From positions 1-32,066 of the IMG/VR virus record IMGVR_UViG_3300015050_000746: DNA of 32,066 nucleotides, one strand, 5' to 3'. Below the pieces are notes generated by a model. It saw only the letters and a list, made by a program, of their open reading frames with translations, made no database searches and was not told where the DNA came from. The position numbers and the translations under genes are program-made. Each line of letters begins with the position of its first letter. Position 1 is the stretch's first letter. Positions 1 to 32,066 of the stretch are shown in pieces. The DNA is from a virus. Lineage: Duplodnaviria; Caudoviricetes.

Positions 1-337
1 CGGCCTGTTGCACTTCGGGAGGAAGCTTATCGAACGTGGCCTTAGCCGCAGGTGACCATGAAGCCGGGGCGCGGATGGCGAGCTTTGCAGCAGGGTCCGC
101 GACTGCCTCCGAGGGCTGGTCGGCAGTATCTTGCACCGTTTCCGGTTGCTTGGCAATAAACTTGCCGTCCGGCCCGCTCTCACGGCCATCCGACGCTTTC
201 TCAGCGTCATCGTTAGGCGTTTCCGCCTCGATTACCGCTTCTGGCGCAACCACCACTTCCTCAACGGGCGCAGGCTCCGGCGCGTTGCCGCTAACCTCTG
301 CCATTGCCGCCCGAATGTCGTCTTCCATGTCGCTCAT
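1..337 (-). CDS. Capsid scaffolding protein, N-terminal part (runs off the window edge)
   Basis: Not in the ORF track. Manual translation from ATG 337 (ATGA overlap with the upstream stop) gives MSDMEDDIRAAMAEVSG...GRESGPDGKFIAK...RAPASWSPAAKATFDKLPPEVQQA. The acidic N-terminus, GPDGKF and PASW...LPPEVQ motifs and position after portal fit a scaffold. Confidence 0.75.
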   Translation of the reverse strand, partial: MSDMEDDIRAAMAEVSGNAPEPAPVEEVVVAPEAVIEAETPNDDAEKASDGRESGPDGKFIAKQPETVQDTADQPSEAVADPAAKLAIRAPASWSPAAKATFDKLPPEVQQA

Positions 338-663
338 AGTCTGGCCTCCACCTGGTCTATAGCCGTCTTGATGTCTTGCTTAAGCTCACGGTCCGACAGC
401 ACCGCCCGTGGCTTTGGTGTCAGCTTCTCATTGCCGACAATCACGCATCCCGCATCCTTCACGCCGCGCTCATAGGCTGACCGGCTGTCGTACATCAGCC
501 CGTTAGCGTGGTTCATGATCGGGTCCATGCCGTCCGACCGGATAGCAGGCATGGGCAGATCGGAACGCTTCTTGCGGAACTGCTCAAGACAGGCGCTAGG
601 CCATGCCGATACTTCGTGCATGTCGCCACACGACCGGCAGATGCGATACGTCGCCCGGCTCAA
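334..663 (-). CDS. Phage hypothetical protein (CxxC...H...C, possible Zn-binding) in the head module
   Basis: 109 aa, coupled at both ends by 4-nt overlaps; CRSCGDMH and GCVIVGNE motifs. Confidence 0.75.
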   Translation of the reverse strand: MSRATYRICRSCGDMHEVSAWPSACLEQFRKKRSDLPMPAIRSDGMDPIMNHANGLMYDSRSAYERGVKDAGCVIVGNEKLTPKPRAVLSDRELKQDIKTAIDQVEARL

Positions 664-914
664 GTGTCGAGCGTCCCAAGGCTGGACCAGTTGTAGAAGC
701 TCTTGCTGTCCGCAAACGCTTGCATGGCCTCAGTGAGATTGGTGTAGCTTGCCGTTAGCCGCGCGTTGATGAACCGCAGTTGCCGCTCATTGAACGTCCC
801 GGCCGGAACACCCTCCGCATCAAACAAACGCATAAGGTCTTCGTTATAGTTCGACGCCGTAGGGAACAAGCTCAGGTCATACGCGCTGGCTTGTCTCAAT
901 CCTTGCTGGGTCAT
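660..914 (-). CDS. Hypothetical protein downstream of portal
   Basis: 84 aa, ATGA-coupled to the portal stop and overlapping the next start by 4 nt. Confidence 0.75.
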   Translation of the reverse strand: MTQQGLRQASAYDLSLFPTASNYNEDLMRLFDAEGVPAGTFNERQLRFINARLTASYTNLTEAMQAFADSKSFYNWSSLGTLDT

Positions 915-3004
915 GCGCTTCCTTGCGGGGTCGGGTCACGGGCAAGGGCAGCGGCCTTAACCTGAAGCTCTTGTCCCTTCAGTTGCAACTCAGCCTGACC
1001 AAGCTGGCCTTCCATCTGGGTGCGCTGCTGCTCGATCTGGGCCTGCATCTGAGCCGTTTGCGACTTCATTTGCTCAACCGCGATAGCAGTCTCATCAGGC
1101 GGGGGAGGCGGTGGCGGACCCGGAGGCGCTGCGGGGGGCTGGGCCTCAGCAGTCTCGAACACCTTGTCTATGACGTCTTCCATCTGGCGAGACACGTTGA
1201 ACGTCCGTGCGCCTTGCTTCAGGATTTCAGCGAACAGCGGGGCCGTGTACGGGGCAGTCGGGACGATGCCAGCCGCAGCCGTCATCAGACCCACCACAGC
1301 GCCCGTGAACTCGGTAAACGCCGCCTTGGCCGCGTTCTCGTCAGGTTCGACCGTGCTGTCCGTCTCCACGTCGATACGGAACGAACGCAGCGCATCGTTC
1401 TTCAGCAGCGCCTGCACGTCCTCCCATGTCGGCTTGGACATAAGCTCAAGCATTTCCGGCGCAGGCTCAATGCCCGGAGGAATCGGCAACTGCTGCGCCT
1501 TGGCCTGCTCAATCATCGGCATGATCTGCTCAATCTGCGCCTTCTCTTGCGCCGTAAGCAGCTTCACGTTCGTCATCGCCTTGAGCGTCTCAATGCTGAA
1601 ATGCTCTGCGATAATCTCCGCCTTCAGCCTAATAGCATCCCGCGCGAACCGCTGAAGCTCACGCTGACGGTCACGCACCCGCAAGCTTCCCCACTGGCCC
1701 TTCAGCCGTTGAGCCGTCGCCGTCTCGTTAGGATTGCTCTCGCCCCGGATGATGTCAGACAGGCCGGTGATCTGGTAAATGTCGTTAAGGATTTGAGCGC
1801 GCGTCTCAAAGCACCCCTTCAGCACCTGAATGACCATATCGACCGGAACCCAGTCAATCAGGCCCTTGACGCCGCCCTTGTCCTTCCAGATGTCGTAGGT
1901 ATCAATCGGGATAAGCTTGTTCTCATTGCCCGGCGAGAACACCAACTGAAGCTCTCGATTGGCCTCGCCTGCATAGACACCCACCATCCGCAGGGCTTCT
2001 TGCAGCTTGCCAATGCGACCCGTCAGATCGTCAAGCTCCTCGGCCTGGTCCTGGTACTGCACATAGTCCGCAACCGGAATCGTGCTGTCATTGGCCGTCG
2101 TGGCGTTCAACGGGCTAGGGCATGGGAAGAACTCACGCAGACCTAGCGGGTCTTCACGTTCGTCCAGAACGCCGCTCGTAACGCCCTTGCAGACCCAGAA
2201 CGCGCGCTTAGACGGCTTGTCCCAAATCTCGTACACCTCGCCCGTCTGATTGGCTTGGCGTTGAGCGTCCGGCGCAGCATCCGCACCCGTCGTGATACCT
2301 GACGACGTGGTGGTAATCGGCACCAGCTTGGCCTTCTCGGCACCAAACCGCTTGGTCAACTCTTCCTTCGTCATATAGACGCGGCGACCCACCCAACGGA
2401 CCTCGGACCACTCACGGGACGGGTTAGTCAGAAAGTCCTTCCACGCAACGTGGTCGCACTGAACCTCTTCGTAGACGACTTCCTCCGAGGCGGTCTCGCC
2501 AACCTCATCAGTGTCTGCGTCTTCCTCGCCCTCGCCTAGCTCTGGGTCTTGCTCGGCATTGAGCGTCTTCATGTGCGGAATGTAGCGCACCCACACCTGA
2601 CCACGGCCCGGCAGCAGATAATCCAGAACGCACAGTTTCAGACGGCCATCGAAGTCATACTGGTCGAGGCTGAAGCCCAACGCCCGCTCCAGCACGTCAG
2701 ATGCCACCTTGCCCGTAGGGTATTCATCACGATAGCGCCTGTCCACCATCGGTTTAGGCTGCTTGGCGTAGATCGCAGGCTGAAGCGTCTGCACATTGGA
2801 CCACAGCACGGCAAAGCGGCGACGATTGGCATTGACGCTCAGTCGCCCGCCGTCGCGATTGCGGTTCTCGTTCTTGTACCGACGAACGATAACGTCGCCA
2901 GCCTTCCACCACGGCTGAAGCTCGCGCTCGGCAAGGTTAATCTCGTCAATCCATTTGGTGACGAGGTTCACAGCCTCTTGATTATCGGGTTCGGTGGGAA
3001 GCAT
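911..3004 (-). CDS. Portal protein
   Basis: ~697 aa. Motifs LWSNVQTLQPAIY, DYLLPGRGQVWVRY, IYQITGLSDIIRG, ETATAQRLK and FRIDVETDST, with a Q-rich C-terminal coiled coil. Follows TerL. ATG 3004 preferred (GAGGGG just upstream) over TTG 3016. Confidence 0.9.
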   Translation of the reverse strand: MLPTEPDNQEAVNLVTKWIDEINLAERELQPWWKAGDVIVRRYKNENRNRDGGRLSVNANRRRFAVLWSNVQTLQPAIYAKQPKPMVDRRYRDEYPTGKVASDVLERALGFSLDQYDFDGRLKLCVLDYLLPGRGQVWVRYIPHMKTLNAEQDPELGEGEEDADTDEVGETASEEVVYEEVQCDHVAWKDFLTNPSREWSEVRWVGRRVYMTKEELTKRFGAEKAKLVPITTTSSGITTGADAAPDAQRQANQTGEVYEIWDKPSKRAFWVCKGVTSGVLDEREDPLGLREFFPCPSPLNATTANDSTIPVADYVQYQDQAEELDDLTGRIGKLQEALRMVGVYAGEANRELQLVFSPGNENKLIPIDTYDIWKDKGGVKGLIDWVPVDMVIQVLKGCFETRAQILNDIYQITGLSDIIRGESNPNETATAQRLKGQWGSLRVRDRQRELQRFARDAIRLKAEIIAEHFSIETLKAMTNVKLLTAQEKAQIEQIMPMIEQAKAQQLPIPPGIEPAPEMLELMSKPTWEDVQALLKNDALRSFRIDVETDSTVEPDENAAKAAFTEFTGAVVGLMTAAAGIVPTAPYTAPLFAEILKQGARTFNVSRQMEDVIDKVFETAEAQPPAAPPGPPPPPPPDETAIAVEQMKSQTAQMQAQIEQQRTQMEGQLGQAELQLKGQELQVKAAALARDPTPQGSA

Positions 3005-3027
3005 GGCCCCTCGCAAGCGTTAGAGGG

Positions 3028-3056
3028 ACAATAACTTGCGCGGTTCCGCTTGTCGA
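3028..3056 (-). promoter_or_regulatory. Candidate sigma70-type promoter for portal/head genes
   Basis: TCGACA (3056-3051)-N17-TATTGT (3033-3028) on the minus strand, 24 nt before the portal ATG. Confidence 0.5.
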
Positions 3057-3069
3057 TAGAACGTCTATG

Positions 3070-3246
3070 CTAGAACCCAAGCCCTAACGCAGCCCAACAG
3101 GCAAACGCCCGCAACCGCGCCTCTTGTGCAGTCAGCGGCTTGGTTGTCCACCAGACAACCTCTGGCCCGGTACGCTCAATCCGCGCCGCATCTCGCTCAT
3201 AGGCCCGCGCGGCGCTCAGGTGCATTTGATTTGCGGCAGTCATCAT
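3070..3246 (-). CDS. Small hypothetical protein (58 aa) between TerL and portal
   Basis: Below the ORF-track cutoff. MMTAANQMHLSAARAYERDAARIERTGPEVVWWTTKPLTAQEARLRAFACWAALGLGF; ATGA overlap with the TerL stop; fills the gap. Confidence 0.55.
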   Translation of the reverse strand: MMTAANQMHLSAARAYERDAARIERTGPEVVWWTTKPLTAQEARLRAFACWAALGLGF

Positions 3247-4562
3247 GCCCTCTCATAGCCCACATGCACCGGCTGATTAGCCAGCAGATCATCCCATGTC
3301 ATATCCTGAACGCCAAGGATGGGCTTGTCGGCCTCCTTCACCTCCGGCTTTATCTCCCGATAGGCCATCGCAACGTATCGGAACGCGTCCGCAGCGTGTG
3401 AGGTCCAGTCGTGCTTAGGTCCGTCACGGAAGACACGGCCCTTCTCATCATAGTCCGCGCGGTACTGGCGCAGGCACTCAAGCCCTGCCTTGCACTTGTC
3501 GCGGTCAAACCAGATGCGCGGGAACAGAACCCGACCCGCGTTGATGCCGTCCAGTATCTTGTGATTGGGCACCAGCTTGGGCTTAAGCTTCAAGCCGATC
3601 ATCGTCTCAATCCGCGTCCGGCCCGTGCCTAGCTCCCTGACCCTAGCATCATGCGGAACCCAATCGGCTTCATAGCGGTACGGCTTGGACTGGAGCACCT
3701 TGGCATAGTGCTCAATGCTCTCTCCGCTGGCCTCGTAGAAGTCGATTATCCGTATCTCAGGCCCGTGAGCCTGCCAGAACCAGATCGCCGTGCTGTCGCC
3801 TATGCCCAAGTCCCACGTCGTATAGACCGGCAAGGCAGGGTCATGCGGAACGTCTGTGATGCGCCCGGCTCTCTCTGCCTCGGCCATGTCCTTACCGTAG
3901 TAAGCGCCGATGATTGCGGCCTCGAACGAGCACTCAAACTCTTGCTCGTATTGCTCCGGCGTCATCTCCCTAGCTGCGGCTATCAGCTCGCTTTGAGGCA
4001 GGATGCGGGTTTCTGAGGCAGGCAGGAAGAATGGGAACCAGTCGGGGTCCGTCTTCGCCCGCTCGAACAGATCAAAGAACGCATTGCGGCCTTTAGGCGT
4101 ACCGATGAACGTCGCTGTGCCTTGACGGTCTGCCAGCATAGGGCGGATGATTGAGCCGAAAATGCCGGGGTACATATCGGCGTACTCATCAAGCGTAGCG
4201 TCGTCCAGATAGCCACCGCGCAGAGCATCCGGGTTGTCAGCGCCGTAAATCTTGATGCGCTTGCCGCCGATTAGTTCGACATACAGCTCCGACTCGTTAG
4301 GCGGTTTGGCCCAGACCGGCTGCGAGTACCGTTTGAGATAGTCCCATGCCACGTCTTTGGCTTGCTTCAGGTACGGGGCGAGGTAGGCCGCACGGTAGTT
4401 GGGCTTGTCGCTCTCAATGGCGCGCTTGATCTTGTCATTGATACAAGCCACGGTCTTGCCGCAGCGCCGGTGCGCCACACCGATTGCAAAGCGTTGCGTC
4501 CGGTTATGGAACGGCATGAACACCCGGCGAGGGGCGTAGGGGATTATTCTGGTTTCAGCCAC
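3243..4562 (-). CDS. terL: Terminase large subunit
   Basis: Walker A HRRCGKT, Walker B region LRGGYLDDATLDEYA, motif FIGTPKG, nuclease WDLG...D and HDWTSHAADAFRY. Confidence 0.97.
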   Translation of the reverse strand: MAETRIIPYAPRRVFMPFHNRTQRFAIGVAHRRCGKTVACINDKIKRAIESDKPNYRAAYLAPYLKQAKDVAWDYLKRYSQPVWAKPPNESELYVELIGGKRIKIYGADNPDALRGGYLDDATLDEYADMYPGIFGSIIRPMLADRQGTATFIGTPKGRNAFFDLFERAKTDPDWFPFFLPASETRILPQSELIAAAREMTPEQYEQEFECSFEAAIIGAYYGKDMAEAERAGRITDVPHDPALPVYTTWDLGIGDSTAIWFWQAHGPEIRIIDFYEASGESIEHYAKVLQSKPYRYEADWVPHDARVRELGTGRTRIETMIGLKLKPKLVPNHKILDGINAGRVLFPRIWFDRDKCKAGLECLRQYRADYDEKGRVFRDGPKHDWTSHAADAFRYVAMAYREIKPEVKEADKPILGVQDMTWDDLLANQPVHVGYERA

Positions 4563-4807
4563 GACACACTGATCGTGATGGGCGCATCCGGGTCGCCCGC
4601 AAGCTGCATCGGCAGAACCTTGCCAAGCAAAGCCATGAACGGGCCGGGGTTGGCTGAAGCCTGAGCCTTGAGATAGCCGGTCAGGCCATCGTCACCGCCT
4701 GCCTCAGTAGCAGCCATGAGAATGGCGTCCTTCAGGAGCGCAGTCGTTTTGTTGGGAGTGCCCTTTTGACGGCCCCCACGACGTTCTCCCGGTGCAGAAC
4801 CGCGCAT
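4544..4807 (-). CDS. terS: Terminase small subunit
   Basis: GGRQKGTPNKTT N-terminus and FMALLGKVLP motif; directly upstream of and overlapping TerL. Confidence 0.85.
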   Translation of the reverse strand: MRGSAPGERRGGRQKGTPNKTTALLKDAILMAATEAGGDDGLTGYLKAQASANPGPFMALLGKVLPMQLAGDPDAPITISVSWLKPE

Positions 4808-4898
4808 TGCATCCTGACGACTAGTTTAGCAAATCATTCGCATCTAGGCTTAAGCCGTAGCGGGGCCTTAGAGCGGGGTGGATGATGCCTTAGCGGAC

Positions 4899-5078
4899 TT
4901 AGCGGGTCAATCCCCATGCCTTAGCCTGCTCACGGGTGATGCGCGGGCATTTAGGCCACGGCCTGTTATCCGGCGGGCCATAGATGCCTTTGGCAAACAG
5001 CCACGCGTGAGGCGGGTCAAACTTGGTGCCGGTGTATGGCGGGATCGGTACGGGTGGGCCTTTCTTTCTGCCGTCCAC
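4899..5078 (-). CDS. Small Pro/Trp-rich hypothetical protein (59 aa)
   Basis: Below the ORF-track cutoff. GTG start 2 nt after the upstream stop; VDGRKKGPPVPIPPYTGTKFDPPHAWLFAKGIYGPPDNRPWPKCPRITREQAKAWGLTR. Confidence 0.5.
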   Translation of the reverse strand: MDGRKKGPPVPIPPYTGTKFDPPHAWLFAKGIYGPPDNRPWPKCPRITREQAKAWGLTR

Positions 5079-5080
5079 AG

Positions 5081-5278
5081 TTACAGCCCCAGCGCGGCCA
5101 GATCATCCGCAATCGACGGACGGTCACCCATAGGCGCACGATGCCAGTCTGCGGCCTTTAGCGCGGCTTCACGGCTTTTGTAGTTGGCCATGCGGGTGTG
5201 AAGGACGCCATTCTGCGTAAGCGTGAAGCTCCAGCGGTCGCCGTCCTGCTTTAGCTCGGTGTGCCAGTGGTCGGTCAT
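5081..5278 (-). CDS. Hypothetical protein
   Basis: 65 aa, ATGA-coupled; WSFTL...NG...NYKSREAALKAA is reminiscent of DUF1508/YegP-like small domains (weak). Confidence 0.65.
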   Translation of the reverse strand: MTDHWHTELKQDGDRWSFTLTQNGVLHTRMANYKSREAALKAADWHRAPMGDRPSIADDLAALGL

Positions 5279-5502
5279 TTGCGAGCCTTCTCAAACTGCC
5301 GCATGAACGCGCCGGGCGGGTCATCATGCTTACCGCTGATTTGGTGGACGGGCATGCGCTGGCTTTCGCGAAAGGCTAACCACTTGTCGCGGGCAGCACG
5401 GCTTTTCTCGCAGGCGTAGGTGCGGACGGAATAGAGCGGGTCTTTCATCGGGTGTAGTCCTGTTTTCTGACCGTCCACGGGGTCCACGTCGTTAGCGCAC
5501 AC
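5275..5502 (-). CDS. Hypothetical protein
   Basis: 75 aa; GTG start overlaps the HNH 3' end; fits operon packing. Confidence 0.5.
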   Translation of the reverse strand: MCANDVDPVDGQKTGLHPMKDPLYSVRTYACEKSRAARDKWLAFRESQRMPVHQISGKHDDPPGAFMRQFEKARK

Positions 5503-5983
5503 GTTCCGCCGCCCTGTTGTTTGCGTTCCAGCTTTTCCCCCGTTTGATTGCTGACACGTTTTGGCGGGTTGTTCCGAACCTCGCCGCTATGACCGCTTGA
5601 GTCTCGCCGCATTCTATAGCCTCCCAAATGCCGTCAACGGCGGCTTGCGTCAGTTTGCTGTTAGGGGCCGTTTCGCCGCCCTTGTTTGGATAGCGCCCCT
5701 TGGCCACGCAGTCGTTTATGTTGTCCCGGTGCGTCCCAAGGAACAAATGGCGAGGGTTCACGCAGGCCCGCACGTCGCAGCGGTGTAGGACCAGCACCCC
5801 GCGCGGAACAGGTCCGCTATGCAAAGACCACGACAGCCTGTGAGCGAGCCACTTTTTGTTGTCGATGCGAACCTGTCCGTAGCCATTGCTCAGAATGACG
5901 CCTGACCACAGCCAGCACCCGCTATTCAAATCAGGCTCAATCGCCCTATCGAACCTCTCACGGGGCGTAGCGTTCATGGTCAT
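5492..5983 (-). CDS. HNH homing endonuclease (Zn-binding HNH_3 type with C-terminal HTH)
   Basis: GCWLWSG, GYG, AHRLSW, VLHRCDVRACVNPRHLFLGTHRDN, then a SKLT...HTH (TQAVIAARFGTTRQNVSAIKRGKSW). ATG 5983 overlaps the upstream TAA (TAATG). Confidence 0.92.
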   Translation of the reverse strand: MTMNATPRERFDRAIEPDLNSGCWLWSGVILSNGYGQVRIDNKKWLAHRLSWSLHSGPVPRGVLVLHRCDVRACVNPRHLFLGTHRDNINDCVAKGRYPNKGGETAPNSKLTQAAVDGIWEAIECGETQAVIAARFGTTRQNVSAIKRGKSWNANNRAAERVR

Positions 5984-6312
5984 TACCGGAGCCTTTCTGC
6001 CGCTCTTATATTGGCGTTTGCGGTTCGCCAACATTCAAGTTTGCTATTAGCAGCAGAATACCGCTGGCGCCACTGGTAATCATGTTTTGCGGCTTGCCCA
6101 ACCTTCGCCAGATGCTCCTTGAACCGAGTCTGCGCTCTTGCCCATTGCTCCCTCTCCGTGGCTGACTTGGCGTCGCTCTCGCCCATCAACTCGGCAAGAA
6201 CGGTTTTGGTTAGCGCGTCCAGATACTCATGCGCGGCACGGTGCGCGGCCCCTGACTCATCGCCAAGGACCGCCAGCACGTCGTGCATATCGTCGTCTGA
6301 TACGAGCATCAC
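5983..6312 (-). CDS. Phage helical protein of the recombination module (UvsY-like by motif; tentative)
   Basis: 109 aa helical protein with SATEREQWARA and C-terminal LECWRTANAN; follows Sak-SSB-Gp157. Confidence 0.7.
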   Translation of the reverse strand: MMLVSDDDMHDVLAVLGDESGAAHRAAHEYLDALTKTVLAELMGESDAKSATEREQWARAQTRFKEHLAKVGQAAKHDYQWRQRYSAANSKLECWRTANANIRAAERLR

Positions 6313-6812
6313 GCCCGCCGCACCGTTAAACCAACGCCGCCATTGGACAAAGACAGGCCGGGGATAGTCTCGCCAGCCTCTAGAGCAGCCTTGATCGATG
6401 GCTCATGCTTCACCCGCTGAAACTTCACGCAATGATCGGGCAGACCAGCCGCAGACGGAATTTCGCCAACGATTTGCGGGCCTGTGTGACGCCATGAGAT
6501 TGTCGCCTCTGGTAGCCGCAAAGACTTCTCCCCGACTTCCTGTAGGAAAGCCGCTGCGGCCCGCCGATACCGTTCGGCGCGGTCCTCCAGCACCTTGCGG
6601 CGCTCGACATAGTTCGCGGCGAGGGCCTTGGCGGCTTCGGCGTGAGCCTCGGCCTCAATGGCAAGCTGGACGGTCCTGCGAAGGGCGCTGATAGCGTCCG
6701 TCTCGCCGTCAACCGTGTCGATCACCGTCTGGTCGTCATCGCCCGCGATTGCGCGAACGGAACGCCAGAACTCAGCGACTTCCTTGGCCTGGTGCTGGAG
6801 GTTGTCGGCCAT
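6309..6812 (-). CDS. Siphovirus Gp157-like protein
   Basis: DTVDGETD, a coiled coil, and a C-terminal IKAALEAGETIPGLSLSNG motif; next to SSB/Sak. Confidence 0.8.
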   Translation of the reverse strand: MADNLQHQAKEVAEFWRSVRAIAGDDDQTVIDTVDGETDAISALRRTVQLAIEAEAHAEAAKALAANYVERRKVLEDRAERYRRAAAAFLQEVGEKSLRLPEATISWRHTGPQIVGEIPSAAGLPDHCVKFQRVKHEPSIKAALEAGETIPGLSLSNGGVGLTVRRA

Positions 6813-7243
6813 CAGAACGGGATGTCGTCGTTGAGATCGTAAGATTCCTTCGCGCCACCAGCGGGTCCGCTAAAGCCGTCGTCAGTCGAGGCAGGCTTCC
6901 CGCCCAGCAGCGTCAGTTCGCCCTTGAACTTGCCGATGTGGATTTCGGTCGCGTACTTCTCGACGCCGTTCTGCTCATACTTCCGGGTCTGAAGAGCGCC
7001 CTCGATGTAGAGGGTCGTTCCCTTCTTCACGTAGTTCTCGACCGTCTTGATGATGTGGTCGTTGAAGATGGTGACACGGTGCCATTCGGTCTTCTCCTTG
7101 CGCTCGCCGGAAGCCTTGTCGCGCCAGCTTTCGGACGTGGCCAGCGACAGGTTCGCGACGCGGTCCCCATTGTTGAGGGTGCGGATTTCCGGGTCTTTCC
7201 CGACATTGCCGATCAGGATGACTTTGTTGACGCTTCCGGCCAT
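6812..7243 (-). CDS. ssb: Single-stranded DNA-binding protein
   Basis: MAGSVNKVILIGNVGKDPE, TEWHRV, YIEGALQTRK and acidic tail DLNDDIPF. Confidence 0.98.
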   Translation of the reverse strand: MAGSVNKVILIGNVGKDPEIRTLNNGDRVANLSLATSESWRDKASGERKEKTEWHRVTIFNDHIIKTVENYVKKGTTLYIEGALQTRKYEQNGVEKYATEIHIGKFKGELTLLGGKPASTDDGFSGPAGGAKESYDLNDDIPF

Positions 7244-7246
7244 GGG

Positions 7247-7903
7247 TTAAGCTGCTTTCTGTTCAAAGGTGTTGGTTGCGGATTTGATGGCGGCTTGCCG
7301 GGCGGCGTAGGCTTTGCGAACGCCCTGCTTTTCGACCTCGGAGAGACCGGCGATCATCTCGCCGTTGGTCGCGCTCCATTCCTTCAGGTCGGCTTCATCC
7401 CGACACATGGCGAGGGAGGCGGTCGCGGTCTGTACGACGGCGGAAACCACGGTCGCGACGTTGGCCTGCCTCTTGTCGTAGAGGGCCAGACCGAAGGCGT
7501 TGCCGAACGTCATCAGCGCCCGTTTCATGGCGTCGGACTCGGCTTCCTTCAGCGCGCTTTCGTGGGCTTGGTCCGTGTCCTTGTCGATGCCGGAGCCAAA
7601 GCCGCAGCCCTCGCGGATGATGACGCTGTCCCCTGCCCTGACGGTGATGCGGACGCGGGCGGAATAGCCGACGCGCATCTGGTCCTTGCCGTACTTGTCC
7701 TGAGTGACGCGCGGCTCGCCAAGCTGGCGCAGTTCCACCGTCTCGCGGTCCCATTGGCCGAAACCAAAGATGCGGTTGGCCTCCGCGATGGCGTGCCATG
7801 CCTCGATATAGGACAGGGTCTTGCCGCCTTGCTCGCGGGTGGCGACGCGCGCCTTGTCGAGCGGCGCGGAAAGCAGCCCTGTTTGTTCTGTTGTGAAACT
7901 CAC
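7247..7903 (-). CDS. Rad52/Rad22-family single-strand annealing recombinase (Sak-like)
   Basis: LSYIEAWHAIAEANRIFGFGQW, REGCGFG and AHESALKEAESDAMKRALMTFGNAFGLALYDK. Confidence 0.93.
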   Translation of the reverse strand: MSFTTEQTGLLSAPLDKARVATREQGGKTLSYIEAWHAIAEANRIFGFGQWDRETVELRQLGEPRVTQDKYGKDQMRVGYSARVRITVRAGDSVIIREGCGFGSGIDKDTDQAHESALKEAESDAMKRALMTFGNAFGLALYDKRQANVATVVSAVVQTATASLAMCRDEADLKEWSATNGEMIAGLSEVEKQGVRKAYAARQAAIKSATNTFEQKAA

Positions 7904-8103
7904 TTGGCTTCCTCCATTGCCGCTTGATATTGGTTGAGTGCGTCTTGGCAGTCTTGGGCTTTTCGGGCCGCGTCTGGAATGCGAAGGCTCAACATCACCT
8001 CGCGCTTCATGATGACGGCGAACTTGGACGACTTCTCATAGATGCCGCCAACGTCCAGCCACAGACGGCCATCCTCGAACTTAGCTAGGGGACGGTCAGT
8101 CAT
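7900..8103 (-). CDS. Hypothetical protein
   Basis: MTDRPLAKF...; ATG 8103 overlaps the upstream gene end; its 3' end supplies GGAGG for the Sak start. Confidence 0.65.
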   Translation of the reverse strand: MTDRPLAKFEDGRLWLDVGGIYEKSSKFAVIMKREVMLSLRIPDAARKAQDCQDALNQYQAAMEEAK

Positions 8104-8446
8104 TGCGAAGAGTCGCAAAATCATCTTTTGGACAAAACCAATCGTCCTTCACGATATGGCCAATAGCCTCCACACCGCTATGATTTGCCCGAACGCGAAT
8201 CGTTCTCCCTTTGAGTCTGTCCCAACTTTCTACGCCCGCCACCTCCATGATGCGGAACAGAAAGTGCCCAGCTACCGACTCTAGTTTATGATGGTCGAAC
8301 GACTTTGGCAGGTAAAGCGTATATCCACCAAACCCTTGTCCAGAGCCTCCGTAGCTAAGATTCAGCCACGCATCCAAGAAGCCCCTGTCGCCAAACCCAA
8401 GGCTGGCTGATTCAATCACAGCGTTTTTGGTTTCAGTGTCAGTCAC
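8096..8446 (-). CDS. Phage hypothetical protein (GSGQGFGGY / GVESWDRLKG motif)
   Basis: GTG 8446 overlaps the upstream gene end; globular-looking sequence ending AIGHIVKDDWFCP. Confidence 0.75.
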   Translation of the reverse strand: MTDTETKNAVIESASLGFGDRGFLDAWLNLSYGGSGQGFGGYTLYLPKSFDHHKLESVAGHFLFRIMEVAGVESWDRLKGRTIRVRANHSGVEAIGHIVKDDWFCPKDDFATLRND

Positions 8447-8630
8447 GGCTATGCTTCCTCTCGCAATTGCCCAGACGGATGACTGCTTGGCGCAATCGGT
8501 TGATCTGGTCAGGCTCAAGATCGGAGAGCCTTTCCATGTTGCCTATGGCGACGGTGAGGGAGGACATTGCAGCCTCGAACGTAAGCGTCTGGTTGCGGAG
8601 GCCGCGTATGGAGTCGATAACGTCGATCAT
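8439..8630 (-). CDS. Hypothetical helical protein
   Basis: MIDVIDSIRGL..., preceded by GGAGG; ATGA overlap. Confidence 0.65.
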   Translation of the reverse strand: MIDVIDSIRGLRNQTLTFEAAMSSLTVAIGNMERLSDLEPDQINRLRQAVIRLGNCERKHSRD

Positions 8631-8869
8631 TGCATTGCCTCCAGAATGTGCGTCCTGCCGTCGTCCTCGAAAAGCTGGAGCGCGCAATCCTGGCACATGA
8701 CCTCGCCGTAAACCTCGAACGCCTCGACAGACGGGGACGCTTCCGGCTCGCCACACTCGGGGCAGAAACTTGCATCCGTGTCGTTGTCGCGCGGGAAGCA
8801 GAGCGGATAATCATCGGCGCCGTCTGCCGCGCAAATCTCGTCGTGAAAGTGGTTCTTCACCGCGCTCAT
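8627..8869 (-). CDS. Small acidic Zn-finger-like protein
   Basis: MSAVKNHFHDE...CPEC...CQDC; ATGA overlap with the upstream gene. Confidence 0.65.
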   Translation of the reverse strand: MSAVKNHFHDEICAADGADDYPLCFPRDNDTDASFCPECGEPEASPSVEAFEVYGEVMCQDCALQLFEDDGRTHILEAMQ

Positions 8870-9051
8870 CCCCACACCCCAAACCAAAGCCCGATCCCGT
8901 GGATTATGGCGACGGGGAAGAACAACGCTCCTGCTATCAGGAAGCCCCACTCGCCTTGCATCAAGCAGGCGATAACGTGCGTCAGCCATGCAAAGAACAT
9001 GACGACAAAGAACAGGCAGCCAATCGCCTCTCCTGCGGCATCATCCCTCAT
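8866..9051 (-). CDS. Small membrane protein
   Basis: Hydrophobic; AWLTHVIAC...WGFLIAGALFFPVAIIHGIGLWFG. Confidence 0.75.
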   Translation of the reverse strand: MRDDAAGEAIGCLFFVVMFFAWLTHVIACLMQGEWGFLIAGALFFPVAIIHGIGLWFGVWG

Positions 9052-9368
9052 CACACCGCTCCCGTAATGTCAGCAGCAACGGCGAAAAAGTTGGGCTTGG
9101 CGGCGGGCTTGGCCTCGTCAGCCAAGTCGGCAAGGCGGTAGTCAGTGGCCACCGCAATCAGGTAACGGGCCGACTGCGGAAACGCCGCGCGCTGTTCTTC
9201 AAGCCAGCCTTCGCGGTCATCCTCCGCAATGGCCAACGCACGTTCTGCCATCGCAAAACCTTCGTCCTGATACTCGTATGCGCCAACCCAGTCGCGGCAA
9301 TAAAAGCCGTCGCCGTTTTCGCTGGCGTATTCGGTCAGTGCGTTGTCGAGTTGTGCTTGCGTGGTCAT
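9051..9368 (-). CDS. First gene of the leftward early operon, hypothetical
   Basis: MTTQAQLDNAL..., preceded by an AGGGAG RBS. Confidence 0.75.
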   Translation of the reverse strand: MTTQAQLDNALTEYASENGDGFYCRDWVGAYEYQDEGFAMAERALAIAEDDREGWLEEQRAAFPQSARYLIAVATDYRLADLADEAKPAAKPNFFAVAADITGAV

Positions 9369-9390
9369 GTCGTCTCTCCCTTGTTGGACA

Positions 9391-9471
9391 CATATAGCCA
9401 CGGGACCGGATAGGGCGTCAAGCTATTTTATTCGCTTGCGCGACCGGATTTGTTCGGTCTATGGTTACGCC
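9391..9471. promoter_or_regulatory. Divergent early promoter region with a candidate operator
   Basis: Leftward TTGACG (9421-9416)...GCTATATG (9398-9391). Rightward TTGCGC (9436-9441)-N18-TATGGT (9460-9465). GACCGGAT occurs at 9404 and 9442, and GACCG-N8-CGGTC spans 9442-9459. Confidence 0.65.
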
Positions 9472-9699
9472 ATGCAAGAGACATTCGCCCAACTACTGCG
9501 CCGCCTTCGCAATCGCGAGGGGTTGTCGCTGTCCCAAGTTTCCCTCCAGACCGGGCTTGCCAAAGGCAACTTGTGCGACATGGAAAAGGGCAACCGGACT
9601 AACCCCACCGTCTCGACTATCGGGGCGCTGGCTACCGTTTACAACACGGCTCCGGCTACATTGCTGCGAGCTGCACTGAGGGGAGAAACCAATGTTTGA
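9472..9699 (+). CDS. XRE-family HTH regulator (Cro-like), probably leaderless
   Basis: LRRLRNREGLSLSQVSLQTGLAKGNLCDMEKGNRTNPTVSTIGALA; 75 aa with no peptidase domain; ATG 6 nt after the -10 box. Confidence 0.9.
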   Translation: MQETFAQLLRRLRNREGLSLSQVSLQTGLAKGNLCDMEKGNRTNPTVSTIGALATVYNTAPATLLRAALRGETNV

Positions 9700-9790
9700 G
9701 CAACTGCACCTTCCGCCCAAATGGGCCAGAGCCGCTAACATCGTTGGGCTGGTCCTTACCGTCGTCATCCTCGCTGCGTGGGGGGTCTGA
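9692..9790 (+). CDS. 32-aa single-pass membrane peptide
   Basis: Not in the track. MFEQLHLPPKWARAANIVGLVLTVVILAAWGV; GAGGGGAG RBS; TGATG coupling to the next gene. Confidence 0.65.
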   Translation: MFEQLHLPPKWARAANIVGLVLTVVILAAWGV

Positions 9791-10059
9791 TGCTGGCCTT
9801 CCTCAAACGCATCGTAAGCCGCTACGGGTTCTTTCATCGTCCGGTGAAGGTCTATGCGCCAACCGCGCAATGGCATCAGCACCCGTTCTTTTCCGACGCC
9901 GCTAACAAGAACCGACGCCTTGCGCTGATCGTGCAAGAGCGGAACGCGCTCAAGGACGAGCTTGATAAGGCTATCAAGCAGAAGAAAAAGCGTTCCGGCA
10001 TCTATGCCAAGCTCCGCGCTCTCTCGATTGAAGAGCTTAACGTGGTGACGGGCAAATGA
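9790..10059 (+). CDS. Basic hypothetical protein
   Basis: MLAFLKRIVS...; coupled at both ends. Confidence 0.65.
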   Translation: MLAFLKRIVSRYGFFHRPVKVYAPTAQWHQHPFFSDAANKNRRLALIVQERNALKDELDKAIKQKKKRSGIYAKLRALSIEELNVVTGK

Positions 10060-10313
10060 AAGTCCTTTTGATCGGAGGACACGCGGACGGACGGCGGATT
10101 AATCTCGCGGAAGGCGCAAACTCGGTCTGCATTCCAAAGCTAGTCGCTGTCGCCACTTCCGTTGCTCACACGGTAACCATGACGGAATTTGCGCCCTATC
10201 ACGAATACAAGATTGAGCGCGTCATGGGACATCACGTCGGGGTTTATGACGAGCTTGACCCCTGCAAGCTAGTGGACTTTCTTGTCTCTGGTTACCGGCC
10301 TGAACTCGGATGA
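10056..10313 (+). CDS. Hypothetical protein
   Basis: MKVLLIGGHADGRRI...; ATGA overlaps at both ends. Confidence 0.7.
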   Translation: MKVLLIGGHADGRRINLAEGANSVCIPKLVAVATSVAHTVTMTEFAPYHEYKIERVMGHHVGVYDELDPCKLVDFLVSGYRPELG

Positions 10314-10636
10314 CGCCGAAGCCTCCGAAGTTTCGCAATCGAAAGGTTACGGTCGATGGCGTGTCCTTTGATAGCCAAAAGGAAGCTTGCCGGTGGTCCG
10401 AGCTTTGTCTGTTACAGCGAGCGGGTCAAATATCCGACCTTGCTCGTCAAGTGCGAATGCCGCTCGTTGTTAATGGACAACTCGTCTGCACCTTCATTCC
10501 TGATGCTACATATTTCGAGAATGGCCAGCAAGTGATCGAGGACACGAAAAGCCCGATCACCCGCAAGCATCCAGTTTACCGCATCAAGGTCAAGCTGCTG
10601 AAGGCGCTTACCGGGGCCGAGGTTCGGGAGACGTGA
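10310..10636 (+). CDS. DUF1064-family PD-(D/E)xK endonuclease (putative resolvase)
   Basis: KFRNRKVTVDGVSFDSQKEA, GQISDLARQ, FIPDATY, VIEDTKS, YRIKVKLL. Confidence 0.9.
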   Translation: MTPKPPKFRNRKVTVDGVSFDSQKEACRWSELCLLQRAGQISDLARQVRMPLVVNGQLVCTFIPDATYFENGQQVIEDTKSPITRKHPVYRIKVKLLKALTGAEVRET

Positions 10637-11016
10637 CCGCCGCCCCACCACGACCCTCAATGTCCAAAGCGCGGCGGGTCCGCATCTTCGTGAAGGAGGA
10701 CGGGCGCTGCTATCTGTGCCGCGACAAGATCAAGATCGGCCAGCTTTTCGAGGTCGAACACGTTATTCCGTGGGCGCTGTCTTTTGACGATTCAGACGAT
10801 AACCTGAAAGTCGCACACACGGTCTGTCACCGGACGCTTAAGACTGGCGACGACGTTAAGCGCATTGCCAAGAGCAAACGGCAGGCAGGAGAAACCGGAC
10901 AATGGGCGAGACGCCAGAACCGGACTGCGCCGCTTATCCAGTCTCGGAACGAATGGCCGAAGGGTCAGAAATTGCAATCACGCGGCTTCGCAAAAAAGCC
11001 CAAGGGGGACCAATGA
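10633..11016 (+). CDS. HNH endonuclease
   Basis: CYLC...EVEHVIPWALSFDDSDDNLKVAHTVCH...KT..D...IAKSKR. Confidence 0.85.
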   Translation: MTAAPPRPSMSKARRVRIFVKEDGRCYLCRDKIKIGQLFEVEHVIPWALSFDDSDDNLKVAHTVCHRTLKTGDDVKRIAKSKRQAGETGQWARRQNRTAPLIQSRNEWPKGQKLQSRGFAKKPKGDQ

Positions 11017-11357
11017 GAACTTCAGTTGCCGACATTTTGCGGGAGACGGCTGCAAAGCATGGGCTTTCCGTGGCCAGTCTTTTGGACCCGTGCCGACAGC
11101 GAGCCTACGCTTGGCCCCGTCAGGAGGCCATGTACCGCGTCTTCACCGAATGCCCACACATATCCTATCCCGAAGCTGGACGACGGCTAGGCGGGCGGGA
11201 CCATACGACTGTCCTGCATGGCGTGAGAGCCTACGCACAACGTCACGGGCTGGACTATGCCGATGCCGTTAAGATGCGTCAGACGGCCAAAGCCATTCCG
11301 TATTTTGAGGTGATGATGGCTGCTTATGCTAAGTCTCTGGAGGTCGCCCGTGTCTAA
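11013..11357 (+). CDS. DnaA C-terminal (domain IV)-like HTH protein
   Basis: AWPRQEAMY...SYPEAGRRLGGRDHTTVLHGVR matches the DnaA signature RDHTTV; ATG 11013 follows AGGGGG. Confidence 0.88.
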   Translation: MRTSVADILRETAAKHGLSVASLLDPCRQRAYAWPRQEAMYRVFTECPHISYPEAGRRLGGRDHTTVLHGVRAYAQRHGLDYADAVKMRQTAKAIPYFEVMMAAYAKSLEVARV

Positions 11358-11553
11358 CGCTGGACATTATCACCGCCCGCTCAAGTCCGCCGTGCTGGCC
11401 AGATCGACGCCACCAGGATTCGACAAGGAGCGAGAGGCAGAGAATAAACAGCGCGAGGGCGATGCAAGGCTCGTCCGTGCGCTTGCCGAAGCTATCGTTA
11501 GGGGTGACCATCTACCAGCGGGGACGGTGGTTCCGCTTAGGCTCATTGGATAG
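11350..11553 (+). CDS. Hypothetical protein
   Basis: GTG 11350 after GGAGG; 67 aa. Confidence 0.6.
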   Translation: MSNAGHYHRPLKSAVLARSTPPGFDKEREAENKQREGDARLVRALAEAIVRGDHLPAGTVVPLRLIG

Positions 11554-11590
11554 AAAAAGGCCCGGCGAGCGCGAGAGCATCACCGGGCCT
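11554..11590 (-). terminator. Rho-independent terminator (minus strand, inside a plus-strand operon)
   Basis: AGGCCCGGTGA-N11-TCGCCGGGCCT followed by TTTTCT. Confidence 0.75.
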
Positions 11591-11634
11591 CCGTCTTCCA
11601 CGGCCAGAACAAGGGGGAGGAGCCTAGCCGTGTC
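11554..11634 (-). ncRNA. Candidate ~80-nt antisense RNA (two hairpins, anti-SD loop) upstream of the initiator gene
   Basis: Bounded by a promoter (11640-11668) and an intrinsic terminator. Stem CACGGCTAG/CTGGCCGTG with loop GCTCCTCCCCCTTGTT. Confidence 0.65.
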
Positions 11635-11671
11635 TCCCCTTTATACCGCCTTGATATTTTCAGACCAATGA
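11630..11671 (+). CDS. 13-aa leader peptide coupled to the initiator
   Basis: GGAGGAG (11616-11622)-7 nt-GTG; (M)SPLYTALIFSDQ; its TGA overlaps ATG 11668. Confidence 0.5.
   Translation: MSPLYTALIFSDQ
11640..11668 (-). promoter_or_regulatory. Promoter for the antisense RNA
   Basis: TTGGTC (11668-11663)-N17-TATAAA (11645-11640). Confidence 0.6.
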
Positions 11672-12606
11672 CGGATAAAGCTTGTGCAGATCAGAGGGAC
11701 GCTGACCTGCGAAACGCCAACGGCTTATACGGAGCCATCGACTATGCGGTTTTACCGCTACCAGACATATCGCGCAAGCCTCCGGGTTGTTCCGTGAGCG
11801 CGCCGTTCATGCAGCTCTATGTCGCTGACTATCTTGGCGACACTAGGCACCTGACCACCGAACAACACGGGGCGTATTTGCTCCTCCTCATGACCATGTG
11901 GCGGTCTGAAGGAGTCTTGTCAGACAACCCCGTAAAGCTGGCCAGAATCGCGGGCCTGACGCCCTCTCGCTGGTCGACAATCTGCGCCGAGATTCTGGAG
12001 TTTTTCACTCCATGCGAAGGTGGATTTACGCAAAAAAGGCTCTCCGCTGAACTCGCGATTGCCGAAGAAAAATCGGAGAAAAGATCGCAGTCGGGGAAAG
12101 CTGGTGCGAGAGCTAAGGCGTTGAAATCTAACAAACTGGCCTCAGCAAATGCTTCACGATCGCTTAAGCATTCTCCAGAACCAGAACCAGAGTTAAAGAA
12201 AGAGAAGCTTACAGCTTCTCCAAAGAAAGGCACTCGATTGCCTTCGGATTGGGTTCCATCGCAAGCGGACCTGACCTTTGCCGCCAGCCAAAACATGACC
12301 CCCGAGGAGACCAGACGTGAAGCCGATCAGTTCCGTGATTTCTGGATTGCTAAGCCGGGAGCCGGTGGATGCAAACTCGACTGGCCTGCAACATGGCGGA
12401 CGTGGTGTCGCAATCGACGCAGCGCGGGCCAAGCTGGAAAGCCAAACGCCGGAGGACACCGACCGCAACCTGCTTCAATGGTTGATATCGTCCTTGAGCG
12501 TCGAAGCGCAGCCGCGAGTCAGCCTGACCTATCCGGTGAGCGGTGGCTACCAACGGACAGTGACGGGGTTTTCGTTTCAGGGGCTAACGGAGGACAACCG
12601 TTCTGA
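11668..12606 (+). CDS. YdaU/DUF1376-family phage replication initiator
   Basis: PFMQLYVADYLGDTRHLTTEQHGAYLLLLMTMW, a PEPEPE linker, and C-terminal GTRLPSDW...FRDFWIAKPG...KLDWPATWRTWCRN. Alternative in-frame GTG at 11794 lacks an obvious RBS. Confidence 0.88.
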   Translation: MTDKACADQRDADLRNANGLYGAIDYAVLPLPDISRKPPGCSVSAPFMQLYVADYLGDTRHLTTEQHGAYLLLLMTMWRSEGVLSDNPVKLARIAGLTPSRWSTICAEILEFFTPCEGGFTQKRLSAELAIAEEKSEKRSQSGKAGARAKALKSNKLASANASRSLKHSPEPEPELKKEKLTASPKKGTRLPSDWVPSQADLTFAASQNMTPEETRREADQFRDFWIAKPGAGGCKLDWPATWRTWCRNRRSAGQAGKPNAGGHRPQPASMVDIVLERRSAAASQPDLSGERWLPTDSDGVFVSGANGGQPF

Positions 12607-12907
12607 GGCTCTACGGGCCGTGCAAAGCGCCATGACGCCCGCGACGGTCGAACGGTGCGAGGAGCTGGTTTCAACGCTCCACGCCGTCACAGCTCACCGG
12701 AACGACAGCGATAATTCGCTTCGGCTGATTCTCAGGCTCTACAGCGATTGTCTGGCCAGGTATCCGGCAGACGTGGCCAAGGCGGTCTGTGAGCGGTTCA
12801 TGTATCGCCCCGATAAGCCCAACTTCTTTCCGACCCTGAGCGAGTTGAAAGAGGCTTGCGACAAAGCGACGGACCAGCGCGACCACCTTCTAAGGGCCTT
12901 GGTGTGA
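12317..12907 (+). CDS. Replication accessory protein (helicase loader/inhibitor-like); start uncertain (12317 or 12632)
   Basis: LARYPADVAKAVC...FFPTLSELKEAC motif typical of genes following phage initiators; GAGGAG-7 nt-GTG at 12317. Confidence 0.7.
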   Translation: MKPISSVISGLLSREPVDANSTGLQHGGRGVAIDAARAKLESQTPEDTDRNLLQWLISSLSVEAQPRVSLTYPVSGGYQRTVTGFSFQGLTEDNRSEALRAVQSAMTPATVERCEELVSTLHAVTAHRNDSDNSLRLILRLYSDCLARYPADVAKAVCERFMYRPDKPNFFPTLSELKEACDKATDQRDHLLRALV

Positions 12908-12923
12908 AAAGTGAGAAAGGGGG

Positions 12924-12957
12924 TTTACACGGAAAGCGAAAGGCGTATGTTTACCCC
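12924..12957 (+). promoter_or_regulatory. Candidate leaderless promoter for the accessory gene cluster
   Basis: TTTACA (12924-12929)-N16-TATGTT (12946-12951)-6 nt-ATG. Confidence 0.5.
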
Positions 12958-13128
12958 ATGACCAAGCCAAACCCGATTGCAGTTCGTCCCCGCCAAGGCT
13001 CCGCGCTGGAGGCTGTCTGGAATGAAAACGAGCGTTCTAACCGGGCTATGGGCGACATCATTCACAGTTGGGCGACAACCTTCTCCGAAATGGCGAAGGC
13101 GTCTGACAAAGGGGAGGAAGAACAATGA
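12958..13128 (+). CDS. Hypothetical protein (56 aa)
   Basis: MTKPNPIAVRP...; its end contains GGAGG for the next gene. Confidence 0.6.
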   Translation: MTKPNPIAVRPRQGSALEAVWNENERSNRAMGDIIHSWATTFSEMAKASDKGEEEQ

Positions 13129-13304
13129 AAGTTGTAGATTTGATTGTGACTGTTTGCATGGTGCTGCTGGGGCTTGGCCTAACAGCAGCCTACGCTAGCG
13201 AAGGAAATGCGCTTTTTGCGACCGTGTGGGCTTTTTTGGCGGCAGTAAACGCTGCAAGCGCCACCCTTCGGGGTGTGACTATCGCTATGGAGTCGGGCCA
13301 ATGA
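13125..13304 (+). CDS. Small two-TM membrane protein (59 aa)
   Basis: Not in the track. MKVVDLIVTVCMVLLGLGLTAAYASEGNALFATVWAFLAAVNAASATLRGVTIAMESGQ; GGAGG RBS; ATGA overlaps at both ends. Confidence 0.7.
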   Translation: MKVVDLIVTVCMVLLGLGLTAAYASEGNALFATVWAFLAAVNAASATLRGVTIAMESGQ

Positions 13305-13501
13305 ACGACCGTCACACCTACACCGATCATCGGATGGCCGCAGCTCAGGCCACCAACCAGAGCAATCGCGGCTGGAACTTCGACAACGCCGTTGACGATG
13401 GCCCGCTGTGGCTTCGTGCGCTGGCTGAGATTGCCAGACCTCGCAGCATCATCATCCTGGCCATCATGGCTGGCGTTCTTTCGCTTCTTTGGATTGGATA
13501 A
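13301..13501 (+). CDS. Small protein with C-terminal TM helix
   Basis: MNDRHTY...SIIILAIMAGVLSLLWIG. Confidence 0.65.
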   Translation: MNDRHTYTDHRMAAAQATNQSNRGWNFDNAVDDGPLWLRALAEIARPRSIIILAIMAGVLSLLWIG

Positions 13502-13505
13502 CCAA

Positions 13506-14009
13506 ATGACCAGAGAGAATACGGTGAAACTGCTGTCAGCCATGGTTGACGCCGCCCCCCTCCATGAAGGGGACTGGTCGGAACTGGAAGGGCTGGCGAG
13601 AAGCGCGATAGCCGTCTGCAAGGGCGACGAGGAGGACTGGTACAGGCGCGAACACTTCCCGCAGTTTGAGGCTGACGACGCCGCCTTCATCGCCGCCGCC
13701 AATCCCGCGACCATCCTCAAGCTGATCGCATCCGCCCGTTCCGCCCCTCCCCCCTCTGTGGAAGTGTTTGGTTCATCGCCTGACGGCGATACCCACCGTG
13801 CGGCGGACGGGGCTGTTGTAGCCGCCTCGCCGCTAGAGATTGCCTACGGGTGTCTCTGGCGCACGATCACCGACGACCCGTCTCTGCGCGGCATCCGGTC
13901 TCGATTGCTTCTGGCAGTCGGGAAGGAAGGCCAGCGGCGAGGTGTCGCGTGGGCCGTAGCCAACCTCCCAGAAGCCACAGACGCCGAAATCACGAGGCTA
14001 GACCTATGA
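13506..14009 (+). CDS. Ead/Ea22-like mosaic protein
   Basis: WSELEGLA...DAAFIAAANPATILKLI motif; ATG 13506. Confidence 0.7.
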   Translation: MTRENTVKLLSAMVDAAPLHEGDWSELEGLARSAIAVCKGDEEDWYRREHFPQFEADDAAFIAAANPATILKLIASARSAPPPSVEVFGSSPDGDTHRAADGAVVAASPLEIAYGCLWRTITDDPSLRGIRSRLLLAVGKEGQRRGVAWAVANLPEATDAEITRLDL

Positions 14010-14476
14010 CCGCGCGAAGCCCAATCGACGCCGCCTATGAGGCTTGGGACGCCTTCAAGCCGACACAGCACGACGCGAGCGGCTATGGCGCTATGGAGGC
14101 CGCGCTACTGGCGGCAATCTCGGCCATGTCACCCTCCATCGTCGCGGCGGTCAGCGCCAACGTGTTCGTCCGGGACGGCCAGACGGTAATCAACGGACCC
14201 GGTGCGGTTGCTGATATTTTAGCCGCCGTCAGCCCCGCCGAACAGGTGGGTATCCGCGCAGCGGATGAGCCAAAACCCTCTGTGGAAGTGGAGAGGCTGA
14301 GGGAGGCTTTGGAGCCGTTTGCTGCTATTCGCATCAACGGCGAGAACAACTCTTCTGAGATTATCCCGAACGGCTACTACGGTGCGAATCCTTGGCGCGA
14401 AGACGTTCAGCGCGCCCGTGCCGCCCTCTCTCGTAAGCAGGAACCGGGTGTCCCTACTCCGGGTGGAGAGGGGTGA
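14006..14476 (+). CDS. Mosaic hypothetical protein
   Basis: MTARSPIDAAYEAW...EVERLREALEPFA...RARAALS; ATGA overlap. Confidence 0.7.
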   Translation: MTARSPIDAAYEAWDAFKPTQHDASGYGAMEAALLAAISAMSPSIVAAVSANVFVRDGQTVINGPGAVADILAAVSPAEQVGIRAADEPKPSVEVERLREALEPFAAIRINGENNSSEIIPNGYYGANPWREDVQRARAALSRKQEPGVPTPGGEG

Positions 14477-14904
14477 TGGGAGTTCCGACGAAGGTTTATG
14501 CCGTCATGCGCCGGTCCGGCTGCATGATGGTCTTCAGGGGCGGTCTAGGTGCCGCTGCCGCGCATACAACGGGCGGCTATCTGGCCATCCTGTCCCAGAT
14601 CGGCGACGAGATGATGTCGGCAGGTGGCGAATACGACGCCCCCGACAAGCTGTTTTTGAACGGCAAGCTGATGGTCGAGAGCGGCCTCAGTGAAATGGCC
14701 TACCAGTACCACAGGGACACCGTGTCTGCGCGGCAGGCGGCGGCTCGCGAGGTGCAAAACCTACACACTCCCCGGTGGCTCCCCGATGATGAAGCCGCGC
14801 CCGGCTACAATCCGCCCGGCATCGACGCGTGGACCGTGCGGAAGTCTGGAACACCAAAGCGGACTCAATCCCCCGCCAAGGATGAACAAGGACAAGACCA
14901 ATGA
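14473..14904 (+). CDS. Hypothetical protein
   Basis: 143 aa; GGAG RBS; coupled. Confidence 0.65.
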   Translation: MMGVPTKVYAVMRRSGCMMVFRGGLGAAAAHTTGGYLAILSQIGDEMMSAGGEYDAPDKLFLNGKLMVESGLSEMAYQYHRDTVSARQAAAREVQNLHTPRWLPDDEAAPGYNPPGIDAWTVRKSGTPKRTQSPAKDEQGQDQ

Positions 14905-15149
14905 GCCGACTACTCGCAACTCACGCCGCCGCGATGTGCGCAATAGCCGGTGCTGCGCTTGGAGAAAGCGCGGGGTTCGTGGGTGGCGGACTTTCCAACA
15001 GCGAGCGCAAGCGCATCCGTGACCGGAACGCCGTCCATCCGACCGTTGAGATCGCAGGGGACAACCTGCCCGGCGAGACGAACCGCCAGTTTGCGGCCCG
15101 CATGAAAGCCATCGCAGCCGATGAACCCAAAGGAACGTCACATGACTGA
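14901..15149 (+). CDS. Hypothetical protein
   Basis: 82 aa; ATGA overlap; PGETNRQFAAR. Confidence 0.65.
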   Translation: MSRLLATHAAAMCAIAGAALGESAGFVGGGLSNSERKRIRDRNAVHPTVEIAGDNLPGETNRQFAARMKAIAADEPKGTSHD

Positions 15150-15423
15150 TCTTCTAGCACGGCTGGAGGTAGCCGAGGCCGAGGTGGTCAGGCTGACCGC
15201 CGCGAACAATGACCTGCGCTCTATCCCGTGGCCGCGCGCCTATGTGCTGGAACGGGCCTCTGAGTGGAAGCGCCTGCTGCGCGAAATCAACGGCTACCTG
15301 AAGACCTGCCGGGGTTCGTGCGGGTCTGACATGGCCGGTCGTGACCACGCCATCGCCGCCTCCGACACGCTCATCACCCTGCTGTCGGAAGCCACCCATA
15401 AAGCCGAAGGAGCCGAGGGATGA
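15142..15423 (+). CDS. Hypothetical protein
   Basis: MTDLLARLEVAEAEVVRL...; AAGGA RBS. Confidence 0.65.
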   Translation: MTDLLARLEVAEAEVVRLTAANNDLRSIPWPRAYVLERASEWKRLLREINGYLKTCRGSCGSDMAGRDHAIAASDTLITLLSEATHKAEGAEG

Positions 15424-15692
15424 GCGCGGACAGATGGGCTGAACTGGAACGGCTGGCGACGGCGATCACGCTTCGTCAGTGGAAACTGGAACGGAGCGGC
15501 CCCGACACTAAGAAGATCGGACCCTATGTGTACGCCCCGTCGTGCGGCGCGGTCGCAGCAGTCCCGCTGAAAAGTCCGATGGCGTCTGACCCCGAAAAGT
15601 ACCTCGCCTTCATCGCAGCAGCCAACCCCGCCACCGTGCTGGAACTGATCGCCGCTGCCCGCCAACAATCTCCCGAGAAGGAACCAGGATGA
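15420..15692 (+). CDS. Ead/Ea22-like protein
   Basis: WAELERLA...W...AFIAAANPATVLELI. Confidence 0.78.
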   Translation: MSADRWAELERLATAITLRQWKLERSGPDTKKIGPYVYAPSCGAVAAVPLKSPMASDPEKYLAFIAAANPATVLELIAAARQQSPEKEPG

Positions 15693-15787
15693 CCGACGCA
15701 TTGATCGCGGGCGCTGTTCTCCTCGCGCTGCTGACCTTGGCCTTCGTGGGGGCCTTCATCCAATACCTGAAAGGTGATGACCAATGA
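15689..15787 (+). CDS. 32-aa single-pass membrane peptide
   Basis: Not in the track. MTDALIAGAVLLALLTLAFVGAFIQYLKGDDQ; ATGA overlaps at both ends. Confidence 0.65.
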   Translation: MTDALIAGAVLLALLTLAFVGAFIQYLKGDDQ

Positions 15788-15990
15788 CCGACACAGAACG
15801 CGCTCCCATTCCCGCAGCCCCCTCGGACGTGGCTGGGGACATTCACATCCGCGCCGAACGTGACGGACTGCGGCTCTACGATGGTTTGCTCCGGCTGGAA
15901 GGCCCGTGGTCGGTTTCTGAATACCCGGAAGCCATGTCCGCGCTTCTCCGCGCCCGAGCCGCCCTTGCAAGCCTGAAGGGAGGGTCGTGA
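15784..15990 (+). CDS. Hypothetical protein
   Basis: 68 aa, coupled. Confidence 0.6.
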   Translation: MTDTERAPIPAAPSDVAGDIHIRAERDGLRLYDGLLRLEGPWSVSEYPEAMSALLRARAALASLKGGS

Positions 15991-16229
15991 TGGCCGTCGT
16001 TTCAATGAAAAGCGTCATCGAGTGCGATGAGTGCGCTGCGCGCTTTGTGACTATTCACGACGCCGCCTACGCTCCGCCTTCCGGTTGGAGCCTATGGGAC
16101 GTAGCCGAGGACGCCGTTCGGGGAGGCTATTTCGAGGGCGGCTCCATCTTCGACTCTTGCAGCGTGCAGGACGGGAAGATGCTTTGCGCTCCGTGCACCA
16201 AGAAAGCTGACGCGGAGTCTGGCCAATGA
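15987..16229 (+). CDS. Small Zn-ribbon-like protein
   Basis: CDEC...LCAPC; GGAGG RBS. Confidence 0.7.
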   Translation: MMAVVSMKSVIECDECAARFVTIHDAAYAPPSGWSLWDVAEDAVRGGYFEGGSIFDSCSVQDGKMLCAPCTKKADAESGQ

Positions 16230-16414
16230 CCGCCCCCGTCTCTCCCTCCGCGCCGGTGGCTTGGCGACTGCGGCGTATCGGCTCTGAAGGCACATGGAAC
16301 CTTTGGGATTTAGACCCACGGATCGACACCCCGGCTTATGCGAACGCGGACACATGGGAAGTCCAAGCCCTCGCCGTCATCCCCGCACCGGGGAATAAAG
16401 AGGATGGGAGATGA
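16226..16414 (+). CDS. Hypothetical protein (PVAW motif)
   Basis: APVAWRLR...EVQAL, a pattern typical of Ea/Ead-region modules. Confidence 0.65.
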   Translation: MTAPVSPSAPVAWRLRRIGSEGTWNLWDLDPRIDTPAYANADTWEVQALAVIPAPGNKEDGR

Positions 16415-16590
16415 GTGCGGTTTTCATCTATCTGGCCATCGGGGCGGCAATCGTCGGCCTGTTGACTGATCGCATGGATGCGGACAGCCCGGTTGGGTAC
16501 GCCGTCTCTATAACGCTTTGGCCGTTCATCGCCATCACCGTTGCCGCTTCAATGCTCCGGGATGCCGCAAAGCAGTGGGCAAACTCATGA
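16411..16590 (+). CDS. Small membrane protein (59 aa)
   Basis: Not in the track. MSAVFIYLAIGAAIVGLL...SITLWPFIAITVAASMLRDAAKQWANS; ATGA overlaps at both ends. Confidence 0.7.
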   Translation: MSAVFIYLAIGAAIVGLLTDRMDADSPVGYAVSITLWPFIAITVAASMLRDAAKQWANS

Positions 16591-16895
16591 CCACCCCAGA
16601 CCGTGAACAGGCCCTCGGTGGCTGGCAGACGATTAACCTGAACGACAAGGTTCGTGTACGGTTGACGGACATTGGCCGCGAGCATCACCGCAAGAGGCAC
16701 GAAGAGATTTTCGCCCCCTTTGGCGACCAGTACCCCTACACGCCGCCGACGACAGATGCGGACGGCTGGTCCGAGTTCCAGCACTGGGAACTGATGCACG
16801 ACTTCGGCGCCAAGGTCGGGCTTGGCATGAACGTGCCGTTCGAGACGACAATCCAGGTTCCCGCACCCGTCAGTACCAATGAGGTGGGAGACTAG
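16587..16895 (+). CDS. Phage hypothetical protein
   Basis: NLNDKVRVRLTDIG...DADGWSEFQHWELMHDFG; ATG 16587. Confidence 0.75.
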   Translation: MTTPDREQALGGWQTINLNDKVRVRLTDIGREHHRKRHEEIFAPFGDQYPYTPPTTDADGWSEFQHWELMHDFGAKVGLGMNVPFETTIQVPAPVSTNEVGD

Positions 16896-17170
16896 AAAGG
16901 CCACCACCAAACGCGATTCTGACTCTCCGCAATAGCGACGACGGCTGACTTCTGAGTGTCGCAGACGCGCAAGTCACCGTCTCCGGTAAGGATGGCAGCA
17001 GATAGGTCGCCAAGCGTCTGCGCTCCCGTCAGATCGCCCACCGTGCTTTCACAAGAGGCTTTCAGGCTATCAGGAATCCGAATGTTTGCCGCCCCTCCGC
17101 ACCCGCTCAAGGCTACGCCCGAAGCCAGCAGGAAGGGGAGTGTCAGCGCCTTCGATCTTGTCGGCTTCAC
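16892..17170 (-). CDS. o-spanin (Rz1-like lipoprotein)
   Basis: Signal peptide with lipobox LSGC and two further Cys; overlaps the i-spanin 3' end by 101 nt in another frame; last gene of the lysis cassette. Confidence 0.8.
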   Translation of the reverse strand: MKPTRSKALTLPFLLASGVALSGCGGAANIRIPDSLKASCESTVGDLTGAQTLGDLSAAILTGDGDLRVCDTQKSAVVAIAESQNRVWWWPF

Positions 17171-17378
17171 GTTGCTTTTCCTCTTGCTCTTGGCGGATGA
17201 CAGGGGTTTCCGCCGCTACCCGGTCTAACTGCTTTCCAACCGAACCGGCTACCTTCGCCTCATTACGAGCGGAAGGCTTGTTGCACATGGTCAGTACGGC
17301 CAGCACAAAGCACAGCACAACCACGATAGCGCCGATCTGGACGATGCGGATAGCGGTCTTGTCTAGCCCGAACATCAC
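17070..17378 (-). CDS. i-spanin (Rz-like)
   Basis: N-terminal TM helix followed by a helical periplasmic region; directly after the endolysin. Confidence 0.8.
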   Translation of the reverse strand: MMFGLDKTAIRIVQIGAIVVVLCFVLAVLTMCNKPSARNEAKVAGSVGKQLDRVAAETPVIRQEQEEKQREADKIEGADTPLPAGFGRSLERVRRGGKHSDS

Positions 17379-17800
17379 AGCACCAACTCAAAGTGCGGCG
17401 AGTCGCTCTCGCCCTTCTCACGCGGCTTGCCGTTCCTATTCCAGTCAGCACCCCATCGGATTGGGGTATCGAGCGTGTCGGCAGCGGCAAACATCGCCTT
17501 GGCAACCACGTCCAGCTTCTTGTGCGACCAGTCCACAGGGAACGGCACCAGATCGACCGCATGGCCATATCCGGTCTGTGCGTTCTTGAAGTGGTTGCTG
17601 TTCAGCGTCCAAGTCACCTTCGGACCCGGCTTGGTGCGGCCCTGCGCGTAAAGCTCTTTCTGGCGTTCTGGCGTTCTGACGCCCTCAAGCACCATGAAAT
17701 CCTGCTTGGTGAGTTGAATCGCCATCTCCACGACGGCAACCAACTTCGGATGCACACCGATTAGACGTTCACGGGATTTCGGGCCTAGCGCATAGCTCAT
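17375..17800 (-). CDS. Endolysin, M15-family (L-Ala-D-Glu) peptidase
   Basis: GVHPKLV, EGVRTPERQKELYAQGRT, SNH, GHAVD, RWGADW, DSPHFEL. Confidence 0.95.
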   Translation of the reverse strand: MSYALGPKSRERLIGVHPKLVAVVEMAIQLTKQDFMVLEGVRTPERQKELYAQGRTKPGPKVTWTLNSNHFKNAQTGYGHAVDLVPFPVDWSHKKLDVVAKAMFAAADTLDTPIRWGADWNRNGKPREKGESDSPHFELVL

Positions 17801-18006
17801 AGGTTATCCGTCGTGGTTTGAGTGGGAGGGTCGCCAGCCGTTGTGGTTGTCGTCTTGCCGGAGCCTCGCGCCATCCATCCGCCGATTGCGCCAACCGCAG
17901 CCGCAGCCACCGTCTCGCCGTCACCGTGATTGATAGCCACCACCCCAATCAAGCCAAGCGCGACCAAGCCTGCAATGGCCGTTATGTCTATGTGCCAATC
18001 GTTCAC
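17797..18006 (-). CDS. Holin-like two-TM protein
   Basis: GTG 18006 overlaps the upstream TAG; two hydrophobic helices; immediately upstream of the endolysin. Confidence 0.6.
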   Translation of the reverse strand: MNDWHIDITAIAGLVALGLIGVVAINHGDGETVAAAAVGAIGGWMARGSGKTTTTTAGDPPTQTTTDNL

Positions 18007-18194
18007 TACGTCAGCCCCAACGCCGCAGAGATTTTCGGGAGCAGCAGCGTCAGGACAGCCCCCGCCCCAACCGCCATGCCCATCTGCCACCGCTGGACCT
18101 TCATTACCGCCTCCAGCCGCTCCTCCAGCTTGTCGGCACGGTCAGTCAGGTGTTTGACCTCGTTTGCCAGCACTTCCAGCGTCGGGCCGCTCAT
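18006..18194 (-). CDS. Small coiled-coil protein with C-terminal TM (lysis-associated)
   Basis: EVKHLTDRADKLEERLEAV...WQMGMAVGAGAVLTLLLP. Confidence 0.7.
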   Translation of the reverse strand: MSGPTLEVLANEVKHLTDRADKLEERLEAVMKVQRWQMGMAVGAGAVLTLLLPKISAALGLT

Positions 18195-18676
18195 CGGCCA
18201 GCATCCGACATAATGCCCAAACCGCCGCGACTAAGCAGACGAGTGAGAAGCCTATCCAGACCATGACCCACCCCGACACACCCAAGGGCCAAGAGTTGAA
18301 CGATGAAAAACGCATTGATAGCCACGACATACAGATACAGCCCGTGCTGCGTCATCGTGCCCAACTTCCACATGGAAATCGCCACGACGTGTAGCATAAG
18401 TTGCGCCACCAGCGCAGCCACAACGATGACTTTCCACGGCTCGCGGTTTTTCACCCACGCCCGGTAGATCATCACCGCAAGAAACACGTCCAGCACCGGC
18501 GCGGCCAGAATGGCCTCTGGAAAGCCGTACAGCATCACCAACAGGTTATTGATGACGAACACGATGGCCAGCAGAGTGCTAACCCCTACCAAGTCCGCGT
18601 ACTTTTCCGGCCTTGATCGGTAGGCTAAAAAGCTGGACGCGAACACCGCGACCGTGGCGATCAGATACCAGATCAC
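18191..18676 (-). CDS. Multi-pass membrane protein (~5 TM), unknown function
   Basis: 161 aa, almost entirely hydrophobic, with intramembrane N, D, Q and H residues; GTGA-coupled to the upstream gene. Confidence 0.8.
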   Translation of the reverse strand: MIWYLIATVAVFASSFLAYRSRPEKYADLVGVSTLLAIVFVINNLLVMLYGFPEAILAAPVLDVFLAVMIYRAWVKNREPWKVIVVAALVAQLMLHVVAISMWKLGTMTQHGLYLYVVAINAFFIVQLLALGCVGVGHGLDRLLTRLLSRGGLGIMSDAGR

Positions 18677-18915
18677 GGCTTGACCGGCTCATCGGGGTCG
18701 TCAACTGGAGGCTTGTCATTTCCTCCGCTGAAAGCCACCACGTTGCCGTCATTGGCCGTGTCAGCGATGTAAGCGGCTTCCGCTGCGCCTAGCGCATCGT
18801 GCAGAGCGCGGGTCTTTTGCAGGACAACCCGAGCGGCTTGCTTGGCTTCCTTGGCCGCGTTTTCCAACTCGGTAACGGCTTGGCCGATGGCGTCGATATG
18901 CGTCTGAGCAGTCAT
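18673..18915 (-). CDS. Small helical protein with FSGGNDKPP tail
   Basis: 80 aa; strong GGAGGA RBS. Confidence 0.8.
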   Translation of the reverse strand: MTAQTHIDAIGQAVTELENAAKEAKQAARVVLQKTRALHDALGAAEAAYIADTANDGNVVAFSGGNDKPPVDDPDEPVKP

Positions 18916-18927
18916 GGTATCCTCCAG

Positions 18928-20526
18928 TTAGGCGACGGTAACGACAGCCGTCCATGTGGTAGTGCCGTTGGTATTGACGTACATTCGGTCATTGATGCCC
19001 GAGCCGTCAGAGCGAAGGTAAAGCGAACCCTTCGCAGCCGAAAGCGTCGGAGCGCCTGACCCGAAGAATACCCCGAAGTTGCTCGTTGACGAAACTTTCA
19101 GGCCTGCACCTGCCGTGCCTCCAGCCGGGACAGCCGTGCCGGAAAGCATCTGAAGCGAGCCGGTCGCGGTCACGTCGCCGGTTGAGTTGCTAACCCGGAA
19201 CCGCTCAGTCCCAGAGTTGCTGAACACCACCGGGCCGCCGACGTTCAAAACGGCGTTTCCGTAGGCAATACGCGCGCCGACACCATCATCAAGCTGGACA
19301 TAGGCAGTTGTCCCAACGCCGTAATATCGGTTAGACGCCCGAATATCGCCCGTCACACTCAGCTTGTCGGAGTCGGTCGTGTTGCCGATGCTGACGTTCC
19401 GCGAGCCATGAATACGGATTGCTTCCGTGCCCGTAGTGGAGAACGCCAGCACGTTGGCGGACGGGGACCACATCCCAACATCAAGGTCACCCGTGAAGCT
19501 GTAGGCAGGCGCACCCGTCGTGCCACGCGCCGCAGAAACCTGCGTGTCCACGATGACGTTTGCCGCTTGCGCGTTGCCGGTGAACACCGCGCTAGGCATA
19601 TTGAGAACGCCAGCGCCGCTCACATTGCCAAGCTCGGTGTAGGTGCTGCCCGAAAGCGAACAGAACTGAAGGAGCTTCTTGGCCGCGTTTGTCGTGGAAA
19701 TCGACATGACCTGATCGGCCTGCGTCGGCGTTTGGCCAGAGTTGTTGAAGTCGAACGTCTTTCCGATGCTAGACCCGGCTTCATAGCCGACGAACAGAAG
19801 GCGGTCGGAAACCAGGCCCTCCCACTCAAACCGACCGTTCGCCGCGATGTGAACGAGCGCGGCTCCGCTTTCGACGGAAAAGCGGTTGCCGCCGAAGCCT
19901 CGGATGACAGCGGCGCTATTCGGGTCGTTTGCACCGACTTGTGTGCTGTTTTCCCAATACCAGCGCAGGACTTCAGCCGGACCGCCCGTGCTTGGGTCGA
20001 TCAGGCTGGTAAGCGCCATCTCCCCCGCGTTGCCCGTGCGCTTCATGCCACCAAGCGACGTGCCTGCCGCATTGGAAATAATCGTCTCGCCGGTCTTCAG
20101 GACGCGGTGGATGGAGTTGCCAGCGATTTGATAATCGTGAAACCGAGACGTGGCGTTAGATGCCGTGTCGGTGACATTGACATCCAGCGCGGTGAAGACC
20201 GTAGTGCCTTCGTTCCACGTCTGCGTTGCGACAACCAACGGCGCGTCAACAATGGCCGTGCCGCCCGCAAGGGTGATAGCGGGGACATTGATAGACCCGT
20301 CCGTAATGGCGGTTCCGTCAATCGTGCCGCCCGTAATCGCAACCGAATCTGCGTCCTGCGTCGCCATCGTGCCAAGGCCAAGCGCGGTTTCGATATAGTC
20401 CGACAGAATAGCGCCCGTGACCGTTTTAAGGGGTCCGGTAGAGCGCCACGTTGCAATCAAGTCCGTGCCAACAACATCGGCTTCGGTTGCGAGGTCGGCG
20501 TAAGTCTGGCGGGGAGGCGTCGTCAT
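18928..20526 (-). CDS. Tail fibre / receptor-binding protein
   Basis: G/T/S/A-rich; LGLGTMATQDADSVAITGGTIDG, PAYSFTGDLDVGMWSP, GNTT...KLSVTGDIRA; C-terminal GSGAPT..AAKGSLYLRSDG...MYVN domain. Confidence 0.85.
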   Translation of the reverse strand: MTTPPRQTYADLATEADVVGTDLIATWRSTGPLKTVTGAILSDYIETALGLGTMATQDADSVAITGGTIDGTAITDGSINVPAITLAGGTAIVDAPLVVATQTWNEGTTVFTALDVNVTDTASNATSRFHDYQIAGNSIHRVLKTGETIISNAAGTSLGGMKRTGNAGEMALTSLIDPSTGGPAEVLRWYWENSTQVGANDPNSAAVIRGFGGNRFSVESGAALVHIAANGRFEWEGLVSDRLLFVGYEAGSSIGKTFDFNNSGQTPTQADQVMSISTTNAAKKLLQFCSLSGSTYTELGNVSGAGVLNMPSAVFTGNAQAANVIVDTQVSAARGTTGAPAYSFTGDLDVGMWSPSANVLAFSTTGTEAIRIHGSRNVSIGNTTDSDKLSVTGDIRASNRYYGVGTTAYVQLDDGVGARIAYGNAVLNVGGPVVFSNSGTERFRVSNSTGDVTATGSLQMLSGTAVPAGGTAGAGLKVSSTSNFGVFFGSGAPTLSAAKGSLYLRSDGSGINDRMYVNTNGTTTWTAVVTVA

Positions 20527-20534
20527 TTCGTGAC

Positions 20535-21689
20535 CTAGAACTTGATGATGAACAGCAGCGCGATGTTGCGCGGACGGGTTTCGGTGCCGCCAGTCGAAGC
20601 AGTGTCGTAAGCCGTGATTGTCTCGCCAGCCGTGTTGCCGGTCGTGGTCAGGCCGGATGCAGAGTCATTCGTCGATGCAGCCGGTTGGACGCTGTGAACG
20701 TGCGCCTCAAACTCATCCGCCTGCGCCGAACCGAACGCCCGGGCAGGGTCGATGCCCCGGCTATCATCCCAACCACGCGCGAACTCACCGCGCATATCCG
20801 GCACGTTAAAGGTCGTGGAACCGTCGCCAGTCCCGAACACAGTGCCGATAGCTGCAAACAGCCCCGCATACGTCGCCCGCGAGACAGCCGCACCGTCACA
20901 CTCTAGCCAGCCGGTAGGGGCTGCGTTCGCGCCGTGCATGGTGATCGAGCCGACAGGAACCGCCGCAGCCCACGTTCCCGCCGCGCTGAGGAACTTGGCT
21001 GCAGCCGTGTCGCCAGCAGCCGGAGCCGGAACGAGGCCCTTCGTCCCGCCCGACCCGCTATCACCCACAACCGCGTTGAGAATGGTCGTGGCCTGCGTAG
21101 CCGTCAGGTCTTCAGGAACACCCGTCCCCGCCGTGACCCGACCCTTGATCGTCAGCGTAGCCATGTTGGCCAGCTTGGCGTTGGTGAAGGACGCATCGGG
21201 GACCGTGACGGTATCCGTGAACGTCGCGGGGTCGTTGAACGTAGCAGGGCTTTCAAAGGTGCTTGTGGCCGTCACCGTGAGCGTATCGCCCGCAGCATCG
21301 CCTAGCGACGTGTTGCCGGTGACCGTCAGCCCCGTAAGCGTTTGGGTTCCGACAATCGAAAGGCCGGATGCGTTCCACGTTGCCGCAACCACCCCGCCGC
21401 CAACCAAAGCGCCGGTGTTAGCCGAGGGGAAGTAAATCCCCGTGTCCGTGTCGCCAATCACACCGAAGGACGGCGTTCCAAGCGAGCCGCCGCTAACCCG
21501 CACCCCTTGGGCAAACGGGATTGCAAGCGTCGTGGTCGTCTGGCCATCCGATGCAATGGACTGCGTGATAGCCGTCGAAAGGTCCGACAGCAGCGAGTTC
21601 CAGTCGTCCGACAAGATGGTTTGCCCCGGAATAGCGGGGTTCCAAGTGCTTGCCGGTGCGGTGTAATTTCCAGAGCCGTTGCGTGCGAT
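20535..21689 (-). CDS. Tail fibre with C-terminal tail-collar domain; probable non-canonical ATC start at 21689
   Basis: Collar motif PVGSITMHG..APTGWLECDGAAVSRATYAGLFAAIGT.FG.GDGSTTFNVPDMRGEF and ETRPRNIALLFIIKF. The frame extends 25 codons above TTG 21614 to AGGAG-8 nt-ATC-ARNGSGNY. Confidence 0.88.
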   Translation of the reverse strand: MARNGSGNYTAPASTWNPAIPGQTILSDDWNSLLSDLSTAITQSIASDGQTTTTLAIPFAQGVRVSGGSLGTPSFGVIGDTDTGIYFPSANTGALVGGGVVAATWNASGLSIVGTQTLTGLTVTGNTSLGDAAGDTLTVTATSTFESPATFNDPATFTDTVTVPDASFTNAKLANMATLTIKGRVTAGTGVPEDLTATQATTILNAVVGDSGSGGTKGLVPAPAAGDTAAAKFLSAAGTWAAAVPVGSITMHGANAAPTGWLECDGAAVSRATYAGLFAAIGTVFGTGDGSTTFNVPDMRGEFARGWDDSRGIDPARAFGSAQADEFEAHVHSVQPAASTNDSASGLTTTGNTAGETITAYDTASTGGTETRPRNIALLFIIKF

Positions 21690-21722
21690 GACTAAATCTC
21701 CTGCCCGTGGTAGGCTGCGCCC

Positions 21723-21896
21723 ATGGATTTATATGGCGCTTTCATTGTGCTGCTCGCCGGTTTGCTGGTCTGGCGTTCTGAGTGTCGGGCTGAGAGAATC
21801 CAGCGCCTGTACGACCAGCTCCGGGACCAGCAGCCGCCTGAAGCGCCTTTGCAAGCGCGCCCGCGTCTGGTGTGGAAGAACCCGCAGCAGCAGTAA
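21723..21896 (+). CDS. Candidate antisense 57-aa membrane-anchored protein
   Basis: MDLYGAFIVLLAGLLVWRSECRAERIQRLYDQLRDQQ...; preceded by ATGACT-N17-TAGGCT-6 nt-ATG. Confidence 0.4.
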   Translation: MDLYGAFIVLLAGLLVWRSECRAERIQRLYDQLRDQQPPEAPLQARPRLVWKNPQQQ

Positions 21897-24843
21897 GCTG
21901 GGCTTGCAGGTCTTCGGGAGAAAGCAGAAGCAGCCGTGCAATCTCATCACGCACCGCCTGAGGCTTGGCAACCGACATACCGCGCGCAAAGCCCGCAAGG
22001 GGGGCCACGGCAGCTTTACCGGCAGTAAGCGTCAACGCACCTAGCAAGTTGCCCGGGCTTTGCGCCATGTTCCGCGCCAGATCAGCCGTAAAGCCCGTGC
22101 TTCCGTCTTGTTCTGCCATAGCGGCCAAGGCTTCAGCCGTGACCGAGTTTGTTCCGGGAGCCATCCGACCACCCGACCGCGCCAACTCAATCTCAGCACC
22201 GATGCGCTGCATGAAGCTATCAGCGCCTTCAGGTCCGATCAGGCTGGCCAGTTTCTCGCGCGTCACCGGCACATTGAGTTGGTTAAGCTGGCGCGTGGAA
22301 AGCCGCCCCGATTGAGCGTCACGGAACAGCCGATCAGCGAAGCCAGCAACCAGCGCGTTACGCTCTGCCTCGCCCATGCGCTCGGTTGCTTGAGCAAACG
22401 TGCGTTGAGGGACGCCAACACCGAACAAGCGATCAGACTGGCGGAAGGCTTCTTCAAGTCGGATAGGGTCGCCACCGGCAGCCAAGGCGCGAGAATAAGC
22501 GCCTTCCTCCCCCCCTGTCAGCCTAACGAGTTCATCTCGAAACTGAGAAACAGCACCAACAACGCTACGGCCTTCTTCGTTCAGGTTCAGGCGACGGGTC
22601 GTGGAATCGCGATAGTTATTGACTACATCATCCAGCCCGCGCTTGACGTAATCGAGAGTTTGCATCGACGGAACTTCGCCGGGCAGAAACTCAATCTGAG
22701 GCTCACCAGGCCCTTCGCCCTCAAGATGAGCCAGCGCCCGCGCCTCCGCATCATCCGCCTCATTAAGCAGGCGCGCTACATCATCGTTCGCGGCTTTGGA
22801 AAGGTCGATGCCTTCGCGGTTCAAACGCTCATCAAGCGCCTCGCGACGGGCGCGCCGAGCAACAGCCGCCGCAGAACGATCAGTGTCGCCAACCGCACGG
22901 GCGTAGCTAGGATAGCCGCGCAGTTCTCCCTCAATGGCGTTAATCACGTCTTGAGACGAGATGCGCTGATAGTTGTCGGCGCTATCCGCCGTTGCGTCCG
23001 CAACGTCGCCGAAGAACCCAGCCGCCCGCGCACGGTCTGCCATTTGTTCCAGCGACAAACCTTCATCACGAACAGCACGCGAGCGCCAAGCCCCTTGACG
23101 GTTCCAAATATCAGCCCCGATCTGTGCCAGTTCGCCGCCATCATCGCGGACACCGCCATTTTGAGAAATAAACTCAAGAAGCGTCTGGCCTTGGCCAGCG
23201 CCGCGAACGCCACGGCCAGCGCGCATTGCGTCAAGATCAGCGAAAAGCTCAGGGTCGCGGGCCGCACGTTGAACCCCTGTTGCGCGAGGCTCATTGCGCG
23301 AGACAACAAACAGCCCAAGCTCTTCAGGATTGCGGCCCTCGTTCCGAGCAATCTTATAGGCACGACGCAACGCGGCCTGACCAACCGGGCGCGCAAGGAT
23401 GTTTTCAATCAGCGGCGACGGCTGAACCTGCATCGAATAGGCTTCGTCATAGATCGGACGCGCCCTAGCCCGTCCAGTCGTGGCGAGGTTCTGAATCATA
23501 TCCGCCGAACCGGCAGGGTCCATGCCCGTCAGGTCTGCAAAGTCCTGCACAACGCGGTTGGGCTGCTCGACCGCTCGCGCGCCAAGCTGCGATTGCGCCA
23601 TGTTTCCGGCACGGCCAGAACGACGGGTAAGCGCCGCCATGTTGGCAATACCGGACGGGCCAATAGCTTCCGCCGCCGTGATAGGCTTGCCCATCGCCGC
23701 AATCGGGTTTCCAGCCAGATCAGCACCGGACGATTCAAGAAGCCGAGCGAGGTACTGTTGCGCGCCCGTAGTGGCTTCCGGCGTAATCTCCGCTTCCGGC
23801 GCAACACGGCCAAAGCCACGGCTAAGAACAGAACCGGCCTCCGAAAAGCCAGAGCCGAGCCTGCGGAAGCCCTCGCCAACTATCGGAGCGGCACCCTGTA
23901 CGACGCCGCCCGTTCCGGCACCCAACGCCGCACCCAGCGCCGCGCCTTGCGCACGGTCCTCAAGACCGCCCTCGCCAGCCGTGCCGCCGTACACCGCGCT
24001 AGTCAGTCCGCCAACTTGCATAGCGCGACCAATCTGAGCACCGCGCGTTGCGCCTTGGCTAATATATTTGGTGCCGCTCAATCCAGGGACTAGCGCAGTT
24101 CCGACAAAGCCCGTGATACCGCCCGCGTCACGCAAGCCGCCTTCTTGCTCGTTAAGGACGGACTGCATATCGCGATAGTCGCTGCGAGCGTCTGAGAACG
24201 ACTGACCACGCGCGACCGCGCCAGCAAGCGTAGCGGCTTCATCCAGCAACGGAACTTGCTCGCCAGCGCCAGAGGCAAAAGCACCCATCTTGTCGAAGGC
24301 GTTTTCTTCGCGAGCGCGGATACCCCCGAAGACCTGATCGGTGTCCCGGCCTTCGGAATAGTAGGGCCTACCGCGCAAGGTCACGATTTGACGGAACGTC
24401 TCGCCTTCGTTCTGAGGCATGAGAACGCGAGCGCCCTCACCCAGCGAGGTCTGTTCTTCCGGCGTCAGGTTGTTCCAATCCACCACGCCTTCCGGCAGAT
24501 CAAATCCGCCATTGGCCGGAGGAAGTTCGGACATAGGGTCAACAGCAGGAGCCATCGCGGCAGCGCCGCCCATCTCCGGGAACATCTCGTCAATGTTGGC
24601 TTCGATCTCGTCGTCAGTGAAGCCCTGCGCGCGTTGTGCCGCGTAGATTTCTTCCCGCGTCAGGCCGCTGTCACCGACCGTCTGCGGAGCCGCTTGTGGC
24701 GCGCCTTGCAGGCGTGGTTGTGCGGGCCGTTGCGGACGTGGCGGCGTCTGGTCAAGACGAAAGCCGGGCGGCAAACCGTCAGCACCGGACGGAGCCGGAG
24801 ACACGGGGTCAAGACGAAAGCCGGGCGGCAAGTCTTGCATCAT
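21742..24843 (-). CDS. Large internal virion / DNA ejection protein
   Basis: ~1030 aa, A/G/R-rich helical; LPPGFRLD repeats, Gly-rich membrane-like segment, LDYVKRGLDD, NSVTAEAL. ATG 24843 overlaps the upstream stop. Confidence 0.8.
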   Translation of the reverse strand: MMQDLPPGFRLDPVSPAPSGADGLPPGFRLDQTPPRPQRPAQPRLQGAPQAAPQTVGDSGLTREEIYAAQRAQGFTDDEIEANIDEMFPEMGGAAAMAPAVDPMSELPPANGGFDLPEGVVDWNNLTPEEQTSLGEGARVLMPQNEGETFRQIVTLRGRPYYSEGRDTDQVFGGIRAREENAFDKMGAFASGAGEQVPLLDEAATLAGAVARGQSFSDARSDYRDMQSVLNEQEGGLRDAGGITGFVGTALVPGLSGTKYISQGATRGAQIGRAMQVGGLTSAVYGGTAGEGGLEDRAQGAALGAALGAGTGGVVQGAAPIVGEGFRRLGSGFSEAGSVLSRGFGRVAPEAEITPEATTGAQQYLARLLESSGADLAGNPIAAMGKPITAAEAIGPSGIANMAALTRRSGRAGNMAQSQLGARAVEQPNRVVQDFADLTGMDPAGSADMIQNLATTGRARARPIYDEAYSMQVQPSPLIENILARPVGQAALRRAYKIARNEGRNPEELGLFVVSRNEPRATGVQRAARDPELFADLDAMRAGRGVRGAGQGQTLLEFISQNGGVRDDGGELAQIGADIWNRQGAWRSRAVRDEGLSLEQMADRARAAGFFGDVADATADSADNYQRISSQDVINAIEGELRGYPSYARAVGDTDRSAAAVARRARREALDERLNREGIDLSKAANDDVARLLNEADDAEARALAHLEGEGPGEPQIEFLPGEVPSMQTLDYVKRGLDDVVNNYRDSTTRRLNLNEEGRSVVGAVSQFRDELVRLTGGEEGAYSRALAAGGDPIRLEEAFRQSDRLFGVGVPQRTFAQATERMGEAERNALVAGFADRLFRDAQSGRLSTRQLNQLNVPVTREKLASLIGPEGADSFMQRIGAEIELARSGGRMAPGTNSVTAEALAAMAEQDGSTGFTADLARNMAQSPGNLLGALTLTAGKAAVAPLAGFARGMSVAKPQAVRDEIARLLLLSPEDLQAQLTAAAGSSTPDAGALAKALQAAAGPGAGRTGAGFSQPDTQNARPANRRAAQ
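24750..24831. repeat. 25-bp exact direct repeat (24750-24774, 24807-24831) encoding LPPGFRLD twice
   Basis: ggtcaagacgaaagccgggcggcaa appears twice. Confidence 0.9.
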
Positions 24844-26336
24844 TGCGGCACCCACTGACCGCCGCGCCGCACCATGCGCTCACCGTTAGGGCCGGTAGCC
24901 GTCCGACCCTCCAGCGGGTCACGCACACCGCCAGTTGGAGCCAACGCGCCAGCGGTCGCCAGTTGTTGCTCTGCCGCGCTCCGCTGGCGCGTGGCCATCT
25001 CTTCGCCTTGGTTGATCGTGGCCATAAGCCCGCCTACCGACTGGTTAAGGTCGCCCGCTGTCACACGCTCAAGAAGCTGAATGTCCGCATTCGACGGGTT
25101 AGCGCCAAGCGATTTGGCCATGCCGACACGCAGACGGCCCGACGTATTCAGATACTCTTCCGTCGCCGCCACCTGCCGACGCGCGTTTCGGTCGCCAACC
25201 GCAGCCGCCGCCCGTGCCGCAAGCAACCGCTGCTCAGCACCAAGGCCGGAGATAACGTCGCCCGATTGCAGCAGCTCGCGCATCCGGCCAATCGTCGGCA
25301 TCACGTCCGTATCAATCGCGCTGATACGCCCCGTAATCTCAGTCGAGACAGGCGACGGCGCAACAGGACGCTCACGGCCCTGAATCTGTCCACCAATCTC
25401 GCCTTGCGGGCCGTAGAAAGTAGAAACCGCCCCTTCACCCGTCGTGACGACTTGAGGACGCTCCGCCACAATGCGCGCGGTCTGGTCGCCATAGGTCGGA
25501 GAGACGTTGCCAACATCAGTCACGCCGTTAGGCGCGGTCTGCATAATGTCGCCGCCCGCAACAAACGTGCGCGGGTTACGGAACGTCTCATCGGTTCCGG
25601 CAATACGTTGCGCGCTGCCCTCTGCCACGACTTGCGGCGAGTACTGTTGCGACACCGCCGTCGTAAACGCATCCGGGTTCGTCGCCGCCAACCAAGCCAT
25701 AACAGGGTCGTTGCGGATTTGCGCCGGAAGCATCTCCATCAACGCCTGCTGAGATTGGTAGTTATTCAGCATGGATTGTGCGCCTTGCAGATCGCCCGAC
25801 TCCGCCAGTTGGCGAATGTGCGAGGCAAGCGCGGGCGGGATTTGACCTTGCGGAGCCGCTTGTGGCGCAGCCTGCGGCATGGGTTGCGGCGGCTGCATCG
25901 GAGGAACGTCGGCCATCGGCATAGGCGCAGAAGGCATTCCAGCCGGAGCGGCGGAGGGCATAGGAGAACCGGCCACGGACGCAGCGGGGGCAATCGGAGC
26001 CTGTTGCGGAATCTGCGTGTTTGTTACCGGCGGGGGCGAAATGGCGTTGGCCAGATCGACGCCTTGCGGGACAGGCGCGGCAGGCTCAAGAATAGACGAA
26101 ATGCGAGCGCGGATAGCGTCGTCCGCCGCCGTGCGCTCTGCCTCCACCGCCTTCTCAGCCTTGTTCGCACCCCATTGGGTGATGCCTTGGGCAAGCAGAC
26201 GTGCGCCTAGTTCGCCGTATCCACCGCGAATATCGACCGGACGGCGTTGTTCCTCCAGCAGTTTGGCCAGCATTGCCGAACGGCGAACCGCAGGGCTTTC
26301 CAGCAACTGAGGGGCAGGCATGGGAGCGCGGGCCAT
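24840..26336 (-). CDS. Internal virion / DNA ejection protein
   Basis: 498 aa; P/A/Q-rich linker; GANPSNAD; C-terminal TATGPNGERMVRRGGQWVP; middle gene of the ejection trio. Confidence 0.75.
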   Translation of the reverse strand: MARAPMPAPQLLESPAVRRSAMLAKLLEEQRRPVDIRGGYGELGARLLAQGITQWGANKAEKAVEAERTAADDAIRARISSILEPAAPVPQGVDLANAISPPPVTNTQIPQQAPIAPAASVAGSPMPSAAPAGMPSAPMPMADVPPMQPPQPMPQAAPQAAPQGQIPPALASHIRQLAESGDLQGAQSMLNNYQSQQALMEMLPAQIRNDPVMAWLAATNPDAFTTAVSQQYSPQVVAEGSAQRIAGTDETFRNPRTFVAGGDIMQTAPNGVTDVGNVSPTYGDQTARIVAERPQVVTTGEGAVSTFYGPQGEIGGQIQGRERPVAPSPVSTEITGRISAIDTDVMPTIGRMRELLQSGDVISGLGAEQRLLAARAAAAVGDRNARRQVAATEEYLNTSGRLRVGMAKSLGANPSNADIQLLERVTAGDLNQSVGGLMATINQGEEMATRQRSAAEQQLATAGALAPTGGVRDPLEGRTATGPNGERMVRRGGQWVPQ

Positions 26337-27229
26337 TAGCGACCGCCTCCCATCGTGCCGATAGCCGCTCCACCAAGCTGGAACAGGCCATTCATGAGGG
26401 CTGTCTGCTGGCCCATCCGCGCCTGATAGTTCGCGTTCTGCTGGCCAATGCTCAGTTGGTTAGCGCCAAGAACATCCGTCTGGCCCACGGCAGTCGGCGT
26501 GTATTGAACGCCTTGCGGCATACCGACCTGACCCGTGCCGAGAAGGGCTTGCAGTTGGGCTAGCGGCTGATTCTGGACATAAGCCCGCTCTTGCAGGCCC
26601 TGCGTCCGCGCCTGATTACCGAATGTCCCGCCCGCAATGGCTTGCTGAATCGCGCGAGATTGCTCATCACCACCGGCTTGGATTGCACGGTTAGCGGCCT
26701 CGCCGTAAGCGTCGGTTCGATCTCTTGCAAAATCCTGACGAAGATTACGCGTAGCCTCGCTGTTTGCACCCAAGCCCTGAGCGGCAAGGCGCGCATCCTG
26801 ACTGCGCTCCATGCGGTCGAATTGCGGGTCAAGGCGACGTGTCTGGCTCGCATATACCGAATCCTCAAACCGTTGGCGGTCAAAGTTAGGCGCGTCAAAG
26901 CCTTGCAGTTCCGGCAGGCCCTCGGTGTTCAGCGGACGGCCAAGCGCATCGTTCACGCGACCAATCTGCTGCCCCGCCGTATCCAGCGCACCGCCATAAA
27001 CAGACGTGGAGCGGTCGTAGTTCTGCTGCTCACCGGGCGAAAGCGTCGTCTCTTGACGGTAGCCACCTGGTTGAGTGGGGTCGGCAACATATCGCGTCGT
27101 GCCTTGCGGGCCGCTAGTGCCAATAAGGTTCAAACGCTGTTGCTCGCGCGCCGTCGCGGTGTTAGCCGCGCCTTGAGCGTTGGCGAGCTGTACGGGGTCA
27201 GGGGCTGCCGGGGGCCGAGGCTTGCTCAC
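26336..27229 (-). CDS. DNA transfer / pilot protein
   Basis: MSKPRPPAAPDP N-terminus, Q/A-rich, C-terminal GLFQLGGAAIG. Confidence 0.78.
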   Translation of the reverse strand: MSKPRPPAAPDPVQLANAQGAANTATAREQQRLNLIGTSGPQGTTRYVADPTQPGGYRQETTLSPGEQQNYDRSTSVYGGALDTAGQQIGRVNDALGRPLNTEGLPELQGFDAPNFDRQRFEDSVYASQTRRLDPQFDRMERSQDARLAAQGLGANSEATRNLRQDFARDRTDAYGEAANRAIQAGGDEQSRAIQQAIAGGTFGNQARTQGLQERAYVQNQPLAQLQALLGTGQVGMPQGVQYTPTAVGQTDVLGANQLSIGQQNANYQARMGQQTALMNGLFQLGGAAIGTMGGGR

Positions 27230-27665
27230 TCACACGGTCCTTATTGAAGCGATGGGATGCCCATTCGCTTTCGAGGAGACCGGAGATGATGCAGTCGTCA
27301 TCACCATAACCACGCCGGATAGTCCCCTCATGTTTGAAACCAAACTTTGAGAGAAACTGGCGAGCGCGACGCAACTTCTTCGGCGTCAGGCTGGTGATTC
27401 TCGCCGCTCCTAGCTGATAGAACGGATAGCGCATGATGCCCGTAACGAGACGAGGCGTCAACCAATCAGGGCGAATCGAGGCAAAGCTAACCTCTATGTT
27501 GCGATATTGGGGCTGATACGCGTTGAACACGACGCCGCCGATGAGATTATCGTGCTTATCGACCACCCCGATGGCCTCGCATGGTCCCCAATCCAGTCCA
27601 TGCCCGATCTGGTCCGCTACCCATTGAGCGACGAGAGGGGAGAACGGGCCGCTGACAAGTTTCAT
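27198..27665 (-). CDS. GNAT-fold protein of the tail module
   Basis: AIGV...GGVVF, WLTP, YPFYQLG, KFGFKHEGTIRRGY; ATG 27665 after GGAGGA. Confidence 0.82.
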   Translation of the reverse strand: MKLVSGPFSPLVAQWVADQIGHGLDWGPCEAIGVVDKHDNLIGGVVFNAYQPQYRNIEVSFASIRPDWLTPRLVTGIMRYPFYQLGAARITSLTPKKLRRARQFLSKFGFKHEGTIRRGYGDDDCIISGLLESEWASHRFNKDRVSEQASAPGSP

Positions 27666-27694
27666 TTGCGCTTCCTCCAAGGCGTAGGCATTAT
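27666..27694 (+). promoter_or_regulatory. Candidate promoter for the tRNA-like RNA
   Basis: TTGCGC (27666-27671)-N17-CATTAT (27689-27694); the predicted start site (~27700) coincides with the first stem base. Confidence 0.5.
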
Positions 27695-27699
27695 ACGTC

Positions 27700-27866
27700 T
27701 TGCGAGCGGCGTGGAAAGCAGACACGCGGAGGACGCTCTAGATCATGCTGGCGACGGCTGCCTGATCTGATTGCCGGTTTAGCGCCCGGCCTCGCAACAT
27801 TCGGGTGATCGGCACTTGCTGATCCTGCCGGACAAGCGCCCTCGGTTCACGCCGGGGGCGTTTTGC
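27700..27866 (+). ncRNA. Structured tRNA-like non-coding RNA (no anticodon arm) with 3' hairpin and terminator
   Basis: Stems: TTGCGAG/CTCGCAA (7 bp), GCGTG/CACGC, AGATCA/TGATCT capped by GCTG-GCGA-CGGC, GCCGG/CCGGC, then GATCGGC/GCTGATC. Confidence 0.7.
27834..27866 (+). terminator. Rho-independent terminator on the plus strand
   Basis: CGCCCTCGG-TTCACG-CCGGGGGCG-TTTT. Confidence 0.75.
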
Positions 27867-29558
27867 TTACAACTGCCCGCCCGTCTGGTTCTGGAACTTC
27901 AGGTTAAAGGCCACAATCTCAACGGTCGAGTTGGTGGCGCGGGAAGGTTCCTGAATAGACACAATCCCATCGCCGTCATACGAAACCACCGTGTCATCAT
28001 CCACGGCAAGGTCGAGGAACAACAGCGGGTCCGGCTCAACCCTCAACCGCACGGCACCGCAGTAGCCAATCCCTGTAACGCTCGTCCAGCTATCGCGCGT
28101 CTCGGTCGCGGATGCCCAAACGCTGGAATCCCATACGCCGAAATCCCACGTTGCGCCCGTCGTCCTGATCGTGGTCGGAACCGCAGTCGGGATGCTTTCC
28201 TTAAAGTCCGTAACCACCTCAACGGCAGGCGAAATGTTGTTGGCAATCCGATAGACCGGTTGCAGCATCTCAAACTTCTTCAGGTCGCCGCGCGAACCGA
28301 AGTAGTTAAACGCCGTCTTCATATCCGCGACGATGCCCGTCTCATCATCCGCATAGCCCGTGTCCCACTGGCACACCGCGTCCGTCGTGCCAAAGTACAT
28401 CTGGTCATTGGCCACAGCCCAGCAAAAGGCGTTGATGCCCGTGAACCGGCACCATGCCCCCGTCTGGACGTTCTGCACGAACTGCACCGACCTCGACAAC
28501 GGGGCTTCCGGCACGTTGAAAATGGCCAGCGTACCCTTTTGATACAGCACCCCTTCCCAGCCGAAGTTGGACCGATACGACTGCGAAGCTTTCTGAAAGG
28601 CGTTTTGGATGCGCTGCGTCAGGGCGACGAGGTTTTCTTGCGCGCGATCCAGCTTCAGCGCCTGCGAGAGAGGCACAACGCCGTCCGTCGTCAGCAGCAC
28701 AAGGTCGGAACCGTACTTGATAAGCCCACGACGCGAGAGAGGCAGGCCAAGGTCATACACCCCCACCAATGCCCAGTTGTTGGCGTCCGAAGGGTCCAGC
28801 CCTTGATACACCGCGACCTGACCCTGCGTCGTAACCCAAACGGCCAAATCATCCGCACCGGAGCCGCTATCGAGCGTCCATGTGGCTTGGCAAAGGATAG
28901 AACCGCCCTTGTCGAAAATCGGGCCAAGGTCCAGCAGATTGGCTGTCCCCTGAATTGCAAACGGCTCAAGGTACCAGCACCGCAGGCTGTCCTCTTGCAC
29001 AAAGAACAGCCGCCCTTTGTGGTCCATCACGTCAACCAGGGTGCGCGGGTCCAGCGTAATCGCGCCCGCCGTGCCGGTGATGGCCGTAGCGGTAAAGGTC
29101 GTGCCTTCGTAATAGATCGGGTCGTCCGCACCGTTGGCGGCAATCAGAAACGTCCCCGCATCATTGGCGAAGTTAATCCACTGCCAACGGGCGCTGCCGG
29201 TCCCCGTATAGACCTCCACCGGCGTATCGTCCTGATTGGACACGTCATAGATCGAGCCGCCACACGCCGCGAAAATGTCGTCTGCTACCGATGCAAACCC
29301 ACCCCGCCAGACCATCAGCGTCTCAACGGGAAGCGGCAACGCCGTCTGCCACGGGATGAAACCCTTACGCAGTTCCACATAGCCCGCGCGCGGAATGAAG
29401 TTGTCCAGAATGACCGCGTTTTCAGGCGGCATATTGGCCAGCGGGGATTGAGCATCCCAACCACCCACCGGGGCCGGAATAGCTTTACCGACAGTCACCC
29501 GGCGCTGTGTGACCGACTGTAGGGCCTGCCGCCCGTAACCCCTGACAGCTTGCCTCAT
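27867..29558 (-). CDS. Tail nozzle / packaged-DNA stabilization protein (P22 gp10 / tubular B-like)
   Basis: PAPVGGWDA, NAVILDNFIP, beta-propeller-like repeats, VAVYQGLDP, TGAWCRFTG, AFNYFG; position after the adaptor. ATG 29558 overlaps the upstream stop. Confidence 0.85.
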   Translation of the reverse strand: MRQAVRGYGRQALQSVTQRRVTVGKAIPAPVGGWDAQSPLANMPPENAVILDNFIPRAGYVELRKGFIPWQTALPLPVETLMVWRGGFASVADDIFAACGGSIYDVSNQDDTPVEVYTGTGSARWQWINFANDAGTFLIAANGADDPIYYEGTTFTATAITGTAGAITLDPRTLVDVMDHKGRLFFVQEDSLRCWYLEPFAIQGTANLLDLGPIFDKGGSILCQATWTLDSGSGADDLAVWVTTQGQVAVYQGLDPSDANNWALVGVYDLGLPLSRRGLIKYGSDLVLLTTDGVVPLSQALKLDRAQENLVALTQRIQNAFQKASQSYRSNFGWEGVLYQKGTLAIFNVPEAPLSRSVQFVQNVQTGAWCRFTGINAFCWAVANDQMYFGTTDAVCQWDTGYADDETGIVADMKTAFNYFGSRGDLKKFEMLQPVYRIANNISPAVEVVTDFKESIPTAVPTTIRTTGATWDFGVWDSSVWASATETRDSWTSVTGIGYCGAVRLRVEPDPLLFLDLAVDDDTVVSYDGDGIVSIQEPSRATNSTVEIVAFNLKFQNQTGGQL

Positions 29559-29749
29559 AGCGTGAGCCAACCTCTGACGTACTCTGCTTCTTGATGAGCG
29601 TAGCGTGCCGCGTCTATCGGCGTCCGCCCTTCACGGGCCAGCGCAAGAGCGCGCTCGAATATAGCGTCTGATCGGCGCATGTATTCGTCTCTTGTAATGC
29701 CCAGCCGGTCCCATGGCGCAAGATACACCATGTCAATTCTTCGTCTCAT
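29555..29749 (-). CDS. Small hypothetical protein
   Basis: ATGA-coupled at both ends. Confidence 0.55.
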   Translation of the reverse strand: MRRRIDMVYLAPWDRLGITRDEYMRRSDAIFERALALAREGRTPIDAARYAHQEAEYVRGWLTL

Positions 29750-29940
29750 AACGCAACCCAAGCCCCCGAACGATTCTGATAGCCTTGCGAGCCGATGTAG
29801 AACAACCGACCGTCTGGGCTATCCGCAGCGGCAGGCAAAGCAGACCCGTAACCCGGCCCATAGACGGCCAGCAGCGCGTTGATGCGCTTGCGCTGCGTCT
29901 CCTGGTTCTTCGTGTCCGCGATGGTGAGAAACAGCATCAT
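29746..29940 (-). CDS. Small hypothetical virion-module protein
   Basis: 64 aa; SALPAAADSPDGRLFY...YQNRSGAWVAL resembles a short fibre-type beta module. Confidence 0.65.
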   Translation of the reverse strand: MMLFLTIADTKNQETQRKRINALLAVYGPGYGSALPAAADSPDGRLFYIGSQGYQNRSGAWVAL

Positions 29941-30635
29941 CCGGGGAAATTACCCATCTGGATGTTAGTCGGCCAGCCGTAGTAGCTGCCCCCGGTGCTA
30001 TCAATCACCGTGTTGCCGCCGTCCCGCGCCATTCTTTGCGTTCTTTCACTCATATAGCTGCGATAATCTTCGCTATATTCCAGACCCTTGGACTTCAGGA
30101 ACCGCCACCGGATGCCGAGCGGGAATAGCTTGTCATCTAGATAGGTTTCGTCTGTGTCGGCTAGGAACTCCTGCTGCGGAACGCCAGCGTCCGACTTCGC
30201 CCAGTATTTCGTGATGTACTCGTACGCAATCTCTTGCCCAGCCGGAGGCGTTGGAGTCACAAGGAACTGCCCGTCACGCTCCACGAACGCGAGGAACACG
30301 CGATTGAGTTGGGGCTGTGCTTGGATGGCCTGCCACTCTTGCGGAGTGATCGGGCCATAGACGTAGCGCATGGTCGTTCGGTTGAAGAACGAGTTAGCGA
30401 CGAAATGGTCTAGGTCCGCCGGAACCGCGCTGGACTGGACCGCGCTTGCGACCGTCTCAAAGAGGTGCTGACGGCGCATGATTTGCCAGTCATAGGCCCC
30501 CGCCAGCTCGTCGCCTTCCTCATTGGCCAGCGCGAGAAGCTGCTGGACCTGAATATCAGTCGAGGCGATGACTTCCGTAGGAAGCGGAAGCGAGAGAAGG
30601 CGGCAGGACCGGCGAATGATTCCGAGCAAATCCAC
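29937..30635 (-). CDS. Head-tail adaptor (tail tubular protein A-like)
   Basis: QLLALANEEGDEL...WQ, GPITPQEWQ, EIAYEY, ADTDETYLDDKL..LGIRWRFLKSKGLEY. Confidence 0.85.
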   Translation of the reverse strand: MDLLGIIRRSCRLLSLPLPTEVIASTDIQVQQLLALANEEGDELAGAYDWQIMRRQHLFETVASAVQSSAVPADLDHFVANSFFNRTTMRYVYGPITPQEWQAIQAQPQLNRVFLAFVERDGQFLVTPTPPAGQEIAYEYITKYWAKSDAGVPQQEFLADTDETYLDDKLFPLGIRWRFLKSKGLEYSEDYRSYMSERTQRMARDGGNTVIDSTGGSYYGWPTNIQMGNFPG

Positions 30636-30638
30636 GGC

Positions 30639-30935
30639 TTAGACCTTTGGCGGGCGTCCGCGCTTTTTCGGCAGCGGAGGGGTTTCTACAGGTTCGGCAG
30701 CCCCTCCCGGCTCCCCGTCGTTGTCATGGTCCATAGCTTCCAACGGCGCATGGTTGAAGGCTTCCTTCAGGTACATATCATACTCTGCGCCATGTGCCTT
30801 CTTGTCAGCGTCTGTCGCCAGACGCGGGCCGATGACAGACGAAGAATCCGCCTGAAAGCGGAACATGAGGCGCTTGCCTTCCTTGAAGAAGGTCGCCCCC
30901 GGCTTGTACATCACGTCACGTTCCAGACCGCTCAT
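30639..30935 (-). CDS. Hypothetical protein with C-terminal KKRGRPPK
   Basis: 98 aa; GAGG RBS; AT-hook-like tail. Confidence 0.75.
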   Translation of the reverse strand: MSGLERDVMYKPGATFFKEGKRLMFRFQADSSSVIGPRLATDADKKAHGAEYDMYLKEAFNHAPLEAMDHDNDGEPGGAAEPVETPPLPKKRGRPPKV

Positions 30936-31450
30936 GCCGCTTCCTCTCGTTTGGCCTCTAGCGCGAGGGCCAGTTTGTCTTCAAGTTCCCGAATCCGCTG
31001 CGTCATCTCCGCAAGGGGCTTTTCAGCGTCGGTCTGGTCAATGAACCGTTGAGCCTTCGCACGGAGGGCATGACCACCCATCGGGACGCACTTGGCAAGC
31101 TGACTGTCCGAAAGACCAGCAAGGGCCTCCACGGTGCGGATATGGACGCTGTTAAGCTCAATGACCTGACTGCGGCCAATGCCTGCCCATTCGTCCAGCG
31201 GCGTACCGCTTTCAGGGGCTTCCATGTTGGCCTTGAACGCGGCGTATTTGGTAGGCCAGCGGTCGCGGTGTTCGTCCTTCACCGCCACGTCCACGATGTT
31301 CTTGTTGTCGCCCGGCACGATCAGTTCGACGTACTCCACATCATTCCAGACCTCGCGGCCTTCCTTCTCCGACAGGAAGTTATTGCGAACCGGCTTGATG
31401 TGGAAACGCGGGATGACCCTATCCCGTCCGTCTGGCGCTACATAATCCAT
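30932..31450 (-). CDS. Head-module hypothetical protein
   Basis: SEKEGREV..DVEYVELIVPGD, SGTPLDEW, IRTVEALAGLSD, C-terminal coiled coil; GGAGG RBS. Confidence 0.8.
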   Translation of the reverse strand: MDYVAPDGRDRVIPRFHIKPVRNNFLSEKEGREVWNDVEYVELIVPGDNKNIVDVAVKDEHRDRWPTKYAAFKANMEAPESGTPLDEWAGIGRSQVIELNSVHIRTVEALAGLSDSQLAKCVPMGGHALRAKAQRFIDQTDAEKPLAEMTQRIRELEDKLALALEAKREEAA

Positions 31451-32029
31451 CTATGACCTCCAATAGACCGTATCATTGCCAATCCGCATCTTGCGGGAAT
31501 AGCCGGGCAAGTCCGCTTTTGGGCCTAGCCCTTTCTCTTCAAGCACGATGATAGGCGAAAACTTCTCGATTGTCGCCATAGCGCCTTTAATCGCGTCAGC
31601 CTCCGCGCCTTCAATGTCCAGCCAGATCAGATCGCATTGATCGAGGTTAAGGCCGTCGATAGTCAGCACCGGCACCGCAGTCCCCGGCAGCGTCTTGTGA
31701 GAGCCGCAGTTGTCCGTGTCTATGCGAAGGATGCCGCACGTTCCGACCTGAGAGCCTAGCGCGGTGTGATAGATTGCCACGTTCGGCAGCGGCACATTTT
31801 CTATCAGGCAGTCCCAGTTGTCCCTGTCCGGCTCAAACGTGATGACCCGATCAAACACCTTGGCCAGCGCGAGGGGATAGACGCCGACGTTTCCACCCGC
31901 CTGCACACAGACGCGCTTTTCCTTCACCAGCGGAAGGACAACGGGCATAGCCGCCGCGCACTCAGTCACCACCGCGTTACGGCAGCGAACGTCAAAGTCG
32001 GGCCACCAAAGGCCGTCTATCTGTTTCAT
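31451..32029 (-). CDS. FkbM-family SAM-dependent methyltransferase
   Basis: VQAGGNVG, VITFEPD, ALG, TIDGLNL..CDLIWLDIEGAE..AIKGA..TI....PIIVLE. Confidence 0.9.
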   Translation of the reverse strand: MKQIDGLWWPDFDVRCRNAVVTECAAAMPVVLPLVKEKRVCVQAGGNVGVYPLALAKVFDRVITFEPDRDNWDCLIENVPLPNVAIYHTALGSQVGTCGILRIDTDNCGSHKTLPGTAVPVLTIDGLNLDQCDLIWLDIEGAEADAIKGAMATIEKFSPIIVLEEKGLGPKADLPGYSRKMRIGNDTVYWRS

Positions 32030-32066
32030 CCGGCTAATAGCTTTCCCATGTCTGGAATCAGGCCAG
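32026..32066 (-). CDS. 3' end of an upstream gene (truncated by the window)
   Basis: Reads ...GLIPDMGKLLAG-stop, with an ATGA overlap with the FkbM start. Confidence 0.55.
   Translation of the reverse strand, partial: GLIPDMGKLLAG

Follow-up and report, generated by a model that had tools for sequence, protein, structure and literature searches.

Background

The closest described counterparts of the locus reported here come from plasmids and from phage lambda. In the IncFII plasmid R1, an antisense RNA, CopA, inhibits translation of tap and hence synthesis of RepA (PMC12361487, PMC5415839). OOP of phage lambda is a short self-terminating leftward RNA of 77 nt that is conserved among related phages (PMC3349717, PMC5869508). 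In alphaproteobacterial repABC plasmids, a counter-transcript (RepE/IncA) lies just upstream of the initiator gene and induces a terminator in the repC leader; the accessible part of that account names no leader ORF (PMC3155836). Cuckoo RNAs carry CCUCCUCCC in each of the 2–4 loops of adjacent hairpins (PMC4615179). Some extrachromosomal prophages have RNA-based origins together with parABS, which is a different design (PMC7157519), and the available portion of a review of phage sRNAs does not name antisense or leader control of an initiator (PMC12197685).

Here we analyzed a window of 32,066 nt, which is the whole stretch of viral DNA under study (IMGVR_UViG_3300015050_000746), and a set of related loci. 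A cassette of ~ 250 nt, which keeps its place although unrelated initiators are exchanged behind it, is real and conserved in this set and is apparently uncatalogued: searches of an open-licence literature library, Rfam, INPHARED and PLSDB gave no description of it. It holds a short leader ORF that runs into the next gene and two candidate antisense RNA genes in tandem, which we call as1 and as2. On the sequence, the best reading of the cassette is a plasmid-type antisense control of the initiator, with as2 as a second element. If this is true, plasmid-style antisense initiator control works in a family of uncultured lambdoid-type phages, which would matter for how these phages time their replication, how they persist or how they keep out their kin. 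Given the small size of the cassette, the swapped genes and the 22 natural variants of the as1 loop, the proposal is testable with reporters in a laboratory alphaproteobacterium and does not require culture of the phage. The annotation of the window changes as well: the initiator start moves to 11794, and one unannotated leader and two candidate RNA genes are added.

The likeness to R1 lies in a leader that overlaps the start of the initiator in all 33 leader-bearing loci, and in a structured cis antisense RNA gene over the leader initiation region, which is seen here only as a sequence signature. Unlike R1, the cassette belongs to tailed phages that have an early region of the lambdoid type and initiators of the DUF1376 or HTH_36 kind, its antisense promoter lies inside the leader, such that as1 would cover the leader Shine-Dalgarno sequence (SD) directly, and a second antisense unit stands in tandem. 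With OOP, the cassette shares a predicted leftward promoter at the 5' end of the first replication ORF; in 36 of 36 loci this promoter, P1, falls within either the leader or the HNH gene. However, neither as1 nor as2 overlaps the upstream gene, and no CI-type repressor or integrase was found in 20 relatives. The repABC counter-transcript resembles the cassette in being an alphaproteobacterial antisense RNA placed just upstream of an initiator gene, but the cassette phages show neither a ParA match (20 relatives) nor an Rfam match to a ctRNA. Rfam families, CopA and ctRNA included, gave no match at the gathering score in the window and none at E ≤ 5 for 11640–11830.

Assembly of the related loci

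Related loci were gathered with the initiator protein and with DNA patterns. A promoter-block pattern gave 70 matches, of which 51 were discarded for having neither the loop nor the leader motif, and another DNA-pattern query gave 18 matches, of which 3 were discarded. With chance matches and repeated contigs removed, 36 loci were used, the window included. Queries that held no leader sequence were the first to retrieve 33 of the 36, and 31 of the as1 sequences are distinct. The loci are related and mosaic, so that the counts given below are not independent events. One candidate, L048, fits the first leader pattern, yet it has other spacing and matches neither RNA model, and it was dropped. 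Covariance models of the two RNAs hold few pairs (6 and 9), because the subtypes align poorly, and were used only for copy counts; by these models, each genome has one as1 and at most one as2.

The early region and the start of the initiator gene

Pfam and PHROG matches in the window place recombination genes leftward in the early region. The rightward arm carries genes for a small HTH protein, a resolvase-like protein, an HNH protein, a DnaA_C-type HTH protein and then the DUF1376 initiator. This last gene, the DUF1376 (YdaU-like) replication initiator of 270 aa (11794..12606, plus strand), was assigned from PF07120 (E 4e-19), PHROG primosomal and replication initiation families and the lengths of its homologues. 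Iterons were looked for in the initiator gene and none were found. Coverage by RNA run X1 is confined to 12095–12405, outside the cassette. No DNA homologue was found among INPHARED phages or PLSDB plasmids. The best match of the SSB among named phages is that of Caulobacter phage Sansa (67%), and the portal matches are mostly to alphaproteobacterial phages; judged from these two proteins, the host is therefore probably an alphaproteobacterium.

A 196-codon ORF (12317–12907, plus strand) overlaps the final 290 nt of the initiator in another frame. It has no Pfam or PHROG match; one cluster of this ORF spans 31 of 33 loci, and the contigs listed for the 91 homologues of this gene after the initiator do not exceed 41,124 bases (with a blank in one row). 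Its position suggests a helicase loader.

The sequence-only reading of this region had proposed that the initiator starts at ATG 11668, coupled to a 13-codon leader. Every letter that it cited is in place. The motif GGAGGAG (11616–22) precedes GTG 11630, which opens a 13-codon ORF (11630..11671, plus strand) ending in ATGA (11668–71). The minus strand has TTGGTC (11668–63), 17 nt and TATAAA (11645–40), a hairpin with the loop CUCCUCCCCCUUGU, and a GC-rich hairpin followed by U5. As a conserved leader, the 13-codon ORF does not stand up. A start codon is found behind the loop SD in 20 of 32 loci and is lacking in the other 12, and the 20 frames run for anything from 3 to 195 codons (all frames considered). 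ATG 11668 also fares badly as a start: it is present in 22 of 35 loci and reaches the next gene only in the window and L133, and possibly L112. In the 312-codon frame that it opens, the DUF1376 match starts only at residue 46, and the four best database homologues are 265–270 aa long. Several relatives have an ATG at the position of GTG 11794. The initiator start is most likely GTG 11794, and the 13-codon ORF is probably a by-product.

A conserved leader that overlaps the next gene

A conserved leader is found ~ 110 nt downstream of the 13-codon ORF. In the window it is an ORF of 17 codons (11744..11797, plus strand) whose TGA overlaps GTG 11794, and its aligned SD, GGAG (11731..11734), stands 9 nt before ATG 11744. 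A leader ORF of 17–20 codons is present in 33 of the 36 loci, and the stop/start overlap recurs across them: in 33 of 33, the first in-frame stop of the leader falls where the following gene begins. Two loci have lost the leader ATG and have a GTG available two codons earlier. In the three loci without a leader, an HNH-type gene begins right there, which was confirmed by Pfam for L106. The leader peptide is invariant at two spots only; these are where the promoter boxes lie, and the invariance there extends to third codon positions.

The gene that the leader overlaps varies, and includes two kinds of DUF1376 gene, two kinds of HTH_36 gene, a PAPS-reductase-like gene and others. The PAPS-reductase-like gene (~ 280 aa) takes this place in 6 of the 36 loci (L245, L249, L250, L252, L262 and L266), and a DUF1376 gene comes after it in three such contigs.

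The strength and accessibility of the two start regions were compared. In the window the SD of GTG 11794 is weak, at -3.7 kcal/mol versus -5.8 kcal/mol for that of the leader, and GTG 11794 is predicted to be paired (0.01). In 26 of 33 loci, the leader start is the more accessible of the two. In 10 of 33, the coupled gene's own SD equals or exceeds that of the leader in strength, so the coupling may not be obligatory.

P1 and the predicted RNA as1

Inside the leader, on the minus strand, is the predicted as1 promoter, P1 (11749..11777), in which TTGCGC (11777–72) and TAAAAC (11754–49) are separated by 17 nt. The pattern TTG(C/A)nn-17-TA(T/A)A(T/A)C is found in all 36 loci with the spacer fixed at 17 nt, and its information content is highest at the -35 and -10 positions. 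The boxes are also present at the three loci that have the HNH gene in place of the leader and at the three without as2. The pattern has a single match in the 32-kb window (shuffle mean 0.39) and 12 matches across ten whole genomes, all but two of which are at the cassette, but it was derived from the same loci and its -10 box formed part of the locus anchor, so that these numbers show rarity and are not an independent prediction. The -10 form TAnAWC resembles the Caulobacter housekeeping promoter consensus. Alphaproteobacterial promoters are reported often to lack a T at -7 (PMC7703639).

With its start set ~ 7 nt after the -10 box, at 11742, the predicted as1 is an RNA of ~ 70 nt (71 nt in the window; 11672..11742, minus strand), made up of SL1 (11742–11716), SL2 (11710–11686) and a tail, UUUAUC. 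SL1 carries the complement of the leader SD at its loop. The fold has a z-score of -4.61 on the minus strand and -1.04 on the plus strand. The minus-strand form of SL1 is the more stable one in 34 of 35 loci, drawing on G-U pairs that the plus strand cannot form, and its first paired base is at +1 or +2 in 31 of 35. Over 33 aligned rows, 87.5% of the SL1 cells are paired and 22 double changes are seen, a level reached by 0 of 500 shuffles, with slid controls at no more than 44% paired; relatedness of the loci inflates this test. The loop itself is variable, with 22 variants among the 36 loci. The second hairpin is predicted in every subtype and differs in sequence between subtypes. The 3' end of as1 is uncertain, because the tail is merely U-rich and in group A is 5–7 nt from the stem.

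P2, P+ and the predicted RNA as2

The second unit, as2, is a predicted RNA of ~ 80 nt (11554..11633, minus strand) that consists of a hairpin with a CUCC..UUGU loop (11599–11632) and a terminator hairpin with a U-run (11554–11589). The segment 11635–11550 forms the two hairpins proposed for this strand, at -46.4 kcal/mol (z -4.6), and 0 of 200 shuffles do as well. A check of conservation, as the sequence-only reading had called for, finds as2 in 32 of the 36 loci; L261 has an altered version, and L008, L046 and L270 have none. The 13-codon leader is not kept. In a 28-row alignment, 7 of the 9 consensus pairs show compensatory changes on both sides. The loop UUGU is kept in every aligned copy, within a family consensus of CUCCC(C)UUGU. 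At least three U are found at the end of 27 of 28 copies, and the U-run ends no more than 3 nt from the stop of the upstream gene in 28 of 28, a position that fits a terminator acting as an insulator. That upstream gene varies, with 62 to 330 open codons.

The predicted as2 promoter, P2 (11640..11668, minus strand), is TTGGTC-17-TATAAA. Its -35 begins with TTG in 31 of the 32 loci with as2 and in 0 of 3 without it; its -10 begins with TA in 21 of the 32 and is weak in the other 11. A generic promoter and terminator scan found neither P2 nor the as2 terminator. Overlapping P2 on the opposite strand, with conserved spacing, is a possible sense promoter, P+ (TTGATA-17-GATAAA; 11651..11679, plus strand). 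It has G at -12, its -10 doubles as the U-rich as1 tail on the other strand, and this -10 is TAGAAG or TACAAC in L008 and L046, both without as2. P+ is the weakest part of the cassette.

In the window and group A, as2 may also be, on a structural argument, the 3' half of one read-through transcript of ~ 190 nt, because the promoter block between as1 and as2 folds there as a minus-strand hairpin and the whole 192 nt form five hairpins on that strand (z -5.2, versus -2.5 for the plus strand).

A few loci carry additional elements of this kind. In L247 (~ 9760–9890) and in L126, the 3' half of a second as2 subtype is found directly upstream of a complete as2, which we take as a sign of module exchange. 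L261 (~ 10160–10295) has an extra hairpin beside the promoter block, and an as2-like match lies further off. A weak as2-model match in L282 (13576–13645; E 0.002) resembles an ordinary terminator.

An anti-SD-like loop on a hairpin is also a trait of cuckoo and ar14 RNAs, the former of which the sequence-only reading had cited, and as2 has weak ar14 similarity. Membership was not borne out. The scores are 30.9 bits in the window and 27.4 in L049, against an Rfam gathering score of 58.8; over 20 loci, ar14 gave one sub-threshold match. Moreover, as2 has one motif loop, not 2–4, and its terminator loop lacks the motif. Cuckoo RNAs thus share only single traits with the cassette (PMC4615179, PMC7143759). 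MmgR/suhB, considered on account of its loop motif, was rejected, having no Rfam match.

As2 does not overlap the conserved leader, and its pairing with its own leader start region beats that of shuffled loops in 1 of 28 cases (p < 0.05). A trans role on ribosome-binding sites (RBSs) of the type AACAAGGG(G)AG, chiefly that of the first leftward early-operon gene, such that the two RNAs throttle both arms, is conceivable but rather doubtful. The loop UUGU is unchanging, as noted. Of the 25 loci with at least 3 kb of upstream sequence, 20 show ACAA-GG-AG in the start region of the first leftward gene, as do L245 and L249; this motif is kept although the gene itself varies, and the match in L245 covers ~ 19 bp, through the AUG (-29.9 kcal/mol). 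However, the motif may simply be a good SD. No preference for the cognate site was found over 20 loci (p 0.26), the site ranked only 7th–28th in 4 of the 6 genomes ranked and was not found in G003, and the window match is just 8 nt (9 nt for the gene at 11013). The start of the first leftward gene in the window (9368–9387, minus strand) reads AACAAGGGAG, and similar sites are found before other early genes. The longest sense-strand match to the as2 loop outside the element, 9 nt, is in the RBS (11001–11009, plus strand) of the DnaA_C-type HTH gene (11013–11357).

Proposed mode of control and its alternatives

Control of the first replication gene in the manner of R1 CopA/tap, with as1 over the leader RBS, is the best reading of the cassette, and we regard it as probable, though by no means certain. 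What the sequence shows is a leader that overlaps the gene after it, conservation in the shape of a promoter, and hairpins that covary and favour one strand; that the RNA is transcribed and the leader translated, and that coupling and repression take place, is what we infer. The general idea of the earlier reading, an antisense RNA over the RBS of a short leader coupled to the initiator, fits the region, but its parts differ: the leader is 11744–11797, the start is most likely GTG 11794, and the RNA over the SD would come from a predicted promoter inside the leader.

In this proposal, P1 would make the ~ 70-nt as1 from inside the 17-codon leader. By covering the leader RBS, as1 would likely block translation of the leader, and through the stop/start overlap this would lower synthesis of the replication initiator. 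The as2 unit, of like build and directly behind as1, would have a working promoter of its own in 21 of 32 loci and, in the window and group A, would possibly also form part of the longer RNA; the terminator at its end would shield the upstream gene from antisense transcription. With its variable loop, as1 would restrict the control to close kin, much as in the incompatibility of plasmids. Counted against this reading is the lack of a leader in 3 of 36 loci. Copy control is also puzzling in a phage family with no integrase or ParA match in the 20 relatives searched.

The main rival to the R1-like reading is a decay mechanism of the OOP kind, which we consider unlikely. As1 and as2, or the ~ 190-nt RNA, would pair with the long early transcript and lead to RNase III cleavage or to transcriptional interference between the replication module and the genes upstream of it, and the leader would be incidental. 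The cassette occupies the same place as pO/oop in lambda, where the 5' end of O holds the promoter (PMC5869508, PMC3349717), P1 lies within the first gene itself in three loci, and the five-hairpin fold of the minus strand would suit such an RNA. Against this, OOP has the end of cII as its target, with an overlap of 52 bases (PMC5869508), whereas as2 ends no more than 3 nt from the upstream stop in 28 of 28. The as1 start, ~ 2 nt before the leader ATG, is placed such that the RNA would cover the leader SD, and the stop/start overlap of the leader is kept throughout; both features count against the OOP-like mechanism.

That the conserved boxes serve as operators for proteins, or are simple palindromes in the DNA, with no antisense RNA made, is very improbable. 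GCGG-n5-CCGC and TTG-n12-CAA are indeed palindromic, and the weak -10 of P2 in 11 of 32 loci would be in keeping with this. However, two HNH-type loci out of three have lost the symmetry of the first palindrome but neither of the promoter boxes, the hairpins depend on G-U pairs that are possible on the minus strand only, and nearly all as2 copies end in a run of U.

That as2 blocks the 13-codon ORF at 11630, itself coupled to an initiator starting at ATG 11668, can be set aside almost entirely, for although none of its letters is missing and the window has an open frame of 312 codons, the ORF and its start are not maintained among the loci, the ATG fails to reach the next gene even in L126, where hairpin 1 is identical to that of the window, and the SD is predicted to be paired in the sense RNA (mean unpaired probability 0.09).

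Lifestyle of the phage family and distant loci

The initial impression of a phage without integrase or CI extends to 20 relatives, as far as four Pfam models detect: tyrosine integrase, S24 peptidase, resolvase and ParA (PF13614) were matched in 0 of the 20, and the controls matched. Of these relatives, 16 are at least 90% complete and 8 have terminal repeats. An HTH_3 match is found in 6 of the 20. A more speculative proposal, to which we give little weight, is that an RNA-only brake takes the place of repressor and integrase, where as1 would set the initiator level in a kin-specific manner and as2 would silence the first leftward gene, allowing a lambda-dv-like carrier state and exclusion of close kin.

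By pattern, no such cassette was found at 16 distant initiator loci, three annotated phages among them, and six further annotated phages have ordinary gene overlaps ahead of the initiator. In L017 (~ 870–990), where the initiator is distant (30% identity), there is a hairpin, a GGAG and a 14-codon stretch ending in ATGA, with TTGACC-17-TATCTT on the minus strand; the frame, however, stays open over 84 codons, and the site gives no match to either RNA model. In Pseudanabaena phage Pam5 (ON014757; L296, 1090–1760), an initiator-like ORF from 1090 is unannotated, and a GcrA gene is listed nearby.
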